A stretch of DNA of 64,000 nucleotides from positions 47,233-111,232 of the forward strand of contig JAUVZL010000001.1 of assembly GCA_030602565.1 (NCBI GenBank), in the 5' to 3' direction. Origin of the DNA: Candidatus Stahliibacteriota bacterium. Its GTDB lineage: Bacteria; Hydrothermota; Tepidihabitantia; SM23-42. The notes under the pieces are model-generated. The model was not told the DNA's origin. It worked only from the letters and a program-made list of their open reading frames with translations, and did no database searches. A program made the position numbers and the translations under genes. Of the stretch, positions 1-64,000 are shown piece after piece (positions within the stretch are counted from its first letter, which is position 1; the number at the start of each line of letters is the position of its first letter).

Positions 1-104
1 TGAATAAAGAGATTTTTAGAGGGTTGCACGTGATATTTTATGCACAACACCCACTTAACTCTGAACAAATCCTGAACATTATCAGGAAGTTTCAGGAGCA
101 TTGA
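1..104 (+). CDS. rnpA: ribonuclease P protein component, C-terminal fragment (5' end outside window)
   Basis: Frame 3 is open from the window edge to TGA at 102-104, which overlaps the yidD ATG as TGATG. The C-terminus DIVFIAR-like ...GLHVIFYAQHPLNSEQILNIIRKFQEH resembles RnpA ends. The rnpA-yidD-yidC synteny supports it. Confidence 0.4.
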   Translation, partial: NKEIFRGLHVIFYAQHPLNSEQILNIIRKFQEH

Positions 105-400
105 TGAAATATATAGCGATTATTTTAATCCGGGTTTATCAAATAACCCTCAGCAGGATACTACCTAGAACCTGTCGTTTTACACCGTCCTGTTCGCAAT
201 ACGCAATTAGTGTCTTGAACAATCACGGTGTGTTAAAAGGCAGTATCTTGAGTTTCTTGCGTATACTGAGGTGCCATCCCTTCTGCTCAGGGGGTTGGGA
301 TCCAGCACCAGCACCAGGTAGGGGCTTTATTGATATAGTGAGATGTAAACCCCATAGGATGTTTGATATCCAACAGGGTAAGGAGTACAGCAATGAGTGA
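104..400 (+). CDS. yidD: membrane protein insertion efficiency factor YidD
   Basis: Motif CRFTPSCSQYAI...HG..KG..L...RILRCHPF..GGWDP is diagnostic for YidD. GGAG sits 6 nt upstream of ATG 104. The listed ORF start at 101 is TTG. Confidence 0.85.
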   Translation: MKYIAIILIRVYQITLSRILPRTCRFTPSCSQYAISVLNNHGVLKGSILSFLRILRCHPFCSGGWDPAPAPGRGFIDIVRCKPHRMFDIQQGKEYSNE

Positions 401-1934
401 TCGAGTGCGTACCGCCATGGCATTTCTCTTAATAATAGTAATTCTTTTAGTCTGGAATCTACTGAGCAAATCCCAAAAAACCATTGAGCCAACTAAACCT
501 GACCGTCTCGATACAACGATTATCAAGAGCCCGTCGGCGGTAAAAGACCTGCCAGTATCTGCTACGATGCCCGAACATGCAGATACAATCGTTATCGATA
601 GTCCTGAAATTAGTGTTGTTCTTTCCACCGCAGGCGCTTCAGTCAAAGAATTCTACCTTAAAAAATACGACGTTAATATTGTTCCTGAAGGTGAATACCT
701 GTTTGTTTCCAGACTCAACAACAATGAAATCCCTGTTTATGATAGTGATATCAGCGGTGATTCAATTGTCTTTACGTACTTGTATAAGGGCAATACCTAT
801 AGGAAAATCTATTACTTTAACAATCCCCACGGTTTTAGGCTTAAAACAGATATGCCTAATATCGCAGACCAAATTTTGAGCCTTAAAGCAGGGTTACGCA
901 TAACCGAAGAGAAAAATAAGGGAGAAGACCTTAGACACTTCAATGTGTACGTCAAAAACGAACAAGTTGAACAGCTGAAAAAGAAGGTGAAAGATAAACT
1001 AAAATACACCGCTGATGTTGACTGGTTGGCGCTTAGAACCAAGTATTTTGTTCTAGTAATAAATAATCTGAATATAATTAACACTATCAATTTTTACAAA
1101 TTGTTAAAGGATAGTCCCAAAGCGACGGCTGATATTGAAGTGGAGCATATTGATATTCACCGCGCGATGTTTGGTTGTTTCTATATGAGGGGCGGCGGTG
1201 ACCGTTACGGCGCAGAGATCATAGGAGCTGAGACAATAGATGTCGAAGTGCTCTTGTTGCCAATCAAGTATTCTGAACTGGCTAAGTTCGAAAGAGGCTA
1301 TGAGAAAATGGCATCCGGTGGGATAATGGGACCTATTTCACGGATAATCCTCTTGATTTTCAACCTATTCTATTCAATTTTCAAGAACTATGGTTTTTCT
1401 ATTGTATTTTTTGCTATTTTAATAAAGACTGTGTTTTTCCCGCTTGCGAGGAAAATGATACTCTCACAACAAAAGATGCAGATGATTCAACCTGAGCTAA
1501 AGAAAATACAGAAGAAATATAAGGAGGATCCACAGCGGCTAAATCAGGAGATGATGCAGTTGTATAAAACCTACAAAGTCAACCCTCTTGGCGGATGTCT
1601 CCCGCTTTTGATACAGATGCCGATCTTCTTTGCACTATATCAGACGCTAATTGCATCAATTGAGTTCAGACAGGCTCCGTTTATCTTCTGGCTCGTCGAT
1701 CTGTCTATAAAGGATCCAACATACGTATTACCGATTAGCATGGGCGTTATTATGCTCGTTCAATCTCTTATGACTACGCTTGACCCGAGGCAAAGATTCA
1801 TGGTCATTGTCATGCCTATATTCATGGTTTTTATCTTCTTAAATTTTCCGTCTGGACTGCAACTTTATTGGTTTTCATATAATATTTTAACTCTGCTTGA
1901 GCACATCATAACTAAAAGAGGAGGTATTAAATGA
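393..1934 (+). CDS. yidC: membrane protein insertase YidC
   Basis: The C-terminal 60-kDa IMP domain (KYKEDPQRLNQEMMQLYKTYKVNPLGGCLPLLIQMPIFFALYQ) is present. The N-terminal TM is followed by a periplasmic domain. AGGAG lies 7 nt before ATG 393, which is preferred over TTG 363. Confidence 0.9.
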   Translation: MSDRVRTAMAFLLIIVILLVWNLLSKSQKTIEPTKPDRLDTTIIKSPSAVKDLPVSATMPEHADTIVIDSPEISVVLSTAGASVKEFYLKKYDVNIVPEGEYLFVSRLNNNEIPVYDSDISGDSIVFTYLYKGNTYRKIYYFNNPHGFRLKTDMPNIADQILSLKAGLRITEEKNKGEDLRHFNVYVKNEQVEQLKKKVKDKLKYTADVDWLALRTKYFVLVINNLNIINTINFYKLLKDSPKATADIEVEHIDIHRAMFGCFYMRGGGDRYGAEIIGAETIDVEVLLLPIKYSELAKFERGYEKMASGGIMGPISRIILLIFNLFYSIFKNYGFSIVFFAILIKTVFFPLARKMILSQQKMQMIQPELKKIQKKYKEDPQRLNQEMMQLYKTYKVNPLGGCLPLLIQMPIFFALYQTLIASIEFRQAPFIFWLVDLSIKDPTYVLPISMGVIMLVQSLMTTLDPRQRFMVIVMPIFMVFIFLNFPSGLQLYWFSYNILTLLEHIITKRGGIK

Positions 1935-2530
1935 AAACGGTCGAAGCATCTGGTACTAATCTAACCGAAGCAATCGAAAATGGAATAAATATATTAAGGG
2001 TGAGGAAAGAAGAGATTGACTACGAAATCCTATCAGAAACTGATGAAGAAACGCAAGTGAAAGTAACAATCAAAGAACCTCGCCAGCATCTTTCCGAACT
2101 AGCAAGCTTCATCCTTACCAGTTGCGGATTCAAGCCGAATATTACGATCAGTAAAGATGATAAAGGACTGTACCTAAACATAAAAACAAAGCACACCGAC
2201 GCAATTCTGATCGGGAAGAAGGGAGAAACGCTCTGGTCCCTACAATACCTGATTTCCCGACTTATGAAGCGGTTTCACCCAAACCTCAAGATTCTAGTTG
2301 ATGTTGGTGGCTACCGAATGCGCCGGAATAATTTCCTGAAAAAGAAAGCAGAAGCCATTGCGTGTATTGTTTTACAGACCGGCAGAGAGATGGCTTTGGA
2401 TCCTTTGACCAAAAAGGAACAACAGATCGTTGAGCATAAGCTGGCTGAGATAAAAGGGGTTAAGATCTACACGATCGGTAAAGGAGTGAGCAAGAATGTT
2501 ATTATTGCTCCGAATGATGAGTTTAAATGA
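1931..2530 (+). CDS. jag: Jag/KhpB-family RNA-binding protein (KH + R3H domains)
   Basis: Size and position immediately after yidC (ATGA overlap) fit Jag. The C-terminal R3H-like segment (GGYRMRRNNFLKK...LAEIKGVKIYTIGKG) is present. Confidence 0.75.
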   Translation: MKTVEASGTNLTEAIENGINILRVRKEEIDYEILSETDEETQVKVTIKEPRQHLSELASFILTSCGFKPNITISKDDKGLYLNIKTKHTDAILIGKKGETLWSLQYLISRLMKRFHPNLKILVDVGGYRMRRNNFLKKKAEAIACIVLQTGREMALDPLTKKEQQIVEHKLAEIKGVKIYTIGKGVSKNVIIAPNDEFK

Positions 2531-3875
2531 TACAATAGTAGCTTGTGCAACAGCAGCTGGATATTCAAGCATAGCAGTACTCAGAGTTAGTGGTCCCGAA
2601 ACAAAGCAATATATAAACAAAATATTTCAATCAAAAAACACCGACGCGGAGCTTATGCCGAACCGCGCTTATTATGGTATGATTGTTAACCCCCAAACCG
2701 GCGATCTGATTGATAGAGTATTAGTAACTTTTTTCGAAGGACCGTATTCTTATACGGGTGAAGATGTGGCTGAAGTATCCTGTCACGGAAACCCGGTGAT
2801 AGTAGAAAAAATAGTAGCCCTATTGACTAATCTAGGCGCGCGTCTTGCACAAAGTGGTGAGTTTACCAAGCGTTCCTTATTGAATGGCAAGATTGACTTA
2901 CTCCAAGCCGAAGCAGTACTTGATACTGTACAAGCTACTTGTGACGAAGCCAGAAAACTGGCAATCGCCCAATATGAAGGTAAGCTTTCAGAAAAGGTTT
3001 ATGAGCTGCGTTCACAAATTGTCGACCTTTTATCGCGTGTAGAAGCGAATATTGATTTTCCTGAAGAAGAAGAGGTACAAGATGTTTTGAATAGTTCAAA
3101 ATCACAGATAGCCGATAAGTTATCAGTAATAATCAGTGCCATCGACATTTTGCTGAAAGGAGCGGAGCTGGGTAGGAAAATAAAAGAAGGTTATAAGGTG
3201 CTCATAGTTGGCCGCGCCAATGTCGGGAAGTCAACACTTTTCAACAAAATGATCGGGTTTGACCGAGCTATTACTCATGAAGAACCAGGTACAACACGCG
3301 ACTATATTGATGCCTGCATTGAACTCCATGGATTGTGCATCTGGCTGTATGACACGGCAGGTTTTCTTGATAAAGCTACTGGTTCGAATATTATCGCTCA
3401 GCAAAGGAGTTTAAAACTCCTGGACCAGGCTGATCTTGTCCTCCTCGTTTTTGATGGCAGCGAACCCATAAATGAACAGGATATCTCCCTTTACAGCCTA
3501 ACAAAAGAGAAAAACAGGGTGCTTGTCGTCAACAAGATAGACATGAATGTCAGACTTAATGAAAGTACGATATTGAGTGATTCAATAAAACTATCTGCTA
3601 AAACAGGTGAAAATTTGGATATGTTAACGAAGTGTATCAATGAGAAACTTATTCGGACATCAATGCCTAAACAGGTTTTTCTGACGAAACAAAGGCACGT
3701 TGATGCATTGAAAAAAGTAAAGGACTACCTGGAAAAGGGTATGAGTGCTGTTTCACCAGAACTCGTGGCTTTCGAACTTCATTCAGCCCTTGAAACAATT
3801 GGTGAGTTAACTGGAAAGGTTATGCGTAAGGACATACTTGAAAAGATATTCAATGAATTCTGCATTGGCAAATAG
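2514..3875 (+). CDS. mnmE: tRNA modification GTPase MnmE
   Basis: N-terminus DTIVACATAAG and G-domain GRANVGKSTLFN...DTAG are present. The C-terminal CIGK tetrapeptide is diagnostic. The start is chosen at ATG 2514 (MSLND) rather than 2496. Confidence 0.9.
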   Translation: MMSLNDTIVACATAAGYSSIAVLRVSGPETKQYINKIFQSKNTDAELMPNRAYYGMIVNPQTGDLIDRVLVTFFEGPYSYTGEDVAEVSCHGNPVIVEKIVALLTNLGARLAQSGEFTKRSLLNGKIDLLQAEAVLDTVQATCDEARKLAIAQYEGKLSEKVYELRSQIVDLLSRVEANIDFPEEEEVQDVLNSSKSQIADKLSVIISAIDILLKGAELGRKIKEGYKVLIVGRANVGKSTLFNKMIGFDRAITHEEPGTTRDYIDACIELHGLCIWLYDTAGFLDKATGSNIIAQQRSLKLLDQADLVLLVFDGSEPINEQDISLYSLTKEKNRVLVVNKIDMNVRLNESTILSDSIKLSAKTGENLDMLTKCINEKLIRTSMPKQVFLTKQRHVDALKKVKDYLEKGMSAVSPELVAFELHSALETIGELTGKVMRKDILEKIFNEFCIGK

Positions 3876-3903
3876 TTGACTTTGACATTTTTTTACCTAT
3901 AAT
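3876..3903 (+). promoter_or_regulatory. sigma70-type promoter (TTGACT-16-TATAAT) positioned for leaderless transcription of the 3910 gene
   Basis: TTGACT at 3876-3881 and TATAAT at 3898-3903 are separated by a 16-nt spacer. The GTG start codon lies 7 nt after the -10, with no SD. Confidence 0.4.
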
Positions 3904-3909
3904 GATACC

Positions 3910-4815
3910 GTGATTATTGATCCGATTGATCTCAAAATAATACGCCTGCTTGAGTTGCACGGCAGTATCCCACTTCATGAGATCATTAGTAAGTTTCAGA
4001 TCACCAAAGAGGAAGTCCTGCTGCGTGTTAAGAATTTCGAAGACACTGGCTTCATAGAGAACTACGGCATCAAACTGTTCCTGCCAGGCATAATGGGCGG
4101 CAAGTGGTACTGGGGTTGCATCGCTGCGGAAACAACCGCCCGTTTTAAACCAGAACGCTCGATCCCGTGCCTTGAAGAAGTTGTTGAGAATCTAACATTT
4201 CCGCGGGGTGTCTGTCCCAATATCTCACTATTATTTTATACGAAGCAACTGAAGGAAACCTATCGAATCATAAATAAAACACCAGGTATTAAGTATGCCG
4301 AGATCTATAAGATCGACGAATATAATATAGCGGTGCCAAAGATAATGATAAAAGAAGGCTGGCAGCTCATTGCCCGATTGTATGATCAGCTACGTCAGTT
4401 AAACTATGAAAAAATAAATTCAATGGTGAATAACCCTATGTCAGAGAATGATATAAAGCTCTCACGGATGATCTGGTCGAGAAGGAATCGAAAGGGGATT
4501 ATCTCGATTTTCCCGAATTTCAATTGGTCAGCGTTAAAGAACTACGCCCACCTCCACCTGGCGTTAACGACGAAACTGAGGATTAAGGAACTGAGAAGAC
4601 TTGTTAACCGGGTGGGTTTTTCAGGAAACATCACCTCGCGATTCAAAAAGAGATTTATCCAGGTCGAATTCGATATATGGGGTTTTTCAGATATGCAGAA
4701 GATACTCAGTTCTCTTAAGGAAATAGGTGGACTGACTATCGAAGGGTATTCGTTAGCATATAAAAACACAATTAGAAATGCTTGGATTAAAAAATACATC
4801 AAAGAGAGCATATAG
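3910..4815 (+). CDS. hypothetical protein with N-terminal AsnC/Lrp-type winged HTH
   Basis: IDLKIIRLLELHGSIPLHEIISKFQITKEEVLLRVKNFEDTGFIENYG matches the Lrp/AsnC HTH pattern. The remaining ~240 aa are unrecognised. The start is GTG with no in-frame ATG upstream. Confidence 0.55.
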   Translation: MIIDPIDLKIIRLLELHGSIPLHEIISKFQITKEEVLLRVKNFEDTGFIENYGIKLFLPGIMGGKWYWGCIAAETTARFKPERSIPCLEEVVENLTFPRGVCPNISLLFYTKQLKETYRIINKTPGIKYAEIYKIDEYNIAVPKIMIKEGWQLIARLYDQLRQLNYEKINSMVNNPMSENDIKLSRMIWSRRNRKGIISIFPNFNWSALKNYAHLHLALTTKLRIKELRRLVNRVGFSGNITSRFKKRFIQVEFDIWGFSDMQKILSSLKEIGGLTIEGYSLAYKNTIRNAWIKKYIKESI

Positions 4816-5998
4816 TTACATCTCTCCGCTAGTATTCCTGTTCGCCCTGGTTTTAGGCTGTCCAGCTAAGGAAGATGTTACTGAGCAGGTTGTTCGTACT
4901 ACAGTATGTTATGTTGTCAAAAAAGGTGAAGTTCTGGAGGATATTCTCGATCGTGAGCTACCGCATCAATCAACTACTGAGGTGCTGAGTGCTATGAAGA
5001 ACGCCGGGTTTCCGTTCCGTTATTGTATACCTGGCGATTCAGTTACCCTGGCGTTTGAGGATAGTCTTTTCTTAAATCTTACATATAAACAAAGTATCAC
5101 ACGTGAATACTATGTCACAAAGGGAAGTCAACACCTGTGTGTTTCTATGAAACTACCATACATCGATACAGTGGTGTGCATTATCACTGGAGCGATTCAA
5201 TCAACCCTCTATGAAACTCTTTTAGAACAAGGAGAAACACCCAATCTGGTGTTTAGATTTGTGGACATCTTTGCATGGGAAATAGATTTCGTTACTGAAA
5301 CCCAAAAGCATGATTCTTTTTTCGTCCTATTGGAAAAGACCTTCTGTGATTCACGGTTTATTGGATATCAGAACATACTCGCGACGTGTTACAACGGCGA
5401 TATCGGTCTATACTATGGCGTATATTACATGGATGCCACTGGTCATGAGGACTATTACAACTTGAAGGGAGAGTCGCTCCGCAAATCCCTATTGAAATCG
5501 CCTTTAAGATTTTCATATATTAGCTCATATTTCTCAAAACGTAGGTTCCATCCGATTCTAAAGATCTGGCGACCGCACCACGGTTTAGACTACTGTGCAC
5601 CTATTGGTACGCCGATATCCTCAATCGGCGACGGCGTGGTGACTTATAAAGGATGGCGCGGTGGTTATGGCAACCTTGTTGAAATAAGACACAAAAACAA
5701 TTTCAAGACGCGTTACGGTCACCTTTCAAAATTCGCCAAGGGTTTGTACAAAGGGAAAAAAGTCAAGACGGGTGAATTAATAGGCTATGTTGGTTCAACC
5801 GGGCTATCAACCGGGCCACATCTTCATTTCGAGTTGCACAAAAATGGTGTGCCGATAAATCCACTAAAGGTCAAGATCCCTCGAGCACCATCAGTGGGAA
5901 AAAAATATATGACTGATTTCGAACAATATCGTGATTCCCTGTTAAAATATATCGAACAATTATCACAACCTGCTGGAGAAGAAATATCAAAAGATTAA
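4778..5998 (+). CDS. M23 family metallopeptidase (LytM domain), likely lipoprotein
   Basis: The C-terminal HHGLDYCAPIGTPI...GYVGSTGLSTGPHLHFELH carries the M23 HxxxD and HxH motifs. The N-terminal hydrophobic segment ends in LGC (lipobox-like). The start overlaps the previous ORF. Confidence 0.8.
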   Translation: MLGLKNTSKRAYSYISPLVFLFALVLGCPAKEDVTEQVVRTTVCYVVKKGEVLEDILDRELPHQSTTEVLSAMKNAGFPFRYCIPGDSVTLAFEDSLFLNLTYKQSITREYYVTKGSQHLCVSMKLPYIDTVVCIITGAIQSTLYETLLEQGETPNLVFRFVDIFAWEIDFVTETQKHDSFFVLLEKTFCDSRFIGYQNILATCYNGDIGLYYGVYYMDATGHEDYYNLKGESLRKSLLKSPLRFSYISSYFSKRRFHPILKIWRPHHGLDYCAPIGTPISSIGDGVVTYKGWRGGYGNLVEIRHKNNFKTRYGHLSKFAKGLYKGKKVKTGELIGYVGSTGLSTGPHLHFELHKNGVPINPLKVKIPRAPSVGKKYMTDFEQYRDSLLKYIEQLSQPAGEEISKD

Positions 5999-6068
5999 AG
6001 TGCGTTATAGTGAAAAATAAAAGCTTTTTCTTGTTTTTTGTGATTTGTCCCGTTACTTTTTATCATCT

Positions 6069-6135
6069 GTTTAGGTATTTACCCCATTTAGATAGTAAAC
6101 ATCTAACGGGGTTTAGGCATTTAGGTATTTGATTT
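6069..6135. repeat. CCTAAATACCTAAA-family repeat module (rc orientation) with embedded hairpin
   Basis: gtttaggtattta and gtttaggcatttaggtatttgattt flank the hairpin ccccatttagat...atctaacgggg. The same motif recurs at 12387, 28608 and 36771. Confidence 0.6.
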
Positions 6136-6191
6136 ATTTAAGGAGTAGTTGCCCAATTTATTGGGCTATTGGAGAGAAATGAGGAGGTTTG

Positions 6192-6905
6192 ATGCCCATA
6201 CATTTAAAAGCGAACAAAGGCGATTATGCGCCCACTGTGCTTCTGGTTGGAGATCCAGGTAGGGCTGATAGAATAAGTAAGCTATTAGATAAAACAAGAC
6301 TGGTCAATGACAACCGGGGGCTGTTTGGGTATACTGGACAATACAAAAGTAAAGAAGTATCGGTACAAACTACTGGCATGGGATGTCCTTCAGCTGCGAT
6401 CGTGGTTGAAGAACTGATCCAGCTCGATGTCAAAAGATTCATTAGGATAGGCACATGCGGTGGTATAGGTGAACACATAAGACCATTGGACATCGTTGCC
6501 GCGGTAGCTGCTTCACCTTTTGACGGAACAACTCAGACTTATTTGAGACATGAACCACTTGCACCCTATGCGACTTTCGAGATATTGAAGGCGGCACACG
6601 ATATTTCCAGGGCTCTGGACATTAAGGTATGTTTCAGCGGTGTTGCAAGTGTTGATGTGTTCTATAACCCCTTTCCTGATTATGTCGATAATCTCAGGAA
6701 AAAGGGTGTCGTTGCGGTGGAGATGGAGACTAGTCTAATATACTATCTGGCAAACCGTAGCAATAAAGAAGCAGCTTCTTTCTTACTTGTTTCGGATATA
6801 GTCGGTGGCGATGAACACTTCACTAAATACGTTACTGAGCAAGAACTGGCTGAAGGGATGGAAACTCTGATTAATTTTGTGCTTGAGGTTTTCATTAATT
6901 TGTAG
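6192..6905 (+). CDS. deoD: purine nucleoside phosphorylase, DeoD-type (PNP/UDP family 1)
   Basis: The N-terminus HLKANKGDYAPTVLLVGDPGRADRI...GYTGQYKSKEVSVQTTGMGCPSAAIVVEEL aligns with E. coli DeoD. A GAGGAGG SD is present. A perfect palindrome GCCCAATTTATTGGGC at 6151-6166 lies just upstream. Confidence 0.8.
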   Translation: MPIHLKANKGDYAPTVLLVGDPGRADRISKLLDKTRLVNDNRGLFGYTGQYKSKEVSVQTTGMGCPSAAIVVEELIQLDVKRFIRIGTCGGIGEHIRPLDIVAAVAASPFDGTTQTYLRHEPLAPYATFEILKAAHDISRALDIKVCFSGVASVDVFYNPFPDYVDNLRKKGVVAVEMETSLIYYLANRSNKEAASFLLVSDIVGGDEHFTKYVTEQELAEGMETLINFVLEVFINL

Positions 6906-6925
6906 TATTATTGCATAGGAGTAAA

Positions 6926-7123
6926 ATGGAGAAATGGCGTTGTTCAATCTGCGGTTATATATACGACCTGCAGCTCGGTGAAACTGAATCTGGCATAGAA
7001 CCAGGCCGCTTTTTTTCTGCATTACCTGAATACTGGGGGTGCCCGGACTGTGGTGCATCAAAAGAATATTTTGAACGAATTGATGATGATATAATATCCA
7101 ATAAGGATGATGGTGCTAGCTGA
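6926..7123 (+). CDS. rubredoxin
   Basis: WRCSICGYIYD...FSALPEYWGCPDCGASKEYF carries the two CxxCG knuckles and the conserved aromatic core. AGGAG lies upstream of ATG 6926. Confidence 0.85.
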   Translation: MEKWRCSICGYIYDLQLGETESGIEPGRFFSALPEYWGCPDCGASKEYFERIDDDIISNKDDGAS

Positions 7124-7550
7124 ATATCTTGCTAAAAACAGAATTCTGTTCGACCTTGATGTAGTAGACTACAAGCAGGTGATGGAACAGATGCTCCACG
7201 TCAGTGCAGTAGAAACATCTGAAGCGATTGAGCGAATTATGGAACGAGAGACGACCATGTCAACTGTTTTGGGTAACGGGGTTGCTCTGCCACGTGTTAT
7301 TCTTGAGAATAAGGCAAAAACCGAAGTCATTATGGCAATAATACCAAAAGGTGCAAAGTTTGAAAGTCTTGATCTATTGCCAATCAAAATAATAATCCTC
7401 CATCTTTTTTCGAAACAAGATGACCACGCTGCCATACTGGCGCAGACTTTAAGACTAATGAATGACGACAATCTTAAGAGCGAAATCATCAACTGTCGAA
7501 CAGGTAATGATGTAATAGAAGTCATTAGAGAATGGGAAGAGGATGAATGA
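7107..7550 (+). CDS. PTS EIIA type-2 (PtsN-like) domain protein, active-site His replaced by Arg
   Basis: ERETTMSTVLGNGVALPRV aligns to the EIIA-2 motif ...TgigngiAiPHg. The phosphorylatable His position reads Arg. Size is 147 aa. Confidence 0.5.
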   Translation: MMVLAEYLAKNRILFDLDVVDYKQVMEQMLHVSAVETSEAIERIMERETTMSTVLGNGVALPRVILENKAKTEVIMAIIPKGAKFESLDLLPIKIIILHLFSKQDDHAAILAQTLRLMNDDNLKSEIINCRTGNDVIEVIREWEEDE

Positions 7551-7897
7551 AGAAAAACACCAAGGTTCTTCTTTTGATATTCTGGATCCTAATTATATTC
7601 GTTCTCACCGGATATCCAACATTAAGAGTACCCACGATTAAAGATCTACCGATCGACAAATTGTATCATTTCATACTATTCTTTGTTTTGGGTATTTTGG
7701 AATACCGGCTATTGAAGACCTGTCTTTTTTTCGCAATCGGCTGCAGCGTTGCCTTTCTCGCAGAATTTCAGCAAATTTTTATACCAGGACGTGGTTTTGA
7801 ATTACTCGATATCGGCTTCGGCTTATTAGGCCTTCTCGTTTCATATATGATTTTCCACAGAAGGAGTGCAATTAGAAATGCTATATCAAAAACCTAA
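7547..7897 (+). CDS. VanZ-like family membrane protein
   Basis: A small multi-TM protein with the D...LYH and EFQQ-F-PGR-F...D..N..G motifs typical of VanZ-like proteins. It is translationally coupled (ATGA) to the upstream gene. Confidence 0.55.
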   Translation: MKKNTKVLLLIFWILIIFVLTGYPTLRVPTIKDLPIDKLYHFILFFVLGILEYRLLKTCLFFAIGCSVAFLAEFQQIFIPGRGFELLDIGFGLLGLLVSYMIFHRRSAIRNAISKT

Positions 7898-9116
7898 GGG
7901 GACAAGAGACATTTACGGTAAAGAGCTGAAAAGAATTGAAGCAGTATGTAATGCAGCCCGCAGTTTCTTTGTCAGGAATGGTTATCAAGAAATAAGAACT
8001 CCGGCGTTTGAAATGGCCGATCTCTTCATACGTTCAATCGGCGAACACACTGATATTGTCGAAAAAGAAAACTATACTTTCAAAGCCGGCAAAAGAGTAT
8101 ACATGCTTAGACCTGAAGGAACTGCATCAGTCCTGCGGGCAATTATCGAAAACAAAATCCCTTTGCCGCGTCGTTTCCTGTATATTGAGCCGATGTACCG
8201 AAAAGAGCGACCCCAGAAAGGGAGGTATCGCGAGTTCATCCAGATCGGTATTGAATTGATTGGTGAAGACGATCCTATATACGATGCGGAAATGATTGAA
8301 CAGGGAAAGAGATTTCTGGAGTCAGTCGGCGCCAGTGGCTTTACTATAGAAGTTAACTCAATAGGATGCCCGAAGTGTCGTTCTCTCTACAAAAAGGCTC
8401 TCAAAGATTTCTTGAGAGCTAAAACAAACGTGCTTTGTTCGAATTGCACGGTTCGGTTAGATAAGAATTTTCTGCGCATCTTTGACTGCAAAGAACAAAA
8501 ATGTCAAGAAATCTACGATACCGCGCCGAAGATCACCGACAACCTTTGTGCAAACTGTACCCAACACTACGCAACAGTCAAAAAGTTTCTTGCAGAATTT
8601 AGTATTGAATTCACGGAAAACAAAAAACTCGTGCGCGGACTTGATTACTACACCCGGACTGTATTTGAGTTCAAACACCAACTCCTTGGCGCGCGGGATA
8701 CGATACTAGCTGGTGGTCGGTACGACCTCCTCATGGAAGAACTCGGTGGTGTAAATGCACCGGCTTTAGGATGGGCAATGGGTGTTGATTGCGTAATTCT
8801 TAGTTTACCTGATGAACAACCGCCTCTTGTGCAGAGAAAAAGATTTTTCATTGCGACAATAGGGGAGGGGTTGATAACTGAGACCGTAGAATTGCGAAAT
8901 ACGATACAGAAAAATGATCACGTCTGTATTATGGGAAACCCAAAGGACTCGGTCAAACGCCAGCTCAAAAAAGCCAATCGTCTTCAAGTAGACTACACTA
9001 TTTTGTATGGAGAAGATGAAGCAAAGGCAAAAGTGTGCAGCATGAAAGACATGGAAAGCGGTGAGCAGAAACAAGTGGCTTTAAAAGACTTTGCGTCGTT
9101 TGTAAAAACTATCTAA
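7878..9116 (+). CDS. hisS: histidine--tRNA ligase
   Basis: Class II aaRS motifs are present (KGTRD, RPEGT, GGRYD). A Cys-rich insertion spans CPKCRS...CSNC...CKEQKC...CANC. AGGAG lies 11 nt before ATG 7878. Confidence 0.9.
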   Translation: MLYQKPKGTRDIYGKELKRIEAVCNAARSFFVRNGYQEIRTPAFEMADLFIRSIGEHTDIVEKENYTFKAGKRVYMLRPEGTASVLRAIIENKIPLPRRFLYIEPMYRKERPQKGRYREFIQIGIELIGEDDPIYDAEMIEQGKRFLESVGASGFTIEVNSIGCPKCRSLYKKALKDFLRAKTNVLCSNCTVRLDKNFLRIFDCKEQKCQEIYDTAPKITDNLCANCTQHYATVKKFLAEFSIEFTENKKLVRGLDYYTRTVFEFKHQLLGARDTILAGGRYDLLMEELGGVNAPALGWAMGVDCVILSLPDEQPPLVQRKRFFIATIGEGLITETVELRNTIQKNDHVCIMGNPKDSVKRQLKKANRLQVDYTILYGEDEAKAKVCSMKDMESGEQKQVALKDFASFVKTI

Positions 9117-9125
9117 GAACAAAGG

Positions 9126-9167
9126 GTTAGGAAAAAAGGGGCGGATTTCCGCCCCTTTTTTCCTAAC
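9126..9167. terminator. bidirectional intrinsic terminator (42-bp perfect palindrome) between convergent hisS and S8 protease
   Basis: gttaggAAAAAAGGGGCGGAtttCCGCCCCTTTTTTcctaac forms a GC stem flanked by an A-run and a T-run. Confidence 0.7.
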
Positions 9168-9176
9168 ATGACTACC

Positions 9177-11540
9177 TTACTTAATTACCAGTAGCTTATC
9201 TATTTGCTTTAGTCCTCCTGCGTCAATCTCAACGAAATACACACCGCAAGAAAGGTCAATAGGTTTATCGATTTTGTGAGTGCCCTGGGATATATTTCTA
9301 TTTATAAGGGCATCAACAACCCGGCCAGTTAGATCAAATATCCTTACGTTAAGGTCTGTCGTCGAACCGACGTATATTTCAAGATGTAGTCTATTCTTTG
9401 TAATCGTACTGAAATTACTGATTCTCATACCTGGCACATAAGTGTATGTGTTTTCTTCGATACCTGGATTGAAGCTAAGATCTCCAGTTACCGCATAAGC
9501 GAATCCCATTGGACCATTCGGAATACTCTGACCAATGACCGTAATATACCAAAGTCCGGTTTGCGGACTATTGATACGGGCACACTCTTCGACGTTTATA
9601 TTATCCCAGGTTGAAGGGTTTGCAGAGGACTCTCCACCACTGTAGATATTGCCTCGATAATAAGTACCACTCGGTGCAGTTAGTTCAAGATGCAAATTAT
9701 TGACGAGTGTGGAGGGTGCGCCAGATGATGCGGCAGTATCAGTCCAAGCCATGCAAACACGCAGCGGTATTGCCGAATTAACAACGAAGGAATCAGTAAT
9801 TGACATGCCTGTGGTGACACCAATAGTATCATCGATAAGGATCAAATTCCTGGAATTCCCAGCAAAGAATAGAACGCTATCAACATCAATTCTTCCCCAG
9901 CCTACATTAAAACTGGGGATCGTATAACCAACGTTTGGGTCAGCGGAAACCATTGTCATAGCCCTTAGCAAAGCAGCACTCTGATATTTGATTGAATCAG
10001 AGGTATTTGCTGTACCAGATGGGTAAAAACCGGCAAGCAGGTATTGTCGGATTAAACCAATTGCACCATTTGTCGCAGGCGTTGCCATGCTTGTTCCAGA
10101 CATGCCTTTATAGCCTGACGTGCCGGCGCCATTCGCTGACCAGAGTCCAGCCCATAGATTTGTGCCATCACCAGGTGCCATTATATTCGGTTTAATACGA
10201 TTATCCAAAGTAGGACCACGGCTGGAAAACGTGGCTATCTGATTTGAATTAGTGCTATTGAGCATCGCACCCACGGTCAGGATATTTTTTGCAATACCTG
10301 GGTTTCTAATTGTCCTACTCGAATATTCATTACCCGCTGCATAGAGATTGAGAAAATCAGGGTTTGCATAGATATAGGCATCAGTCGAAGCATCCTGTAG
10401 CAAATATGTACCACTTGAATTACCCCAACCCCAAGAGCCTGAATGCTGCAGAATTGTATAGGGTAGTCCACGACCAAGATGTATGGTATCATACATCGCT
10501 GTTAAGTTCTGGGGAACAACGAGTCCACCACTAGCATTGCCGATGTCGACGAAATAAATGCGCGCTTTCTTTGCCATCCCATCATAGGGCTGCGAACCCT
10601 GAGTAGTATCGTCACCAGCGACTGTACAGTTTACATGTGTACCATGATATCCACCTACATCACCAAAGGCCGCGCCTTGATAGTTCTTATATCCAACAAC
10701 TTTACGATGATTTGGATACACGCCCGTTCCTGTAATAGGATAGGAGGGATCATAAAACTGCTGGTGATTAGTAGTGATCCCAGTATCCGTGGTGTTGAGC
10801 ACGACACCATTACCGACCACACCATTATACCATACTTGCCGAGCGCCTGGGTTTGATGGGATACTTGAACGCCAGCCAGTTTGAGTGACCCATTGGCAAT
10901 TCTGATTTGCCACAGTAGGTTCAGACCACATCTGGATCCAGATTATGCCTGATATATTAGCGATGGTGCTGAGTTGTTCAGCATCGAGTATGATTTCCAT
11001 TGTTTTGCAAATAGGATGGTCGATTATCTCCGTAACTTCAAAGCCCATTTCCCTAATCTGCTGCGCTATGTCATTAATATCTTCATTTGGGAAAACCTGT
11101 ACTGTGGTATGGATAATACCTTTTTGATTCAGGATGTCCTTTTCGAGTTTGTACGCAGGTTGATATATCCCGGTCCATTGCACAAATGATTTTGTCTTAG
11201 CCTGTATGATCTGTTCAGCATCAACACGAACAATAAGCGCATAGTGCGGAGCATATCCAAGGATCTCAATTCCATCTGCTTTTAGTTCTTCAGTCCAGGT
11301 TTCATATATCGGACCAGTCATTTGGACCAGATAATACCCGCTTTTTTGGTAGCCACTAATCGTAAGAGCAGTCAGTAGCTGAGGTTCGCCATTACGCGTG
11401 TCAAATTCAATACCATTGGAAAACGAGATGATAGTAGCATTATCATCAGGGAATACCTCACGCGGCATTACCACACCGTGTTTGTGTATATTGGTAGCGC
11501 CCAAACATGTTATGACCAATAATAACGATACCAATTTCAT
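9177..11540 (-). CDS. secreted subtilisin-like serine protease (peptidase S8) with N-terminal propeptide and C-terminal T9SS-type sorting domain
   Basis: The Asp/His/Ser triad motifs DTGI, HGTHVNCTVAG and GTSMATP are present. The C-terminal ~75 aa (VRIFDLTGRVV...GVYFVEI...KLLVIK) matches the T9SS CTD pattern. The signal peptide reads MKLVSLLLVITCLG. The start is set at the second ATG (11540), preceded by GGAGG, rather than 11555. Confidence 0.85.
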   Translation of the reverse strand: MKLVSLLLVITCLGATNIHKHGVVMPREVFPDDNATIISFSNGIEFDTRNGEPQLLTALTISGYQKSGYYLVQMTGPIYETWTEELKADGIEILGYAPHYALIVRVDAEQIIQAKTKSFVQWTGIYQPAYKLEKDILNQKGIIHTTVQVFPNEDINDIAQQIREMGFEVTEIIDHPICKTMEIILDAEQLSTIANISGIIWIQMWSEPTVANQNCQWVTQTGWRSSIPSNPGARQVWYNGVVGNGVVLNTTDTGITTNHQQFYDPSYPITGTGVYPNHRKVVGYKNYQGAAFGDVGGYHGTHVNCTVAGDDTTQGSQPYDGMAKKARIYFVDIGNASGGLVVPQNLTAMYDTIHLGRGLPYTILQHSGSWGWGNSSGTYLLQDASTDAYIYANPDFLNLYAAGNEYSSRTIRNPGIAKNILTVGAMLNSTNSNQIATFSSRGPTLDNRIKPNIMAPGDGTNLWAGLWSANGAGTSGYKGMSGTSMATPATNGAIGLIRQYLLAGFYPSGTANTSDSIKYQSAALLRAMTMVSADPNVGYTIPSFNVGWGRIDVDSVLFFAGNSRNLILIDDTIGVTTGMSITDSFVVNSAIPLRVCMAWTDTAASSGAPSTLVNNLHLELTAPSGTYYRGNIYSGGESSANPSTWDNINVEECARINSPQTGLWYITVIGQSIPNGPMGFAYAVTGDLSFNPGIEENTYTYVPGMRISNFSTITKNRLHLEIYVGSTTDLNVRIFDLTGRVVDALINRNISQGTHKIDKPIDLSCGVYFVEIDAGGLKQIDKLLVIK

Positions 11541-11572
11541 ATGACCTCCTTTCATATATTTAAGTCTCTGAT

Positions 11573-11600
11573 ATTATACTGAATATTATTCTTGTGTCAA
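11573..11600 (-). promoter_or_regulatory. perfect consensus sigma70 promoter (TTGACA-16-TATAAT) for the S8 protease
   Basis: On the minus strand, TTGACA (rc of 11595-11600) is followed by a 16-nt spacer and TATAAT (rc of 11573-11578). A UTR with GGAGG and the ATG follow. Confidence 0.55.
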
Positions 11601-11744
11601 TGGCTTGCAATACCTAATATGTTGACTGGTCACATCAGGTGTGTATACTTTGAAAAGCCGTTTAAAACGGCAAAGTTATTGAGTTACTAAAAAACGTTTT
11701 GACCGTTGATTGAGTCACAAGTGATTAGAAGTGAGTTTACAGCT

Positions 11745-11782
11745 ACGCGGTTACGCTGATATTCAAAAAAAGGGGGAGAGGT
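11745..11782. repeat. left copy of a 39-bp inverted repeat pair (partner at 13118-13156)
   Basis: acgcggttacgctgatattcaaaaaaagggggagaggt matches the rc of 13118-13156 at about 36 of 39 positions. Its GGGGGAGAGG doubles as the SD for the 11783 gene. Confidence 0.6.
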
Positions 11783-12082
11783 ATGTTACGAATAAACGAG
11801 AACAATGAGGGACAAAATGAACATGCTCCCGAACTCGTCGTTGTACTCAGCACATTTAGTCTTGGTGACGTTGCAATCGTAAAATCAATACTTGATGCAG
11901 CTGATATCCAATACTTTTTCAAAGGTGAACGTTTTCTTGGTTTGGTCAAGCCATGGGCTGATCCAGCCAAGCTAATCGTCAAGAAAGCACAGGCTAAAAA
12001 GGTCAAAAGATTACTTAAAGACCTGAAACTACAGGACTGTAGTTTTTTCGCACCGTCTGGGAATAAAGGTGATACTACTTAG
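11783..12082 (+). CDS. DUF2007-like small protein (putative signal-transducing protein family)
   Basis: The pattern LVVVLSTFSLGDVAIVKSILDAADIQYFFKGE...LIVKKAQAKKVKRLL fits DUF2007. A strong SD is present. Length is 99 aa. Confidence 0.5.
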   Translation: MLRINENNEGQNEHAPELVVVLSTFSLGDVAIVKSILDAADIQYFFKGERFLGLVKPWADPAKLIVKKAQAKKVKRLLKDLKLQDCSFFAPSGNKGDTT

Positions 12083-12186
12083 TTATCTCCCTATTTTACA
12101 AGACTTTTTATCGATAGATTAAACAAAATTATAAGTATATCGAGGCAAAAAATTGGTTTTAATGCATTTCTATACAATCTCCACCC

Positions 12187-12293
12187 TTGATTTTCTTGGC
12201 AGGTTGAGTATAATTTATATAGAAGAGGCATTATTGCTTTTGCTTCTTTCTTGAACCGCAAACCTGTCCAGTATTGGATGGGTTTGCGTTTTT
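12187..12293 (+). ncRNA. candidate small RNA (~70 nt) with promoter (TTGATT-16-TATAAT) and Rho-independent terminator
   Basis: The -35 TTGATT lies at 12187-12192 and a perfect -10 TATAAT at 12209-12214. The predicted TSS is near 12221. A terminator stem CGCAAACC/GGTTTGCG (12257-12288) is followed by TTTTT (12289-12293). There is no ORF between. Confidence 0.4.
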
Positions 12294-12318
12294 AGTACAA
12301 TAAACAAGTAAGTCATTT

Positions 12319-12378
12319 GAATCCCAAGGGATTGGAAGAGATCACTACGTGTTGGAATCCCAAGGGGATTGGAAGAGA
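12319..12378. repeat. tandem pair of 23/24-bp repeats, each containing the palindrome AATCCCAAGGGATT
   Basis: GAATCCCAAGGGATTGGAAGAGA (12319-12341) and GAATCCCAAGGGGATTGGAAGAGA (12355-12378) are separated by a 13-bp spacer. Confidence 0.6.
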
Positions 12379-12386
12379 GAATGTAT

Positions 12387-12423
12387 CAAATACCTAAACA
12401 CCTAAATTCCTAAATACCTAAAG
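12387..12423. repeat. CCTAAATACCTAAA-family repeat module
   Basis: The sequence reads caaatacctaaacacctaaattcctaaatacctaaag. Confidence 0.6.
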
Positions 12424-12635
12424 ACAAATTCCAAGAAACAAAAAGAAATGGCACTGCCTCTCGAAAAACTCGAGACCTTCGGCTGGAACAGTTTTAATTC
12501 CCTTCATTTTAAATCATTCCATTCGAAGAATCCATTCCAGTGTGAAACACTCATTTCCATACGAAGTATCTCTTCTATGCTTAGCATCATTTCTCTTTGC
12601 CCTTTGTGCTGGAAGGGAGCTGCGCTGGAAATATA

Positions 12636-12756
12636 GAAACGGAGAATTGGAGAAACGGTGAAACGGAGTATAGTGAGTATCAGAGAATATCGTATTCGTA
12701 AATCGTGCATCGTACTCGTAAAAAAACGATAATAACGGAACTAACGGACGAAACGT
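12636..12756. repeat. CGTATTCGTAAATCG-family dispersed repeat (copy 1), with GAAACGG heptamer repeats
   Basis: gaaacggagaattggagaaacggtgaaacggag...gagtatcagagaatatcgtattcgtaaatcgtgcatcgtactcgtaaaaaaacgataataacggaactaacgg is homologous to the copies at 36860, 61190 (rc) and 62262. Confidence 0.65.
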
Positions 12757-13117
12757 CTTTTAATAACTAAATTACTTAGTTACCTAATAACTGTTTTGTT
12801 CAGTTACTCAATAAATCGGATGACTACATCTATAGTGTAATGAATACAGAAATACTGGAGGTCAATGATCACCATAAGGAATAACCAACGCAGACGATTG
12901 AATGCCGGCTTTCCGAGCTGCTTTTTCCTTATTTTGCAATGCTTTCAAGCGTATTCGCCTTCGATTTCTTGGGTCTGATAATGGTTATTATGCAAACTTG
13001 ATAATTTTCGAGTTCTGATGACCAGCAAAAGGCTATTGTCAAAGAAACAAAATATCGCCAAATATCCACATTAAAACCGTAAAACAAACTTCCTGTTATT
13101 TTTGAAATCTTGGATCA

Positions 13118-13156
13118 ACCTCTCCCCCTTTTTTTGAGTATCAGAGTAACCGCGTA
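13118..13156. repeat. right copy (inverted) of the 39-bp inverted repeat pair
   Basis: The rc reads acgcggttactctgatactcaaaaaaaagggggagaggt. It shares gagtatcagag with the 12668 repeat copy. Confidence 0.6.
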
Positions 13157-13253
13157 TTAGAGTAATGGCATAACACAAGCACAGAGAATTAGAGAGCAGG
13201 AGATTACCACGGTCATCTCTGATGACCTCGCAATGACATTTTGTCCTGATATC

Positions 13254-13439
13254 CTATATTTTTCCTGTATAATAGAATATCTTTTTACAGTCTTCGCATT
13301 TAAAAAGGTTTTCTGGTCTCTGCTTTTTCTTGATCGGTTTCGGATTGACTCTTGTGTTTTGCACAGGATACAGGTAGTTCACATTATTGCTGTTGCAATA
13401 CGGGCACTTCATTTTATCAGTGTGTTTCTTCTCAGACAT
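13254..13439 (-). CDS. small basic zinc-ribbon protein (61 aa, CPYC...CEDC)
   Basis: An AAGGA SD lies 7 nt before the ATG. Two CxxC pairs are present. It is driven by the perfect consensus promoter at 13467-13495. Confidence 0.5.
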   Translation of the reverse strand: MSEKKHTDKMKCPYCNSNNVNYLYPVQNTRVNPKPIKKKQRPENLFKCEDCKKIFYYTGKI

Positions 13440-13466
13440 AGTGATATCCTTATACCCTGCTATTGC

Positions 13467-13495
13467 ATTATACTTTCTCTTCTGATCAATGTCAA
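13467..13495 (-). promoter_or_regulatory. perfect consensus sigma70 promoter (TTGACA-17-TATAAT) for the zinc-ribbon gene
   Basis: On the minus strand, TTGACA (rc of 13490-13495) is followed by a 17-nt spacer and TATAAT (rc of 13467-13472). Confidence 0.55.
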
Positions 13496-13503
13496 GGTAT
13501 AAT

Positions 13504-13781
13504 CAGAAACTTGGACACATTGTTTAATAGACATTTTAGGAAACCCTCACCCTTACCCTCTCCCTTTCTAAGGGAGAGGGTGTCATTCTTTTTAGCTATC
13601 CTCTCCTCTCTGAGGAGAGGATAAAAGCCTGCCTTGAACCCTGAAAGTGTCATTCTGAACCATGCCCTGAACTTGTTTCATGGGTTGGTTCAGAATCTCT
13701 TCAGGGCAGGCTCTTTCCAGGGGTGAGGAGTTCATTTAATAAATTCCAAAATCAAGGGAGGAAGATATGTCTAAGTTTCTG
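13504..13781. mobile_element. MITE copy 1 (278 bp): 16-bp TIRs CAGAAACTTGGACACA / rc TATGTCTAAGTTTCTG, with 7-bp TSD GTATAAT/GTATAGT
   Basis: The left TIR is at 13504-13519 and the right TIR at 13766-13781. Flanking 7-mers at 13497-13503 and 13782-13788 match 6 of 7. The interior is packed with GA-rich palindromes (CCCTCTCCCTT..AAGGGAGAGGG, ATCCTCTCCTC..GAGGAGAGGAT) and a long imperfect hairpin, all enclosed by ccctcaccc/ggggtgagg. Confidence 0.65.
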
Positions 13782-13833
13782 GTATAGTACCAGTTCGATA
13801 GTTGTACAATTATGCAACTGTACAATTGTAATA

Positions 13834-14430
13834 TTAGTCTTTATGCTTTTTTCTTATTCTAATTAATGCGGCTTCGAGTTTTATAAATTTCTCTGTCTTA
13901 CGAATGAATTTATTAAGGTCGATTTTATGTTTTCTGGCGAGTTTTCTTACGATAGGCAATGGCTCTGGATCTGCCTTTTTCCAAACTGTTCGGAGTTCTC
14001 TCAAAAAAATATTTGCGGTCACTGGACCAATGCCCTTAAATGATTGTAGAATTGATTCTAATTCCTTTTTATCCTTTGCAATTTCATGAATCTTTGTTAA
14101 TGGCTTTTCACCGTATTTATCCAAGAGGTCTTTGCTTATCTCAAGCAATTTTGTTGCAGTACTGAAATCGTATCTGACATATCCACCTGCATCGAGCACT
14201 TGAACAAGCCTGTCCCATCCAGCCCTAAGGATCTCGCTTGGGCATAGAATACCTGCCTTCTCAAATTCTCGGTATGTTTTTATTGCAATATTCTCGCTAA
14301 TTCTTTTTCCAAAAAGAATGGATGCCAAAAACCATTTGAATGTCTCTTTTTCATTTTTGGTTTTGACGTTTATTCCGAGGTCTGTAGAATAGAGACAACC
14401 ATATTGAGAAATCAATTTTTTTATATCCAT
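13834..14430 (-). CDS. HhH-GPD superfamily DNA glycosylase-like protein (endonuclease III-like fold)
   Basis: FKGIGPVTANIFLRELR resembles the HhH motif (LPGVGxKTA). FLASILFGKRISENIAIKTY resembles the EndoIII helix. The start is set at the first ATG with a GAGGA SD (MDIKKLISQYG). The listed 14478 start is TTG. Confidence 0.5.
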   Translation of the reverse strand: MDIKKLISQYGCLYSTDLGINVKTKNEKETFKWFLASILFGKRISENIAIKTYREFEKAGILCPSEILRAGWDRLVQVLDAGGYVRYDFSTATKLLEISKDLLDKYGEKPLTKIHEIAKDKKELESILQSFKGIGPVTANIFLRELRTVWKKADPEPLPIVRKLARKHKIDLNKFIRKTEKFIKLEAALIRIRKKHKD

Positions 14431-14598
14431 CTTTTTCCTCACATCAATATTTTGTAATAGTTCCCGAAATTTTTTCAATGACTTTAGGAAGTCGGATTTT
14501 TGTGGCTATTTCTCCAAAAACAAAATCTGTGAAAACAATGATGCCGACAATTAGAATGGATTGCATATAATTTATCCTCTATTCATACTAAGTATTGT

Positions 14599-14626
14599 AT
14601 TATAAGAATGTATTTCCCTATGTCAA
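14599..14626 (-). promoter_or_regulatory. perfect consensus sigma70 promoter (TTGACA-16-TATAAT) upstream of the glycosylase-like gene
   Basis: On the minus strand, TTGACA is rc of 14621-14626 and TATAAT is rc of 14599-14604. It lies 4 bp from the TSD of MITE copy 2. Confidence 0.55.
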
Positions 14627-14636
14627 TATCTAAAAC

Positions 14637-14840
14637 CAGAGACTTGGACACAAATTTTAAACTGCAATAGTATAAAATCCTCTCCCCTTGCGGGAGAGGA
14701 CAAAGGTGAGGGGTGTATTAAATTATGAAAAAAATCACCCTCCCCCTTACCCCCTCCCGTTAAGGGAGGGGAAGTATGATGGGTTTGGATTGATGTTGAT
14801 GCAGTTCAAATTTGCTATCAAAGATGTGTCCAAGTTTCTG
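14637..14840. mobile_element. MITE copy 2 (204 bp): TIRs CAGAGACTTGGACACA / rc TGTGTCCAAGTTTCTG with perfect 7-bp TSD CTAAAAC
   Basis: The left TIR is at 14637-14652 and the right TIR at 14825-14840. The TSD is at 14630-14636 and 14841-14847. Internal palindromes include CCTCTCCCcttgcGGGAGAGG and CCCTCCCgttaaGGGAGGG. Confidence 0.7.
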
Positions 14841-14849
14841 CTAAAACAT

Positions 14850-14895
14850 CATATCGATATATGTACAATTGTGCATATGTGCATATATCGATATG
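14850..14895. promoter_or_regulatory. pair of 10-bp perfect palindromes ATATCGATAT (candidate operator) upstream of the DUF3795 gene
   Basis: CATATCGATATATG (14850-14863) and its exact rc CATATATCGATATG (14882-14895) are separated by 18 bp that contain TGTACAATTGT. Confidence 0.4.
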
Positions 14896-14981
14896 GTCGG
14901 TTGAGTGGGTGTGAATGTTCTCTTGATTCTTTTGAGAATTTGTGTATTTTTATTAGGTATTTAACTTCTTAAGGAGGTAAT

Positions 14982-15323
14982 ATGGAAAAAATGATTGCAT
15001 ATTGCGGGATTGAATGTTCAAAATGTCCTGCATTCATTGCCAAAAAAGAAAATAATGATGAATTAAGGAAAAAAACGGCTGAAGAGTGGTCAAAACAATT
15101 CAACGCGGAAATGAAACCAGAGGATATAAACTGCGATGGTTGTTTATCCACAGGCGTACTCGTTGGTTATTGCAATATATGTGAAATAAGAAAATGTGGT
15201 GTTGAAAAGAAAGTACAGAACTGTGCATATTGTGATGGCTATATCTGCGAGAAACTCGAAAAATGGTTCAAGAATGTACCTGACGCAAAACAAAGATTAG
15301 ATACAATAAAGAAGAATCTATAA
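14982..15323 (+). CDS. DUF3795 family cysteine-rich protein
   Basis: MxxxIAYCGIECSKCPAF... and further CxxC/CDGY motifs are typical of DUF3795. AAGGAGG lies 6 nt before the ATG. Confidence 0.7.
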   Translation: MEKMIAYCGIECSKCPAFIAKKENNDELRKKTAEEWSKQFNAEMKPEDINCDGCLSTGVLVGYCNICEIRKCGVEKKVQNCAYCDGYICEKLEKWFKNVPDAKQRLDTIKKNL

Positions 15324-15345
15324 ATATCCGGGTATACTTATCTTA

Positions 15346-18300
15346 TTAACGTACTAATACGATCTGTCTGGTCAGTGTTCTATTGTCTGCATTCAACTGA
15401 CAAAAGTATACACCATTAGGTACTACCCTTTCAAGCTCATCAGTACCGTTCCATGACACCGATGTCACAGATTCATTCATATCATACGGATCAACGTTGA
15501 ATACTCTAATAAGACGTCCAGTTACATCATAGATTTTCAGCGAAGCATTCGTTGTATTCAGTATTTGGCATCTAATAATAGTGTTTTGTTTAAATGGATT
15601 CGGATAAATACTGAGCTGGGTGACGATATCTGATAAACCGTGTTCCAGAACGCCGGTGCCAGTATTATAGAGAACTGTGACATTATTTGAATTGTAGTTT
15701 CCACAAGCAATATCAAGTGCACCATCCAGGTCGTAATCAGCAGACATTATCCCCCAAGGGCTCGTTCCAACAGTATACGTTGCCAAATTACCATACGTTC
15801 CATCACCATTATTCAGTAATACAGCAACAGTATTTGTGCCATTATTGCTGCCGATCAGGTCAATGTCACCATCGCCATCAAAATCACCACCGTGGAGAGC
15901 TCTGGTATTATTGCCTGTTGCGTATCCTGTCGGATTAGAAAAAGTACCGTCTCCATTATTAAGTATCACAGCGATATCATTGCCGCTATAATTAGCGGTC
16001 GCAAAGTCAACATAATTATCGCCATTAAAATCATTACCATAAACTGCGGTTGGATTATCACCAACTGCATAATTTGTGATTTCCGGGAAATTACCATCAC
16101 CATCATTCGACAATATTGAGATATTATCATTCCCAGCATTGGTTACACCAAGGTCCAGATCACCATCATTATCAACATCTTTAATAGCTACACCTCGTGC
16201 CCAGGTCCCGGCAGTATACGTGTACGGACCTGAATAACTACCATTACCATTATTTAACATTACCCGGACATTTGTTCCAGAACCCCATCCATCAGTCATT
16301 ACAAGATCAATGTCATTGTCAGCATCAATATCACCGCCAGCGAGATTCTGTCCAAGAATTGCTGGTGCATAAGTAGCAAATACCGTGAAAACGCCACTGC
16401 CATTATTTTTCAAAATAACCAGATGCGATGTGCCTGGCTGATTATGTGCTGAGGCGAGGTCTATGTCGCCATCACTGTCAAAGTCGGCACCAAATAGAGC
16501 GATCGGGTCACCCTCAATCGAAGTGTATACTGGTGCGGCAAAAGTCCCGTCACCATTATTAAGCAGAACGACAACACTGTTAGGATTAGACGTTGCCGCA
16601 ATATCGATATCCCAGTCACCATCAAAATCACCGGCAAACAGACCACGCGGTTGATTGCCTGCAGTAAAGTTGAGAGGATTTTCAAATGTTCCATCTGATT
16701 GGGTCGAAACAGCAGCTGTAAAATCCCAGATAAATCCATCCAGATAAGGCCCGATCAATGACTGTATATCCTTAGACAATATCGCAGTGACGACTTCACC
16801 ATCTATAAAATCGATATCAGGATCAAGACTGACTGTCGATGTGCCGCTACTATAAATAATAGTACCTGTGTGGATACCGGTCTGCACACCCTGCACTGTA
16901 AAGGTTGAGTTATTCAGGGTCAAACTGTCCACCTCAAGGCTGAAAGTGGCATTGATATCTGTTGATTGCGGAACATCTAATTGGTACTGAACAGGATCTG
17001 TCGATGTAACATTCAGTGCTGCCTCGTTAAGCAATACAGACATACTGTCAACGCTATAATCACCGGTCACTATGTCCATGTCACGGTCATTGTCAAAATC
17101 GCCTGATAAGAGACACGACGGGCTGCTGCCTGTAATAAAGTGGGTTGCGGTAGCGAAACCACCATTGCCATTTCCCAGCAAAATAGAGACTGTGTTTGCA
17201 TTCACATTAGAGACCGCAAGATCATGATTCCCATCAGCATCATGATCAGTAGCATATATTCCACTCGGACCATCACCCGCTGCAAAATGCACGGCTGATC
17301 CGAATGTACCGTCACCATTGCCGAGCAACCGCGACACATTATCCGAATCGAAGTTTGCGGTCGCGATATCAAGATCGCCGTCACCATTGAAATCTGCACT
17401 ATAGACACCATGAGGATTCGTACCAACAGAAAAGTTGTCAACCGCACCAAACCCGCCAGTGCCATCCCCTAGAAGGATAGAAATGTTGTTCGTTGTGCTG
17501 TTCGTGGTTACGACATCGAGATACCCATCATTATTAAAGTCTCCACACACAATTCTGAGCGGTGACCCACCAACTGTATAGTTCATCGGACCACTGAACG
17601 TGCCGTTGCCATCTCCTATGAGTATGGAAACCGTCCCCGAATTGCGATTAACTACAGCAATATCAAGGAGACCATCACAATTGAAATCCCCGCAACAGAT
17701 ACCCTGTGGTGCGATATCTGCAGCATACGAACTCCCAACCGTGAACGTGCCGTCCCCATTACCGAGTAGTATCGATACATCGTTGCTGCCTTCATTGGTG
17801 ACTGCAAGATCAAGCCATGGATCCACGTTGAAATTGAAATTACTCGTGCATATACCTGTCGGTCCAGATCCTACCGGGTAATTAACTGCGGTTGCAAACG
17901 TGCCATCTCCGTTACCGATTAGCACTGATACTTCATCTGAATAGTAATTGGCAAAGGCAACATCCAGGTTATCATCCCGATAAAAATCTCCTGTGACCCC
18001 ATCCAACGGACCGTCCCCAAGCATATACTGGTCACTGTGCGTAAACAATCCAGAACCGCTATCAACACGGCAAACGAACTGCCAGATAAAACCCTCAAGG
18101 GAATCACCAGAAGGAGTCCTGATATCCTTTGTAAGAACTGCGGTCACTATCTCTCCACAATGAAAAGTGCTATCAGGATCGATCGTGACAAAGCGCGCTG
18201 TGGTGTCATATGTAATCGTACTTGATATAAATCCCGTGAACTTTCCATGGATCTGCGTAGTGTTTACAGTAAACGATACAGGATCCATGTCGAGGTTGAA

Positions 18301-19242
18301 CATCGCTGAAGCACTTACCGTATCATAAATATTCTGCTCGTTCATTGCCGGGATCGTGAGCAGGACCACAGGAAAATCAGCCGTCGCACCCGGACCTCCA
18401 TAAGCACCCATATCGTTGCGCGATCCATCAGGGTCATTGTACTGTGCTGCAGGATTTCCTGAATCAATACACGGTGAGCCAGTCTGTAAATGGAAGTCAT
18501 TGGGTGGATCCACATAGAGTGGATCAGCTGAAATACTCCCGGTACCAGGTGAGCAATTCTGATAATTGGTAGCATTGTTCCATACATTGTTATAGGTAAG
18601 CACCGGGGGTGTCCCCACTGCATAAACGCCATATAGAGTACTTGACGTAACTATATTATTCATTACCGTTGCACCATAACCACCGCCATCATTAATACCA
18701 ATCCTATTTCCAACCACGGTATTATTGATAACTACAGGGTCAGCACTTATTACTATTCCATCAAAATTCTGATTAACTACAACATTATTGTGAATATACG
18801 CATTAGATTGATTCCAGGTAGCTATGCCAAAGTCATTGCCTTCAACTCGATTATTACTAATGTCTGGCTTGGCACCACTATTACAGAAAATCCCAGCACC
18901 ACCTGGCATACCGCCACCAGATACTGCACCGGTAACAGTAAATCCCTGGAACTTGGTATCATTGTCAATATCATTGCCTGAAGCAAACACAACGTCACCG
19001 CTATTGCCACCACCATCAATAATTGATAATCCTTCGCCAGTCCCTCGTACAACAACATCTGCTTTCAAGGTTATTTCTTCATTATATGTACCTGGTGCAA
19101 CGACAACAATGTCACCGCCATTGGCAGCATCAATGCCCTGCTGTATAGTCGGATAATCTTGCGGTACCCTTATTATTATCGCATGGAGCAATAGAGGGAA
19201 AAACGCAAAGGAAACAATTAGTATTGTAAAAAATTTCTTCAT
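15346..19242 (-). CDS. giant secreted protein (1298 aa): N-terminal right-handed beta-helix region, ~12 FG-GAP/VCBS-type repeats, C-terminal T9SS-type sorting domain
   Basis: A signal peptide is present. There are repeated GDFNGDGxxDI / GDFDxDGDxD motifs. The C-terminus reads YPNPFKQNTIIRCQ...IYDVTGRLIRVF...GVYFCQL...IVLVR. Confidence 0.85.
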   Translation of the reverse strand: MKKFFTILIVSFAFFPLLLHAIIIRVPQDYPTIQQGIDAANGGDIVVVAPGTYNEEITLKADVVVRGTGEGLSIIDGGGNSGDVVFASGNDIDNDTKFQGFTVTGAVSGGGMPGGAGIFCNSGAKPDISNNRVEGNDFGIATWNQSNAYIHNNVVVNQNFDGIVISADPVVINNTVVGNRIGINDGGGYGATVMNNIVTSSTLYGVYAVGTPPVLTYNNVWNNATNYQNCSPGTGSISADPLYVDPPNDFHLQTGSPCIDSGNPAAQYNDPDGSRNDMGAYGGPGATADFPVVLLTIPAMNEQNIYDTVSASAMFNLDMDPVSFTVNTTQIHGKFTGFISSTITYDTTARFVTIDPDSTFHCGEIVTAVLTKDIRTPSGDSLEGFIWQFVCRVDSGSGLFTHSDQYMLGDGPLDGVTGDFYRDDNLDVAFANYYSDEVSVLIGNGDGTFATAVNYPVGSGPTGICTSNFNFNVDPWLDLAVTNEGSNDVSILLGNGDGTFTVGSSYAADIAPQGICCGDFNCDGLLDIAVVNRNSGTVSILIGDGNGTFSGPMNYTVGGSPLRIVCGDFNNDGYLDVVTTNSTTNNISILLGDGTGGFGAVDNFSVGTNPHGVYSADFNGDGDLDIATANFDSDNVSRLLGNGDGTFGSAVHFAAGDGPSGIYATDHDADGNHDLAVSNVNANTVSILLGNGNGGFATATHFITGSSPSCLLSGDFDNDRDMDIVTGDYSVDSMSVLLNEAALNVTSTDPVQYQLDVPQSTDINATFSLEVDSLTLNNSTFTVQGVQTGIHTGTIIYSSGTSTVSLDPDIDFIDGEVVTAILSKDIQSLIGPYLDGFIWDFTAAVSTQSDGTFENPLNFTAGNQPRGLFAGDFDGDWDIDIAATSNPNSVVVLLNNGDGTFAAPVYTSIEGDPIALFGADFDSDGDIDLASAHNQPGTSHLVILKNNGSGVFTVFATYAPAILGQNLAGGDIDADNDIDLVMTDGWGSGTNVRVMLNNGNGSYSGPYTYTAGTWARGVAIKDVDNDGDLDLGVTNAGNDNISILSNDGDGNFPEITNYAVGDNPTAVYGNDFNGDNYVDFATANYSGNDIAVILNNGDGTFSNPTGYATGNNTRALHGGDFDGDGDIDLIGSNNGTNTVAVLLNNGDGTYGNLATYTVGTSPWGIMSADYDLDGALDIACGNYNSNNVTVLYNTGTGVLEHGLSDIVTQLSIYPNPFKQNTIIRCQILNTTNASLKIYDVTGRLIRVFNVDPYDMNESVTSVSWNGTDELERVVPNGVYFCQLNADNRTLTRQIVLVR

Positions 19243-19262
19243 TCCTGCCTCCTATTTAGTGA

Positions 19263-19290
19263 ATTATAAAGAGAAATAACCGTATGTCAA
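19263..19290 (-). promoter_or_regulatory. perfect consensus sigma70 promoter (TTGACA-16-TATAAT) for the giant FG-GAP protein
   Basis: On the minus strand, TTGACA is rc of 19285-19290 and TATAAT is rc of 19263-19268. A UTR with AGGAGG and the ATG at 19242 follow. Confidence 0.55.
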
Positions 19291-19323
19291 TAGTACAACG
19301 ATTTATGCTGTAATGAGAGAAAA

Positions 19324-20223
19324 TTAAGTGTTTGTAACCCTGGTATTCTTCTCTTTTTTAGAAAGGAAGTAGATACCAACCAGAAGAAGTAAAATACCAA
19401 GGAATTGCATTGAGGTAATTACTTCCCTTAAAACCAGATAGCCTAAAAAGATTGCGAAAAAAGGCGTGGTAAGTTCAAGTGCGGAAACTTGTGCAGCCTT
19501 AATTAGTCTTATACCTTCATAGTATAAAATGGTGCCGATACCAATGGTAAACCCGAGTAAGACCTGATAGATACTGACAATCTCAAGACCTCTAAAAACC
19601 AAAACATAACTAATAAAAATAATACCAGCAAAGAGAAATCGGTAAAAGGCGATTATCCCTGCATCGAGTGATCTCAAGTATTTTCGTGCAACTATTGCAG
19701 TCGTTGCCCAGGCTATTGTTGCTGACAAGACATAGATGTCTCCAATCGTACCAAACCTGAATCCGACAAAATTACTGAGTGTCTTTGTTGTAACCATGAT
19801 ACCAGCTAAAATCATGAATAGTATACCAAGATAGTCAGGTTTTGTGATCCTGTCTTGTTTGAGTACGAGAAATCCAAAGAATACAATGAAAATCGGTTGC
19901 ATATGACCGATTATAACTGCATTGATAACTGGCACCCGGGTTAAGGCATAGATATATATCAGATCGGCAAAGAGTGTCGCAATAAGGGATACGTATATTA
20001 GCTTGGGTATGTGCTGCTTCTTAACAGGAAGGTGTTTTATTTTGAAAACGATAACATATACTGCAATGATTACAAAAGCAAATATCGTTCGAGTGGCAAA
20101 GGTATTTATGAAATCAGTGTTTTGGTATGAGAGCTTTACCAGAATAGGCTCAATTGCCCACATCATACTCGCTCCTAATACAGCCAAGGTACCAAGCATT
20201 TTCCTATTGATCTTTTTAGGCAT
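19324..20223 (-). CDS. EamA/DMT-superfamily transporter
   Basis: A 10-TM hydropathy pattern with two EamA-like halves. Length is 299 aa. Confidence 0.8.
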   Translation of the reverse strand: MPKKINRKMLGTLAVLGASMMWAIEPILVKLSYQNTDFINTFATRTIFAFVIIAVYVIVFKIKHLPVKKQHIPKLIYVSLIATLFADLIYIYALTRVPVINAVIIGHMQPIFIVFFGFLVLKQDRITKPDYLGILFMILAGIMVTTKTLSNFVGFRFGTIGDIYVLSATIAWATTAIVARKYLRSLDAGIIAFYRFLFAGIIFISYVLVFRGLEIVSIYQVLLGFTIGIGTILYYEGIRLIKAAQVSALELTTPFFAIFLGYLVLREVITSMQFLGILLLLVGIYFLSKKEKNTRVTNT

Positions 20224-20263
20224 ATGCGTATTGTATTCATATATATCGATAATTCAAGACAGC

Positions 20264-20291
20264 TTGACAGCAAATCTTCGGAGAATATAAT
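20264..20291 (+). promoter_or_regulatory. perfect consensus sigma70 promoter (TTGACA-16-TATAAT) on the plus strand, in the intergenic region between two minus-strand genes
   Basis: TTGACA at 20264-20269 and TATAAT at 20286-20291. ATG 20297 lies 5 nt downstream in a leaderless arrangement. Confidence 0.45.
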
Positions 20292-20296
20292 ACTAT

Positions 20297-20416
20297 ATGA
20301 AAATATCCTGTAAACACGAAATCCTTTTGTACGCGATATTAGTTGTACCTCAGTTACTATTTGGCCGACTCCTTTTGGAGCACAATGGCATTGTTGAGAT
20401 GAATTATTTTTTGTAG
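20297..20416 (+). CDS. candidate leaderless small ORF (39 aa, hydrophobic: MKISCKHEILLYAILVVPQLLFGRLLLEHNGIVEMNYFL)
   Basis: It begins at the expected TSS of the perfect promoter and has no SD. It is absent from the ORF track because it is shorter than 60 aa. Coding status is unproven. Confidence 0.25.
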   Translation: MKISCKHEILLYAILVVPQLLFGRLLLEHNGIVEMNYFL

Positions 20417-20451
20417 CCCATTTATCCCCGTCCTGAAGGGCGAGGTATTAT

Positions 20452-21270
20452 TTAAGGGTACGGGGTAAAAGTAATAGAGAATTGATGGGCATTTGAGAAT
20501 TCTGTATATACGAAAGAATATCCGATTTCATAGCTTTCTACCAGGACAATGATACCACCTGAAAGATTTAGGTCAGAAATATGAAAGCCCTGGTATGTTT
20601 CACTGATAAGATCTTCAGGTTTTATGTACCTTGTTCCTACAAGTAGCTTAACATAGTGGTATTTGTACAACAACCCTGAATTTATCTCTAAATGCGGCAT
20701 TTTTGATTCAATGAAGAATGTAATATCCCTGGGTAAAGCTAGTTTTAAACCAAGTGCACTTGTAAACGGAATTGTGGTGTTTTCTCCAAATTCTTTACCT
20801 AAATTATCAATCTTGGCACCGATTGCGATATTGCCGAAATCAATGTATGAGCTGATTGCCAGACATACACCATACAGGGACTGGGTATCAACTTTTTCTC
20901 CAAAGGTCTTGATTGATAGTCCAAACAGACCGATCCTTCGTCCGAAAATTACACATATATCATAAGGCGTGAATTCATTAGTTGGCACGCCAAATTGATC
21001 ATAGCCCTGAATCCCGCCATAATTCAGGTAGCTGATGCCAATCACATTGTCTTTGTAAGTAGCGCCCAAAGAAAAATGGTTTGTCGAAGACAACCATCTC
21101 GATAAAGTAAAGTTAATCTGTGTTGAACCAATAATAGCAGGGTTATGAAATGCTGATAAGCCTTCATTAATCATTATTGATGCGCTGCCTAAACCTTGAG
21201 ACATAACGCCTGGGGATAGTCGCAAGAAGTAGGCAGAGCTGATTGAAACAAGGAATATTAATAATGTCAT
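20452..21270 (-). CDS. putative outer-membrane beta-barrel protein (possibly T9SS-associated PorP/SprF- or PorQ-like)
   Basis: The signal peptide MTLLIFLVSISSAYF starts at an internal Met. Amphipathic beta-strands alternate with Gly/aromatic-rich stretches, and the C-terminus is aromatic. The listed 21351 start would overlap the upstream gene. Confidence 0.45.
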   Translation of the reverse strand: MTLLIFLVSISSAYFLRLSPGVMSQGLGSASIMINEGLSAFHNPAIIGSTQINFTLSRWLSSTNHFSLGATYKDNVIGISYLNYGGIQGYDQFGVPTNEFTPYDICVIFGRRIGLFGLSIKTFGEKVDTQSLYGVCLAISSYIDFGNIAIGAKIDNLGKEFGENTTIPFTSALGLKLALPRDITFFIESKMPHLEINSGLLYKYHYVKLLVGTRYIKPEDLISETYQGFHISDLNLSGGIIVLVESYEIGYSFVYTEFSNAHQFSITFTPYP

Positions 21271-21295
21271 AGATATGATTGGTTCTCTGTATCCC

Positions 21296-22534
21296 TCATT
21301 GAACGATTGCCATTTTTGACTTATACCTGTAGGAATTAAAACGGGTTTCAACTACGACATACACAAAATAGATACCTACAGGTAGCAAACCCCGTCTCAG
21401 TAGAAATCCATCAGGATTATAAGTCATGTCTTCATATACCCGTTGACCAAGGATATTTGTCAGTGTTAGTGTCGCTTTTTCAAAATCATCAACCCGGGGG
21501 AATTCTATGTGTGCTTGATTCTGCATAGGGTTGGGCCAAATTTTAACTATCTTTTCAGGTGTGGTATGGAAATCTCCATCATTTATATCAACGAACACAG
21601 GTAAATGATCTGATGCGAAATATAAGGCATCAGCAATATTGGCTGGTACAACACTATTATACCCTTGATTAATCGAGATATCAAAATGATTGCCATCATT
21701 ACCGACTATCGTATATGAGTGATTCGATATGAACAAACCAGCACTATCAAGAAAACTCTGCGAGCACATAACCATATCAAATCGGTCGTCCAGACCACCT
21801 GCTGCACCACCGTCTTCAAGCTGCTCGTACCTTGTGGATTGAGTATGTATCGAGGCGAAATCGGCATTGTCATGCCAGTACCCTGAAGCATTCAGAGGAT
21901 CAAATAAACGACCGTTGTTGTTTGAAAAATCTCCAACAAGGTGTTGGTAAGCCGACTCTCGACTGTAATAGATATTAAAATCACCAAGCACTAAGAAATA
22001 CGAACCTTGGGCAAACTGACTGAGATATTCTCGCAACACCTTGGCTTCTTCAAAACGAATTGCCTCATTAGCAGAACCCTGTGAAGCTTTAAAATGGAGA
22101 GAGAACAAGCAGCATTCCTGTTGGCTCTCAGAAGACCTCAATCGATACTGTGCAATGTCCCGGTTTGTAGTTGACAGATACTGGTCATACAGGACCTCAA
22201 CCTTATCCGGTATGTAGAAAATAGCATTGTCAGTACCCGGACCATCATGAAAAGTGCCTGCATCGTAAATATCTTCTTGATAATTCATTATTGAATCCAG
22301 AAACAGATTGACACCTCCTTGACTCTGCATTTCCTGAACAATGAGGACGTCTGGCTGTACATACTCAACAACTGCACGTAAGTGATCAAGCCTTTGCATA
22401 CCCATAGCCTCTGGAAAGTTGAGGATATTATAAGACACAATTCTAATTGTTCCGCCGGACAAAAAACAGAACCCATAGACAATGACCAGTAATATCCGTT
22501 TGTATCCTTGTTCAGAATTCTGTTTCACTATCAT
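21296..22534 (-). CDS. endonuclease/exonuclease/phosphatase (EEP) family secreted nuclease-like protein with C-terminal T9SS-type sorting domain
   Basis: The N-terminal EEP core reads RIVSYNILNF...DVLIVQE. The C-terminus IWPNPMQNQAHIEF...LTNILGQRVYE...GIYFVYVV is CTD-like. Confidence 0.7.
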   Translation of the reverse strand: MIVKQNSEQGYKRILLVIVYGFCFLSGGTIRIVSYNILNFPEAMGMQRLDHLRAVVEYVQPDVLIVQEMQSQGGVNLFLDSIMNYQEDIYDAGTFHDGPGTDNAIFYIPDKVEVLYDQYLSTTNRDIAQYRLRSSESQQECCLFSLHFKASQGSANEAIRFEEAKVLREYLSQFAQGSYFLVLGDFNIYYSRESAYQHLVGDFSNNNGRLFDPLNASGYWHDNADFASIHTQSTRYEQLEDGGAAGGLDDRFDMVMCSQSFLDSAGLFISNHSYTIVGNDGNHFDISINQGYNSVVPANIADALYFASDHLPVFVDINDGDFHTTPEKIVKIWPNPMQNQAHIEFPRVDDFEKATLTLTNILGQRVYEDMTYNPDGFLLRRGLLPVGIYFVYVVVETRFNSYRYKSKMAIVQ

Positions 22535-24039
22535 TAACGGACAATGTCAGTAATTCTACTGTGAAGCGCCCCTTGTATTGGCGAGTGCTTTTTCACGTAT
22601 TCAGCAATGATGTTGCGCAGATAAAGGGATGTATCATTAATATCGGTCGCCTTCTTAAAGACAATGTACTCTCCCCCACCTGCAGCAAGGTATGAATTAG
22701 TTACAACTCTATATTCCTTAGTCAGATCGAGCTGTTCACCGTCTTCAGTGACAACTTCGATCATTCTTTGACCAATTGGTTTTTCTGAATCGTATTTCAA
22801 TTTGATACCAGATATCTGGAAAATAGCATGATGACCATTAAAGCCGATCTCAAGTACTTCGAGCAACACTTTGCCCGACATGTTCATGACTACCGCGGTA
22901 TTAGAAAGTCCATCGATATTATAGCAGTCACGATATGTTATTTCACCCTTTGGCATATTTGCTCTGATGCCACCAGAATTATGTATTGCAATATCAGCAG
23001 TGAGGTATTCTCGCATCGCATCAGTAATCAAGTTCCCTATGGTAGTTTCTTCGAAACCAGCCCTGGTCAATTCATCATTAGAATAACCGATTACTTCATC
23101 AAACCCTTTTTCAGTAACTGCCTCCCATTTTTTCACGATGTTTAGCATGTGCATATCACTCTCGATTTCTTCGCTCAAGAGATCAATCAGGGTTCCTTTA
23201 TAGCCGGCAATTCTCTTTGTCTCTGGGGCCACTAAAAGATCAAGAAAACCGATACTGCTGAGGTGACTGTAGGATTGACAGATTATCGTATGGTTGATTG
23301 AATCTTCGTATGGCGTCTGTAATGCAGAAGAGCTATGCGAACCGAATATTATATCAATGCCAAGTACGGAGCTGGCAACACGTTTATCGTGTTTCAATCC
23401 AATACCAGTTAAAGCGATTATTAAATCGACATCTTTAGTCTGCAGGATTTCCACATATTTCCTTGCTGTTGTTATTTCATCCAATACATCATGATTCTTG
23501 AATTTTTCTGGTGTTGTCATACCTTTCATATAATGGGTAAGTATGCTGAAAATGCCAATCTTCATTCCGTTACGTTCGATTATTGTAAAAGGTGTCAGGT
23601 AATCTACATTTTCGCGCGTTTTCTCATAAACAATATTACTACCCAAAAATATGGCATCAACACCTCCGACGAATTCCTTGAACACCTCAACGCCCATGTC
23701 ATAGTCGTGATTACCAGGTGCTACTACATCGTAACCACAATAATTGAAATATTCGACTACTGATTTGCCTTTGGAAAACTCACCGAGCGGCGAACCCATA
23801 AACATATCACCGCTGTCAAAAAGAAGAAATCCATAACCCAGGGTGTCGGCTTCTTGCTTTTTTGATTTGATGAAATGAGCTGCGGCAGCCGCATTGCCAA
23901 GGAGTGGTGGGAAATAGGGGTTCATCCACCAAGCAACACTCGGTGACAGCGCCCCTTCTATATCGTTTGTGTAAAGGATGTAGATGTGATCAGAGCTATT
24001 CGCGGCAGACAGGGTGAAGAGTAGAAAAAGACTAAACAA
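22534..24039 (-). CDS. bifunctional metallophosphatase/5'-nucleotidase (UshA-like), secreted
   Basis: ILYTNDIEGA, GNHDYDMG and GDMFMGSP metallophosphoesterase motifs are present, followed by a C-terminal 5'-nucleotidase substrate-binding domain. A signal peptide is present. Confidence 0.85.
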   Translation of the reverse strand: MFSLFLLFTLSAANSSDHIYILYTNDIEGALSPSVAWWMNPYFPPLLGNAAAAAHFIKSKKQEADTLGYGFLLFDSGDMFMGSPLGEFSKGKSVVEYFNYCGYDVVAPGNHDYDMGVEVFKEFVGGVDAIFLGSNIVYEKTRENVDYLTPFTIIERNGMKIGIFSILTHYMKGMTTPEKFKNHDVLDEITTARKYVEILQTKDVDLIIALTGIGLKHDKRVASSVLGIDIIFGSHSSSALQTPYEDSINHTIICQSYSHLSSIGFLDLLVAPETKRIAGYKGTLIDLLSEEIESDMHMLNIVKKWEAVTEKGFDEVIGYSNDELTRAGFEETTIGNLITDAMREYLTADIAIHNSGGIRANMPKGEITYRDCYNIDGLSNTAVVMNMSGKVLLEVLEIGFNGHHAIFQISGIKLKYDSEKPIGQRMIEVVTEDGEQLDLTKEYRVVTNSYLAAGGGEYIVFKKATDINDTSLYLRNIIAEYVKKHSPIQGALHSRITDIVR

Positions 24040-24044
24040 TGGAA

Positions 24045-25127
24045 TTATAAGGTAAAGCCAAGAGACATTAGAATTGTACTGGTTGATTCATCAAATTGCA
24101 GGTTGCTGAGGTTATTTAATCTATCAAAGTCACTACTAGTATAATCGCGTTTTGCATAACTGTAACCAAGGTTAAAATGTAACCTTTCTATTTGGAGTCC
24201 GAACCCAATCGACAAAACTGTTGTCCAGACAGCAGTCTGTTCGTAGTTAGGAAAAACACAAAACCCGTAGCGTATCGCGTACTTGCTGGCGAATTTATGT
24301 TCAATTCCTGCTTTGTAGATATTTATCGATGTTAGCCATGTTTCACGGCTAAATTCACCAAAGAACCTCGTTGGGATACGAGCCGCAGGTTGGTAATAGC
24401 ACCCAATTGTGTGTGTTGCTGGGTAATCAAAACTCGGACTATTTTCCTTTTCCTTAAGGGTATGTTTAGTCAGGTATACATATGCAAGAGCAAAATGCTG
24501 GTTGGCAAAGACAAGAATGCCCACGCTCGTAGCTTTGCCTTCACACGTGTTTTCTTGCACGTTAACTGAGTCGGGCAAATTCGGTCCGGTTATTGTGATA
24601 TTGGAATGTGTCTTACCCAATATGAAATGTTCTTTTATGCCGACACTGAAAAGTCTGCAGGAAAAACACACTACTGGTGCCAAGGAATAGATCGAACCGT
24701 CGTATTCATGAATTTCTGTTTTCGTCAACTGATAAAAATCATCGCGGTATTCGCGCCGAAAATAGTAGTCAAAATCCCACATCGGTGAGTACTGGAAACC
24801 GATCCTCAAACCTTTGAGAGGAAACACAGCCAAGCCTGCAGCGAGGTCGATGCTGGCATGCGTGCTGTTAGTAATAGTGGAAATACCCATATTATTACCG
24901 TATGAATCATAAACTCTCAGACCTCTGCGTTCGTTGGTTAACGTGAAAGCCGGTGTGATTGACACATATAGTCTGTCTATCAAGCCGAGACAGGCAGGAT
25001 TTGAACCAGTCTTTAAGACAGAAGTCACGCCACCTAAGCTAAGAGAAGGGGCATCAGTGTAATAAAAGCGATCGCCCTGGCTGTTCACCCCGGGTAAGGT
25101 TAGATAGAAAAGGTATATTATGATCAT
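24045..25127 (-). CDS. putative outer-membrane beta-barrel protein (360 aa)
   Basis: A signal peptide is present. The sequence is rich in alternating aromatic/Gly beta-strand segments. It is the first gene of the nucleotidase operon. Confidence 0.45.
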   Translation of the reverse strand: MIIIYLFYLTLPGVNSQGDRFYYTDAPSLSLGGVTSVLKTGSNPACLGLIDRLYVSITPAFTLTNERRGLRVYDSYGNNMGISTITNSTHASIDLAAGLAVFPLKGLRIGFQYSPMWDFDYYFRREYRDDFYQLTKTEIHEYDGSIYSLAPVVCFSCRLFSVGIKEHFILGKTHSNITITGPNLPDSVNVQENTCEGKATSVGILVFANQHFALAYVYLTKHTLKEKENSPSFDYPATHTIGCYYQPAARIPTRFFGEFSRETWLTSINIYKAGIEHKFASKYAIRYGFCVFPNYEQTAVWTTVLSIGFGLQIERLHFNLGYSYAKRDYTSSDFDRLNNLSNLQFDESTSTILMSLGFTL

Positions 25128-25158
25128 ACGCGAAAGCCTTAGACCCCTGGTTTAAGGA

Positions 25159-25704
25159 TTACGGTACAAAAACTGCAGCCGCGATAACTGTTGTCCACAA
25201 GCCATTCTTATTGCCGATCGCGGTTTGAGTAATAGCCGTTGTTTTAACGATTTCTCTGGAAATCCTCCAGATTTCTTTTCTCTCGTCATAACTTGTGTCC
25301 GGATTAAAGGGGACACCAAGAGTCGTCGCTAACATTTGCGCCGCCAGATCTTCGGCTTCATCTGCTACTTTGATTTCACTTTCTCCATACGAATGATATT
25401 CTGACAAATAACCGTATTGTGTACGGTCTTTGGGTATTGCGACGCCTATTGATGCAGCTATGAGACGATGTGGTTCATTAGTACTGCACTCAGCCATCAC
25501 TGTGTACGTTATTTCACCCGCTGATAAAGAACAAATGCCCTTGCTCTTGGATAGAATTTTTGCCTTGGGAGGTAAGATACTTGACACCCTCACAATATTG
25601 AAATGGGCAATACCAGCATCACGTAATGCAGCCTCAAAGCTAGCCAGTTTTGCTTTATGTCGGCCAACGCCTTTAGTAAAAAAGAGATTCTTTGGTACTA
25701 ACAT
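25159..25704 (-). CDS. pdaD: pyruvoyl-dependent arginine decarboxylase
   Basis: The N-terminus MLVPKNLFFTKGVGRHKAKLASFEAALRDAGIAHFNIVRVSSILPP matches PdaD, including the SS self-cleavage site. Length is 181 aa. Confidence 0.8.
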   Translation of the reverse strand: MLVPKNLFFTKGVGRHKAKLASFEAALRDAGIAHFNIVRVSSILPPKAKILSKSKGICSLSAGEITYTVMAECSTNEPHRLIAASIGVAIPKDRTQYGYLSEYHSYGESEIKVADEAEDLAAQMLATTLGVPFNPDTSYDERKEIWRISREIVKTTAITQTAIGNKNGLWTTVIAAAVFVP

Positions 25705-25716
25705 TTTATCCTCTTA

Positions 25717-25789
25717 TGGAGCAGACCAGAGTCGAACTGGCGGCCTTCTCGCTGCGAACGAGACGCTCTCCCAACTGAGCTACTGCCCC
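25717..25789 (-). tRNA. tRNA-Ala (anticodon CGC)
   Basis: The reverse complement folds as a cloverleaf GGGGCAG-TA-GCTC-AGTTGGGA-GAGC-G-TCTCG-TTCGCAG-CGAGA-AGGCC-GCCAG-TTCGACT-CTGGT-CTGCTCC-A. G3:U70 is the Ala identity pair and the discriminator is A73. CCA is not encoded. Confidence 0.85.
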
Positions 25790-25838
25790 TGATTTTTCGA
25801 TTATAAGGGAAAAGATTGCGAAGTCAAGACATGAACCA

Positions 25839-25960
25839 GTTAAATAGTTAAATGGTAATTGGTTAAATAAAACTCCGTTCAATAGCATATGTGATATTTA
25901 GTTATTTAACTTTTTAACCATTTCCCATTTAACCATTTATAACCATTCACAATTTAACCA
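25839..25960. promoter_or_regulatory. AT-rich region with phased AACCATT/AATGGTT repeats upstream of tRNA-Ala (putative UP-element/curved DNA or binding-site array)
   Basis: The sequence ttaaccatttcccatttaaccatttataaccattcacaatttaacca has repeats at 25916, 25931, 25941 and 25956 (10-15 bp phasing). Oppositely oriented copies lie at 25850-25866. Confidence 0.3.
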
Positions 25961-26529
25961 GGATTTATTTCTTTCTCAATAATTGATAGAATTTGTTTTA
26001 TTGTTTCTTCAAGTACACGGTTTTCAATAATATATTTATAATCATCTTTATACTTTAATTCTTCAAGTGCTCGCGCAAGTCTATTTTTTATTGCTTCGTT
26101 CTTTTCAGTGTTACGCTTCAAAAGTCTTTTCTCTAACTCTACAAAGTCTGGCGGCACAATAAAAAAATATATACCGTCTGGGTATGATTTCATTAAAATT
26201 TTCGCACCTTTGACATCTACATCCATTAGTACATGATACCCTTTATCTAAATTCTCCTCAAGATATTGTTTAGGAGTTCCATAAAATTTGGCATGGACCA
26301 CAGCATATTCTATAAACAGTCCGTTATCAATCCACTCTTTGAATTCTTTTTCTTGAAGGAAAATGTATTCTCTTCCATTCTTCTCACCCCTCCTTTTAGC
26401 CCTTGAAGTTGCTGAAATAGAATACAAGACATCTGAATGGTTTTCGAGTATTTTTTTGCAAATGGTTGTTTTTCCTACACCAGAAGGTCCCGAAAGAACA
26501 ATTAATCTACCCCGTTTATTCATAGTCAA
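25954..26529 (-). CDS. gmk: guanylate kinase
   Basis: GRLIVLSGPSGVGKTT P-loop. Length 191 aa. It lies downstream of yicC as in many bacteria. Confidence 0.9.
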   Translation of the reverse strand: MTMNKRGRLIVLSGPSGVGKTTICKKILENHSDVLYSISATSRAKRRGEKNGREYIFLQEKEFKEWIDNGLFIEYAVVHAKFYGTPKQYLEENLDKGYHVLMDVDVKGAKILMKSYPDGIYFFIVPPDFVELEKRLLKRNTEKNEAIKNRLARALEELKYKDDYKYIIENRVLEETIKQILSIIEKEINPG

Positions 26530-26537
26530 TTTGTCAT

Positions 26538-27413
26538 TTACTCAATATTCTGCACCTGCTCCCTGATTTTTTCGACCTCTTCTTTAATCTGGACTACAGA
26601 TTTACTTATCTCGAGGGAATTGGCTTTTACACTACAGGTATTGGCTTCGCGTTGAATCTCCTGGAGCAAGAAATTGAGTTTTCTTCCACAGTGTGTCTCT
26701 TTGTCTAAAGCCTCTTTGAATAGAACCAGGTGACTTGCTAATCTCTTGCATTCTTCATTCACATCTGTACGGTCAATAGTGTACAGCAATTCCTGATAGA
26801 ATCTATCCTCGTTCAGTTCTTTGTCGAATTTCTTCCCGATTTCTTCAAGGTGTTCCTTATAATCCTGGTTCCTTTTGGGTATTAGTTTCTCAACTACACG
26901 GATATTCTTTTCAATAACACGGATTGATTTCCTTACCTCCTTTTCGATATTCTCCCCTTCCTTGCGTTTCATTTGAAGAAAACCCTTAAGAGCTTTATTG
27001 AAGATTGGTTTAAACGCATCAAAAACACCCTTAGAATCGGTTGGTGGCTGGTTAAATTTTACCAATCCTTGTACTGATAATATAGTATTGATGTCAAGTT
27101 GTCCACCAACCTTGTGCTCTTTTTCCAGTTTATCAACAACTTTCATATACGCACGAAGCAATGTCTCATCTATTTCAACTGTAGCATCAAGGATTTCTCT
27201 ATCTTGCTGAATAAGTACCACAATGTGTCCCCTGGTTACCTTTTTCTGGATGCACGACCTGATCTTATCCTCAAAAGGCAGTAAAGTACTTGGGCATTTC
27301 ACGGAGATTTCGAGGAAACGATGATTGTATGATTTTATTTCTATATCAAACTTAATTTGCGGCTTTCTTATTATGCCACTTGCACGACCCATTCCAGTCA
27401 TACTGTAGGGCAT
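26538..27413 (-). CDS. yicC: YicC family stress-induced protein (YicC_N + DUF1732)
   Basis: MTGMGRASG...KSYNHRFLEISVKCP matches the YicC N-terminus. Length is 291 aa. Confidence 0.85.
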   Translation of the reverse strand: MPYSMTGMGRASGIIRKPQIKFDIEIKSYNHRFLEISVKCPSTLLPFEDKIRSCIQKKVTRGHIVVLIQQDREILDATVEIDETLLRAYMKVVDKLEKEHKVGGQLDINTILSVQGLVKFNQPPTDSKGVFDAFKPIFNKALKGFLQMKRKEGENIEKEVRKSIRVIEKNIRVVEKLIPKRNQDYKEHLEEIGKKFDKELNEDRFYQELLYTIDRTDVNEECKRLASHLVLFKEALDKETHCGRKLNFLLQEIQREANTCSVKANSLEISKSVVQIKEEVEKIREQVQNIE

Positions 27414-27851
27414 CTATTCCTCCATGATTATTGTTACCGGACCTCTATTTTCTAATGAAACGAGCATTCGTTCGCCAAAGATTCCGCCTTTTGTTGGGAT
27501 ACCTAAGCTATTGAGTGTTGAAATGAAATATTCGTATAGCTTCTTTGCATTTACTGGTCCTTCTGCATCAGTAAAAGAAGGCCTTCTTCCATGCGCTGTA
27601 TCAGCCAATAAAGTAAATTGAGAAACTACAAGTGCGTTACCGTTTACATCCTTAATAGAAAGGTTAAATTTTCCATCACTATCTTCAAATATACGCAAAT
27701 TAGCACACTTTTCAGCCAACTCTTTTGCATGGTTTTCTTTATCGCCCTTTTTAATTCCAATCAGAATCATTAATCCATTTCCAATTTCTGATACTAACTT
27801 ATCTTTCACAGTAACATGTGCTTTTGAAACCCTTTGAATCACTGCTTTCAT
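27414..27851 (-). CDS. dtd: D-aminoacyl-tRNA deacylase
   Basis: MKAVIQRVSKAHVTV...GLMILIGI and the C-terminal SQFTLLAD/GRRPSF motifs are present. Length is 145 aa. Confidence 0.85.
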   Translation of the reverse strand: MKAVIQRVSKAHVTVKDKLVSEIGNGLMILIGIKKGDKENHAKELAEKCANLRIFEDSDGKFNLSIKDVNGNALVVSQFTLLADTAHGRRPSFTDAEGPVNAKKLYEYFISTLNSLGIPTKGGIFGERMLVSLENRGPVTIIMEE

Positions 27852-27990
27852 TGATTAAAGATTCCTTATGCAAAGCCCAAGAGATTCTCTTTTAATTAAG
27901 AGTAGGGCGTTTACGCCCGTTAAGCTGGCTAATGGCCTAGAGCGAATGGCTGATGGAAATGTTGTTAAACATCTTTTTTTTATCATCATA

Positions 27991-28599
27991 TCATTGCTTT
28001 AGTGCATTTAATATCGTCGTGGCAAAATCCGTGGATGCTTTGGGATTTGAACCAGTAATAATATTGCCGCTTATTTCCACATCAGAGCCTGTATAACTTG
28101 CACCGCATTTTTCAATGTCGTTCTTAGATGTTGGATAAACAGTCGCTTTAATATTATTTAATATTACGGCACGGGCAAGGACAACAGGCGCAATACAGAT
28201 TTCCGCAATAGTTTTTTTTGTATAGTTAAAATTTTGTACTATTTTATGGAGTGTTGTATTATCCCAAAGAACCTGACATCCAGTGCCGCCAATAATAATG
28301 AGTGCATCAAAACTGTCTGGTTTCACCTGGTCAATCAAAATATCTGGTTTGACTGTCATCCCGAGCATTCCCTTAGCAGGTACAGTATCTATTGAGGCAA
28401 CAATTACTTTTATCCCTGAATTAGTAAATAAATCATAGGGTTCTTTAAACTCTTCATCACGAAAATCTTTTGGAGCGATCACCATTAAAACTGATTTATC
28501 AATCTGTATTGGTTTTTCTGGGGAAACTACTTGTGTTTGTTCTTCTCCCCCACCACAACATAATACCAAAAGCACTGCTAAAACAAAGACTTTCCTCAT
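27991..28599 (-). CDS. DJ-1/PfpI family protein, lipoprotein
   Basis: The signal peptide plus lipobox reads VLCCGGG. The core VLMVIAPKDFRDEEF...DALIIIGGTG has the DJ-1/PfpI fold pattern. Confidence 0.7.
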   Translation of the reverse strand: MRKVFVLAVLLVLCCGGGEEQTQVVSPEKPIQIDKSVLMVIAPKDFRDEEFKEPYDLFTNSGIKVIVASIDTVPAKGMLGMTVKPDILIDQVKPDSFDALIIIGGTGCQVLWDNTTLHKIVQNFNYTKKTIAEICIAPVVLARAVILNNIKATVYPTSKNDIEKCGASYTGSDVEISGNIITGSNPKASTDFATTILNALKQ

Positions 28600-28607
28600 A
28601 AAAACCC

Positions 28608-28657
28608 CCTAAAATATAAATGCCTAAAAATCCAAAATACCTAAATACCTAAACCTA
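28608..28657. repeat. CCTAAATACCTAAA-family repeat module
   Basis: The sequence reads cctaaaatataaatgcctaaaaatccaaaatacctaaatacctaaacc. Confidence 0.55.
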
Positions 28658-28730
28658 GACACCAAAGATAATTCCCCCTTGCCAAGATTTGCTTTATTAC
28701 CATATGCTATAAGCGATAAGCCATATGCCA

Positions 28731-28757
28731 CCCAGCACTTTTTTCAAAAGTGCTGGG
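28731..28757. terminator. hairpin (CCCAGCACTTTT/AAAAGTGCTGGG) immediately 3' of tRNA-Gly
   Basis: An 11-12 bp perfect stem with a T/A-run inside the stem. A U-tract follows on neither strand, so termination is tentative. Confidence 0.4.
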
Positions 28758-28760
28758 TAA

Positions 28761-28832
28761 AGCGGGAGACGGGATTTGAACCCGCAACCAACGGCTTGGA
28801 AGGCCGTGACTCTACCATTGAGTTACCCCCGC
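28761..28832 (-). tRNA. tRNA-Gly (anticodon TCC)
   Basis: The reverse complement reads GCGGGGG-TA-ACTC-AATGGTA-GAGT-C-ACGGC-CTTCCAA-GCCGT-TGGTT-GCGGG-TTCAAAT-CCCGT-CTCCCGC-T. The discriminator is U and CCA is not encoded. Confidence 0.85.
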
Positions 28833-28911
28833 ACGTATGAGTATTATATTAATCTATCTCAAAAAGTCAATACGAAGTAAGGAGACTTGAGAAAACAGAC
28901 CATGATTTTTA

Positions 28912-28939
28912 TTGACAGACATTATAAATTGGATAAACT
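28912..28939 (+). promoter_or_regulatory. promoter TTGACA-16-TAAACT followed by AGGAGG (SIMPL gene)
   Basis: TTGACA at 28912-28917 and TAAACT at 28934-28939. The architecture is identical to the 29659 promoter, including a spacer ending in gga. Confidence 0.4.
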
Positions 28940-29017
28940 GTCCTGAGGAGGTAAATTACGCCATTACTACTTATTTTATCACTTATTGCTCAGACTGGGA
29001 CAGGAATATATACTACT

Positions 29018-29620
29018 TTGCCTAACATTACAATTGATAAACCTGCCCTGTCAGTTACTGGACAGGGAAAGGCTTTGATCTCAGTCAAGGCAACAGAATA
29101 TAAAATTATTTTGTATGCTGATACCTATGCTGAAAATGCAAAAGAATCAAGAGAAGCTGCTGAATCAATGAGAAAAGCAATAATAAAAGCAACAAAAGAA
29201 CTTGGTGGAAAGGAAAAAGATGTGGTTCTTACTAATCTTGATACACTTGAGCCAATTGAAGAAGATCCGTATTTTCGTGTTGAGCAGGATGTCCAAATCT
29301 GGTTAAAAAATGTTAAAGACATAAATAAAACAAAGGAGAAATATCTGTTAATAGAGGATGTCCAGATTGGCTCAGTTATTCCGGTTATTGGCGAAACGAG
29401 TGATTATGCTCCAGCAATTGTAAAGGCGAGAAAAGATGCAATTAAAAATGCAAAATTGGAGGCAAAGGCATTGGCTTCAGAAATGGATGTTTTGCTTGGA
29501 GAACCAATCTATATAACTGAAGATATTGTATATCCTACTTATACTGGTTATGAAACATCGAATGAATCGGAAATCACAGTATCAGTGACAATATTTTATG
29601 GGATGGTTTACAAGAAATAG
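29018..29620 (+). CDS. SIMPL domain (DUF541/BP26-like) periplasmic protein
   Basis: Length and the pattern LSVTGQGKA...A.......A..A....A...G fit SIMPL. The listed start is TTG 29018. The in-frame upstream stretch from ATT 28955 encodes a hydrophobic signal-like segment directly after GAGGAGG, so the true start is possibly ATT at 28955. Confidence 0.65.
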   Translation: MPNITIDKPALSVTGQGKALISVKATEYKIILYADTYAENAKESREAAESMRKAIIKATKELGGKEKDVVLTNLDTLEPIEEDPYFRVEQDVQIWLKNVKDINKTKEKYLLIEDVQIGSVIPVIGETSDYAPAIVKARKDAIKNAKLEAKALASEMDVLLGEPIYITEDIVYPTYTGYETSNESEITVSVTIFYGMVYKK

Positions 29621-29658
29621 AATTGTTGATAACAAACATTTGACCCCACTCCAAGTTC

Positions 29659-29686
29659 TTGACATTCAATATAAGATGGATAAACT
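29659..29686 (+). promoter_or_regulatory. promoter TTGACA-16-TAAACT followed by AGGAGG (NCS2 permease gene)
   Basis: TTGACA at 29659-29664 and TAAACT at 29681-29686, then gaaaacgAGGAGGacctATG. Confidence 0.4.
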
Positions 29687-29703
29687 GAAAACGAGGAGGA
29701 CCT

Positions 29704-31005
29704 ATGCTCGAAAAAATATTTAAATTACAAGAACATGGGACCAATGTAAAGACAGAGGTCATAGCTGGACTTACAACCTTTATGACAATGGCATATATAA
29801 TAGTTGTAAATCCTGCAATACTTGAGGCTGCTGGTATACCAAAAGGTCCATCCATGGTCGCTACAATTCTCTCAGCCTTTTTTGGAACCCTTCTTATGGG
29901 AGTTTATGCAAAGCGTCCATTTGCCATTGCTCCATATATGGGTGAGAATGCATTTATTGCATATACTGTCGTCAAGATTCTTGGTTATTCCTGGCAAACA
30001 GCACTCGGTGCAATATTTATTGGTGGGGTTCTCTTTACCATTATAACTATCTTAAAACTCAGGTCGTGGCTTGCCAATGCAATTCCTAAAAGCCTGAAAT
30101 ACTCATTTGCCGTTGGAATTGGATTGTTTCTTGCATTCATAGGATTAAATGATGGCGGTATAGTACAAGTAGGCGTGCCTGGTGCTCCAGTGAGGATAGG
30201 AGATATCAGAAGTCAGGCAGTGCTTCTTGCCATCGCAGGTATTCTGATTATAGGCATTCTTATGGTGAAAAAGGTAAAAGGTTCAATCCTGATAGGAATT
30301 CTTGGAACTACCTTTTTAGCCTTTATTTTTGGTATTGCTAAACCTCCAAGCCAATTGGTAAGTCTTCCTCCTTCTCTCTCCCCCATTTTTTTGAAATTGG
30401 ATATTGTAGGCGCATTATCATGGGGGTTTTTTGCAGTAATACTTACAGTTTTTATAATGGATTTTGTGGACACGATGGGCACTCTTATTGGTGTATCTGC
30501 TCGGGCAGGCTTTCTTGATGAAAACGGGAATCTACCTGAAATTAAGAAGCCAATGCTTGCAGATGCTCTTGCCACTATGTTTGGAGCATTGGTTGGAACA
30601 ACTACAGCAGGAACATTTATTGAATCTGCCGCTGGTGTTGAAGAAGGAGGTAGAACAGGTCTTACTGCTGTGGTAACTGCGTTACTATTTCTGATATGCC
30701 TATTTTTTGCTCCTCTTTTTACATCAATTCCTCCACAGGCTTATGGGGCTGCACTTGTTATAGTGGGAATGCTGATGATTTCTGTAGTTACAAAAATTGA
30801 TTTTAAGGATTTCACAGAGTTAATCCCTAGTTTCTTTGTAATAATACTAATGAGCTTCACTTTTAATTTGGGTATTGGGATAACCGCAGGATTTGTGCTT
30901 TATCCTGTATTTAAACTCGTTACTGGAAGGTGGAAAGAGATACATCCTGGGTTATGGGTTCTTTTTGTTCTTTCGGTTCTTTTTTACATATTCTACCCAT
31001 ACTAA
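29704..31005 (+). CDS. NCS2-family nucleobase permease (AzgA/PbuG-type adenine/guanine/hypoxanthine transporter)
   Basis: The N-terminus KLQEHGTNVKTEVIAGLTTFMTMAYIIVVNPAIL is typical of the AzgA subfamily. The protein has 12-14 TM segments. The SD is strong. Confidence 0.85.
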   Translation: MLEKIFKLQEHGTNVKTEVIAGLTTFMTMAYIIVVNPAILEAAGIPKGPSMVATILSAFFGTLLMGVYAKRPFAIAPYMGENAFIAYTVVKILGYSWQTALGAIFIGGVLFTIITILKLRSWLANAIPKSLKYSFAVGIGLFLAFIGLNDGGIVQVGVPGAPVRIGDIRSQAVLLAIAGILIIGILMVKKVKGSILIGILGTTFLAFIFGIAKPPSQLVSLPPSLSPIFLKLDIVGALSWGFFAVILTVFIMDFVDTMGTLIGVSARAGFLDENGNLPEIKKPMLADALATMFGALVGTTTAGTFIESAAGVEEGGRTGLTAVVTALLFLICLFFAPLFTSIPPQAYGAALVIVGMLMISVVTKIDFKDFTELIPSFFVIILMSFTFNLGIGITAGFVLYPVFKLVTGRWKEIHPGLWVLFVLSVLFYIFYPY

Positions 31006-31184
31006 TTTAATATTAAGGATATATTGATCACCGACAATCGCAATGAGTCTATTAGTGCGCTCCTTGATACGTCAAGTAAGACTGCCGAATTCTTAAAAAA
31101 ACATTAAGCAGATAGATAAGCAAAAATCATTTGTATTTATGTTTATTTGGAGTTTGGTACTTGGGATTTGCTAATTAAAAAATA

Positions 31185-31565
31185 ATGCCTATTTTTGTCA
31201 TTCACAAACACCATGCTACGCATTTACACTGGGATCTCAGGCTTGAGATGGATAATGTCTTAAAATCCTGGGCAGTGCCAAAAGAACCGCCAGTAAAACC
31301 GGGGATTAAGAGACTTGCTCTACAAGTAGAAGACCATGCATTAGATTATGCTGATTTTGAAGGAGATATACCTGATGACCAATATGGTGCAGGTAAGGTT
31401 GAAATATGGGATACTGGTGAATATAATTTATTAGAGAGGCATGAAAACCGTATGAAATTTATGCTATTAGGAGATAAGCTTAAAGGAATTTATGTACTTT
31501 ACAAATTTCCAAAAGCAAGTAAGAATGCCTGGTTATTCTTTAAGATAAAAAAGTCAATCTCTTGA
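31185..31565 (+). CDS. stand-alone DNA ligase D 3'-phosphoesterase (LigD-PE) domain protein
   Basis: HKHHATHLHWDLRLE...VLKSWAVPKEP is the signature LigD PE-domain motif. Length is 126 aa. Confidence 0.75.
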   Translation: MPIFVIHKHHATHLHWDLRLEMDNVLKSWAVPKEPPVKPGIKRLALQVEDHALDYADFEGDIPDDQYGAGKVEIWDTGEYNLLERHENRMKFMLLGDKLKGIYVLYKFPKASKNAWLFFKIKKSIS

Positions 31566-31601
31566 CTATTCTCAATATATCAGTATAATAACCAAAGGAG
31601 A

Positions 31602-31895
31602 ATGAGAATGCAAGACGATAAAAAGCACATAGATATCGAACTGAGTGCTGAGCAATCTGAAGGGATCTATGCCAATGGTGTTGGTATTAGCCATACGCCA
31701 TCTGAATTTATCCTTGATTTTATGCGTTTTTTACCAGGTGCTCAGAAAGCCAAGGTCTTTGCAAGAATTATTATGACACCACAAAATGCCCATATCCTGA
31801 AACAGGCTTTGGAGCAGCATTTGCAGAAATACGAGGAACGATTTGGCAAAATTAAAATCTTTGGTAAACCAGCAAAAGAAATCGGTTTTAAGTAA
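31602..31895 (+). CDS. DUF3467 family protein
   Basis: YANGVGISHTPSEFILDFMRFLPGAQKAKVFARIIMTPQNAHIL matches the DUF3467 pattern. An AAGGAGA SD is present. Confidence 0.5.
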   Translation: MRMQDDKKHIDIELSAEQSEGIYANGVGISHTPSEFILDFMRFLPGAQKAKVFARIIMTPQNAHILKQALEQHLQKYEERFGKIKIFGKPAKEIGFK

Positions 31896-32994
31896 AACAA
31901 TCGATTTCTTTGTTAAATCGAAACATCACGCGTATCTAGTAGGCGGATATGTACGAGATACAACGCTCGGCATAGAACCTCGTGATATCGACCTGGTGGT
32001 TGAAGGTGACGCGATAAAGGCGGCCAAGCAGCTAAATGCAAAGTTGAAAGGCAGCCTTGATATACACAAAGAATTCGGTACTGCTTCTATTACCAAAGGA
32101 CAGACAAGGATTGACCTGGCAAGCGCTCGGTTCGAGAAATACGCCTCACCTGCAAAACTACCCCATGTTTATCCATCAACTGTTAATGAGGACCTTAATC
32201 GCCGAGATTTCACGATCAATGCTATAGCTATGTCTATCTCAAATGAAAATTTTGGGGAAATTTTCGATCCCTTTAACGGTTTGGATGATATCAAGAAAGG
32301 TGTAATTCGAGTTCTTCACAAGGAAAGTTTCAATGATGATCCAACACGGATTTTCCGTGCCCTTAGATATAAAAATCGTTTTCGTTTCAAAATAGGCAAA
32401 AGAACAAAATCATTAATGACTGAGGCAATAAATAAACGAATGATCCAATGTTTGAGCGGTCAGAGGATTATCAACGAAATAAGGTTAATCTTCAAGGAAA
32501 AGAACTATGTAGACATTATTAAAGATCTTTCAAATATGACATCACTGAAAATAAGGAAAAAAGACCTGGAACTATTGCCGGTTTTGGGACAAAACCGCAT
32601 GTATTTTTATTTATCCAGGGTCAAATCCGCCAGGTTTCCAATTACAAAGACAGAGAAACTCTTAGTCAAGGATTTTCATAACTTTGGCAAAACAATCGCA
32701 CGCTTGGACAAGGCAACCAAGCACAGTACAATCTTTGCAATTCTCTCGCCTATTTCAACTGAAGCCATCGATATTATACCTGTTGTGCTGCCTAAACTAA
32801 AACAAAAGGTCTGGACATTTAGACAGCTCAAGAAGAGAAAACTTCTGGTAACAGGCAGTGATTTGAAACGACTTGGTTACAAACCCGGGAGGAGATTCAA
32901 AACTCTCCTTAATAGGATGCGCGATTGGCAATTCGATAAAAAAATAAAAAACAGAAAAGAAGCCCTTGAGTATTTGAGAAACATAAAACACTAA
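31843..32994 (+). CDS. tRNA nucleotidyltransferase (CCA-adding enzyme)/poly(A) polymerase family protein
   Basis: The Pol-beta-like head reads HAYLVGGYVRDTTLGIEPRDIDLVV...RRDFTINAIA, followed by the RNA-binding region. The 5' end overlaps the previous ORF by 52 nt, with a possible alternative TTG start at 31861. Confidence 0.8.
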   Translation: MAKLKSLVNQQKKSVLSKTIDFFVKSKHHAYLVGGYVRDTTLGIEPRDIDLVVEGDAIKAAKQLNAKLKGSLDIHKEFGTASITKGQTRIDLASARFEKYASPAKLPHVYPSTVNEDLNRRDFTINAIAMSISNENFGEIFDPFNGLDDIKKGVIRVLHKESFNDDPTRIFRALRYKNRFRFKIGKRTKSLMTEAINKRMIQCLSGQRIINEIRLIFKEKNYVDIIKDLSNMTSLKIRKKDLELLPVLGQNRMYFYLSRVKSARFPITKTEKLLVKDFHNFGKTIARLDKATKHSTIFAILSPISTEAIDIIPVVLPKLKQKVWTFRQLKKRKLLVTGSDLKRLGYKPGRRFKTLLNRMRDWQFDKKIKNRKEALEYLRNIKH

Positions 32995-33626
32995 TGGGAA
33001 ATATTGTTTCCTTTTTGCTCTCTCTGCCGCCGATTCTGTTCGCCTTAACCATCCACGAATACTCTCATGGGTATATGGCACTCCGTATGGGTGACCCGAC
33101 CGCGAAGTTTGCTGGTCGGCTTACCCTTAATCCAATAAAACATATTGACATTATGGGTTTGTTCGCATTTATCATCTTCAGGTTTGGCTGGGCAAAACCC
33201 GTACCGATCAACCCTGGTAATTTCAGAGATTTAAAAAAGGGCATTCTCTACACTTCCTTAGCGGGTCCTCTCTCCAATTTCCTCATCGCAATCCCTTTTG
33301 GTCTAATAGCCAGGGGCATCCCGGTCCAGGTGGATTTTCTTTTGCCCTTACGGATACTGCTTGAATTATTTGTGTTCTACAACCTCATATTCTGTGCTTT
33401 CAATCTTATCCCAATCCCACCCCTTGATGGCTCACACGTTCTCTTTGCCTTGCTCCCGCCCCAATATCGGCACATTGAACTATGGTTAACACGCTACGGT
33501 TTTTTTGTCCTAATCGGACTCATCATGTTTGATAGGATCACTGGCATACCAGTTCTTTGGGGTTGGATTGGACCATTCGTGACTTTTTTCAGTACCCTCT
33601 TTGCTGGCAACTTAATAATCTTATGA
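32994..33626 (+). CDS. site-2 protease (peptidase M50) family membrane protein
   Basis: HEYSHGYMA HExxH zinc motif lies in TM1. A multi-TM protein of 210 aa. Confidence 0.75.
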   Translation: MGNIVSFLLSLPPILFALTIHEYSHGYMALRMGDPTAKFAGRLTLNPIKHIDIMGLFAFIIFRFGWAKPVPINPGNFRDLKKGILYTSLAGPLSNFLIAIPFGLIARGIPVQVDFLLPLRILLELFVFYNLIFCAFNLIPIPPLDGSHVLFALLPPQYRHIELWLTRYGFFVLIGLIMFDRITGIPVLWGWIGPFVTFFSTLFAGNLIIL

Positions 33627-33638
33627 TACGGAGGAGAA

Positions 33639-35915
33639 ATGAACAGATTTCTTAAAATCTTACTTATAATCATAGGTACAATCATCGTCATCCTGATTGC
33701 AGGCTATTTCCTAATAACGAGCTACCTAACGCCCCAAACAGTACGGAATATCGCTGGAAAGGTTGCTACTGAAGCTATCCAATATCCAGTTGAGATCGGT
33801 CAAGTTGGTTTGCATTTTGGATTCAAGGTGGGTATTACAATAGACGATGTCAAAATACCCAATGCCAAAGGTTTTAGCCGTGAACCTATGGTCGAAATTG
33901 ACCGAACCACCCTAAATTTAAAACTTCTGCCTTTATTTGGACGCCGGATAGTCATAAGTGGTCTGGATTTCTCAGGGATAAAGGTCAAAGTTGAAAGAAA
34001 TAAACAGAACAAACTGAACTTCGCAGCTATCATACCCAAAGAAGCACAGGGCTCGAGTTGGTCACTATCTCTGTCTTCAGTCACTATTTCCCAAGGTAAT
34101 CTATCCTATATTGATGCGCTGACCAAAACTGAAATAGAGGTTAAGGATATCGATCAAGAAATTAAATTTCAAGGCAGCACGATATCTGCGGCTGGTAAGA
34201 GCACGGTATACATCCTGAAAAACAAAACACTGCCAGAAATGATCGTGAAAGTCGGCAATAGCGTTGCGTACGACACCTTGAAAAAAAATCTCCGAATTAA
34301 GAAGCTTACGGCGTTGTACGATCCGATACATCTTTCAATCGATGGGACAATAAGTGAGTTAGAGAAACTCGATATCAATGCCAAACTTAAAGTCGACGAT
34401 ATGTCAAAACTTCCTACACTGATCCCGGCCAATTCACGTCCGGAAAAACTTAGCGGCACGCTCATCGCAACATGCACAGTAAGTGGTACAACTAAGAAGA
34501 TCGTTGTTGCTGGAAACAGTGAACTCAAAAACGTATCTTTCACACCAAAAGGATTGAACCGAGGATTTACAAAAATCTACGGTTCTTTATCATTTACGAG
34601 TAAAGCAATTAGAGATATATCACTACATGCGATGTTCGGAGATACAAAGTTGGAACTTAGCGGAGCAGTAAATAACCTTAATAACCCGATATTGAACCTC
34701 AAGACTAAAGCAGTAGGAGACCTCCAGGATTTAGAGATGCTCATAACCGACATGAAAGGCATACAATTGAAAGGTCCACTTACCCTCAATCTAAAGATCA
34801 AAGGCAGCGCTAAGAAACCATCATACCATGGAGATTATAACATAAACAACGGATTCATAAATGGCATCGGCTTAGCGAAACCGATAAGCAATTTTATCCT
34901 TAAGGGTACGATAGAGAACAGCGTTGCCAGAATCAGCAAGTGTGGCGGCAGCATTGGGGGTTCGGATTTTTCATTGACTGGCAAGATAACCGACTTAAAA
35001 AAACCAGTAATTGAGATCAACAATACCTCACATCTTATTGATCTTGACGAAATTCTACCAAAGCCAGAAGAACGCAAGCAACAACAAGGAAAGACAGCAC
35101 CTATCACACTCCGTGGTAATACCAAAATAAACAAGTTTGTCGGCGCAAACATGGAGTTCAAAAACATAAACACAAGTTTCTCCTATGAAAATGAAGTAAT
35201 AGATTTAAGAAAATGTACGGCAGATGCTTTTGATGGCAAAGTGCAGTTTGATCTTTATTATAATGCAAATAGCCCTGAACCCTATCGTATCAACACGAAA
35301 ATGACTTCGGTATCAACCAAGAAAATCCTAAAACGCTTCTTGAATTTTGAGAATCTGGAAGGCAAACTAACTGGCGTCAGTAACTTCCAAGGCCGCGGTT
35401 TCAGTAAAAATGATGTTATCGTCAATCTCAGTGCCTCGGGTAATATCAAGTTAATTAACGGTGTATTCAGAAATTTCGATTTCATTACGAAACTCCTTGC
35501 TTGGCTCGGTATAAAAGACTACAAAGTACTGAATTTCAACGATCTGCTGGTCAATTTCAATATTGATAAGGGTAAAACAAAAGTGAAAGACTGGGCGCTA
35601 TCATCAAAAGTCGGTACTTTTCTTACGAATGGTTTCATCGGGCTAAATGGAAACGTGAATTTGAACGTAACGACTACGCTCAAGAAGGAATACTCAGATA
35701 TTGTGAAAAAGTACCACGGAGATTGGATATTCCCGATTGATAACAAAGGACAGGCAACAATCGATATTAAGATCACCGGAAAACTCAGCTCACCTAAATT
35801 CAGTCTTGATAAGAATAAAATTAAGCAGCGCATCAAAGGTAAGCTGAAGAATGAATTCAATAAGAAAAAGAAAGAATGGGAAAATAAGATAAAAGATCTT
35901 TTAAAAGGAAAATGA
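33639..35915 (+). CDS. AsmA-family protein (N-terminal TM anchor, long beta-rich periplasmic region)
   Basis: The N-terminal TM reads ILLIIIGTIIVILIAGYFLI. The 700-aa body resembles AsmA/TamB-like architecture and the C-terminal tail is Lys-rich. The SD is strong. Confidence 0.55.
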   Translation: MNRFLKILLIIIGTIIVILIAGYFLITSYLTPQTVRNIAGKVATEAIQYPVEIGQVGLHFGFKVGITIDDVKIPNAKGFSREPMVEIDRTTLNLKLLPLFGRRIVISGLDFSGIKVKVERNKQNKLNFAAIIPKEAQGSSWSLSLSSVTISQGNLSYIDALTKTEIEVKDIDQEIKFQGSTISAAGKSTVYILKNKTLPEMIVKVGNSVAYDTLKKNLRIKKLTALYDPIHLSIDGTISELEKLDINAKLKVDDMSKLPTLIPANSRPEKLSGTLIATCTVSGTTKKIVVAGNSELKNVSFTPKGLNRGFTKIYGSLSFTSKAIRDISLHAMFGDTKLELSGAVNNLNNPILNLKTKAVGDLQDLEMLITDMKGIQLKGPLTLNLKIKGSAKKPSYHGDYNINNGFINGIGLAKPISNFILKGTIENSVARISKCGGSIGGSDFSLTGKITDLKKPVIEINNTSHLIDLDEILPKPEERKQQQGKTAPITLRGNTKINKFVGANMEFKNINTSFSYENEVIDLRKCTADAFDGKVQFDLYYNANSPEPYRINTKMTSVSTKKILKRFLNFENLEGKLTGVSNFQGRGFSKNDVIVNLSASGNIKLINGVFRNFDFITKLLAWLGIKDYKVLNFNDLLVNFNIDKGKTKVKDWALSSKVGTFLTNGFIGLNGNVNLNVTTTLKKEYSDIVKKYHGDWIFPIDNKGQATIDIKITGKLSSPKFSLDKNKIKQRIKGKLKNEFNKKKKEWENKIKDLLKGK

Positions 35916-35945
35916 TAAGAAAACGCAGGATCACTTCGTGTTATT

Positions 35946-36770
35946 ATGCCTGAACTCCCTGAAGTCGAGACTATCAAAAGAGAGTTGAAGCCCAATATCA
36001 TTAATAAAAAAATCCTGGCATGTATCCCTTTGCGTAGTGATGTAATTGCTTACCCAAAACCAAAGACATTTTGTAGAGCAATCATTGACGAAAGAGTGAC
36101 TAATGTAACGCGCAAAGCCAAATACCTATTTCTTGAGCTCACCAATGAAAAGAAAATTGTCTTCCATTTCAGGTTGTCTGGTACTATCTCATTGAGAAAA
36201 CTACACGTTAAACCTGAACGTTTTACTAGGGTAATAATAAAGATCAACGGCTACCAGCTTTTCTTCAATGAACCAAGGGTCTTGGGTAGAATCTACCTCT
36301 TGAAAGGCAAAAAGAGATTGCCGTTTTTAAAAGGACTGTACAACCTCGGACTTGAACCGATTGCTGATGCATTCGATTTACCCTATTTCCGCAACAAAAT
36401 AAAAGGAAGAAAGGCGAAAATAAAAGCCTTGCTTCTTGACCAGAGTATCTGTGCCGGAGTCGGTAATATATATTCTGATGAAGCACTTTTCCATGCCGGA
36501 ATAAGACCCTTGCGCCGTGCTAAGCGTATAACGATCAGAGAAACCGCAAAACTTGTGAGAACTCTGAAACACGTAATACAAAAAGGGATAGATAATTACG
36601 GAACATCGGTTTCTGATTATCACCGAACCGATGGCAAAGATGGGAATTTTCAAAAATTTCTGTATGTCTACGGCAAAGAGGATGAACCTTGTAAAGTCTG
36701 CGGGACAAAAATTGTCTTGACGAAACTCGGCAACCGGTCCACCAGATACTGTCCTAAATGCCAGAAATAA
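35946..36770 (+). CDS. mutM: formamidopyrimidine-DNA glycosylase
   Basis: MPELPEVETIKRELKP N-terminal catalytic Pro. A C-terminal zinc finger CKVCG...CPKCQK is present. Length is 274 aa. Confidence 0.9.
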   Translation: MPELPEVETIKRELKPNIINKKILACIPLRSDVIAYPKPKTFCRAIIDERVTNVTRKAKYLFLELTNEKKIVFHFRLSGTISLRKLHVKPERFTRVIIKINGYQLFFNEPRVLGRIYLLKGKKRLPFLKGLYNLGLEPIADAFDLPYFRNKIKGRKAKIKALLLDQSICAGVGNIYSDEALFHAGIRPLRRAKRITIRETAKLVRTLKHVIQKGIDNYGTSVSDYHRTDGKDGNFQKFLYVYGKEDEPCKVCGTKIVLTKLGNRSTRYCPKCQK

Positions 36771-37050
36771 ATACAAATTCCTAAATACCTAAACCCAGCT
36801 CGTTCATAACGGGCTTGGGTAAAAATCCAAAATACCTAAATACCTAAATGAACCAGATCAACGAAGAAACGGAGAATATCGTATTCGTAAATCGTACTCG
36901 TAAAAAACACGATAATAATTTATCCCGTGGAATGCGACCCGCCCTGCCTGTCCCGTAGCGTCAGCGTACGGGGTGGAGTGTGCACACTATTCCATGGGGA
37001 GCATATTCCATTGGGACGGACTAAACGATACTAACGTATCAAACGGTATT
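36771..37050. repeat. composite intergenic repeat element: CCTAAATACCTAAA modules + CGTATTCGTAAATCG-family unit (copy 2) with ~55-bp internal insertion
   Basis: cctaaatacctaaa occurs twice, then ...gaaacggagaatatcgtattcgtaaatcgtactcgtaaaaaacacgataataatttatcccgtggaatgcga...ccattgggacggactaaacg. It is colinear with 12636-12756 and with the rc of 61190-61375. Confidence 0.65.
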
Positions 37051-37063
37051 TCTGCCCTGTCAT

Positions 37064-37090
37064 TGACAGCAAAAGAAAATTGACTATAGT
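37064..37090 (+). promoter_or_regulatory. promoter TTGACA-15-TATAGT positioned for leaderless valS
   Basis: TTGACA at 37064-37069 and TATAGT at 37085-37090. ATG 37097 lies 6 nt downstream and no SD is present. Confidence 0.4.
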
Positions 37091-37096
37091 TATGCA

Positions 37097-39730
37097 ATGG
37101 ATGAATTCGGGAGCAAATATGACTCTCAGGGCATTGAAGACCAATGGTATGAGTTCTGGCTGAACGCGAATCTTTTCACGCCTGATCCACATTCCAAAAA
37201 ACCACCCTATACAATTATGATACCACTACCCAATATTACGGGTCGACTCACTCTGGGGCATACTCTGAATAACTCTATCCAGGATATTCTTATCAGATAT
37301 AATAAACTGACCGGGCATGAAACCTTATGGATGATGGGCATGGACCATGCTGGTATCGCTACTCAAGTTGTTGTCGAAGATAAACTTGCGGAAAAGGGTA
37401 TTAAAAAAGAAGATATAGGTCGGGAGAAATTCGTCCGAGAAGTTTGGAAATGGAAAGAGGAATACGCTACAATAATCCGGAAACAACTAAAAAAAATGGG
37501 GTTTGCGCTGGATTGGTCGCGTGAGCAATTCACGTTCTCTGAAGATTATTCAAAGAAAGTAATCAAAATATTCGTTGATTTGTACAAGAAAGGACTTATC
37601 TACCAGGGTGAATACATCATTAACTGGTGTCCGCGTTGTCTATCTGCTTTATCTTCTGAACAGGTTGAGACTGAAGAAGAACTGGGTAAGCTTTATTATA
37701 TCAGGTATCCGATAATCGGTACCGAGAATTTCATCACGGTAGCGACAACCAGACCTGAAACTATGCTTGGTGATACCGGAATCTGCGTCAATCCAAAGGA
37801 CCGCCGTTATAAGAAACTCATTGGCAGTGCTGCCTTATTGCCGATCATGAAGCGCGCCATCCCCATTATCTGTGATGATTATGTTGATCCGGATTTTGGC
37901 ACTGGTGCACTAAAGGTCACGCCAGCGCATGATCCTTTTGACTTTGATTTGGCTAAAAAACACAATCTTGAATTTATCAATATCATGAATCCTGATGCGA
38001 CCCTCAATGAAAATGCCGAAGAATACAATACATTAGACCGTTATAAAGCACGCGCCAAAATCATAGTTGCTTTGGAAAAAGAGGGGCTGCTTGAAAAAGT
38101 CGAGAAATATAAGTTACCCCTTGCTAAATGTCAACGCTGTCATACCGCGATTGAACCAAGAATTAGCAAGCAATGGTTCGTTCGCATGAAACCCTTGGCT
38201 AAACCCGCCTTAGAGGTAGTAAAGAATGAGACTGTGAAGCTGTATCCAAAGAGGTGGGTAAACCTCTATAATCACTGGATGGAGAATGTTCGAGATTGGT
38301 GTATTTCCAGGCAACTCTGGTGGGGACACAGAATACCGGTGTACTACTGTTCAAAATGCTATGACGCAGAAAGCACAGAAGTCAACAAAACACGACTGAA
38401 TGCAGAGACAAAGAATCCAAAAGGTATGTTTGTCTCAACAAGTAAGCCAAAGAAGTGTCCAGACTGTGGTTCTTGTGATATTTATCAGGACGAGGATGTT
38501 CTCGATACCTGGTTCAGTTCATGGATCTGGTCCTTTGCAACGCTTGGTTGGCCAAGTAAAACAAAAGATTTCAAGCGTTTCTATCCAACCCAAACCCTGG
38601 TAACAGCTTGGGATATTATTTACCTTTGGGTTGCCCGCATGATCATGGCGGGTTTAGAGTTCACTGGGCAAATACCTTTTTCCAGTGTTGTATTCCACCC
38701 CATGGTCCGGGATAAAAAGCGTAGAAAGATGTCAAAAAGCCTGGGTAATTCTCCAGATCCAATGGATTTGATTGCCAAATATGGAGCTGACGCATTGCGT
38801 TACGGGTTACAGCTTATTACACCGAAGGAACAGGATGTTCTGTACTCTGAGAAAGCAATCGATGTAGGTCGGAAGTTCTGTAATAAGTTGTGGAATGCAG
38901 CCCGATTAGTCTGGATGAATCACAAGAACGATAATGAAACAGCACCATCAAAACCCTCAATATATGATGCTTGGATCATTTCAGAATTCAATCAATTCAT
39001 TAAGAATACTAACAACCATTTTTCAAACTTTGAACTAAATGCCATTGCTCGGGACATATACGATTTTGTCTGGCATACGTTCTGCGACTGGTATCTTGAG
39101 ATTATTAAAATCTGCCCGTCAAAAGATACCCCAAAATACCTGCTAAAACAAATCATAATTATGCTCCATCCCTATATACCTTTTATCACTGAAGAAATAT
39201 ATCACAAATTCAATTTCTCAAAAAAGAGCATACTTCTCGAGGATTGGCCAAAGACAACGACTGTGAAAACTGATATCGTAAATGTCCAAATCATGAAACG
39301 TTTGATTGAGGAAATCCGAAATATCCGTGGTCTCTTCAATATTAATCCGAAAGAGGAACTTCAAGCAATAATAAACACGAGAAAAGGTTTCAGGGATTTT
39401 ATAGAAAGAAACGTCGCGGTCTTGCAGGGGCTTGCTGGTCTTGAAGTCATAGAATATGACAAGACCCCGGATCAATCCGCGGCAAGTATTATTATGCCAG
39501 ATGTCGAATGCTATGTCGTACTTGCCGGTATTGATATAGCAAAAGAGAAAAAACGTCTGACAAAAGAAATAACCGCACTCTCAAAGAGAATCGATGAAAT
39601 TAAATACCGTTTGAATAACCCAAACTACATACGCAAAGCAACTGCTGAAGTCAAGCAACGCGAGCAAGAACGCCTCGAATGTTTTTTGAGGAAAAAAGAA
39701 GGAATTGTTAGAGCAATAGAAAAACTATGA
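37097..39730 (+). CDS. valS: valine--tRNA ligase
   Basis: Class I HIGH (PNITGRLTLGHT) and KMSKS motifs are present. Length is 877 aa with a C-terminal coiled coil. Confidence 0.95.
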   Translation: MDEFGSKYDSQGIEDQWYEFWLNANLFTPDPHSKKPPYTIMIPLPNITGRLTLGHTLNNSIQDILIRYNKLTGHETLWMMGMDHAGIATQVVVEDKLAEKGIKKEDIGREKFVREVWKWKEEYATIIRKQLKKMGFALDWSREQFTFSEDYSKKVIKIFVDLYKKGLIYQGEYIINWCPRCLSALSSEQVETEEELGKLYYIRYPIIGTENFITVATTRPETMLGDTGICVNPKDRRYKKLIGSAALLPIMKRAIPIICDDYVDPDFGTGALKVTPAHDPFDFDLAKKHNLEFINIMNPDATLNENAEEYNTLDRYKARAKIIVALEKEGLLEKVEKYKLPLAKCQRCHTAIEPRISKQWFVRMKPLAKPALEVVKNETVKLYPKRWVNLYNHWMENVRDWCISRQLWWGHRIPVYYCSKCYDAESTEVNKTRLNAETKNPKGMFVSTSKPKKCPDCGSCDIYQDEDVLDTWFSSWIWSFATLGWPSKTKDFKRFYPTQTLVTAWDIIYLWVARMIMAGLEFTGQIPFSSVVFHPMVRDKKRRKMSKSLGNSPDPMDLIAKYGADALRYGLQLITPKEQDVLYSEKAIDVGRKFCNKLWNAARLVWMNHKNDNETAPSKPSIYDAWIISEFNQFIKNTNNHFSNFELNAIARDIYDFVWHTFCDWYLEIIKICPSKDTPKYLLKQIIIMLHPYIPFITEEIYHKFNFSKKSILLEDWPKTTTVKTDIVNVQIMKRLIEEIRNIRGLFNINPKEELQAIINTRKGFRDFIERNVAVLQGLAGLEVIEYDKTPDQSAASIIMPDVECYVVLAGIDIAKEKKRLTKEITALSKRIDEIKYRLNNPNYIRKATAEVKQREQERLECFLRKKEGIVRAIEKL

Positions 39731-40137
39731 AATACATTGGATGGATCGTAAGCCTTATTCTGTTAGCTGGAGTGTTTGCCGCATATAAAACTCAATACGT
39801 GCCAATAAAAAGGGATATTGATAAGCTTGAAAAAGAAATCGCGATGTGGGAAGATGTCCTCAAGAACGAAAAAGGGTTAATTGGCGACCGTAACCGCTTT
39901 CCCCTGGATCGATTTTTCAAGGACAACAAGCTCACCCCTTATGGTGAAGTCGAAATCCTTCGTAAATTCAGTATGGAGTATAAGAACCTCGAATTATACG
40001 TATCAGCACCACGAGCTTTGGAGCGAGCTGCCGATATAATGCGCTTCCTTGACGAGCAACGAATTGAATACAGGACTCTGCGCTGTATCGTGGTAATCGA
40101 TTCGGTCGAGCGCTTTGAATACAAGTTTTCCAAATAA
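39727..40137 (+). CDS. hypothetical membrane-anchored protein
   Basis: An N-terminal TM (IGWIVSLILLAGVFAAY) is followed by a soluble domain. It is coupled to valS by an ATGA overlap. Confidence 0.4.
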   Translation: MKYIGWIVSLILLAGVFAAYKTQYVPIKRDIDKLEKEIAMWEDVLKNEKGLIGDRNRFPLDRFFKDNKLTPYGEVEILRKFSMEYKNLELYVSAPRALERAADIMRFLDEQRIEYRTLRCIVVIDSVERFEYKFSK

Positions 40138-40240
40138 CGTGAAACCTGCATCGTTTAGAATTTGGAGATTGGTCATATTCTTGCTAATCGGCAGTATTGC
40201 CCTGGCTAATGGTTCCAAGAAAAAGGATGCCAGTTTGGCA

Positions 40241-40513
40241 ATGCTGCTCTGTGTCTTCCCTGGTTGTGGACAGTATTATACGGAAAGATATGTACCCGGT
40301 ATTGTTATCAGCGCAAGTGAATTGGCGATCGGATACTATGCTTACAAATACCATAAAGAAGAGGAGTATGAGAAAAGGAATTCCATGCTCTGGTGGGGTC
40401 TTTTTGTCTTTGGATACTCGCTCGCTGATGCCTATGTGGGCGCAAAAATGTACGGTTTTGATATTGAGGCGGACATAGATAAGGTATCACTAAGTTACAC
40501 ATTCAAATGGTAA
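40241..40513 (+). CDS. DUF5683-like small membrane protein
   Basis: LLCVFPGCGQYYT... and the C-terminal DAYVGAKMYGFD resemble the DUF5683 (PGxGQxYN ... DAxVxA) pattern. The start is uncertain: the listed 40115 start overlaps the upstream gene, and Met 40241 is used here. Confidence 0.35.
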   Translation: MLLCVFPGCGQYYTERYVPGIVISASELAIGYYAYKYHKEEEYEKRNSMLWWGLFVFGYSLADAYVGAKMYGFDIEADIDKVSLSYTFKW

Positions 40514-40586
40514 TTGTCGTTGAAGCCATATTCTTTCTCAGCTATAAATTCTTATCTATTATTCCACAGGGCACGTTTTTAATATA

Positions 40587-40859
40587 CTAGTGATTTGGGC
40601 TATTCTTGACCTGTTTTATGGCTTTAAGTAGTTCAACCATGACTTGTGTATGGAGCTGGTCTTTGGTGAGATGGTACATGGTCATTATGTGTCCAACATC
40701 GCTCGATACATACATCGGTGGCAGATTGTTTAAGGTTAAAGTCATGATGTCACGGTAGCAGACATCACACTTACATAAATCCTTATCATCTTCATACCTT
40801 CTGTTCAATTCTTGTCGGACTATTTTTTCAATATAGTTTTCATAGCTCGATTGCTTCAT
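40587..40859 (-). CDS. ComFB-family protein (late competence development protein ComFB domain)
   Basis: CKCDVCYRDIMTLTLNNLPPMY matches the ComFB Cys cluster plus the NxLPPxY motif. Length is 90 aa. Confidence 0.6.
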   Translation of the reverse strand: MKQSSYENYIEKIVRQELNRRYEDDKDLCKCDVCYRDIMTLTLNNLPPMYVSSDVGHIMTMYHLTKDQLHTQVMVELLKAIKQVKNSPNH

Positions 40860-40861
40860 AT

Positions 40862-42901
<2,040 letters not shown>

Positions 42902-42936
42902 TCAATAAGGATTAAGAACCCCTAACCTGTTGAATA

Positions 42937-42964
42937 TTGACATTTACGCAGTTTTGTATAGAAT
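42937..42964 (+). promoter_or_regulatory. promoter TTGACA-16-TAGAAT positioned for leaderless nadB
   Basis: TTGACA at 42937-42942 and TAGAAT at 42959-42964. ATG 42970 lies 5 nt downstream with no SD. The listed ORF start at 42937 is the TTG of the -35 box. Confidence 0.4.
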
Positions 42965-42969
42965 TTAAT

Positions 42970-44499
42970 ATGCTGAAAAAGGTGGATTTCCTTATTGTAG
43001 GATCAGGGATAGCCGGCTTGACGTTTGCCATCAACTCTGCACAATATGGTCAAATACTCATTCTGACTAAAAAGAACAGAGCTGATTCGAATACCAACTA
43101 TGCACAAGGGGGTATCGCATCAGTTTTTAGCGATGCGGATTCATTTGATTGCCATATCAATGATACAATCAAAGCTGGTGAAGGGTTGAGCCACCAAAAT
43201 GCTGTGAAAATAATGGTCGAGAATGGTCCAAAGCTAGTAAGTAAACTGTATGATAAGGGTTGTCGTTTTACCCTCGATGACCAAGGCAATTTCGCCCTCG
43301 GCAAAGAAGGTGGTCATTCCCAACGCCGTATTGTACATGCCAAGGACTATACTGGTTATGAGATCGAACATGTCCTCTTGGAGGAAGTCAAGAGAAAAAA
43401 CGTTATAATAAGTGAAAATGAAATTGCTCTTGATTTAATAATAATCGACGGCGAATGTTTGGGACTCTACTTTTTTGACGCTAACAAACAAAAGATTGAC
43501 TACATCTTAGCCAATGCTACAGTACTCGCGACCGGCGGCACAGGACAAATATATCTTCACACCACAAATCCACCAATTGCCACAGGCGATGGTATTGCCA
43601 TGGCTTTTCGTGCCGGTGCGAGAGTGGCAAATATGGAGTTTGTACAATTCCACCCTACATCAGTCTACAACATACAAACCGATGGTCGGGCTTTTCTGAT
43701 ATCAGAGGCGTTACGCGGTGAAGGCGGCATATTGAAAACAAAGAATGGTAAACCATTCATGGATAAGTACGACCCGGCTGGAAACCTCGCTCCCCGGGAT
43801 ATCGTAGCACGAGCTTGTGTTTCTGAAATGTATGCAACGAAGTCAAAATATGTACTGCTTGATATTTCGCATGTTAATGCTGGCTATCTGAAGAATAGAT
43901 TTCCGACGATCTATGAAACATGCATGAAGTGGGGTATTGATATGACTCGCGAACCAATACCAGTAGTACCAGCTGCCCATTATACATGTGGCGGGATCTT
44001 GGTTAACACCTGGGCTGAATCGTCCATCAACCGGTTATTCGCCCTGGGCGAATGCAGTTGTACTGGGGTACACGGCGCAAATAGGCTCGCGTCCAATTCC
44101 TTGCTTGAAGCCCTGGTTTTTTCAACTAGAGCATCGGAAAGAGCGAAAAAGATAAAATCTATTAGAACAAAAACAAGGATACCCGTGAAACAAACCGCGC
44201 AGTCCGGACCAGATTATAGATTACAGATTAAAGAAATCATGGATCAATACCTTGGCGTCATACGAACTGTAAAGGGATTGGAAATAGCACACGAATCCAT
44301 TAGTGACTTCTGCAGCAAGTATGATGATGGCATATACCTAAAAAACGCGGAAGCTCGAAATGTCGCCGACATTGCAATGCTCATAGTTAAATCCGCCATT
44401 ATGCGTACCGAATCCCGTGGTCTCCACTATATCAGGGAATACCCTAAGAAGAAAAGGGAGTTTTCAAAAGATACGGTAATCAGCAGGAAAGAAAGTTGA
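42970..44499 (+). CDS. nadB: L-aspartate oxidase
   Basis: FAD-binding VDFLIVGSGIAGL. It belongs to the fumarate reductase/succinate DH flavoprotein family. A ~510-aa single-subunit size fits NadB. Confidence 0.8.
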   Translation: MLKKVDFLIVGSGIAGLTFAINSAQYGQILILTKKNRADSNTNYAQGGIASVFSDADSFDCHINDTIKAGEGLSHQNAVKIMVENGPKLVSKLYDKGCRFTLDDQGNFALGKEGGHSQRRIVHAKDYTGYEIEHVLLEEVKRKNVIISENEIALDLIIIDGECLGLYFFDANKQKIDYILANATVLATGGTGQIYLHTTNPPIATGDGIAMAFRAGARVANMEFVQFHPTSVYNIQTDGRAFLISEALRGEGGILKTKNGKPFMDKYDPAGNLAPRDIVARACVSEMYATKSKYVLLDISHVNAGYLKNRFPTIYETCMKWGIDMTREPIPVVPAAHYTCGGILVNTWAESSINRLFALGECSCTGVHGANRLASNSLLEALVFSTRASERAKKIKSIRTKTRIPVKQTAQSGPDYRLQIKEIMDQYLGVIRTVKGLEIAHESISDFCSKYDDGIYLKNAEARNVADIAMLIVKSAIMRTESRGLHYIREYPKKKREFSKDTVISRKES

Positions 44500-44517
44500 A
44501 CAAATAAGGGAAGGAGA

Positions 44518-44817
44518 ATGGAACAAGGCGAGATTGAGGTTTTATTAGAATTAGGGCAATCATATCTCTTAAACAAAGAATATGAACATGCGATTAAGAA
44601 ATTCAACGAAGCCCTAAGCATAAACCCGCATGACGCCGAATTGTATTACAATTTAGGGCTTGCTTATGAAGGAGCCAATAAGCTTTTAAAAGCAATATCA
44701 ATGTATGAAAAAACATTATATCTGGACAAAACGTTCAGTAATGCCGAGATACGTCTTAATAAACTCAAGGAAAAAATGACTGAAGCAAAGGAGAAATCAA
44801 CCGAAAAAACAAAATGA
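44518..44817 (+). CDS. small TPR-repeat protein
   Basis: ELYYNLGLAYEGANK TPR motif. It is a paralog of the 58388-58645 gene. Confidence 0.55.
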   Translation: MEQGEIEVLLELGQSYLLNKEYEHAIKKFNEALSINPHDAELYYNLGLAYEGANKLLKAISMYEKTLYLDKTFSNAEIRLNKLKEKMTEAKEKSTEKTK

Positions 44818-44963
44818 AATGCCCACGTTGCGGTAGAGACATGAAAGAAACTAAAGGAACACACCACAAGAAAAAAAAATGGAAATGCCTGCATTGCGAC
44901 AAGATCCGCTTCACCAACTCAAGGAAAAACCATAGAAAAGTCTTGACAAACAACAATATTTAA
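44814..44963 (+). CDS. candidate zinc-ribbon microprotein (49 aa: MKCPRCGRDMKETKGTHHKKKKWKCLHCDKIRFTNSRKNHRKVLTNNNI)
   Basis: An ATGA overlap with the upstream TPR stop gives translational coupling. CPRC...CLHC and highly basic. Absent from the ORF track (shorter than 60 aa). Confidence 0.4.
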   Translation: MKCPRCGRDMKETKGTHHKKKKWKCLHCDKIRFTNSRKNHRKVLTNNNI

Positions 44964-44981
44964 TTATATTCTTCACATAGT

Positions 44982-45623
44982 ATGGAAACATTTTACTCAA
45001 TCTTAGAAGTCACGCTCAATTCGACGGCTGATGAAATCAAAAAATCCTATCTTAGATTAGCACAAAAATATCATCCAGATCGTCACTTTATCCCCGAGGA
45101 TAAAATCAAAGCCAATGAAAAATTCGCCAAGATCACTGAAGGCTACCGTGTTCTGTCAGATGAGAAACTCAGAGAAGAATACGATAAATCGCTAGAAAAG
45201 GGTGTTAAACCAAAGGATAAAGCTAAGGAAACACAAGCGGAAAATGCCTTCAAAAGGGCTATCGCATTCCTTAAACAAAACGATCCATGGCGAGCAGTTA
45301 ACCTTTTGCGCATTGCCTGTCGCTACCACGAACAACCCATGTACCTATCATATTTAGGACTTGCTCTGGTTTATACCAAGCAGTATCAAAAAGAAGGCTT
45401 TGAAAAACTCGAAATGGCAATCAAACAAGTCATGTTCAACCCGATATTCTATGTTAACCGTGGATTGGCACACGAACACATCGGCGATAAGTCAAGAGCG
45501 CTTGAATCATATTATGAGGCACTCAACTGGGACGCGAACAATCGGGCAGCGAAAAAAGGCATTGAAAGACTGCAACGCAAGAAAAAGGGGTTTTTAACGA
45601 AATTGTTTGGCGGTGATAAATGA
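44982..45623 (+). CDS. J-domain protein with TPR-like C-terminal region
   Basis: YSILEVTLNSTADEIKKSYLRLAQKYHPDRH is the DnaJ J-domain with HPD. Confidence 0.75.
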   Translation: METFYSILEVTLNSTADEIKKSYLRLAQKYHPDRHFIPEDKIKANEKFAKITEGYRVLSDEKLREEYDKSLEKGVKPKDKAKETQAENAFKRAIAFLKQNDPWRAVNLLRIACRYHEQPMYLSYLGLALVYTKQYQKEGFEKLEMAIKQVMFNPIFYVNRGLAHEHIGDKSRALESYYEALNWDANNRAAKKGIERLQRKKKGFLTKLFGGDK

Positions 45624-45928
45624 AAAAAACCAATATCCTCACCAGCTTTGAAAAACTCTGCCGCGATTTAGCGATAGTGGTAAAATACGATAGGTTTTTT
45701 GGTCGCGGCGGCTTTTGCAGACTCAGAGATCAATCCTATTTTATAATCAATGAGCGGCTCTCCAGTGAAGCTAAAGAACAGATATTTGTCAACGAACTAA
45801 AGGCATTCGACTTAGCTTCTACACAGATCCCCCTGCAATTAAAAGACCTGCTCAGCAAGCCGGTAGGGAAAAGGATAAGGGATTCTAATGGGGTTAAACA
45901 TCCTACGGGGTTTACTGTTCATCCCTAA
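45620..45928 (+). CDS. hypothetical protein
   Basis: It is coupled to the J-domain gene by an ATGA overlap. No recognisable motifs. Confidence 0.3.
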   Translation: MKKTNILTSFEKLCRDLAIVVKYDRFFGRGGFCRLRDQSYFIINERLSSEAKEQIFVNELKAFDLASTQIPLQLKDLLSKPVGKRIRDSNGVKHPTGFTVHP

Positions 45929-46838
45929 TCTCTCCAACCAATTCCTCAAGCAAGTCCTCTAAGGTCACAAGCCCAATCGCCATACCCTGGTTACTAAGAA
46001 CAATTGCCATGTGCTCACCTTTTTGTTTCATCGCGGTGAAAATCGTCATACAACGCTCTTTTGCATCGATAAAGAGTGGTTTTCTCAAAACAACTCTATT
46101 TTTGTAGAAGTAGTCTTTTATATTAAAAATGCCAACGATATTGGTTTTTTCACCTTGGTAAACAGGAATCCTTGTATATATCCTTTTGTGTTTTTCAGTA
46201 AGCGATTTCAATTCAGCCCCTTTGCGACACGTGAAGGCGGTATCCAAAGGTATTACTATTTCGCCGATTGTACGTTTGGAGAAATTGAAAAGCCTTGAGG
46301 TGAATTTCCTTGCCTCCTCTTCATATTCGCTCATCGCGTGGATAATATCAGATCTTCGTATCGAATCAGTTTTTACCTCAGTCCTGAAGAGGTGAGCCAG
46401 TCTTTTGGAGATAAAAGCATAAAAACTAACAATGGGATAAATGACGACTTCATTGTAATAAATCAAATTACTAAGGTGGCTCATAACCTTACTTGGATAA
46501 GAAAGGGCTATCGATTTAGGGATGAATAAACCAATCGTTAATGAAAGCAACGAGAGTACGATAGTTGAAAAAACTACTCCATTGTCGCCGAAAAGGTCAA
46601 TGAAGAACTTGGCGAAGAGAGTCGATGCCACCACAATAATGAAGTTATCGCTCACTGAAATTGTCGTGAAAAAACGCTCGGGTCGAGTTATAAAATTGCT
46701 AACCCGCACTGCCCAGAGTTTTTTTTCACGCTTTGCTCTAAGCACATGCATTTTTTCAAGACTAATTAAACCGGTCTCACTCGCCGCGAAGAAACCTTGT
46801 AGCACAACAAGCAATAGTGGTAGTATGAAGTATATCAT
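45912..46838 (-). CDS. DUF21 (CNNM-type) + CBS-pair membrane protein
   Basis: The N-terminal 4-TM DUF21 carries AASETGLISL, followed by CBS domains. It is a paralog of the upstream gene. Confidence 0.75.
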   Translation of the reverse strand: MIYFILPLLLVVLQGFFAASETGLISLEKMHVLRAKREKKLWAVRVSNFITRPERFFTTISVSDNFIIVVASTLFAKFFIDLFGDNGVVFSTIVLSLLSLTIGLFIPKSIALSYPSKVMSHLSNLIYYNEVVIYPIVSFYAFISKRLAHLFRTEVKTDSIRRSDIIHAMSEYEEEARKFTSRLFNFSKRTIGEIVIPLDTAFTCRKGAELKSLTEKHKRIYTRIPVYQGEKTNIVGIFNIKDYFYKNRVVLRKPLFIDAKERCMTIFTAMKQKGEHMAIVLSNQGMAIGLVTLEDLLEELVGEIRDEQ

Positions 46839-48094
46839 TGCCCCACCTTTTCAATAAGGGCCCGTTCTATTATTCGATCTCGCATCTCTTCGATTTCAAT
46901 CTTAAGACCCGGCAGTTTTATGCTCTCCTTTTCATTGGGGATCCTCCCAAAGTGATTTAGGATGAAACCAGATAACCTTTCTCCTTCATCAGCGAACGGT
47001 TCTACTCCGAGCACGCGGGCAAGCTCGCCAATGCTGATATCACCATCAAAAATATATCGATTGACACCAACCTTTTTATAGGGAAAATCAGTGACCTCAT
47101 CATATTCATCGACTATTTCACCAAAGAGAGATTCAAGAATATCCTCAAGCGTTACGATCCCGCTAAAACTACCAAATTCATCAACAATAATACTAATGTG
47201 AATGCCATTTCGCCTGAATTCACTGAGCAGGTTGTCAATCAACTTTGTCTCAGGGACAATATAAGGACCACGCATCAGTTCCTTCACAGTGACTTCTTCG
47301 TTGGTTTTGCTGTTCATATGACTGATAAAAACGTTCTTTGCATACAGGATACCAACAACATCATGGTTTTTGTTGAAAACACAAATTCTCGAGTGCTTTT
47401 CTGAAACCATTGTTTTCCGAACGTCTTGCAAACTGGCATCAACCGCGACCCCCACAACTTTATATCGCGGGGTCATAATATCGCTCACTCGCATCTTACC
47501 AAACTGGAGGATTTGATAACCGAATTTCTCTTCACCTTCATCTAACACGCTGCATTTTTTTGCCTCACTCAACATGATTCTAATCTCTTCATCTGAAATT
47601 GCAGTATGGTCCTCAGGAGGCTGTTTGCTAATAATCGCCTTGGTTAACACCATCATCAAAGATGATATCGGCCGAAAAACGCAGGAAATAATGCTAATTA
47701 TCTTGCTAAATTTGAGTGACAAATATTCCGCATTTGAAAACGCAATTGTCTTAGGAGTGATTTCTCCAAAAATCAAGAGCAAAGATGTCATGATTAAAAA
47801 GTAAACAATGAAAGAGAGTGTGGTATTTATTCGGCTGTTTGCAATTATTTGGATCAGGATGATGGCACCGATTGAGGAAGCAGCGATGTTCACGAGAAGA
47901 TTTGCTAGCAAGATAGCGGCAAGTGTTTTCCCCGATTCCTTTTTCAAGCGATCGAGTGTTTGAGCCCCTTTTCTCTCTTCGTAGATGAGGGTCTTAATAC
48001 GGAAACGCGACAAGGAGAAAATTGCGGTTTCTATACCTGAAAAAAAGGCACTCAAAACCAGAAATATCACTATTAGGACAAAGTATAATAACAT
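46835..48094 (-). CDS. HlyC/CorC family transporter (DUF21 + CBS pair + CorC_HlyC C-terminal domain)
   Basis: FFSGIETAIFSL DUF21 motif. CBS pair. The transporter-associated C-terminal domain is present. Confidence 0.85.
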   Translation of the reverse strand: MLLYFVLIVIFLVLSAFFSGIETAIFSLSRFRIKTLIYEERKGAQTLDRLKKESGKTLAAILLANLLVNIAASSIGAIILIQIIANSRINTTLSFIVYFLIMTSLLLIFGEITPKTIAFSNAEYLSLKFSKIISIISCVFRPISSLMMVLTKAIISKQPPEDHTAISDEEIRIMLSEAKKCSVLDEGEEKFGYQILQFGKMRVSDIMTPRYKVVGVAVDASLQDVRKTMVSEKHSRICVFNKNHDVVGILYAKNVFISHMNSKTNEEVTVKELMRGPYIVPETKLIDNLLSEFRRNGIHISIIVDEFGSFSGIVTLEDILESLFGEIVDEYDEVTDFPYKKVGVNRYIFDGDISIGELARVLGVEPFADEGERLSGFILNHFGRIPNEKESIKLPGLKIEIEEMRDRIIERALIEKVGQ

Positions 48095-48147
48095 GCTAAA
48101 CTGAAATTTGGAATTCAGACAATGTAACCATATACTGTGCTACATAC

Positions 48148-48555
48148 TCAACCGCGCTGTATTCGCTCACCGTCTCTCGTTGCATTCTTAAGATACTGAA
48201 GACATTTGCTTTCCATCGTCTTGGTTTCCGCTTTTGTCTTATGGTCATAACCTACGATATGCAGTAAACCGTGTATAATGTAATAGCATAATTCGTCAGT
48301 GTTGCTGACCCGGTCATATGATATATAGATTTCAGAAACCTCTTCCATACGAAATGAAATCACATTTGTTGGCTTATCTTTTTTAAGGAACTTTCTGTTT
48401 AATTCCTTAAGATAATTATCATTGGTTAGGATTATGTTGAGGTTTTTGAGCTCAGTTTCTTCGGCTACTAACGTCTTCTCAACAAGAACAATAATATTTT
48501 TTCTAACACTCAACGATAAACAACAGGCGACCTGGTTGAAAATATTAACTTGCAA
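48148..48555 (-). CDS. ybeY: rRNA maturation RNase YbeY
   Basis: HGLLHIVGYDH metal-binding motif. Length is 135 aa. Confidence 0.9.
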   Translation of the reverse strand: MQVNIFNQVACCLSLSVRKNIIVLVEKTLVAEETELKNLNIILTNDNYLKELNRKFLKKDKPTNVISFRMEEVSEIYISYDRVSNTDELCYYIIHGLLHIVGYDHKTKAETKTMESKCLQYLKNATRDGERIQRG

Positions 48556-50652
48556 TCAAAATTTTCTTTTTTTTCCGTCTGCCTTTTCGCTGGTCTTTTT
48601 TCTACTCTGATTATATTCTACACGGGGATGGAAAACACCAGTAAGGATTGACAGAAATGCGGTACTCACCTGGACCAGGTCCTGTCGCGTAATTGGACAT
48701 TCATCGAGTTGACCATCGACAAATTTCTTTTCAATATTATCTTTAAGCATTTTTTGCAATTTCGTGACGGTGATGTTTTTCTCACTCCTCGCTGCAGCCT
48801 CAACAGAATCGGCAAGCATGACCACTGCAGATTCCTTGGTTTTTGGCTTAGGACCTGGATACCGAAAAGTATCTTCGTTGATATCTGGAGAAGTATCCAG
48901 TGCTTTTTTATAAAACAATTCAATGGTTGTTGTACCATGGTGTTGTTCGATAATACTGATGAGCTTCTTTGGCAATTTCATTTTCTTCGCCATTTCCACA
49001 CCATCTTTGACATGGGATATGATAACCAGAGTACTCATTTGAGGCTTGAGCGTATCATGCGGATTTTTAACGCCGAGTTGATTCTCAATATAATACTCAG
49101 GTTTCTTCAGCTTACCGATATCATGATAGTACGCGCCGACCCTTGCCAGAATCGGATCCGCCCCAATCACCCGGGCGGCGGCTTCAGCCAGGCTACCGAC
49201 AACAATTGAATGATGATAAGTACCTGGTGCCTCCATAGCCATCTCTTTGAATAATGGCAGATTAAGGTTGCCTTGTTCAAGTAACGTTAGATCAGTACAG
49301 AAATCAAAAAGCTTTTCAAACAAAGGTAATAGAAGAACGAAAAGCACGCTTCCAAAAATGCTGTTTAGGACACCTTCACCAAGATGCAATAAGATGAGTT
49401 TGCCTTTCAATAAATACATATCGGCAAAGAGTATCGCCGCCATGTTGGCGATTGCAATATATATCATCGGTCTGTAAAGAGATAATCTAGAACTGATCGT
49501 TCGTGATGAAAAAGCAGCTACTACCCCACTGACTAACAAAAAAATGAATATCGACAGGGAATTTAGGGTAACACCAAACAAGGAAGCAAAGACCAAAGTT
49601 ATGATAATCGCTATGTAGAAATCAAAATACAGTGCAAACAACAGAATGAAAAAGGAAATTGGTAGGAGATATATTGTATCAATTGCATATGCAGTTTTAC
49701 CAACCAGCAAATAGATGGCTGAAAGTAAAGCAACGAAATAAATATTTTTCCCCTCGAAGAGTTTCACTTTCGCAACTAAACTTATATTTAGTAAAAGAAA
49801 TATTGCGGCAAAGTAAAGCAAATTCCGAAAGAGCATAGTTTTCAGTATTTCCCAGGTGCCAACCGATATATAAGTAGTTTCCAATGCCGCGATTATTTCT
49901 CTTGCTTCCTTGGTGACCCGCTTATGTTTCTCTACAATGATCTCGCCTTTCAGGATCTTCCCTTTTGTCTTGGATACGTTGCCAAAAACCCCATCTATTC
50001 TCTCTTCTGTTTTCTCTACGTTGTAGATAACATTCGGGATAAGCAGAAAACTAACCAACATTCGCTGTTCAGGCTTTTTTCGATAACTGAGTATACTCTC
50101 TGCCTCAGCAATTGAGTATAGCCTTTCTAAGGATTCAACTATCTCTTTATCGCCACTTGCGATCGTGATTATTCTAAACTGAGGGGGTTTTGCATCAACG
50201 ACGCCAGCTGCATATATGTTACCAAGTTCATCAATGAGGTCTTCGTAAGTGTTCCTAAATCGAGTTCTGGTCAGGTATCTTATTACAATACCGTCAAGAG
50301 CATATTCTTTCTGGGTTAAGAAAACCAGGGAATCTTCAGTGAGCGACGAAATATCACGGAGTGAATCAATGAGGTTTACAAGACCGTCCAACTTTTTCAT
50401 GACCATTTTGTATACGGTATTATCCAAATCAAAAACAGGTGGAATTCTTGCAGCAATTCCCTTTTTCTCTTCATATAGTTCCTGCTCGGTTCTGGGCACG
50501 AGAAAATCATAAGGGGCGATTATGTTCGAAGTTGCTATTTCGCCTTCGTTAATGGTATATTTTGTGGGTACTCTCGGCGGTGGGAATATTATATTTAGTA
50601 AGAAGAAAATACCAATGAGTATGAGGTATTTAGGTTGTATCTTTGGCTTCAT
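48556..50652 (-). CDS. 7TM-receptor with intracellular HD hydrolase (PgpH/YqfF-like)
   Basis: A 7TMR-HDED TM block is followed by an HD domain ([11 protein letters not shown]...YHDIGK). This is the conserved phoH-yqfF-ybeY arrangement. Confidence 0.85.
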
Positions 50653-51535
50653 AAGCTTTGATTATCTTCTGAACCAGATTATGCCTGGCTACATCTCTTT
50701 CATCCAAATACACAAATCGTATCGGCTGAATGTCTTTCAGAATATGTTGAATTTCAATCAAACCAGAATATATGTTAGATGGTAAATCGACCTGAGTGAT
50801 GTCACCGGTAATAACTACCTTTGACCTCCAGCCCATCCTCGTTAAGAACATCTTCATCTGTATGCTGGTCGTATTCTGTGCTTCATCAAGTATGATAAAT
50901 GAATCGTTGAGTGTTCTACCCCGCATGAAAGCAAGGGGTGCGACTTCGATAGTCTTCATTGTGAGGTATTTCTTGACACGATCATAGGGAAGAAAATCGT
51001 GGAGCGCGTCATAGAGCGGTCTCAGATAAGGGTCAACCTTTTCCTCAAGTGCACCGGGTAAAAACCCCAAGGACTCACCAGCTTCGACTGCTGGTCTCGT
51101 TAGGATTATTCGTTCAACCCTTTTAGACATCAAATACGATACAGCCTTTGCCACACCGAGATAAGTTTTACCCGTACCAGCTGGTCCTATACTGATTACA
51201 ATATCGTAGTCATCGATAGCTTTCAGATACCCTGCCTGTCCAGTGCTTTTTGCCTTAACCAACCGCTTTGGTGTGGTTACGCATGACGGGTCTTTTTCCT
51301 CCGCTTTACTAATCCTCTGGTGCTCGTCCTTTCTTGCCGTGTCCAGATCCCTCAACACTTTCTTCACCGCCTTGGCTGCCTTTTTGATATTTGCTTCATC
51401 GCCCTTTAAGTGAATACACTGATCGCGCATAGATGCAATGATGTTGAATTTGGTCTGGATGTTTTTGAGCAGTTCATCTTGGAAACCAAGAACTTCGGTG
51501 GGAACGTAGTCAGATATGGAGATTGATACTTTCAC
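50630..51535 (-). CDS. PhoH-like ATPase (YbeZ)
   Basis: [10 protein letters not shown] Walker A and the PhoH core. Length is 301 aa. Confidence 0.9.
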
Positions 51536-51574
51536 ATTTAAGGGAGGGGCAGCTAACTGCCCCTCCCATAATTT

Positions 51575-52171
51575 TTAGTCGTGTGGTATCACAAATTCCT
51601 GTCTTGGGTATATCCAATCAGGATCTTTGATTTTGTCTTTGTTTGCCTCATATATTTCAGGCCATCTTCTTGAATTCGAGTAGATTGAATAATATGAAGC
51701 AATTAACGTAAGACAATCGCCAGGTATTACGCTATAGTTCTCTAAATAGGGAATCATTAATACCCAACCCGGATATATAAGGTTTGGATTATTGATTTTA
51801 TCCTTGTTTGCTTCGAATATCATAGGCCATTTTGCGCCTGCATGATACACTTCCCTCATGCCGGCAATCTTGGACAACCAATCTCCCTCCACAACCTTAT
51901 AACGTCCGCACTGGCATATTTCCCAGGTTTCTTTTAATTCATCGAGCTTTGCCGTAAGTCCATCACGGGTTGTTTCTAGACCAGCAACCTCTGATCGCAG
52001 TGCTTCAACATCGGAAACGAGCTCCGATATTTTGGCTTCAGCTTCTGCAATCTGCTGTTGTAGGGCTAATAGCTCGACTTGAGCTTGTTCCTCGGTTAGC
52101 TTATCCTCGGCAAACATGAAGGCAGGAACCAATAAGAAAAGAACCAGACAAGTAGAAGCGATCTTTTTCAT
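51575..52171 (-). CDS. secreted coiled-coil protein with two C-terminal LysM domains
   Basis: The signal peptide reads MKKIASTCLVLFLLVPAFMFA, with AAGGAGG 6 nt before the ATG. An Ala/Glu/Leu-rich heptad region is followed by two YxVxxGDxL...IY..N...I..P..I motifs. Confidence 0.7.
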   Translation of the reverse strand: MKKIASTCLVLFLLVPAFMFAEDKLTEEQAQVELLALQQQIAEAEAKISELVSDVEALRSEVAGLETTRDGLTAKLDELKETWEICQCGRYKVVEGDWLSKIAGMREVYHAGAKWPMIFEANKDKINNPNLIYPGWVLMIPYLENYSVIPGDCLTLIASYYSIYSNSRRWPEIYEANKDKIKDPDWIYPRQEFVIPHD

Positions 52172-52181
52172 TTTATCCTCC

Positions 52182-52439
52182 TTATTTCTTGCAGCGTGTA
52201 TCGATCTTGTTCTGCAACTCATCGATTTGGCTATTGAGGTTAGCAATCTCGCTTTCGAGCGCCATTTTCATCGAGGGCAGTTCATCGAATTCAGCTTCAA
52301 GCTCAGCGATTTTTGATTGTGCAGCTTCCAGGGCGGCTCTAGCTTCCGCAAGTGCATCTAAAGTCTCCTGATTTGCCATTTTTGGACCACAACCAATAAC
52401 GACAATAGTAAGGAGAAGAACCGCAAGTATTTTTTTCAT
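52182..52439 (-). CDS. small coiled-coil lipoprotein, Lpp (Braun lipoprotein)-like architecture
   Basis: A signal peptide plus lipobox VIGC, a ~60-aa heptad coiled coil and a C-terminal ...TRCKK ending in Lys. GGAGGTG lies 6 nt before the ATG. Confidence 0.5.
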   Translation of the reverse strand: MKKILAVLLLTIVVIGCGPKMANQETLDALAEARAALEAAQSKIAELEAEFDELPSMKMALESEIANLNSQIDELQNKIDTRCKK

Positions 52440-52552
52440 AATGCCACCTCCTTATGGGCTTATTTATACTAAATCATATTCATAATTCCTCAAATGTCAA
52501 TAGGGAAATAGAGGTTCTCTTGACATTTCGCCTAATCTGACTATTATTTCCA

Positions 52553-53215
52553 ATGTGTAATTACGCTATTGTTGTTGCTGCTGGAAAGGGTAAGAGATTC
52601 GGGGCTGCCAAGCAATTCCACCTGATCCACGGTATCCCGATGTTTATCCACAGCATCCAGTCTTTTCATCAAAATAGACATATCCACACCATAATCGTTG
52701 TCGTGCCAAAGGGGGAAATAGCAGCTGTGAGACAGCTCATTAAAAGATTCAAACTGGAAAAGGTCAAGAAAATAGTCGCTGGAGGCAAGCGCCGTCAAGA
52801 TTCAGTATTAAAAGGTTTGAACCAACTGAAGCGACAATCTGGTATTGTACTAATCCATGACGGTGTCCGACCGCTGGTTGCTCAATCCTTGATAGATAAG
52901 GGTATAAAACTATGCAAAAGGTACAAGGCTATTATCTTCGGTACGGCGATTGGCGATACTGTAAAAGAAGCAAAAAACCGCCGCGTCGTACGTACCGTAC
53001 CGCGGCACAACCTATTCCTCGTTCAGACCCCTCAGTTCTTTGATATAAAACTCCTAAAAAAAGCCTTCCGGCAGACTATACTATCTGAGGAGTACACGGA
53101 TGAAGCAGCAATACTTGAGGCACAAAGTATCCCCGTATATATCTTCCAGGGTCAACGCAACAATATCAAAGTAACGAGAAAAGAAGATCTCGGACTAATC
53201 GAAAAGCTATTGTGA
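52553..53215 (+). CDS. ispD: 2-C-methyl-D-erythritol 4-phosphate cytidylyltransferase
   Basis: AIVVAAGKGKRFG N-terminal motif. Length is 220 aa. Confidence 0.9.
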   Translation: MCNYAIVVAAGKGKRFGAAKQFHLIHGIPMFIHSIQSFHQNRHIHTIIVVVPKGEIAAVRQLIKRFKLEKVKKIVAGGKRRQDSVLKGLNQLKRQSGIVLIHDGVRPLVAQSLIDKGIKLCKRYKAIIFGTAIGDTVKEAKNRRVVRTVPRHNLFLVQTPQFFDIKLLKKAFRQTILSEEYTDEAAILEAQSIPVYIFQGQRNNIKVTRKEDLGLIEKLL

Positions 53216-54339
53216 AAAAGGTCATCCTGCTTGGCTCAACTGGTTCCATAGGACGTAACGCAATAAAAGTTATTAAAGACCTTCATGATTTCAAAATCGT
53301 CGGGTTAGCCGCCTACACTAATTATCAAATGCTTTCTGAACAAACCAAGTACATAAAACCGCGTAGTGTTACCTTGGTTGATAAGAAACACTATTCAGTA
53401 CTCAAGGGTGAAATAAGTAGAACCAAGGTTTTCTGCGGTGAATCTGGTATCACCGAGATGATTGAGGCTACAGAGGCAGATGTTCTGATTGCCGCGTTTG
53501 CCAGTGCAGTCGGCATCCTCGGTATAAAAAGGGCAATCGAGAAACGTCTGCGTCTCTGTCTTGCGACCAAAGAAATACTGGTTAGTTTCGGCGATGTCAT
53601 CATGCGTGAAGTTCACCGGCATAACATAGATCTCATACCTATTGACAGCGAACATTCGGCAATATATCAATGCCTTGAAGGTAGAAATAGTGATGAAGTC
53701 AAGGCAATAATATTAACTGCCTCAGGCGGACCATTCCTTAAAAAATCGATGAAGGCTGTAACAAAAGCTGACGTGCTGAATCATCCAGTTTGGAAAATGG
53801 GTGCTAAGATTACCGTAGATTCAGCAACGATGATGAACAAAGGGCTCGAAGTTATTGAAGCACACCATCTCTTCAAGATGCCAGCTGAGCGCATCAAGGT
53901 TGTGATACACCCTGAAGCAATATGTCACTCGCTCGTGCAGTTTGTCGATGGCACAATGCTTGCTCAAATGTCCACACCAAACATGCAATTACCTATCCAA
54001 CATTCACTCACATATCCCAAGCGTCGTCCATCAATGGTGCAACACTTGGATATAAGCCAGGTGAAACATTTGAGGTTTATGCCTCCTAACCATAGGAAAT
54101 TTCCATGTCTTACATTTGCCTATGATGCTCTTATTATAGGTAAGAGCATGCCTGCCGTGCTCAACGCCGCAAATGAAGAAACAGTCAAGTTATTTCTCGA
54201 AGATAAGATTGAATTTCACCAAATTCCGCGTATAATTAAGAAAGTCATGAGTGAACATAAACCCCAAAAAGGTTCTATTGAGCACTACATAGAACAGGCA
54301 TCATGGGCTAAGCAAACAGTTAGGAGGATAGCTTGTTAG
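53212..54339 (+). CDS. dxr: 1-deoxy-D-xylulose 5-phosphate reductoisomerase
   Basis: VILLGSTGSIGRNA NADPH-binding motif. Length is 375 aa. Confidence 0.9.
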   Translation: MKKVILLGSTGSIGRNAIKVIKDLHDFKIVGLAAYTNYQMLSEQTKYIKPRSVTLVDKKHYSVLKGEISRTKVFCGESGITEMIEATEADVLIAAFASAVGILGIKRAIEKRLRLCLATKEILVSFGDVIMREVHRHNIDLIPIDSEHSAIYQCLEGRNSDEVKAIILTASGGPFLKKSMKAVTKADVLNHPVWKMGAKITVDSATMMNKGLEVIEAHHLFKMPAERIKVVIHPEAICHSLVQFVDGTMLAQMSTPNMQLPIQHSLTYPKRRPSMVQHLDISQVKHLRFMPPNHRKFPCLTFAYDALIIGKSMPAVLNAANEETVKLFLEDKIEFHQIPRIIKKVMSEHKPQKGSIEHYIEQASWAKQTVRRIAC

Positions 54340-55694
54340 AACTAGCAACTTCAGGCTTTTGGTCTCCAATAGCTGATTTCGTAATATATCTAATATTACC
54401 ATTTATGTTGCTGCTTGCCTTTTGTATAACAATTCATGAGTTTGGCCATTTTTTGTTTGCCAAAATATTTGGCATACCGGTGGAGAAATTCTCAATAGGC
54501 TATGGTCCACCTCTTATAAGAGCGAAGATCGGTGAGACTGATTTTCGAATTGCTTATTTCCCGTTGGGTGGTTACATAAAGATGGCTGGCGAAGATGAAG
54601 GTAAAATTCTAAAACATGATAATGAACCGTTGCCAGAACCAAAAACCAAACTACCTTCAGAAGAAAAGGCTGGTTTCTATGATGCGCCCATATACAAACG
54701 TATTATCGTGGTGGCCGCCGGACCAATGTTCAACATAGTATCTGCAATTATTGTCATGGCATTCACCTTTAGCATACTAGGCATTGCGGTTGATTATTCA
54801 ACAACGATAGAAGTTGAAGAAAACGGCTATGCTGCACAGGTGGGATTTATGAGCGGTGACTCAGTTATATCGGCAAATGACATCCCAATTAATAACTGGG
54901 ACGAATTCATTGAAATCCTGTCAAAAAATATTGGTGATGAAATCACAGTTAGCATAATAAGAGATGGCGAGGAAATTACACGTGCACTGAGAGTTGTCCC
55001 TGACTCGCTCGGGTTGACGAATTTCGTTGAACCACGTGCAGGTGCTGTAAAAAAAGGTGGTCCCGCTCACAAGGCAGGTATGACAGCAGGTGATAGGGTA
55101 CTGACAATAGATGGGTGCGATGTGCAGTCATGGAGCGAGATGGTTAATATTGTAAGAAATTCTAAAAAGCCCGAGCTTCTATTTGAATGGGAACATAATG
55201 GTGAAACTAAAACTGCATACATCGCGCCAGAATCAGACTATGATTTTCGGTTAAATGATACGATTCGGAAAGTTGATATTCTTAAACCTCATAAACGTCA
55301 CTTCATTTCAATCCTTAGAGCATTTAGACTTTCATTTACCCGTACTCATAACTTGATTGGGCTCACGTTGGATATGTTATATCAAATGATTACAGGTAAA
55401 ATATCAAGAAAGGCACTCGGCGGTCCGATTGCGATTGCGAAATTAAGCAGGGAATCTGCTGAGTGGGGATTTGAGTTCCTGCTCGGTCTTCTGGCAGTTA
55501 TTTCCGTAAATCTTGGGCTTGTAAACCTCTTTCCTATCCCGGCACTTGATGGTGGTCACATTCTTATCGGTATAATAGAAGCGGTAAGACGTAAGCGCTT
55601 CAGCAAGAAAACAATACTTATTATGCAACAGATTGGCTATGCGCTCATTCTCCTTCTCATTTTGTTCGTTACATTCAACGATATCACAAGATGA
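54333..55694 (+). CDS. rseP: RIP metalloprotease RseP (M50 with PDZ domain)
   Basis: HEFGHF zinc motif in TM1. A PDZ domain is present. The C-terminus LFPIPALDGGH is typical of RseP. Confidence 0.9.
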   Translation: MLELATSGFWSPIADFVIYLILPFMLLLAFCITIHEFGHFLFAKIFGIPVEKFSIGYGPPLIRAKIGETDFRIAYFPLGGYIKMAGEDEGKILKHDNEPLPEPKTKLPSEEKAGFYDAPIYKRIIVVAAGPMFNIVSAIIVMAFTFSILGIAVDYSTTIEVEENGYAAQVGFMSGDSVISANDIPINNWDEFIEILSKNIGDEITVSIIRDGEEITRALRVVPDSLGLTNFVEPRAGAVKKGGPAHKAGMTAGDRVLTIDGCDVQSWSEMVNIVRNSKKPELLFEWEHNGETKTAYIAPESDYDFRLNDTIRKVDILKPHKRHFISILRAFRLSFTRTHNLIGLTLDMLYQMITGKISRKALGGPIAIAKLSRESAEWGFEFLLGLLAVISVNLGLVNLFPIPALDGGHILIGIIEAVRRKRFSKKTILIMQQIGYALILLLILFVTFNDITR

Positions 55695-55799
55695 TTGACA
55701 TCATCTTTGGATGCAAACAGATTATAGCAGATGCAGACGGATGCTTATATCTGTTTGAATCTGTTTCAATCCGTGTGAATCAAACAAAATTTTAGCAGT

Positions 55800-57104
55800 A
55801 TGCGAATATTATTCTACAACCCGGCAACAACCCAGAAAAGATATGAGTCCTACGAGGCAATAAAAGGAAGCGCCTTTTTCCGCAGACCCAATTATGACGC
55901 AATGCGTCTTTCTTTTCTATCAAAAGCACATGACTTCAGATATTATGATGAACGTATTGAAAAAAAGCCCGAGTTCACACCCGATATGGTCGTTGTCAAC
56001 GTACCTCTTAACCTTTCGCGCTACGTTTCATCGACAATAAGAAAAAACTGGCCGCGGGATACCAAGGTGATCTCATATGGATTTTTCCCAACGCTCTTTC
56101 CTGAACTCAACAAGAAATTCGCCGATAGTACAATAATCGGTGACGTAGCTAATATCTGGAAAAGGATTCTTGCACACGCAGCAAGCGGCAAGCTTTTAAA
56201 GGTATACAACTCAAATCGGAAAGACCAGTTCAGCATTGACCGCACAATCGAAACTAAGTATGGCTTAACCCCGGTACTATCACAACTGAGAACATCCTTT
56301 GGCTGCACGTGCGTCAAACGCAATAAGGATTTCTGCTATGAGAACATCATGTACAAAAAACTGATCCAGTGGGATCTCAACGAGGCAATCCATGCAGTCG
56401 CGCATATAAAGCGGAAAATTGTTTTCTTGCGTGATGATGGTTTCTTTCATGATATTGACTATGCAATTAACTTTATAGAAAAGTGCTGGCGCTTCAAGAA
56501 AATGTGGATATGTCAAAGTACAGGACGATTGTTCGAGCACCCTAAATTGTTTCCTTTACTACGCGACAATGGCGTCCGCATCATACATCTAAAAGAAGAC
56601 TGGTTAGGCAAGGATCTGGTGCACAAAATTGATGACCCAGATTTCCTTAAGGATAAGAAGCGTCAAACCGAACTACTCCATAGTAACAGAATAGCATGTG
56701 GTCTTTTGTTAAGACTTGGTTTTGAAGGTGAAGATTTTACTTTCTATCGAAAATTGCTAAAGTTTCTTCTGAATGTTAAAGTCGATATGGTCAAGGTTAC
56801 TGTCCAGACACCGATGCCGAATACTGAGACCTTTCGGCGATATCAAAAGGATAGTTTCATCGCACAAGACCTGACCCTCTACGATCAATGGATGCCGGTC
56901 GTTCAAATCCCGGGTATGAGCCCACAAGCCCTTTATTCATGGATGGAGTGGTTGCGTGATAGGTTTTATTCCTGGGATTCTATTCTCTACAGAAACATCT
57001 CAGTTTCACCAAGACTCGGCCTTTACAATACTATGCTGTTCAACCTTTTACCTAATCTCTCATATCGTAACAATTTCCTTGAGAAAGTGGGCTATCCGCC
57101 CTAA
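55800..57104 (+). CDS. B12-binding/radical-SAM-like protein with noncanonical cysteine motif
   Basis: The N-terminal architecture resembles B12-binding radical SAM enzymes (MRILFYNP...). At the expected CxxxCxxC position the sequence is GCTCVKRNKDFC (CxC-x7-C). Confidence 0.5.
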   Translation: MRILFYNPATTQKRYESYEAIKGSAFFRRPNYDAMRLSFLSKAHDFRYYDERIEKKPEFTPDMVVVNVPLNLSRYVSSTIRKNWPRDTKVISYGFFPTLFPELNKKFADSTIIGDVANIWKRILAHAASGKLLKVYNSNRKDQFSIDRTIETKYGLTPVLSQLRTSFGCTCVKRNKDFCYENIMYKKLIQWDLNEAIHAVAHIKRKIVFLRDDGFFHDIDYAINFIEKCWRFKKMWICQSTGRLFEHPKLFPLLRDNGVRIIHLKEDWLGKDLVHKIDDPDFLKDKKRQTELLHSNRIACGLLLRLGFEGEDFTFYRKLLKFLLNVKVDMVKVTVQTPMPNTETFRRYQKDSFIAQDLTLYDQWMPVVQIPGMSPQALYSWMEWLRDRFYSWDSILYRNISVSPRLGLYNTMLFNLLPNLSYRNNFLEKVGYPP

Positions 57105-57132
57105 TTACCCGACAAGAACATCGGGCTTAACC

Positions 57133-57816
57133 CTAGGCAAGACCTAGATACTTGTGGACCTGAGGTATTATCCTCACATCATTTAGTCGCTCAAGTGCAG
57201 TCTTCTGAATATCAAGGATATTTGGTATAACACGTTCAAAGACCGGCTGAATAATAAGTGGTATGTTTTTATCTACACCGACGATGATTTCACACACTTT
57301 GTCCAATTCTTGAGGCAATAGATTTTCATTAATCACCATCTTCACGAACACGTTTTTACAGGCGGCTATCATAAGACATTTCTTATGTTCATCCCAGAGT
57401 TTGGGACGTCCTGTTGCCGTAGGGATCTTGAAATCCAGTGATACCGTATTTATGTACTTAATGAGCTTCTTAAGTTCACCAGGCAAAGCACCGTTGGTGT
57501 CGATACAGATATCCTTTTTCATCTGCCGAATCTTCTTACATAAGCCGTCAAGAAACTCTATTTGCAACAAGGGTTCCCCACCGGTGATACTGATTTCGTC
57601 AGCATCCAGTTTATCAAGGAGAAAATCTACTTCAACCGGGTTAGGCGATAGTTCTCCAGCATAGACAAAAGGACCTTCCATTTTTTGAGTGTTTGGTGTA
57701 TCGCAATAATTACAGGAAAGGTTACAGCCCAAGAATCTTATAAAGGTCTGCCGCTTCCCCACCTTAATGCCTTCACCCTGGATAGATGTAAATATTTCTT
57801 TAATATAACCCTTCAT
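57133..57816 (-). CDS. queE: 7-carboxy-7-deazaguanine synthase
   Basis: IFTSIQGEG and CNLSCNYCDT match the QueE radical-SAM cluster motif. The start is set at Met 57816 (MKGYIKEIF), which aligns with QueE N-termini and has an AAGGAA SD. Confidence 0.8.
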   Translation of the reverse strand: MKGYIKEIFTSIQGEGIKVGKRQTFIRFLGCNLSCNYCDTPNTQKMEGPFVYAGELSPNPVEVDFLLDKLDADEISITGGEPLLQIEFLDGLCKKIRQMKKDICIDTNGALPGELKKLIKYINTVSLDFKIPTATGRPKLWDEHKKCLMIAACKNVFVKMVINENLLPQELDKVCEIIVGVDKNIPLIIQPVFERVIPNILDIQKTALERLNDVRIIPQVHKYLGLA

Positions 57817-57833
57817 ATTTCCTTGAAAAAATC

Positions 57834-58391
57834 TCATTTAACCCATTTTACTTTACAACGTGCCTTATCAATGTTTGCATGCTCATCTTTGTACTTAGCC
57901 ATGACTTGTTCGGCAAACTTGTGCGGATCAATATCAAAGTCTTTCAAACCCTTTGTCTTCACCGGCGTATTATCAGACACAATATTAATACCAAAGTGTA
58001 TGAGTGAAGATAACGGGGTTACTGTTGCAATGGAAATCGACAGCTTGGCATCGCCATCATACAAATCACTACCTCGCCTTGTAATGTTAGTGTCACGGCA
58101 CATCTCATCCAAGACTTCGCCAATAATGGTGGTCAAGACAAGTTGCCTCAGTACTGCTTTTTCAAGATCCGTATCATGGTGTTCTATAATGAAATGCAAC
58201 ATCGACTCAGAGTATATTTTTGCATCGGCTTTGACATCTTCAATATCAGCCATCTGCTCAGTCGGAATATCACACTTGCCACAAAAAGCAATGATTGAAT
58301 CGCCAAACAAGTCAAATTCAGTATATGCATAATTGCTGTGTAATTGTGCACCAGTATAGGCTATCTCTTGCTTAATATATTTCGTTTTCAT
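57834..58391 (-). CDS. hypothetical protein (185 aa) translationally coupled between TPR gene and queE
   Basis: An ATGA overlap with the upstream TPR gene. No QueC/QueD/FolE motifs are recognised. Confidence 0.4.
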   Translation of the reverse strand: MKTKYIKQEIAYTGAQLHSNYAYTEFDLFGDSIIAFCGKCDIPTEQMADIEDVKADAKIYSESMLHFIIEHHDTDLEKAVLRQLVLTTIIGEVLDEMCRDTNITRRGSDLYDGDAKLSISIATVTPLSSLIHFGINIVSDNTPVKTKGLKDFDIDPHKFAEQVMAKYKDEHANIDKARCKVKWVK

Positions 58392-58645
58392 TCTTCAACT
58401 AACTTAATAAGGTGTTCCTGAGCTGATTTGTAATCCGGGTTTAGCTTCAAGACGAGCCTGAACGAATCACGTGCTTTGTCTTTTTCGTTCAAGCCTTCGT
58501 ATGCCATACCCAAATTGTAGTACAGCTCAGGATTCATCTTGTTTATCTTTTCAGCTCTTTTCAGAATCTTGATAGCCTCTTCAAACTTTTGGCTCAGAGT
58601 ATAGAAATTGCCCAGCTCAAGGAGATCATCGAATTCTTGATTCAT
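58388..58645 (-). CDS. small TPR-repeat protein (paralog of 44518-44817)
   Basis: ELYYNLGMAYEGLNEKDKA matches ELYYNLGLAYEGANKLLKA. Confidence 0.55.
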   Translation of the reverse strand: MNQEFDDLLELGNFYTLSQKFEEAIKILKRAEKINKMNPELYYNLGMAYEGLNEKDKARDSFRLVLKLNPDYKSAQEHLIKLVEE

Positions 58646-59328
58646 AGCTTCTCGATCTTTTCGAGGTCTTCGTTTTTACCGAGCATGATCAATACGTCAC
58701 CTGATATTACCTCGTCATTACCACCCGGACCAACAACAATCTCCTCTTTGAAATCTGTTGAGCCATCGGGTAGGGTAATCGGCAACTTTCGCTTAATAGC
58801 AATCACACTTACCTTGAATTTCTCACGCATTTTCAATTCACTAAGGGTTCTATTAACAAGTTTCTTAGGGATAACCATTTCGATTATGCCATAGGTTTTT
58901 GAGAGCTCGATAAAATCAAAGATCTTTGGACTGGCAATACTCTCAGCGAGTCTTTCAGCCATTTCTCTTTCCGGGAAGATGATTCGATCAGCCCCAACTT
59001 TCCTTAAGATTTTAGAGTGCAGCTCACTTTTTGCCTTTACGATCACTTTCCTCAAACCCATTTCTTTCAATGACAAGGTGATCATAATACTATCTTCAAT
59101 AGTCTCACCCATACTCACTATTGCCGTGTCAAAATCAGTAATACCGAGTTCTTTCAAACCTTTTTCATCGGTTGCGTCCATGACCACAGCTTGGGAAACA
59201 ATGCCTTCCATTTCTTTAATGCGTTCTTCATCTTCGTCGATAGCCAGGACATCAAAACCTTTTTCGCTTAGTGCCTGGGCAATGCTTGACCCAAAACGGC
59301 CTAATCCTATAACGACAAATTGCTTCAT
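58642..59328 (-). CDS. trkA: Trk/Ktr potassium uptake system NAD-binding subunit (TrkA-N + TrkA-C)
   Basis: VVIGLGRFGSSIAQAL Rossmann motif. Length is 228 aa. Confidence 0.85.
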   Translation of the reverse strand: MKQFVVIGLGRFGSSIAQALSEKGFDVLAIDEDEERIKEMEGIVSQAVVMDATDEKGLKELGITDFDTAIVSMGETIEDSIMITLSLKEMGLRKVIVKAKSELHSKILRKVGADRIIFPEREMAERLAESIASPKIFDFIELSKTYGIIEMVIPKKLVNRTLSELKMREKFKVSVIAIKRKLPITLPDGSTDFKEEIVVGPGGNDEVISGDVLIMLGKNEDLEKIEKL

Positions 59329-59337
59329 TAATTCCTC

Positions 59338-59844
59338 CTAATTACTTGAGATACCGAGTTTTTTCTTCAAATATGGTATCAAACCATTGTTCGTAACTAT
59401 CTCCAAAATAAAATCCGGTAGTTTCTTTGCTTCAATGATTTCATTAGTGCGCATATTTTTAATTATACCGGTTAGTAGGTCAATTTCGATATCATCCTTG
59501 TGCTCAACCTGTTGCGTAATCCCCGGCGCGATAATCACTGGCAGACCCAAATTGATTGCATTCCTGTAGAAAATCCGGGCAAAGGTCTCCGCAACAACAG
59601 CTCTGATACCAAAGTACTTAAGGCAAGTTGCCGCCTGCTCACGGGATGAACCGCAGCCGAAGTTCTTACCGCCGACTATGATATCACCGGGTTTTGCATT
59701 TTTCAGGAATTCAGGATGGACCGCTTCAAAACAATGCTTTGCCATTTCCTCGCGATCTGCGGTAATAGATAGATACTTACCCGGATAGATCACGTCAGTA
59801 TTTATATTATCGCCGAATTTATATACATGTCCCTTAATCAACAT
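59338..59844 (-). CDS. aconitase-family dehydratase small subunit (LeuD-like, short type)
   Basis: MLIKGHVYKFGDNINTDVIYPGKYL. Length is 168 aa. It overlaps the large-subunit gene. Confidence 0.8.
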   Translation of the reverse strand: MLIKGHVYKFGDNINTDVIYPGKYLSITADREEMAKHCFEAVHPEFLKNAKPGDIIVGGKNFGCGSSREQAATCLKYFGIRAVVAETFARIFYRNAINLGLPVIIAPGITQQVEHKDDIEIDLLTGIIKNMRTNEIIEAKKLPDFILEIVTNNGLIPYLKKKLGISSN

Positions 59845-61085
59845 GGTTCAGTTATCTCCCCTTTCAGCGCTGAAGCCGCTACAGTCGCAGGTGATGCCAG
59901 ATAAATAAAAGCTTCAGGACTGCCCATCCGTCCCTTAAAATTGCGATTTGTCGTTGCCAGACAAACCTCTTCAGGAGCAAGTAAACCCTGATGTGCACCG
60001 AGGCAAGGTCCGCAACCTGGATTCAATAGAAGTCCACCGGCTCGGACAAAAATCTCAATGTAGCCTTCATGTAGAGCCTCAAGATAGACTCTGCGTGAAG
60101 CCGGGATCACTAATAACCGTGTGTCTGGATGTACTGTTTTACCCTCTAAAATCTCGGCTGCGGCAGCCAGATCTTCTAACCTCCCATTAGTACACGACCC
60201 GATTAATGCCTGATCAATCTTTAGGCCGGTTACTTCACTAACCGGTTTGACATTGTCAACTGAATGTGGACAGGCAACTTGACTCGTTAAGCTACTAACA
60301 TCGACATTCAATTCACCACTATATTCAACATCTTGATCAGGTAAGATAACCTGGAAATGCTTGTCGGTCCTCTGCTTTAGATAAGCTATGGTTTGTTCAT
60401 CCGGGGGCACAAACGCGACTTTTGCCCCCATCTCCATAGACAGGTTGGAAAGAACCAAGCGTGACGCGATAGTCATATGAGATATTATTTCACCATGGAA
60501 TTCTACTGCCTGGTAATTGGCTCCATCCGCACCCAATATCCCGATAATATGCAAGATAAGATCCTTTGCCGTTACACAAGGTTTGAATTTACCACTTACA
60601 TTAATCTTTATTGATTCTGGTACGCGCAACCATAGTTCTCCGGTTGCCCAAACGCCCGCCATTTCCGTAGCACCAATCCCGGTCGCAAAAGTGCCAAAAG
60701 CACCATGTGTTGTTGTATGAGAATCAGTGCCTACTAAGACCTCGCCAGGTAAATCATGCCCAAATTCCACTAAAACCTGGTGACAAATCCCTTCTTTCAA
60801 ATCATAGAAGTGTTTGATCTGCTGTTCTTTTACAAATGCCCGTAAACGACGATGAGTAGCTGCGGTCCTTTCACTATCTGCAGGTATACGGTGATCAAAG
60901 AGTATGACAATTCTCTCCTTATCCCAAACTTTTTTAACACCGATTTCATTAAACGACCTTAATACAACATCGGCATTTTCATGGGACATAGCCACATCAA
61001 CTCTTGCCATGACGATTTCGTTAGGAGATACTACTTTTTTACCTGACGCCTTAGCTAATATCTTCTCAGCGATAGTTTTATTCAT
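59838..61085 (-). CDS. aconitase-family dehydratase large subunit (LeuC-like, ~415 aa archaeal-type)
   Basis: N-terminus MNKTIAEKILAKASGKK. Cys ligand motifs are present (GSCTNGR, CGPCLG). Confidence 0.85.
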   Translation of the reverse strand: MNKTIAEKILAKASGKKVVSPNEIVMARVDVAMSHENADVVLRSFNEIGVKKVWDKERIVILFDHRIPADSERTAATHRRLRAFVKEQQIKHFYDLKEGICHQVLVEFGHDLPGEVLVGTDSHTTTHGAFGTFATGIGATEMAGVWATGELWLRVPESIKINVSGKFKPCVTAKDLILHIIGILGADGANYQAVEFHGEIISHMTIASRLVLSNLSMEMGAKVAFVPPDEQTIAYLKQRTDKHFQVILPDQDVEYSGELNVDVSSLTSQVACPHSVDNVKPVSEVTGLKIDQALIGSCTNGRLEDLAAAAEILEGKTVHPDTRLLVIPASRRVYLEALHEGYIEIFVRAGGLLLNPGCGPCLGAHQGLLAPEEVCLATTNRNFKGRMGSPEAFIYLASPATVAASALKGEITEPC

Positions 61086-61189
61086 CAGAAATCATTGTAG
61101 TCGCTCAATTCATTGAGCAGCCTGATAAACCTGTCCTGAACGCAGTTGAAGGATCAGGCAACTACATTTTTGAAAATCAGATTCATCAA

Positions 61190-61375
61190 AAGCGTTTAAT
61201 CCGTTAGTTCCGTCCCAATTGAATATGCTTCGCATTCCACGGGATAAATTATTATCGTTATTTTTTACGAGTACGATGTATCCCGATTTTTCATATTGAT
61301 ACATATAATGATCGGTAATCGAGGATCCCGCTTTGCGGGACGATTCACGAATACGATATTCTCCGTTTCGATCGT
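61190..61375. repeat. CGTATTCGTAAATCG-family dispersed repeat (copy 3, reverse orientation) with internal ~65-bp insertion containing hairpin TCCCGCAAAGCGGGA
   Basis: The rc reads cgatcgaaacggagaatatcgtattcgtgaatcg...tcgtactcgtaaaaaataacgataataatttatcccgtggaatgcgaagcatattcaattgggacggaactaacgg. Confidence 0.65.
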
Positions 61376-61480
61376 TTATCTGGGTTGTCTTCAGCCAAAG
61401 GCGTGCCTGCAGTCCGCCATATTGTGTGGCGGACGTGTCTTCAATCCGCCGTTGGTGGATGTGTCTCCAGCGCAGCGTGT

Positions 61481-62245
61481 TCATTCCGTTAAATCTCTTT
61501 CCCATGGTCCGTCGTAGGTAACTTCTTGTTCACACATACGGCGCATAGGTTTCTGCGTCGTCATTTCCTCGTACACATGTGCGATAAGACCAGCACATCG
61601 ACCAATTAAAAAGAAAGCTTTACCAAGTTTCCAATCAAACCCCATATCTGATATGATCGCGGCGATTGCGCCGTCGACATTTATGGGTAGTGCTTTTCCC
61701 TTAGCGAATTCTTCTTTCAGCGCAAGGCTCAGCTTCATGTGTTCTTTACTGATTTTTAAATCATCAGCCATTTCATAGAGCCGTTTGGTTCGCGGGTCGT
61801 TTTTATGGAGGCGATGACCAAATCCGGGCATGCGTCTACGTTGTTCTTTTAAGTCTGCCAATAATTTCTGTGCTGTTTGTTCAAAACTCCACTCATTTTT
61901 ATTCATCAATTTTACCCACTCCTGAAGGATTCTTGCACCATCTTCAATTGCTCCACCGTGGACATCACCAACTGCCAAAATTCCAGCAGCTACTGCACTA
62001 GGCAAAGGTACACCAGCTGAGGCAACGATGCGCGCGGCATGTGTTGAAGGTGGAGTAACACTGTGGTCAATTGAGGAAGTAATGATTGCATCGATCATTT
62101 TTGCTTCTTTTTCATCGGGCATTTCCCCCTTAATAAGTAAGAAAAAAACCGATGCAAAAGGAACAGTACCGATCAGATTCTCTTGTCGATACCCTCTCGT
62201 CACAATATGATCTGGTTCAACTTTTGAAATCTTTGTTTGCCACAC
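61481..62245 (-). CDS. citryl-CoA lyase / ATP-citrate lyase C-terminal (citrate synthase-like) domain protein
   Basis: WQTKISKVEPDHIVTRGY...LLIKGEMP...GFGHRLHKNDPR matches the CCL/ACL C-terminal domain. The start is GTG 62245 (MWQTKIS), with AAGGAGG 5 nt upstream. The listed TTG 62296 start would run through the repeat element. Confidence 0.7.
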   Translation of the reverse strand: MWQTKISKVEPDHIVTRGYRQENLIGTVPFASVFFLLIKGEMPDEKEAKMIDAIITSSIDHSVTPPSTHAARIVASAGVPLPSAVAAGILAVGDVHGGAIEDGARILQEWVKLMNKNEWSFEQTAQKLLADLKEQRRRMPGFGHRLHKNDPRTKRLYEMADDLKISKEHMKLSLALKEEFAKGKALPINVDGAIAAIISDMGFDWKLGKAFFLIGRCAGLIAHVYEEMTTQKPMRRMCEQEVTYDGPWERDLTE

Positions 62246-62261
62246 TTCTACCTCCTTAAAA

Positions 62262-62325
62262 ACGTACTCGTAAATCGTGCACCGTATTCGTAACAAATAC
62301 GATCTACGACATATGAATACGAATT
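62262..62325. repeat. CGTATTCGTAAATCG-family dispersed repeat (copy 4)
   Basis: The sequence reads cgtactcgtaaatcgtgcaccgtattcgtaacaaatacgatctacgacatatgaatacgaatt. Confidence 0.6.
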
Positions 62326-62449
62326 ATCCTCACATTTATTGCCTTCTTTTGTATTCTTCATTCTTCTCAAGCCATCCCCACATATTTCCCATCGCTCTTT
62401 GTCATTAATCGCCTTCTTAAGCCTTTTTCTGTACGTTCTCTGCGCCATC

Positions 62450-63343
62450 TTATGCCTTCTCATGCTTTGTTCTGCCTTCTAAAGCCCTCTTAATAAGTAC
62501 CGGTATCTCGCTCAGTGTTTCCGCAAGTATTGCGCCGTGCTTTTGTAAAGCCTCAATCTTGCTTTTCGCAGTACCCATATTACCCTCAATGATCGCACCA
62601 GCATGACCGAGCCGCTTACCTTGAGGTGCTGCCTTCCCTGTTATATAGGCAATAACTGGCTTTGACATATGTTCAATAAAAGGAGCTGCTAATTCTTCAT
62701 AAACCCCACCGATTTCACCGGCCATCACAACCGCATCGGTCCCAGGGTCATTTTCAAACAATCGCAATATATCCTCGTAGTTTGCTCCCAGGATTGGGTC
62801 GCCACCCAGACCGACTGAAGTCGATTCACCAAAGCCAGCAAGGTTTAGAGAATTTGCCAAATAATATGTCACTGCGCCGCTCCGTGCAACCGTACCTATG
62901 CGTCCAGGTTTGAAGGTGATTCTCGGCAGCATGCCAACGAGTGCTTTACCTGGTGAAATCACGCCCGGCGTATTGCCTCCTATAACAACGACGCCCTTTT
63001 CTTTAGCTTTTTGGCGTGCGTATAGCATATCGTGAATTGGGATGCATTCAGTTATCACAATAACCGTTTTAATACCGGCATCAACTGCCTCGAGTATTGC
63101 ATCCTTAGCAAAACGTGGCGGTACCCAAATGCTTGATACAGCAGCATCTGGATGTTCTTCCATGCACTGGTGTATAGTATCATACACTCTTACACCTTCA
63201 ACTTCCTGACCACCTTTGCCCGGCGTTACCCCACCAGCAATCTTTGTCCCGTATTCGAGCATGAACTTTGTGTGGAGCGATGCATTTCTTCCAGTAATCC
63301 CCTGGACTATCGTTTTCGTTTCATTATCAATAATAATACTCAT
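62450..63343 (-). CDS. succinyl-CoA synthetase alpha-subunit-like (CoA-binding + CoA-ligase; ACL alpha-like) protein
   Basis: IVQGITGRNASLHTKFMLEYGTKIAGGVTPGKGG matches SucD. The phospho-His loop GHAGAI is present. No beta-subunit gene is adjacent. Confidence 0.85.
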   Translation of the reverse strand: MSIIIDNETKTIVQGITGRNASLHTKFMLEYGTKIAGGVTPGKGGQEVEGVRVYDTIHQCMEEHPDAAVSSIWVPPRFAKDAILEAVDAGIKTVIVITECIPIHDMLYARQKAKEKGVVVIGGNTPGVISPGKALVGMLPRITFKPGRIGTVARSGAVTYYLANSLNLAGFGESTSVGLGGDPILGANYEDILRLFENDPGTDAVVMAGEIGGVYEELAAPFIEHMSKPVIAYITGKAAPQGKRLGHAGAIIEGNMGTAKSKIEALQKHGAILAETLSEIPVLIKRALEGRTKHEKA

Positions 63344-63430
63344 AATTGCTTAGTTAAATAATTCAATCATATTTCCACCTTTTATTTCATGCGTTTTAGA
63401 TACTTAATATAGCCATTTATACCTTTGAGC

Positions 63431-63470
63431 AATTTAACCTTTTAACCATATAACCATTCAACCATTATAG
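63431..63470. promoter_or_regulatory. tandem AACCATT repeats upstream of the sucD-like operon (same motif family as 25916-25960)
   Basis: The sequence reads aatttaaccttttaaccatataaccattcaaccattatag. Confidence 0.3.
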
Positions 63471-63537
63471 TCTTTTTCCCCTGTTCCTTCTATTATGACC
63501 AACGCGTTGCATTTTATCATCGAATTCGTGTTACAGA

Positions 63538-64000
63538 TTATTTGATTATTACGATTTTTTCAACCACACGTAGGTCATTATCGTTTTGGATATCAACAAA
63601 GTATACGCCACTGGGTAGATTCTTCCCTCTTCTATTGCAGATGTTTACACTACCAGAGAAGCCTTTTTCAAATGTCAGTTCTTGCCTATCAATAACTCGC
63701 CCCGTGCAATCATATATCTTCACAATAAGGACATGACTGCCTTCGGGAACCACAAGCACTAGCTGTCGAATATCTTTTATGACTGAGTTTCTTACAAATG
63801 GTGGTGAGTTTTTGTCTTGATCTTTTTGAATTACGTCTATACGTACACTGTCGGAAAATTCCGATTCGTTGCCTAAAGAATCATAAGCGGTAAGCTTATA
63901 TTCATATCTATACATACGCTGGACAGTTGTGTCAAGATGAGTGGTATCTGTTGGGCTGCTATTTTCGGCTATTATCCCCCAGCTACTCCATTGGGGTGGA
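63538..64000 (-). CDS. secreted protein with C-terminal T9SS-type sorting domain, partial (5' end beyond window)
   Basis: The reading frame is open from the window edge (…PPQWSSWGIIAENSSPTDTTHLDTTVQR MYRYEYK…). The C-terminus LVVPEGSHVLIVKIYDCTGRVIDRQ...GVYFVDI...IVIIK is CTD-like. The track's Met at 63915 is internal. Confidence 0.7.
   Translation of the reverse strand, partial: PPQWSSWGIIAENSSPTDTTHLDTTVQRMYRYEYKLTAYDSLGNESEFSDSVRIDVIQKDQDKNSPPFVRNSVIKDIRQLVLVVPEGSHVLIVKIYDCTGRVIDRQELTFEKGFSGSVNICNRRGKNLPSGVYFVDIQNDNDLRVVEKIVIIK

Follow-up and report, generated by a model that had tools for sequence, protein, structure and literature searches.

A candidate stand-alone small RNA gene with its own promoter and terminator in a narrow clade of Stahlbacteria (WOR-3)

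The locus described here lies within a 64-kb window, by which we mean the whole stretch of DNA that was analysed. Its genes follow a fixed order: HisRS, a minus-strand gene for an S8 protease that bears a T9SS sorting domain, a small DUF2007-like gene (orf99) on the plus strand, and an intergenic plus-strand element at 12187-12293. The stop codon of orf99 is at 12082, and the promoter of the element starts about 105 nt beyond it. A preliminary description of this DNA proposed that the element encodes a small RNA (sRNA) of about 70 nt with its own promoter and terminator, and assigned the upstream gene to DUF2007. The family assignment stands in part: the protein of the window has no Pfam match, and its orthologues match Pfam DUF2007 at E values of 8e-4 to 0.2, below the gathering score.

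The element is bounded by two signals, a promoter and a terminator, and both are present where the preliminary description had placed them. A promoter scan finds the -35 hexamer TTGATT at 12187-12192 (+), within the invariant block CTTGATTTT, and the -10 hexamer TATAAT at 12209-12214 (+) after a 16-nt spacer. Together they match the TTGACA/TATAAT consensus at 10 of 12 positions, with a spacer inside the 16-18-nt norm for sigma-70-type promoters. Such sites are not rare: those with at least 10 matches in 12 occur once per ~2.2 kb of strand in the 64-kb window, and the chance of finding one 30-100 nt upstream of a given terminator is ~3%, so that the promoter match by itself is weak evidence. 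It is conservation across genomes, and not the promoter match alone, that raises the element above chance.

The terminator hairpin occupies 12257-12288 (+); the terminator scan gives a 14-bp stem (CGCAAACCTGTCCA/TGGATGGGTTTGCG) with 7 G-C pairs and the loop GTAT, followed directly by the U-tract TTTTT at 12289-12293 (+). The site at 12257-12293 is by far the strongest of six terminators in the surrounding 3.5 kb, where 2.4 are expected.

The neighbouring HisRS gene retrieved syntenic MAG contigs of Candidatus Stahlbacteria / WOR-3, with HisRS protein identities to the window of 95% (L002), 94% (L003), and 75% (L004). Further loci came from look-ups of the small upstream protein, one pattern scan of metagenomes, and look-ups of S8-protease orthologues; identical loci were grouped (L011 = L012 = L019; L017 = L024-27; L022 = L023), and four (L021, L028, L029, and L033) were left out because their contigs end too near the S8 gene. 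A covariance model was built from eight copies of the element. It finds exactly one copy per locus, at 77-103 bits, with the window's element at 103 bits and L013, which is cut by the end of its contig, at 58 bits. The element is thus present in nine further variants: L014, L002, L003, L010, L004, L011/12/19, L017/24-27, L013, and L022/23. It always lies downstream of the divergent S8(-)/orf99(+) pair.

Beyond these variants the trail ends quickly. S8 orthologues of ~62% identity (L030/31, L034/35) have other neighbour genes and no covariance-model match, and the metagenome pattern scan gave, besides the same clade, just four chance matches in coding DNA. The lack of a match at the ~62%-identical S8 loci argues that the element is confined to a narrow clade, which on these comparisons appears to be a roughly genus-level group within Stahlbacteria (WOR-3). 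Viral contigs contain four chance matches to a 17-mer of the element (described below) and no full copy. The element is neither mobile nor viral: it is single copy and has no copies on viral contigs.

How strongly is the element conserved? When the window is compared with the L004 lineage, the four-fold degenerate sites of HisRS and S8 prove saturated, at 36-48% identity, and the 104-nt flanks on each side of the element are 50-53% identical. From the -35 hexamer to the U-tract, the element itself is 80-84% identical, about the conservation of codon positions 1 and 2 of HisRS and S8. This pattern suggests that the element is under purifying selection, with its putatively transcribed part far above neutral sites.

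Conservation within the promoter has the form of a phylogenetic footprint. Both hexamers and the 16-nt spacing are unchanged in 9/9 variants while the surrounding sequence diverges. In the variant alignment, CTTGATTTT and TATAAT are constant; the spacer between them reads CTTGGCAGGTTGAG, TTTCAAAGAGTGAT, ATATTTAGATTGAG, or TTTCTCAGACTGGG and is variable apart from its AG and TG dinucleotides. The divergent S8 and orf99 promoters served as a control and display the same footprint, with conserved TTGAC/TATA-type hexamers and a free spacer; promoters of the sigma-70 type are therefore evidently in use in these organisms, as far as sequence can tell.

Downstream of this promoter, we infer a non-coding transcript of ~73 nt at 12221-12293 (+), with its 5' end at the A located 7 nt after the -10 hexamer and its 3' end in the U-tract; the fold statistics and the covariance-model match both support it. 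The predicted RNA has a folding energy of -31.9 kcal/mol; shuffled sequences average -14.7 +/- 2.8 (z = -6.2), and none of 200 shuffles is as stable. In each lineage tested, the plus-strand RNA folds better than the minus-strand RNA, by 3.5-10 kcal/mol. The predicted folds give one layout common to all lineages: a 5' stem-loop, an unpaired linker, and the terminator hairpin.

The 5' stem-loop (12222-12246, +) has two tiers, a GGCA-UUAU-UGCY hairpin on a short AGAA/UUCU stem. Its inner stem GGCA/UGCU (12227-12230 / 12235-12238, +) closes the loop UUAU; its outer stem pairs 12222-12225 with 12243-12246 (+). This is the second hairpin, AGAAG...CTTCT, that had been noticed at the outset, with AGAAG (12221-12225) complementary to CTTCT (12243-12247). 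No variant loses the inner stem, which shows a single G.U -> G-C change, and just 3 pairs of the outer stem are common to all lineages. The linker is pyrimidine-rich, unpaired in the predictions, and ends in the invariant UUCUUGAAC. These letters are the first ~9 nt of an invariant 17-mer, TTCTTGAACCGCAAACC (12248-12264, +; variant alignment), and are unpaired in the predicted fold of every lineage; we regard UUCUUGAAC as a candidate seed. Beside the 17-mer, GGCATTATTGC is likewise constant within the element, as is the stretch UUCUUGAACC.

The terminator hairpin is retained in all variants, with a G+C-rich stem and the U-tract immediately 3' of it. Its loop differs from copy to copy, both in its letters and in its length of 4-8 nt (GTAT, TTAT, ACAT, CTAAT, ATAGT, AATGCTTA, AATATTC, and TTATTAT), and its arms are unchanged save for three one-sided changes: U.G -> C-G, G-C -> G.U, and the loss of one pair. 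The first two are G.U/G-C swaps that keep the pairing; the lost pair is the C-G at the base of the stem, which becomes a C/U mismatch in L004- and L022-type copies. The U-tract is T-rich in most variants and weaker in L004 (TTCATTAT) and L010 (GTATTT). The covariation analysis suggested in the preliminary description was run on 8-9 variants with RNAalifold and manual pair counts. It returned no double change: 0 of 17 predicted pairs carry a compensatory change in an alignment with little variation, and three of the 17 show single G.U/G-C changes. With no compensatory change to draw on, the predicted structure is compatible with the data, and covariation offers no proof of it.

If the conserved stretch is not an RNA gene, it might encode a tiny protein of 21 codons, with an ATT start at 12230, a TAG stop at 12293-12295, and the Shine-Dalgarno-like AGAAGAGG in front. 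This purine run lies 5 nt before ATT-ATT, and of the five codons that differ between L004 and the window, three would keep their amino acid. The frame nevertheless has no ATG, GTG, or TTG start, measures 21, 14, 43, and 7 codons in different lineages, and is shifted after codon 6 by a 1-nt deletion in both L013 and L022/23. Across the variants, no reading frame is conserved on either strand, and indels break each candidate; we consider a small protein extremely improbable. The earlier statement that the element holds no open reading frame and no Shine-Dalgarno sequence thus survives in its first half, the frame being unconserved, and falls short in its second, since the 5' end with AGAAGAGG does resemble such a sequence. 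Two minus-strand open reading frames, at 12091-12261 and 12215-12316, were rejected as they are not kept in the L004 lineage.

A more serious contender is the gene upstream. The element might be just the end of the 3' UTR and the terminator of orf99, with the promoter-like hexamers unused. The hairpin is the first terminator-like site after the orf99 stop codon (12082), the element lies immediately downstream of the orf99-family gene wherever that gene exists, and a conserved block, CTCCCTAT..TAC, follows the stop codon. Against these points stand the invariance of the hexamers and their 16-nt spacing, when the 104 nt upstream are just ~50% identical between lineages, and the conservation of the 45 nt that precede the hairpin, a stretch that a terminator does not need. 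Moreover, L002 and L014 have lost most of orf99 by deletion and still carry the intact element with its promoter, which argues against a mere 3'-UTR terminator. We therefore judge this reading quite unlikely. A milder form is compatible with a separate RNA gene: as the element always occupies the 3' region of orf99 where orf99 exists, part of its role could be to form the 3' end of the orf99 mRNA.

Other features of orf99 and its surroundings vary between lineages. Of the spacer beyond the stop codon, the short block at 12087-12105 is the one part conserved across lineages; it reads CTCCCTATTTTAC, or CTCCCTATAATAC in L004 and L011, and might serve as a 3'-UTR element or as another -10-like box. 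The orf99-family gene of the L004 lineage starts 6-7 nt after a conserved TTGAC-N17-TATACT promoter (L004 13760-13790; L011 ~1870-1890), so that the mRNA looks leaderless there; the versions of orf99 in the window and in L003 have acquired longer 5' regions. Orthologues with an N-terminal zinc ribbon measure 118-137 aa. In the strain of the window, the left arm of a 39-nt inverted repeat (11744-11782 / 13118-13156, 95% complementary) provides orf99 with its ribosome-binding site and stands in place of the N-terminal CxxC...CxxC zinc ribbon. The repeat brackets orf99, the sRNA element, and ~850 nt of ORF-free DNA. The full pair occurs only in the window's strain, and L003 carries just the right-hand copy; the arrangement suggests a recent duplication-inversion or recombination.

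If the upstream gene does not account for the element, a downstream one might: with a promoter and then a hairpin terminator, the element is laid out like a classic attenuator and could be a leader governing read-through into a gene such as the LAGLIDADG-like one. In L004, L002, L003, and L014, the same strand carries a LAGLIDADG_3 gene, or fragments of one, 0.6-1.3 kb downstream of the element. An unconserved stretch of 570-1300 nt separates the element from that gene, which cannot be detected in the window; in L011, L022, and L024 the gene that comes next is encoded on the other strand. Furthermore, the RNA has no alternative antiterminator pairing, its 45 nt before the hairpin are too short for a riboswitch aptamer, and no Rfam cis-regulatory family matches it. 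A riboswitch or attenuator leader was rejected on the ground that no same-strand gene is consistently linked, the nearest plus-strand gene being at least 570 nt away or absent; we rate this role as most unlikely.

The LAGLIDADG_3 gene itself has a patchy history. In L004 it spans 14914-16005 and encodes 363 aa with a zinc ribbon and LAGLIDADG_3, 0.6-1.3 kb downstream of the sRNA element on the same strand. A LAGLIDADG_3 fragment alone is detected in L002 (~15150-15490) and L003 (~15070-15420). In L014 the match (2-340, residues 1-113) runs to the end of the contig, and this copy may be intact. None is detectable in the ORF-free stretch of the window at 12300-13230.

The rearranged surroundings raise a different alternative, namely that the conserved entity is a DNA-level site: an imperfect palindrome to which a protein binds, or a site for attachment or recombination that ends a block of synteny. 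Gene content downstream of the element differs between lineages while upstream synteny is stable, and both arms of the inverted repeat are invariant, as such a site would have it. Two G.T positions in the stem speak for RNA instead, because they are tolerated in plus-strand RNA but mismatched in DNA symmetry, and a substitution at one stem G.T position turns U.G into C-G. The distance between the arms also varies, from 4 to 8 nt, no second partial copy of the 3' end (an att-like direct repeat) exists in the window or in the loci, and a DNA site would leave the conserved promoter unexplained. We hold a DNA-level site to be very improbable.

The region around the element is rearranged between strains, and it contains several kinds of repeat. 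The first are the tandem palindromes at 12319-12378, which the preliminary description had considered a possible operator of the sRNA. This idea did not hold up: the palindromes come after the terminator, and five of the nine variants (L002, L004, L011, L017, and L022) lack them; they are present in L003 and L014 and displaced by ~130 nt in L010. They are separate from the sRNA element. The underlying motif of ~23 nt, GA-AATCNCAAGNGATT-NGAAGNGA, has a palindromic core and occurs in three copies, at 11713-11735, 12320-12342, and 12355-12378. Paired changes preserve the palindrome in L003 (AATCACAAGTGATT) and L010 (AATCACAGGTGATT), a pattern consistent with a binding site for a protein or with a hairpin. 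Its minus strand matches the Rfam families CRISPR-DR45 and CRISPR-DR25 at 22.7-23.5 bits, below the gathering threshold of 37. A CRISPR array at 12319-12378 was rejected: the matches are sub-threshold, there are no nearby cas genes, the palindromes are absent in 5/9 variants, and they form two copies with a ~12-nt gap, unlike arrays, which have several repeats and ~30-nt spacers.

Past the terminator lie tandem arrays of period 8 made of different words, at 12388-12422 and 12635-12668 in the window, at 1622-1669 in L010, and also in L002 and L011. The words are AAATACCT (x4.4) and AGAAACGG (x4.2), with GTCATTNA (x6) in relatives; copy numbers are strain-specific, and one array is cut by the end of contig L001. 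Inspection by eye shows more stretches rich in such words at 12690-12790. Farther downstream, a stack of perfect or near-perfect hairpins occupies 13543-13720 (13555-13581, 13597-13623, and 13652-13696, with outer arms at 13623-13638 / 13700-13715), flanked by a 61-aa zinc-ribbon ORF (13254-13439, -) and a 214-aa ORF (13834-14478, -), the latter with no Pfam match. The segment that holds the hairpin stack and both ORFs (13233-14970) is missing from L003.

The element belongs to no known RNA family. Rfam release 15, searched over the whole window at the gathering threshold, returns just two tRNAs, both elsewhere; a permissive Rfam scan of 11500-13900 (E up to 10) yields nothing that overlaps 12187-12293, and ARAGORN places no tRNA or tmRNA at the element. 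The Rfam/Infernal check proposed at the outset has thus been carried out and gives no family, and a known RNA family was ruled out at both the gathering and the permissive level. In a full-text literature search on Stahlbacteria, none of the titles listed concerns sRNAs. We regard the element as unassigned to any described family: real, well delimited, and unsurprising to a specialist.

Taken together, the invariant hexamers, conservation above neutral, the lack of a kept frame, the copies that persist without orf99, and the absence of a consistent downstream gene favor an sRNA, and the original proposal of an RNA of about 70 nt with its own promoter and terminator stands up to every comparative test that was run. 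That the element is a functional non-coding RNA gene, and as such transcribed, is in our view probable on the sequence comparisons. The best explanation for the whole, which we consider somewhat likelier than all its competitors combined, is a stand-alone gene for a non-coding RNA of ~73 nt that acts in trans by base pairing.

What might such an RNA do? Typical trans-encoded base-pairing sRNAs with an intrinsic terminator are the Hfq-dependent RyhB and MicA of enterobacteria and, in Firmicutes, RoxS/RsaE and similar sRNAs, which target Shine-Dalgarno regions through unpaired, pyrimidine-rich stretches. The element resembles this class in many respects: it is an intergenic gene of 50-100 nt with its own sigma-70-type promoter and a 5' stem-loop, its conserved pyrimidine-rich stretch, unpaired in the predicted folds, adjoins a Rho-independent terminator, it is without coding potential, and its phylogenetic range is narrow. 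As the layout of the RNA has the anatomy of a trans-encoded base-pairing sRNA, base pairing is taken as the most likely mechanism, though on this specific point our view is tentative and falls short of even confidence. The element departs from known trans-encoded sRNAs in that it has no sequence or covariance-model likeness to any Rfam family and no known target or chaperone, and in that its host is an uncultured WOR-3 bacterium.

The element can also be set beside the 'type I' 3'-UTR-associated sRNAs with their own promoter, exemplified by DapZ and MicL in enterobacteria. Like these, it sits at the 3' end of a protein gene, shares the sole terminator, and has a separate promoter. Unlike these, its promoter lies outside the coding sequence, ~105 nt past the stop codon, and the element is retained after gene loss (L002, L014), independent of a parent mRNA.

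Under the base-pairing model, RNA polymerase with the housekeeping sigma factor would start at TTGATT-16-TATAAT and stop at the intrinsic terminator; transcripts of orf99, which have no other terminator after the gene, probably end at the same hairpin. The unpaired linker would serve as the seed and pair in trans with at least one mRNA encoded elsewhere. The most plausible targets would be purine-rich ribosome-binding sites, and the outcome a change in translation or stability. We infer each of these steps (transcription, the exact 5' end, action in trans, and pairing at ribosome-binding sites) from the layout of the locus.

Searches for a target were run at several levels. A duplex scan of the 64-kb window gave no significant target; among the start regions of syntenic neighbours, taken from three lineages, no candidate was conserved or exceeded background; a search with the reverse complement of the invariant 17-mer brought out no target; and a contiguous-helix scan of 65 start regions found nothing above background. 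The CU run does pair, with G.U allowed, to many Shine-Dalgarno sequences in the window, no better than background. Because these searches covered 64 kb of a genome of probably >1 Mb, the missing target carries little weight, either against base pairing or in favor of the protein-binding role considered next.

One feature of the element sits poorly with a simple seed. Across saturated divergence, the hairpin arms are about as constant as the linker, a poor fit to a simple seed model, and arms as conserved as the presumed seed are unusual for trans-encoded sRNAs. Constancy of the arms beyond what a terminator or a seed would need hints at a protein partner or another sequence-specific role. The transcribed RNA might then bind or sequester a protein, or form part of a ribonucleoprotein, instead of pairing with mRNAs, its partner being peculiar to this Stahlbacteria clade. 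Both hairpins have arms that are constant at the sequence level despite saturated synonymous sites while their loops vary, and no convincing complementary target appears in the 64-kb window or the neighbour genes. The RNA nonetheless carries no repeated protein-binding motif, such as the GGA repeats of CsrB-type RNAs, and no partner protein gene is linked to it, the adjacent orf99 being dispensable in L002 and L014. We consider a role as a sequence-specific partner of a protein or ribonucleoprotein unlikely. If true, it would explain the frozen arms of both hairpins and not just the unpaired stretch, as well as the persistence of the RNA at the edge of a fast-rearranging region after the loss of a neighbour gene.

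The small RNA gene that we favor has a modest wider importance, as one more lineage-specific sRNA without a known target. WOR-3/Stahlbacteria have essentially no cultured members, and no small regulatory RNA is known to have been described in them. In this setting, the element is a cleanly delimited candidate and a concrete handle for the mapping of metatranscriptomes, and it indicates that sigma-70-type promoters and intrinsic terminators may be read directly from Stahlbacteria genomes.

Follow-up and report, generated by a model that had tools for sequence, protein, structure and literature searches.

Two short elements bounded by terminal inverted repeats lie on either side of a gene for a DNA-glycosylase-like protein in a Candidatus Stahliibacteriota genome (GCA_030602565.1), each of them beside a consensus sigma70 promoter. 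The window, meaning the whole stretch of DNA analysed here, comprises 64,000 nt (JAUVZL010000001.1, positions 47,233-111,232), and all coordinates refer to it. The features at the locus are as follows:

13254-13439, minus strand: gene for a zinc-ribbon protein of 61 aa (Pfam zinc-ribbon matches weak)
13467-13496, minus strand: sigma70 promoter CTTGACA-17-TATAAT (12/12 consensus; -35 to -10 at 13495-13467; spacer 17)
13497-13503, no strand: left flank of copy 1, GTATAAT (6/7 match to the right-hand duplication)
13504-13781, plus strand: miniature element (MITE) copy 1, 278 nt, main subfamily, running from the A end, CAGAAACTTGGACACATTGTTTAATAGACATTTTAGGAAACCCTCACCC, rightward to the B end
13504-13520, plus strand: left terminal inverted repeat of copy 1 (0 mismatches to CAGARACTTGGACACA)
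13765-13781, minus strand: right terminal inverted repeat of copy 1 (two mismatches)
13782-13788, no strand: right flank of copy 1, GTATAGT, the right-hand copy of the original target duplication
13795-13832, plus strand: decayed array of the 8-mer TGTACAAT, downstream from the glycosylase-like gene, in host sequence to the right of the copy 1 target
13834-14478, minus strand: HhH-GPD-fold (DNA-glycosylase-like) gene, a host gene between copies 1 and 2 and outside the elements
14599-14627, minus strand: sigma70 promoter TTGACA-16-TATAAT (12/12 consensus; 14626-14599; spacer 16)
14630-14636, no strand: left target duplication of copy 2, CTAAAAC (perfect 7-bp match to the right copy)
14637-14840, plus strand: MITE copy 2, 204 nt, divergent subfamily
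14841-14847, no strand: right target duplication of copy 2, CTAAAAC
14850-14895, plus strand: 46-nt palindrome to the right of copy 2, outside the MITE, resembling the copy 1 flank and missing from the empty-site allele

The two copies have terminal inverted repeats of 16-17 nt in common, CAGAAACTTGGACACA(T) (TIR CTTGGACA; element ends CAGAAACTTGG). The 16-mer CAGARACTTGGACACA occurs four times in the 64-kb window, always at the ends of copies 1 and 2. Complementarity of the repeat pair is 88% in copy 1 (13504-13520/13765-13781) and 86% in copy 2 (14637-14657/14820-14840). The interior of copy 1 is made of nested hairpin modules and aligns end to end with the architecture of three other family members (L045, L008, L026); about 24 terminal nt at each end of copy 2 resemble the ends of autonomous insertion sequences described below (L121, L126, L127). 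GA-rich palindromes in both copies form perfect hairpins, and the multi-hairpin folding that the initial annotation had proposed is borne out by single-strand DNA folds with z = -9.0 for copy 1 and -6.9 for copy 2, as good a fold being reached by 0 of 200 shuffles. No protein-family match was obtained for the ORFs within the copies, no entry for two window proteins in an exact-match look-up, and no match in the 64-kb window with the family transposase as a tblastn query. Rfam, searched over both copies at a permissive threshold, returned microRNA-like hairpin matches only, all sub-threshold, and no known RNA family.

Each promoter points away from the adjacent copy. The one beside copy 1 contains the target half-site TGTCAAG (plus strand, 13490-13496) and drives the zinc-ribbon gene, which begins at 13439, 56 nt downstream from the first base of the -35 hexamer. 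The one beside copy 2 points toward a 40-aa ORF and the glycosylase-like gene, has the half-site GTCAAT at 14622-14627, and is conserved without the element in two relatives (L131, L132). It had been noted that both copies sit immediately upstream of consensus -35 boxes, which agrees with the perfect score of both promoters; the accompanying distance of 2-4 bp needs correction, as 8 and 10 nt separate the TTGACA hexamers from the inverted repeats of copies 1 and 2, and 1 and 3 nt separate them from the outer limit of the duplications.

The glycosylase-like gene likely begins at the ATG at 14430, giving a protein of 198 aa. It has more than 4,000 homologues, some of them labelled endonuclease III by JGI. 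Pfam and NCBIfam profile searches gave no match, and a profile-to-PDB match to SsOgg reached E = 0.15 only. Its AlphaFold model (pLDDT 93.2) has EndoIII, MagIII, Ogg, Mag2 and related thymine-DNA glycosylases as its top 17 PDB fold matches (prob 1.00, TM 0.48-0.59), the best of them at TM 0.55-0.59, and most other top-50 matches are also HhH-GPD glycosylases. On the strength of this model, the earlier label "glycosylase-like" holds at the level of the fold. ORF 14688-14972, called an artefact lying entirely inside copy 2, starts within the copy and runs 132 nt beyond its end; it has no protein-family match and its first part is element sequence, missing from the empty-site allele. That it is a real gene appears unlikely.

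Beyond the duplications, the right flanks of the two copies are alike (13795-13816 and 14854-14875), with a shared motif of 22-30 nt. This motif occurs at two places in the window and, among the fetched loci, at orthologous sites only; a tandem array stands at the corresponding place in L131 and L135. An element longer than its inverted repeats was considered and rejected, the flank motif being absent from the flanks of other copies.

Empty sites and target duplications

Clean empty alleles were found for both copies in related contigs. Those for copy 2 (L131, L132) read TGTCAATAT-CTAAAAC-ATCATA, with a single CTAAAAC and no element. Those for copy 1 read TGTCAATAT-GTATAGT-GTCAGTTCGAT (L135, L136), with an ATATAGT variant in L131, again with no element; the sequence after GTATAGT in all three is GYCAGTTCGAT. 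The left flank of copy 1 is without homology to the promoter of the empty site, and it is also different in L133. Here the distance from GTCAA to the inverted repeat is 8 nt, against 9-11 at the other 28 motif-positive ends and the 10 expected for a 7-bp duplication, which puts copy 1 off-register. Because the promoter in the left flank differs from the ancestral promoter of the empty site, we doubt that GTATAAT/GTATAGT, originally read as the duplication of copy 1, is a true pair; the left flank belongs to another promoter, and GTATAAT is probably GT plus the ATAAT of a second target site, moved in by rearrangement.

A 94%-identical relative (L133) has copy 1 (4661-4938) and lacks copy 2, and L131 has neither. 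Judged from these alleles, the two insertions in the window are independent. It had been suggested that the copies and the genes between them form a cassette-like unit; this idea fails because the copies have separate duplications and separate empty sites, and because copy 1 occurs alone in L133. The same evidence bears on the possibility that the pair arose by local segmental duplication or makes up a composite transposon carrying the glycosylase-like gene. Both copies do have the same orientation, and their right flanks share the motif mentioned above. Such an origin is nevertheless scarcely tenable: the copies come from different subfamilies, with a likeness of only about 70% where they can be aligned, their outer flanks (GTATAAT and CTAAAAC) do not match, and the glycosylase-like gene is at the same location in relatives without the elements.

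The family and its autonomous partner

Multiple copies of the family occur in genomes and metagenomes of Candidatus Stahlbacteria and WOR-3. A genome scan with the terminal inverted repeat gave at least 16 loci in one Stahlbacteria MAG, at least one in a second and at least five in three WOR-3 MAGs; these copy numbers are lower bounds, and about three-quarters of the matches listed for the bare 16-mer are random single ones. A metagenome scan gave 14 more loci. Among the matches listed, 59 unique element ends come from Stahlbacteria and WOR-3 MAGs and metagenomes. There are at least 17 complete non-coding copies of 172-602 nt, and another, cut by a contig end, measures 761 nt; the length ranges widely (172-761 nt), owing to other small hairpin repeats that nest in the core. 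Perfect target duplications of 6-8 bp flank 9 of 21 complete elements, eight of these being non-coding copies (window copy 2, or w2, and L026, L045, L057, L072, L094, L115 and L117), and five more elements have duplications with one mismatch. A scan of viral contigs with the 17-nt end gave 10 single unrelated matches, at chance level, and no phage link.

The elements thus have terminal inverted repeats, target duplications, a small size without a transposase gene, multiple loci, empty sites and an autonomous partner with matching ends, as MITEs do. The proposal of a MITE family with inverted repeats of about 16 bp and short target duplications is confirmed by the copies in related genomes and metagenomes, and neither of the outcomes named as refuting it was seen; the 7-bp duplication ascribed to it is exact for copy 2, and varies between 6 and 8 bp across the family.

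The parent transposase sought from the outset is found in autonomous elements of 1.75-1.9 kb, which have the same termini as the MITEs, CAGAAACTTGGACACA, and carry genes for an accessory protein of the DUF2080 type and for a DDE transposase. The element at L121 194-1972 has MITE-type ends, a 6-bp duplication (ACTCTA), a DUF2080 ORF (NCBIfam 1.3e-14) and a DDE_Tnp_1 transposase; other autonomous copies are L126, L127, L128, L147 and L149. What MITEs and insertion sequences have in common is limited to some 17-24 nt at the termini. Of the six complete autonomous copies, five have no target duplication, which may come from chimeric assembly or from recombination across the 1.8-kb repeat. Upstream of the transposase, L121, L127, L130, L147 and L149 have a distinct ORF for DUF2080. 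In L121 neither ATG nor GTG nor TTG is available to start the conserved N-terminus of the transposase, which is read in the -1 frame with respect to the DUF2080 stop codon; homologues of the transposase are annotated with non-ATG starts.

In an alignment of seven transposases, D113, D199 and E331, spaced 86 and 132 apart, are the same in every sequence, and so are Y324, R327, E331 and K338, which make up a Y-2-R-3-E-6-K motif. The hallmarks of the IS4 family are a D(60-110)D(100-150)E spacing and the signature Y-(2)-R-(3)-E-(6)-K (PMC2266710). The transposase scores 39.9 against Pfam DDE_Tnp_1, above the cut-off of 23, and stays below the cut-offs of NCBIfam transpos_IS4_3 (80 bits against 160) and IS701 (64 bits against 150). 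Duplications in the IS4 family span about one helical turn, 7-13 bp, with 7-8 bp in the subgroup ISPepr1, against 4-6 bp in IS701, ISH3 and IS1634 (PMC2266710); the 6-8 bp of the present family overlap only with ISPepr1 and fall between IS4 proper and IS701/ISH3/IS1634. IS4, ISRm22 of the IS4Sa subgroup and IS231A (GGG-N5-CCC) have the same DDE spacing and Y-2-R-3-E-6-K motif, the same 5'-CA termini, a short duplication of variable length and recognition of arms outside it (PMC2266710). The present insertion sequence differs from them in a duplication at the low end of the family's range and in its extra DUF2080 ORF, IS4 elements being described as single-ORF. On these sequence features, the partner is best classed as IS4-type, within a subgroup not yet described.

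A fixed register beside the -35 hexamer

Of the 59 independent ends among the matches listed, 29 have GTCAA (TTGAC on the other strand) at a distance of 8-11 nt outward from the inverted repeat, against 0.3 ends expected from a background of 0.0013 per nt (P about 3e-50); the reversed orientation never occurs at this distance among the 59 ends. The register is GTCAA-G-NN-[duplication], and in every copy with a perfect duplication the motif distance equals 3 plus the duplication length (6 gives 9, 7 gives 10 and 8 gives 11). The motif is beside the A end 13 times and beside the B end 14 times, and autonomous copies (L121, L126, L127, L147, L149) follow the same rule.

These sites are promoters in nearly all cases. 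A -10 match of at least 5/6 at a spacer of 15-19 nt is present at 26 of 29 motif-positive sites, with a perfect TATAAT in 13, and an ORF pointing away from the element starts 33-204 nt from the -35 at 30 of 31 sites. None of the 29 occupied sites is within a long ORF, where 72% of motif occurrences are located, so that selection is certainly acting. This, and the general occurrence of bacterial MITEs in intergenic DNA (review PMC10969869), might suggest that insertion has no target specificity, being random or AT-biased, with copies upstream of promoters surviving or being kept as modulators. We hold this to be very improbable, as a register exact to the nucleotide, with TTGAC never reversed, is beyond the power of selection; moreover, ample promoter-free intergenic DNA and positions further upstream stay unused, and the autonomous element obeys the same rule. 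The initial annotation had left the choice between an insertion preference for the AT-rich UP-element zone and selection for modulating promoters. Preference is favoured by the sequence data, anchored, however, on the -35 hexamer at a fixed register and not on the AT-rich zone.

A consensus promoter adjoins almost every copy, and there are other MITEs, such as Correia elements, that carry promoters, which would fit a longer mobile unit with an outward-facing promoter at one end. The probability of this is negligible in our view: the target duplication stands between promoter and inverted repeat, the spacers and downstream genes are unrelated among copies whose element ends are identical, and the empty alleles retain the promoter without the element.

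A -10 box accompanies 90% of occupied sites, against 59% (39/66) of non-coding [T/A]GTCAA occurrences. Given this excess, it could be that the promoter complex, and not the hexamer alone, is recognised. The transposase or DUF2080 protein would then be recruited by RNA polymerase holoenzyme or sigma, much as the Pol III machinery recruits Ty3 and Ty1, and would integrate the element at the upstream edge of the bound complex, with GTCAAG only marking the position of sigma region 4. Insertion invariably falls upstream of a promoter that points away, and a bound protein could serve as the ruler for the motif-proximal cut. We nonetheless consider such tethering unlikely. First, the opposite side of the duplication can have a partial half-site: a match of at least 4/6 to CTTGAC in the exact mirror register is found on the weaker side at 5 of 12 sites (background 0.037, P = 4.5e-5), and four of these five (L026, L057, L115, L121) have no -10 box behind it; L094 has -10-like hexamers behind both half-sites (6/6 and 4/6). 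Second, the base after GTCAA is G in 14 of 20 promoter sites that are occupied and in 27 of 75 that are not (Fisher p = 0.01), a preference in addition to the promoter itself. Third, L098 and L126 have the motif without a promoter. Fourth, IS4-family precedent is for target arms to be read directly, and specificity for arms outside the duplication has been described in elements of the IS4 and IS4Sa subgroups (PMC2266710). Fifth, the two proteins of the insertion sequence give no apparent hint of contact with sigma or polymerase. Divergent back-to-back promoters, considered as the source of the mirror half-sites, were rejected on the same lack of -10 boxes.

It is more doubtful still that the insertion sequence, with its MITEs, is the bacterial equivalent of Ty3, in which the transposase or DUF2080 protein would recognise promoters occupied by the sigma70 holoenzyme, beyond the hexamer alone, and integrate at the upstream edge of the complex. 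If this reading were true, the family would be a natural genome-wide reporter of active promoters, and its copies would bring about regulatory change in these lineages in a systematic way.

The sites are best explained by a target consensus of the transposase, GTCAAG-NN-(N6-8)-NN-CTTGAC, which happens to match the -35 hexamer.

A model for insertion and its meaning

We propose, as the probable explanation of the whole, a MITE family with an IS4-type partner, in which arm-directed insertion takes place at a fixed distance upstream of -35 boxes. The two kinds of element have the same ends and the same target rule. The window MITEs would be non-autonomous members, mobilised in trans by the 1.75-1.9-kb insertion sequence, a step we infer from those shared features. 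Integration would involve a staggered cut of 6-8 bp, positioned by 5'-GTCAAG-NN-[N6-8]-NN-CTTGAC-3' outside the duplication. One good half-site would suffice; the adjacent cut would be fixed 2 nt past GTCAAG, and the opposite cut would float over 6-8 bp. By analogy with the target arms of some IS4-family elements, the half-sites may be read directly by the transposase complex. CTTGAC(A) itself corresponds to the sigma70 -35 hexamer plus the C before it.

Insertions within genes would be removed by selection, and for this reason the surviving copies would pile up just upstream of promoters, in either orientation. The gene and its core promoter (-35 to +1) are spared, and the promoter is cut off from the DNA above about -46, pushed away by 200-800 bp of hairpin-rich sequence. 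At the present locus, copy 2 would have inserted at the promoter of the glycosylase-like operon, and copy 1 earlier, at the promoter of a methyltransferase downstream of the glycosylase-like gene; a later rearrangement at the A end of copy 1 would have swapped the methyltransferase promoter for that of the zinc-ribbon gene.

MITEs and IS4-type elements are well known, and the present element is an additional member of a familiar class. Bacterial MITEs such as the Correia elements of Neisseria and MITEAba12 are likewise short, non-coding, bounded by terminal inverted repeats, hairpin-forming, intergenic and multi-copy, with target duplications and with ends common to an autonomous insertion sequence. 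Mobile insertion cassettes derived from IS231 are comparable short IS-related elements. Correia elements duplicate TA and carry their own promoters, whereas the present family lands beside a promoter and brings none. Other insertion sequences also exploit a recurring intergenic motif as a harmless landing site: IS1397 and ISKpn1 target REP/BIME palindromes, and IS1111/IS110 elements target REP or integron sites, in each case inserting inside the motif. The present family differs from REP-targeting elements in transposase family and mechanism, and its motif stays intact, 2 nt beside the duplication. In yeast, Ty3/Ty1, and in Dictyostelium, TRE5-A/DGLT-A integrate upstream of genes transcribed by RNA polymerase III (PMC6101501). 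The outcome is the same, namely insertion at a fixed short distance upstream of a promoter with the coding sequence spared in a gene-dense genome, but these are retrotransposons tethered by transcription-factor proteins and the present family is a DNA transposon for which direct reading of a DNA motif is the favoured mode; the likeness is functional only.

What appears to be new, as read from the sequences, is the family-wide register beside the -35, exact to the nucleotide, which includes the autonomous copies and leaves the core promoter intact. In the literature searched, no bacterial transposon with such targeting was found, nor is an arm motif equal to the sigma70 -35 hexamer reported for any IS4 member; a limited search, which is not proof of absence, likewise gave nothing relevant on -35-directed insertion, on DUF2080 in transposons or on transposons of Stahlbacteria. 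The copies are also rearrangement hot spots, as the left flank of copy 1 suggests, and they break contigs in assemblies. If transposition is confirmed, the family would provide a compact DNA-transposon case of "safe-haven" targeting in a gene-dense bacterial genome and a simple system for the reading of target arms by a DDE transposase. It would also be a practical promoter marker in the candidate phyla Stahlbacteria and WOR-3, which have no genetics.

A MITE family and its autonomous partner

The two small non-coding transposons that bracket a glycosylase-like gene in the window have inverted repeats built on CAGARACTTGGACACA, a 16-mer that is confined, within the 64 kb searched, to their ends.

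MITE copies in the window
13504-13781: MITE copy 1, 278 nt
14637-14840: MITE copy 2, 204 nt

Their folds are multi-hairpin structures of much greater stability than those of shuffled sequences (z = -9.0 for copy 1 and -6.9 for copy 2). The initial annotation proposed from these two copies a MITE family with inverted repeats, and further copies bear this out. When species-representative genomes were scanned for the 16-mer, most matches were single and random; among the others were at least 16 family loci in the Candidatus Stahlbacteria MAG CSMAG_2146, at least one in a second Stahlbacteria MAG and at least five in three WOR-3 MAGs, several of these with ends paired 170-760 nt apart; a metagenome scan with a more specific query added 14 loci. 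That the elements constitute a MITE family is virtually certain. The window itself belongs to the Stahlbacteria/WOR-3 lineage, since its glycosylase-like protein is 74% identical to a Candidatus Stahlbacteria protein and 69% identical to a WOR-3 bacterium protein.

When oriented, the copies have two conserved termini, an A end of ~48 nt, CAGAAACTTGGACACATTGTTTAATAGACATTTTAGGAAACCCTCACCC, and a B end of ~60 nt. The inner segments CCTCACCC and GGGTGAGG base-pair with each other and enclose a variable set of smaller hairpin modules, and because this set varies, copies range from 172 to 761 nt. Target-site duplications are perfect, at 6, 7 or 8 bp, in 9 of 21 complete elements and carry a single mismatch in five more. 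The 7-bp duplication first described holds for copy 2, where CTAAAAC is repeated perfectly, but the family range is 6-8 bp rather than 7 bp alone; copy 1 lies between GTATAAT and GTATAGT.

The MITE core (172 nt in locus L042, one of the fetched loci, numbered with L) is enlarged by smaller hairpin repeats nested within one another's loops (L026 6724-7129, L094 3535-4059, L104 1121-1881), one of them a tandemly repeated unit of ~100 nt. Several modules are likewise found outside MITEs (L004 4675-4940, L045 7030-7082, L054 5113-5252, L072 43-200), and they appear to be independent small dispersed repeats that accumulate in the element. Contigs of CSMAG_2146 (L032, L104, L054, L044, L010, L051) often end inside or a few bases past a family copy; L104 and L054, with AACACAT on both flanks, appear to be the two sides of a single insertion. 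Family copies break short-read assemblies, which probably accounts for the mismatched flanks in five of the six complete autonomous copies.

These autonomous copies supply a probable parent transposase, which the initial annotation had suggested seeking. A 2.4-kb metagenome contig, L121, holds a 1,779-bp element with the same ends as the MITEs (CAGAAACTTGGACACA, CAGAAACTTGAACAGA) and a 6-bp duplication, ACTCTA, encoding a 61-aa DUF2080 transposase-associated protein (NCBIfam 1.3e-14) and a ~420-aa transposase with a DDE_Tnp_1 domain. Some 20 homologues of this transposase (44-100% identity) are all metagenomic and all unnamed. Five more autonomous copies (L126, L127, L128, L147, L149) have ends C[A/T]GA[A/G]ACTTGGACACA. 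The aligned transposases keep D113, D199 and E331 invariant, with spacings of 86 and 132, as well as a Y-2-R-3-E-6-K motif; such DDE spacing and this motif are hallmarks of the IS4 family (PMC2266710). An undescribed subgroup is suggested by three features: transposase scores under the NCBIfam IS4 and IS701 cut-offs, the additional ORF and the 6-8 bp duplication. The terminal ~24 nt of copy 2 resemble both IS ends, and the main MITE subfamily has just ~17-20 nt in common with the IS. Stahlbacteria and WOR-3 carry a new family of MITEs whose probable parent is of IS4 type. The family transposase was not found in the 64-kb window, and the window copies rely on a source elsewhere or have lost mobility.

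Two autonomous copies show further peculiarities. At L121 317-720, the conserved transposase N-terminus lacks an ATG, GTG or TTG start and is in frame -1 with respect to the DUF2080 ORF stop, and homologues are called with non-ATG starts; this may indicate a rare start codon, or a frameshift joining the two ORFs. The L127 copy lies between a ribosomal protein S8-L6-L18-S5-L30-L15 gene block and an RHH/PemK toxin-antitoxin pair (L127 1-2400, 4184-5439), with a promoter-like CTTGACA motif on each flank and no duplication; it is apparently the product of IS-associated rearrangement or of chimeric contig assembly.

Empty sites and the gene between the copies

Orthologous loci, obtained through close homologues of the glycosylase-like gene, provided the empty-site alleles to be sought in relatives for both copies. 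For copy 2, L131 and L132 (~91% identical) read ...ATTATAaaaatgtatttccctaTGTCAAtat-CTAAAAC-ATCATA..., which is the window sequence minus the element and one CTAAAAC. For copy 1, the empty site is TGTCAATAT-GTATAGT-GTCAGTTCGAT in L135 and L136 and TGTCAATAT-ATATAGT-GCCAGTTCGAT in L131; its right side is homologous to the window from 13782 on, and its left side is a promoter serving methyltransferase genes absent from the window. Locus L133, 94% identical to the window, has copy 1 at the same place and no copy 2. The copies are independent insertions. To the left of copy 1, three states are found: the element-free methyltransferase promoter (L131, L135, L136), a zinc-ribbon promoter (window) and unrelated sequence (L133). 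A breakpoint has therefore existed at the A (left) end of copy 1, and the window's left flank is most simply read as GT plus the ATAAT of another target site.

The two copies enclose a conserved host gene with an HhH-GPD glycosylase fold in its structure model, consistent with the initial description as HhH-GPD glycosylase-like. The proposal that it forms a cassette with the two copies finds no support, because it holds the same position in relatives without the elements. ORF 14688-14972, dismissed as an artefact, is very likely spurious: it starts in element hairpins that the empty allele lacks, and family searches gave no hit for it. On the minus strand, a 40-aa hydrophobic ORF (14444-14566) that has a good GAGGA ribosome-binding site separates the copy-2 promoter from the glycosylase-like gene, whose true start is likely the ATG at 14430, also with a GAGGA site; L135 has a 235-aa gene at the position of this ORF.

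The right flanks of both copies (13795-13832; 14850-14895) contain TCGATAnnTGTACAATTnTGCA (two window matches against 0.04 expected). At copy 1 it belongs to a decayed tandem array of the 8-mer TGTACAAT that follows the glycosylase-like gene in relatives (L131 4614-4651; L135 4619-4632). At copy 2 it falls within a 46-nt palindrome missing from the empty-site allele, which may have arisen by conversion, as a common operator or as another small mobile palindrome. Short 8-mer tandem arrays, mainly AAATACCT, recur in intergenic DNA (window 12388-12422, 28617-28653, 36830-36849; further arrays at 12635-12668, 25904-25960, 63413-63466); the reverse complement TTAGGTATTT is present upstream of the genes that lie at 6071 and 14953, and likewise within intergenic DNA of L131. 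A dispersed ~40-nt repeat, CGTATTCGTAAATCGTGCATCGTACTCGTAA (12686-12725, 36868-36907, 62258-62297), is unrelated to the MITE.

Target register at host promoters

Beside each window copy stands the perfect sigma70 promoter noted initially, TTGACA-16/17-TATAAT, matching 12/12 consensus positions and directed away from the copy. We pooled the ends of every family copy and counted ends with the same flank once (n=59). In 29 of them, GTCAA (TTGAC reverse-complemented) is found 8-11 nt beyond the inverted repeat (9 nt in ten, 10 nt in 15, 11 nt in three and 8 nt in one), with 0.3 expected from a background of 0.0013 per nt (P ~3e-50); the opposite orientation occurs at this distance in none of the 59. 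An element normally has a strong motif at just one of its two ends, so that the motif is one-sided in most elements; in 13 cases it adjoins the A end and in 14 the B end. Wherever the duplication is perfect, the distance is the sum of 1 nt (usually G), 2 nt and the duplication length; therefore, the motif-proximal cut is fixed and the other floats. Autonomous copies L121, L126, L127, L147 and L149 keep the same rule. Target choice is anchored on the -35 hexamer, and we hold with high confidence that the register is a true target preference.

A -10 hexamer matching at least 5/6 follows at a 15-19-nt spacer, nearly always 16 or 17 nt, in 26 of the 29 motif sites (a perfect TATAAT in 13), and an ORF is directed away from the element in 30 of 31 sites. 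These promoters are the host's and not the element's, because spacers and downstream genes are unrelated from site to site and empty alleles retain the promoter. In about half of the 30 ORF-bearing sites (e.g. L008, L045, L072, L074, L090, L097, L113, L115, L121, L124), the start codon is merely 33-46 nt past the start of the -35 hexamer, at or just past the predicted transcription start; the lineage may often use leaderless mRNAs.

Recognition of the target and its consequence

The initial annotation offered site preference or selection. Selection surely underlies the absence of all 29 motif sites from long ORFs, where 72% of motif occurrences overall lie, but by itself it cannot give a nucleotide-exact register; site preference is favoured. 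The promoter complex, rather than the hexamer alone, could be recognised by tethering, as -10 boxes accompany 90% of occupied sites versus 59% of non-coding motif occurrences. However, four observations favour direct reading of the DNA motif, which would be by a symmetric transposase complex. First, at the mirror position across the duplication, CTTGAC is matched at 4/6 or better in 5 of 12 sites (background 0.037; P = 4.5e-5), and four of these five weaker-side half-sites (L026, L057, L115, L121) have no -10 box behind them; L094 has a -10-like hexamer at both half-sites. Second, a G follows GTCAA in 14 of 20 occupied promoters versus 27 of 75 unoccupied promoter-like sites at the same loci (p = 0.01). 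Third, L098 and L126 have the motif and no promoter. Fourth, IS4 and IS4Sa elements have documented strong target-arm specificity outside the duplication (PMC2266710). We thus consider direct reading by the transposase the somewhat more probable mode.

The initial finding is right, and of somewhat greater interest than first claimed. At both window copies, the -35 to +1 region is intact, and from about -46 upstream the original DNA has given way to hairpin-rich sequence; at copy 2, the AT-rich upstream stretch of the empty allele is displaced by 211 bp. Such displacement of upstream DNA could bear on expression.

Follow-up and report, generated by a model that had tools for sequence, protein, structure and literature searches.

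A two-module outer-membrane cassette in WOR-3 bacteria, related to extracellular DNA utilisation and T9SS carrier systems, that may process nucleic acids outside the cytoplasm

Vibrio cholerae uses extracellular DNA by means of the secreted nucleases Xds and Dns and the periplasmic enzymes UshA and CpdB, the secreted nuclease and the UshA-family nucleotidase together yielding nucleosides and phosphate (PMC4714964). The genes are apparently not described as one locus, and the presumed route of entry for nucleotides is through general porins (PMC4714964). In Bacteroidales, the ddbABCDEF locus holds secreted nucleases and outer-membrane components side by side; it has a TonB-dependent transporter, DdbC, with lipoprotein partners, among them DdbD, whose DUF5689 is proposed to bind DNA (PMC12478041). 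In Mycoplasma bovis a surface nuclease, MnuA, is reported to be functionally paired with a 5'-nucleotidase for nucleotide salvage, both being lipoproteins of a wall-less bacterium with no outer membrane, barrels or T9SS (PMC11729948).

Two further systems bear on outer-membrane barrels. T9SS cargo is received by PorV (type A), by PorP/SprF-like proteins (type B) or by the PorQ–PorZ pair (PMC10994853, PMC9143113, PMC10947112); the receiver is a FadL-superfamily barrel that recognises the cargo's C-terminal domain, and in type B and PorQ–PorZ the cargo is anchored at the surface. BamG has the FadL fold and belongs to the BAM complex of Bacteroidota, in which it anchors BamH, a surface lipoprotein; it is essential, and its gene (Fjoh_1412) lies far from that of its partner (Fjoh_0823) (PMC12611786). 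Our literature search returned nothing on WOR-3 with T9SS, or on WOR-3 with a nuclease plus a nucleotidase.

Here we analyse a four-gene cluster in a 64,000-nucleotide stretch of WOR-3 DNA (the window). The genes encode an outer-membrane barrel (OMP1), a UshA/5'-nucleotidase family protein (NT5), a putative exported phosphodiesterase of the endonuclease/exonuclease/phosphatase fold (EEP) and a second barrel (OMP2). By sequence comparison the locus looks like a variant of the known DNA-utilisation and T9SS carrier systems, and we put at roughly 55% the probability that it is a reduced WOR-3/TA06 envelope cassette of two modules for the extracytoplasmic processing of nucleic acids or nucleotides. 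It resembles the Vibrio system in combining a secreted candidate nuclease with a UshA-family protein, but its genes form a single cassette that pairs a barrel with each enzyme, whereas Vibrio has neither dedicated barrels nor T9SS. In contrast to Ddb, the window cassette has no TonB-dependent transporter, DUF5689 or lipoproteins, and has FadL-superfamily barrels and predicted T9SS export instead; neither DdbC nor its partner DdbD was found among the cluster genes scanned.

Table 1. Features of the cassette and its upstream context (window positions)
Feature	Position	Strand	Length	Description
OMP1	24045-25127	minus	360 aa	Barrel, FadL/BamG-like fold, short N-terminal hydrophobic leader
NT5	22534-24039	minus	501 aa	UshA/5'-nucleotidase family, two domains, signal peptide; TTG start
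EEP	21296-22534	minus	412 aa	Exported phosphodiesterase, endonuclease/exonuclease/phosphatase fold plus T9SS C-terminal domain
EEP catalytic domain	21575..22447	minus		Approximately residues 30-320
EEP T9SS type A C-terminal sorting domain	21299..21541	minus		Residues 332-412
OMP2	20452..21270	minus	~272 aa	Divergent PorV/PorQ-family barrel; probable start
OMP2 as listed, longest ORF	20452-21351	minus	299 aa	
pdaD	25159-25704	minus		Context outside cassette; PvlArgDC match 6.4e-60
tRNA-Ala	25717-25789	minus		Context outside cassette
Promoter-like site	25800-25827	minus		Context outside cassette; 11/12 positions match

An earlier note on this DNA had read the cluster as an operon for scavenging extracellular nucleic acids. 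The four consecutive minus-strand reading frames at 20452-25127 are present as it described, and its interpretation is supported in part only. It had also called the genes joined by start/stop overlaps. The only true overlap in the cluster is between the NT5 stop and the EEP start (TAATG); OMP1 and NT5 are separated by a 5-nt gap, and the apparent overlap of EEP with OMP2 is an artefact of taking the longest ORF. Because OMP2 homologues are 264-276 aa long and span 90% of that ORF, we place the start at the ATG at 21270, which is probably the true one and leaves a 25-nt gap.

The promoter-like site, tRNA-Ala and pdaD may be co-transcribed with the cluster. This context is syntenic only inside the close WOR-3 clade, for which reason we exclude pdaD from the system, and neither tRNA-Ala nor pdaD was seen beside those distant cassettes for which flanks were listed. 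An Rfam scan returned two tRNAs only, and no riboswitch or leader close to the cluster. The purine phosphorylase (PNP, 6189-6905) and permease (29704-31005) that the note had enlisted with pdaD and the tRNA exist, but they lie on the opposite strand, 5-14 kb off, amid housekeeping genes. All four add little to the case for scavenging, since they were not seen beside the distant cassettes with listed flanks.

The same order of genes is found in 23 WOR-3 species whose barrel proteins are only 37-61% identical to those of the window, which is more than chance. OMP1 is followed directly by NT5 in 23 close WOR-3 loci and also in about 22 distant cassettes, in which OMP1 has approximately 23-26% identity to the window protein in those compared directly. 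The distant cassettes came from a metagenome scan with the OMP1 motif alone (six-sequence alignment), and because NT5 played no part in their retrieval, its presence beside OMP1 is independent evidence for the pairing. OMP1 and NT5 are jointly absent from five WOR-3 loci, which fall into three groups on a rough NJ tree; in one locus (L006) a deletion scar retains NT5 codons 446-501 only. OMP2, in turn, directly follows EEP in all 29 WOR-3 loci with sequence there. An OMP2 orthologue also follows a PHP enzyme with a T9SS domain in five sister loci (L093, L094, L095, L101 and L107), while L087 has such a PHP enzyme with no OMP2-like gene after it. The locus is not a single unit of four inseparable genes. 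It consists of two separable modules, OMP1 followed by NT5 and a T9SS enzyme followed by OMP2.

NT5 belongs to the UshA family, as had been suggested, with a signal peptide and the two-domain architecture of an N-terminal metallophosphatase (PF00149, 21.8 bits against a cut-off of 21.5) and a 5_nucleotid_C domain (PF02872, 7.5e-41). Its best solved relative is 3ivd (5.5e-46), and it aligns full-length to both 3ivd and 2z1a. Neither a T9SS domain nor a lipobox is present. The metal site, however, departs from that of a canonical UshA. The two-metal ligands of UshA, which we take to be D41, H43, D84, N116, H217, H252 and Q/H254, are incomplete here: in 23 of 23 clade loci E stands in place of H43, G in place of H217 and S/A in place of Q/H254, and the motifs NDIEG, LTGIG and GSHSS replace NDIHG, LTHIG and GxHSHT, so that three of seven ligands are gone. 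Every full-length NT5 of a distant cassette with coverage at these three positions has the canonical residues there. The catalytic His-Asp pair is retained, the motif GNHDYD being conserved across the clade, where NT5 identity is 64-79%; against the TA06 and L087 versions of NT5 it is 49-51%. In two further loci (L082 and L088) NT5 is truncated and its motifs are degenerate, and it is kept in the cassette beside an OMP1-like gene, a small nuclease gene sitting between the two. Since three histidine metal ligands are lost, the activity of NT5 in the window clade is uncertain; the protein may work with other metals or serve chiefly as a binding subunit.

The catalytic residues of EEP, for which alignment had been proposed as a check, are all kept. 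N36, E68, H147, D185, N187, D249-D253, D309 and H310 are invariant across 16 homologues and make up the N, E, H, D/N, D and D-H set of the EEP superfamily, whose fold EEP shares. Between the GDFN and DDRFD motifs an insertion carries the invariant, family-specific residues H221, H230, Q232, S233 and R235. The AF2 model has well-defined secondary structure at residues 29-185 and 253-319 and lower confidence across the insertion. EEP scores just under the cut-off of Exo_endo_phos (23.9 against 24.5), and at 30.6 bits against 300 it matches only the C-terminal part of an ExeM/NucH-type model. Across the 16 family members the weak NCBIfam matches are to nuclease-type EEP models only: ExeM/NucH in 13, a likeness to the Vibrio type of system, MnuA in 4, as in the Mycoplasma pairing, and Xth in 1. 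In fold comparison EEP ties with Nocturnin and with other phosphatases, PDB sequence matches include a Bacteroides mannosyl-6-phosphatase, and the Pfam scan of EEP found no LTD or OB-fold domain. The modelled fold alone does not name the substrate.

The C-terminal domain of EEP falls just under the cut-offs of both T9SS sorting-domain models (PF18962, 25.8 against 27; TIGR04183, 22.8 against 23), yet 15 of the 16 homologues match, with a best E-value of 8.8e-15. EEP does have the T9SS domain ascribed to it from the start, a beta-sandwich sorting domain of the type A class. Its resemblance to the C-terminal domains of the PHP enzymes of the sister cassettes (z up to 17.8) exceeds that to other cargo in the window (z of approximately 2). 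That other cargo includes an S8 protease; a 1298-aa repeat protein in the window also has a C-terminus that resembles a T9SS sorting domain, as judged by eye.

The two barrels had been thought possible PorP- or PorQ-like T9SS partners or nucleoside channels. Neither barrel matches any Pfam family at E up to 1, PorP/SprF and Tsx included, but the PorQ-like alternative agrees with our HMM and hhalign results for OMP2. OMP2 matches PorV_fam at 2.3e-10 and PorQ at 1.3e-9, both below cut-off, and reaches 40.6 bits against a curated cut-off of 90 for the PorV/PorQ family NF033709. Aligned by hhalign it scores 97% with true PorV_fam proteins and 99.3% (E 1.2e-20) with the barrel after the PHP enzymes in sister cassettes. 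The full cassette also has a small barrel upstream, which we rejected as the counterpart of OMP2 (16.6%). On these profile comparisons OMP2 is a divergent relative of the PorV/PorQ family, homologous despite its sub-cut-off scores. A strand count for OMP2 from alternating hydrophobicity was dropped, as the method was wrong on OMP1, where the answer is known. Dedicated T9SS carriers encoded next to their cargo are known from type B systems, where they are PorP-like proteins. In this cluster, by comparison, a PorV/PorQ-like barrel of ~270 aa, with scores below cut-off, adjoins a type A-like cargo, and we propose OMP2 as the cognate carrier, or anchor, for the T9SS enzyme whose gene immediately precedes its own.

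OMP1 has no Pfam match, including to Toluene_X (PF03349), and PDB profile searches with OMP1 and OMP2 gave nothing meaningful. The AF2 model of OMP1 (pLDDT 82, pTM 0.78) has 14 strands and two short N-terminal helices, the FadL-type 14-strand fold of the BamG family. Its match to NCBIfam BamG (NF053685) covers residues 89-205 only and reaches 26.9 bits against a cut-off of 250; that to NF033709 reaches 20.5 bits against 90. FadL-type barrels classically carry hydrophobic molecules, not nucleotides, and a match to fatty-acid porins had been named as grounds for giving up the scavenging idea. In the model OMP1 does have a FadL/BamG-like fold, but PorV and BamG share it.

Fuller sister cassettes supply a link to nucleic acids. 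They encode ComEA-like HhH domains within an outer-membrane protein of 797-844 aa, a T9SS cargo with an OB-fold and DUF5689 that matches the ExeM/NucH model at 5.8e-27, a PLD/NucT-like nuclease, an ABC transporter and a pyrimidine-nucleoside phosphorylase. Among the sister cassettes, modules that bind DNA recur (HhH, OB-fold, DUF5689 and LTD); DUF5689, shared with DdbD, was found only in the cargo protein of the TA06 sister cassette. The presence of DNA-binding, nuclease, transporter and phosphorylase genes supports nucleic-acid scavenging, and to that extent the idea of nucleic-acid degradation holds up. We take the four genes to be a pared-down form of a cassette that WOR-3 and TA06 bacteria have in common and that most likely degrades extracellular DNA or RNA.

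We infer the substrates, the cellular locations and both protein-protein contacts of the following scheme. Sec would take EEP across the inner membrane, and its C-terminal domain would then direct it through the outer membrane by way of the T9SS. OMP2 would serve as its cognate carrier, probably holding it on the cell surface, where EEP would cut extracellular DNA or RNA. OMP1 would work physically with NT5, either docking it or passing nucleotides to it. NT5 would then remove phosphate, and the resulting nucleosides and phosphate would be imported by transporters encoded elsewhere.

Some of this evidence would also fit general scavenging of organophosphates or phosphate by broad-specificity EEP and NT5 enzymes with no particular tie to nucleic acids. 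The fold tie of EEP and its mannosyl-6-phosphatase match favour such a role, as does the UshA family, which acts on many phosphoesters including UDP-sugars and NAD; the NCBIfam matches of NT5 span several of these substrate types. We nevertheless consider it unlikely, as genes for DNA-binding modules, a NucT-like nuclease and a nucleoside phosphorylase turn up again and again in sister cassettes, and the EEP family has weak HMM matches to nuclease-type models only. Feeding on lipids or other hydrophobic compounds, in which EEP would be a sphingomyelinase or a phospholipase C whose products the FadL-type barrels import, has very little in its favour: no lipid-type NCBIfam model matched the EEP family, cassette neighbours with listed families include no lipid-metabolism genes, the context is related to nucleic acids, and OMP2 groups with the PorV/PorQ protein carriers. 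Hardly more probable is uptake of DNA for natural transformation. The ComEA-like HhH protein of the fuller cassettes speaks for it, and the Bacteroides ddb locus is related to the Riemerella transformation system (PMC12478041), but the window clade has no HhH protein at this locus, and genes for a nucleotidase, a nucleoside phosphorylase and a nuclease point to breakdown.

A different objection concerns OMP1, which might be the WOR-3 BamG, a general outer-membrane assembly subunit whose place beside NT5 would mean nothing for function. Genes of the BamG kind have been described across FCB phyla (PMC12611786), 47 of 60 wider OMP1 relatives match the BamG model, and the more distant relatives stand alone among housekeeping genes. 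OMP1 itself, however, scores far below the BamG cut-off and matches FadL equally well. Its NT5 adjacency persists over very deep divergence, and OMP1 seems dispensable at the locus, being lost with NT5 in five species and otherwise always adjoined by a UshA-family gene, whereas BamG is essential in F. johnsoniae (PMC12611786). We regard a BamG role as quite improbable and retain the two-module envelope cassette as our preferred reading.

More tentatively, and with odds we would put well short of even, the OMP1–NT5 and T9SS enzyme–OMP2 pairs may represent a class of outer-membrane complexes in WOR-3 and TA06 not described before, in which FadL-superfamily barrels are dedicated partners of enzymes that process nucleic acids and, with the ComEA-like HhH protein of the full cassette, make up a TonB-independent machine for DNA capture and degradation. 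If so, the machine would be functionally analogous to the Sus-like and Ddb loci although its parts are entirely different. The role of OMP1 would be either to display a nucleotidase lacking both T9SS signal and lipid anchor or to act as a FadL-type channel for a hydrophilic substrate, and the NT5 of the window clade would be a differently metallated or non-catalytic subunit.

The locus extends two ideas, that T9SS cargo may have cognate carrier barrels and that FadL-fold barrels can partner proteins rather than channel lipids. The swap of PHP for EEP before a conserved barrel is a natural experiment on carrier-cargo recognition, and the NT5 series from canonical through triple-substituted to degenerate offers a tractable case of enzyme remodelling inside a conserved complex. 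Reports of the uncultured phyla WOR-3 and TA06 come mainly from sediments and hydrothermal systems, settings in which extracellular DNA can hold much phosphorus, nitrogen and carbon. If they share an envelope cassette for using this DNA, that would give them a concrete ecological role.

The window derives from a candidate division WOR-3 bacterium; an identical copy of its OMP1 protein is present on a Logan contig, and every close homologue with a name belongs to a metagenome-assembled WOR-3 genome. Four minus-strand open reading frames follow one another, as the earlier note had observed, and encode a FadL/BamG-like barrel (OMP1), a UshA/5'-nucleotidase-family protein (NT5), an endonuclease/exonuclease/phosphatase-fold enzyme (EEP) and a PorV/PorQ-like barrel (OMP2). 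Five nucleotides separate the OMP1 stop from the TTG start of NT5, the stop of NT5 overlaps the start of EEP (TAATG), and 25 nt lie between the EEP stop and the OMP2 ATG at 21270. A 299-aa OMP2 reading frame is unlikely to be real, because the homologues are 264–276 aa long. tRNA-Ala and pdaD are preceded by a promoter-like site, and no minus-strand terminator is predicted between pdaD and OMP1. The site is near-consensus and directly precedes the tRNA (CGC anticodon), pdaD begins within 13 nt after the tRNA, and the cluster comes next, an arrangement that suggests a single transcript starting with the tRNA. The hydrophobic leaders of OMP1, NT5 and OMP2 (N-termini at 25127, 24039 and 21270) are very short (~13–16 aa) and have no basic N-terminal region; some orthologues have ordinary signal peptides.

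Coordinates of the cluster and related features in the window and in numbered comparison loci
Feature	Locus	Coordinates
Four-gene cluster, minus strand	window	20452–25127
OMP1 (360 aa)	window	24045–25127
NT5 (501 aa)	window	22534–24039
EEP (412 aa)	window	21296–22534
OMP2 (~272 aa)	window	20452–21270
WWMNPYFPPxxGNA motif (NT5 residues ~33–50)	window	23900–23960
tRNA-Ala (CGC) with the promoter-like site upstream of it	window	25717–25827
S8 subtilase	window	9177–11555
Repeat-rich 1298-aa protein	window	15346–19242
NT5 deletion scar	L006	7815–7982
PLD/NucT-like nuclease, then truncated NT5	L082	6121–7545
PLD/NucT-like nuclease, then truncated NT5	L088	6074–7464
Uncharacterised HhH protein	L101	5471–7933
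Uncharacterised HhH protein	L091	7362–9896
Uncharacterised HhH protein	L082	2579–4999
Uncharacterised HhH protein	~20 more loci	
RecJ-like DHH/DHHA1	L101	12908–14515
RecJ-like DHH/DHHA1	L107	10941–12548
RecJ-like DHH/DHHA1	L087	9227–10834
RecJ-like DHH/DHHA1	L091	18523–20211

The cluster comprises two modules, OMP1 with NT5 and the T9SS enzyme with OMP2. Among the 29 loci of the close WOR-3 clade, 23 keep the order pdaD-OMP1-NT5-EEP-OMP2, and five (L005, L006, L019, L022 and L023) retain EEP-OMP2 with OMP1 and NT5 both absent. A rough neighbour-joining tree places these five in three groups, and L006 carries a deletion scar in which only the last 56 NT5 codons (446–501) are left in front of EEP. 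We therefore conclude that OMP1 and NT5 were lost together, and that OMP1 is dispensable at this locus. OMP2 lies behind EEP in every close-clade locus with sequence there, and no OMP2 adjoins the EEP paralogues of WOR-3 in which this T9SS domain is missing or another takes its place (L030–L032).

The wider comparison covered the nearest OMP1 outgroups and 26 metagenome loci found by an OMP1 motif alone. The conserved order is T9SS cargo, small PorV-like barrel, an outer-membrane protein with HhH domains, OMP1-like barrel and NT5. NT5 follows the OMP1-like gene directly or after one small nuclease gene in all loci with sequence there, except L117, a very weak relative (22–23% identity) with no NT5 within ~1 kb downstream, and L084–L086, three more distant BamG-like loci that stand alone. 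Members of the cassette with names belong to WOR-3 lineages and TA06, and a few relatives carry the label Cloacimonadota, Elusimicrobiota or Gemmatimonadota. The HhH protein (797–844 aa) is always encoded between the small barrel and the OMP1-like barrel. Its HhH domains, which are ComEA/EEPD1-like, are at the N-terminus, and its large C-terminal part finishes with aromatic residues, as in outer-membrane barrels; neither the window nor the close WOR-3 loci yielded a copy. Five loci extend the cassette with a T9SS-domain PHP phosphoesterase and then an OMP2 orthologue. The window locus is accordingly a reduced cassette that keeps OMP1, NT5, a T9SS enzyme and OMP2, EEP standing where the others have PHP. 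The EEP C-terminal domain is nearer to those of the PHP proteins than to other cargo in the window, as would be expected if the catalytic domain had been exchanged while the sorting domain and barrel behind it were conserved. Several full cassettes have a RecJ-like DHH/DHHA1 protein encoded immediately downstream, and in both TA06 and the window Dtd is close to the cassette; these neighbours may reflect residual synteny or a functional link.

EEP combines its catalytic domain with a T9SS type A C-terminal domain, which in the AF2 model (pLDDT 79) matches solved T9SS sorting domains and so bears out the architecture first proposed. The catalytic set that had been flagged for checking is intact, with N36, E68, H147, D185/N187, D249–D253 and D309–H310 invariant in 16 homologues at 43–67% identity. 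The fold is uninformative on substrate because many EEP enzymes match the model equally, with near-equal values for DNase1L3 (21.0), Nocturnin (20.9) and neutral sphingomyelinase (20.8). HMM matches of the family are weak, and all are to nuclease-type EEP models and to no other EEP type. Elsewhere in the window, an S8 subtilase has a T9SS-type C-terminus (Por_Secre_tail, 1.4e-06), and the C-terminus of a repeat-rich protein adjoining the cluster aligns with those of T9SS cargo.

NT5, of the UshA family, has two domains and a short signal peptide, which is clearly canonical in some orthologues; it has neither a T9SS domain nor a lipobox. The canonical motifs NDIHG, L(T/N/D)H(I/V/A/S)G and GxHSH(T/S) are kept in every distant full-length cassette NT5 covering these positions, and are replaced in 23/23 loci of the window clade by NDIEG, LTG(I/T)G and GSHS(A/S)(S/T). 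In the window protein (NDIEG, LTGIG, GSHSS) the altered ligand positions are residues 28, 211 and 237, where three canonical UshA-family histidine ligands are replaced; with them go the equivalents of UshA H43, H217 and Q/H254. Despite the altered metal site, NT5 is the most conserved protein of the cluster (64–79% identity). The NT5 of L082 and L088 is reduced to the N-terminal domain, in which the motifs have degenerated (TNNAFG, GTNELS), and still sits in the cassette by an OMP1-like gene, with the small nuclease gene intervening. This series from canonical to substituted to degenerate suggests a structural partnership with OMP1 that is kept even where catalysis changes. Just past the first metal-binding motif, the cassette NT5s examined share a conserved WWMNPYFPPxxGNA motif, which is still recognisable in the degenerate L082 protein and is not in the solved relative 3ivd; it may be a contact surface.

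OMP1 has no Pfam match, and its AF2 model (pLDDT 82) shows 14 strands and, at the N-terminus, a short helical stretch. An exhaustive profile search returned 369 cluster representatives; among the wider relatives, 47/60 match the BamG model and 31/60 match PorV_fam, and the window OMP1 scores far under both cut-offs. OMP2 matches PorV_fam and PorQ, both under cut-off, and its alignment with true PorV_fam proteins has a probability of 97%. The two barrels are distant paralogues with an N-terminal motif in common. Neither matches Tsx or PorP/SprF.

The genes of relatives bear on the substrate. OB-fold and DUF5689 domains occur in the TA06 cargo, which matches the ExeM/NucH model; DUF5689 corresponds to DdbD, the protein proposed to bind DNA in a Bacteroides DNA-utilisation locus (PMC12478041). 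ComEA and EEPD1 have HhH domains similar to those of the cassette protein. In the L082/L088 variant, a PLD/NucT-like nuclease (~180 aa) precedes the truncated NT5 and an ABC transporter follows it; L082 also has a pyrimidine-nucleoside phosphorylase. The EEP homologues of Ignavibacteriota and Calditrichota lie beside a true PorV_fam protein and a TonB-dependent-receptor-like protein, in clusters whose T9SS cargo is LTD-rich or BLAST-similar to the TA06 DUF5689 cargo. Together these neighbours and domains support nucleic acid as the probable substrate of the cassette. The earlier proposal of one extracellular nucleic-acid scavenging operon is upheld in part; the joint loss of OMP1 and NT5 speaks for two modules. 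This different conserved cluster with EEP homologues in Calditrichota and Ignavibacteriota (L041, L043, L072 and L076) also includes a 495-aa protein, and an NHL-repeat protein of ~361 aa adjoins EEP; in L076 a 1644-aa T9SS cargo with three LTD domains comes next.

We infer all substrates, cellular locations and protein contacts discussed here. On the model of T9SS carrier proteins (PMC10994853, PMC10947112, PMC9143113), OMP2 would be the cognate carrier or anchor of EEP. OMP1 may dock NT5, as BamG anchors BamH (PMC12611786); alternatively, it might feed nucleotides to NT5. We found no description of the cassette in the literature searched. Its overall logic would be like that of Vibrio Xds/Dns with UshA/CpdB (PMC4714964) and of the Bacteroides ddb locus (PMC12478041), whereas its outer-membrane parts differ from both.
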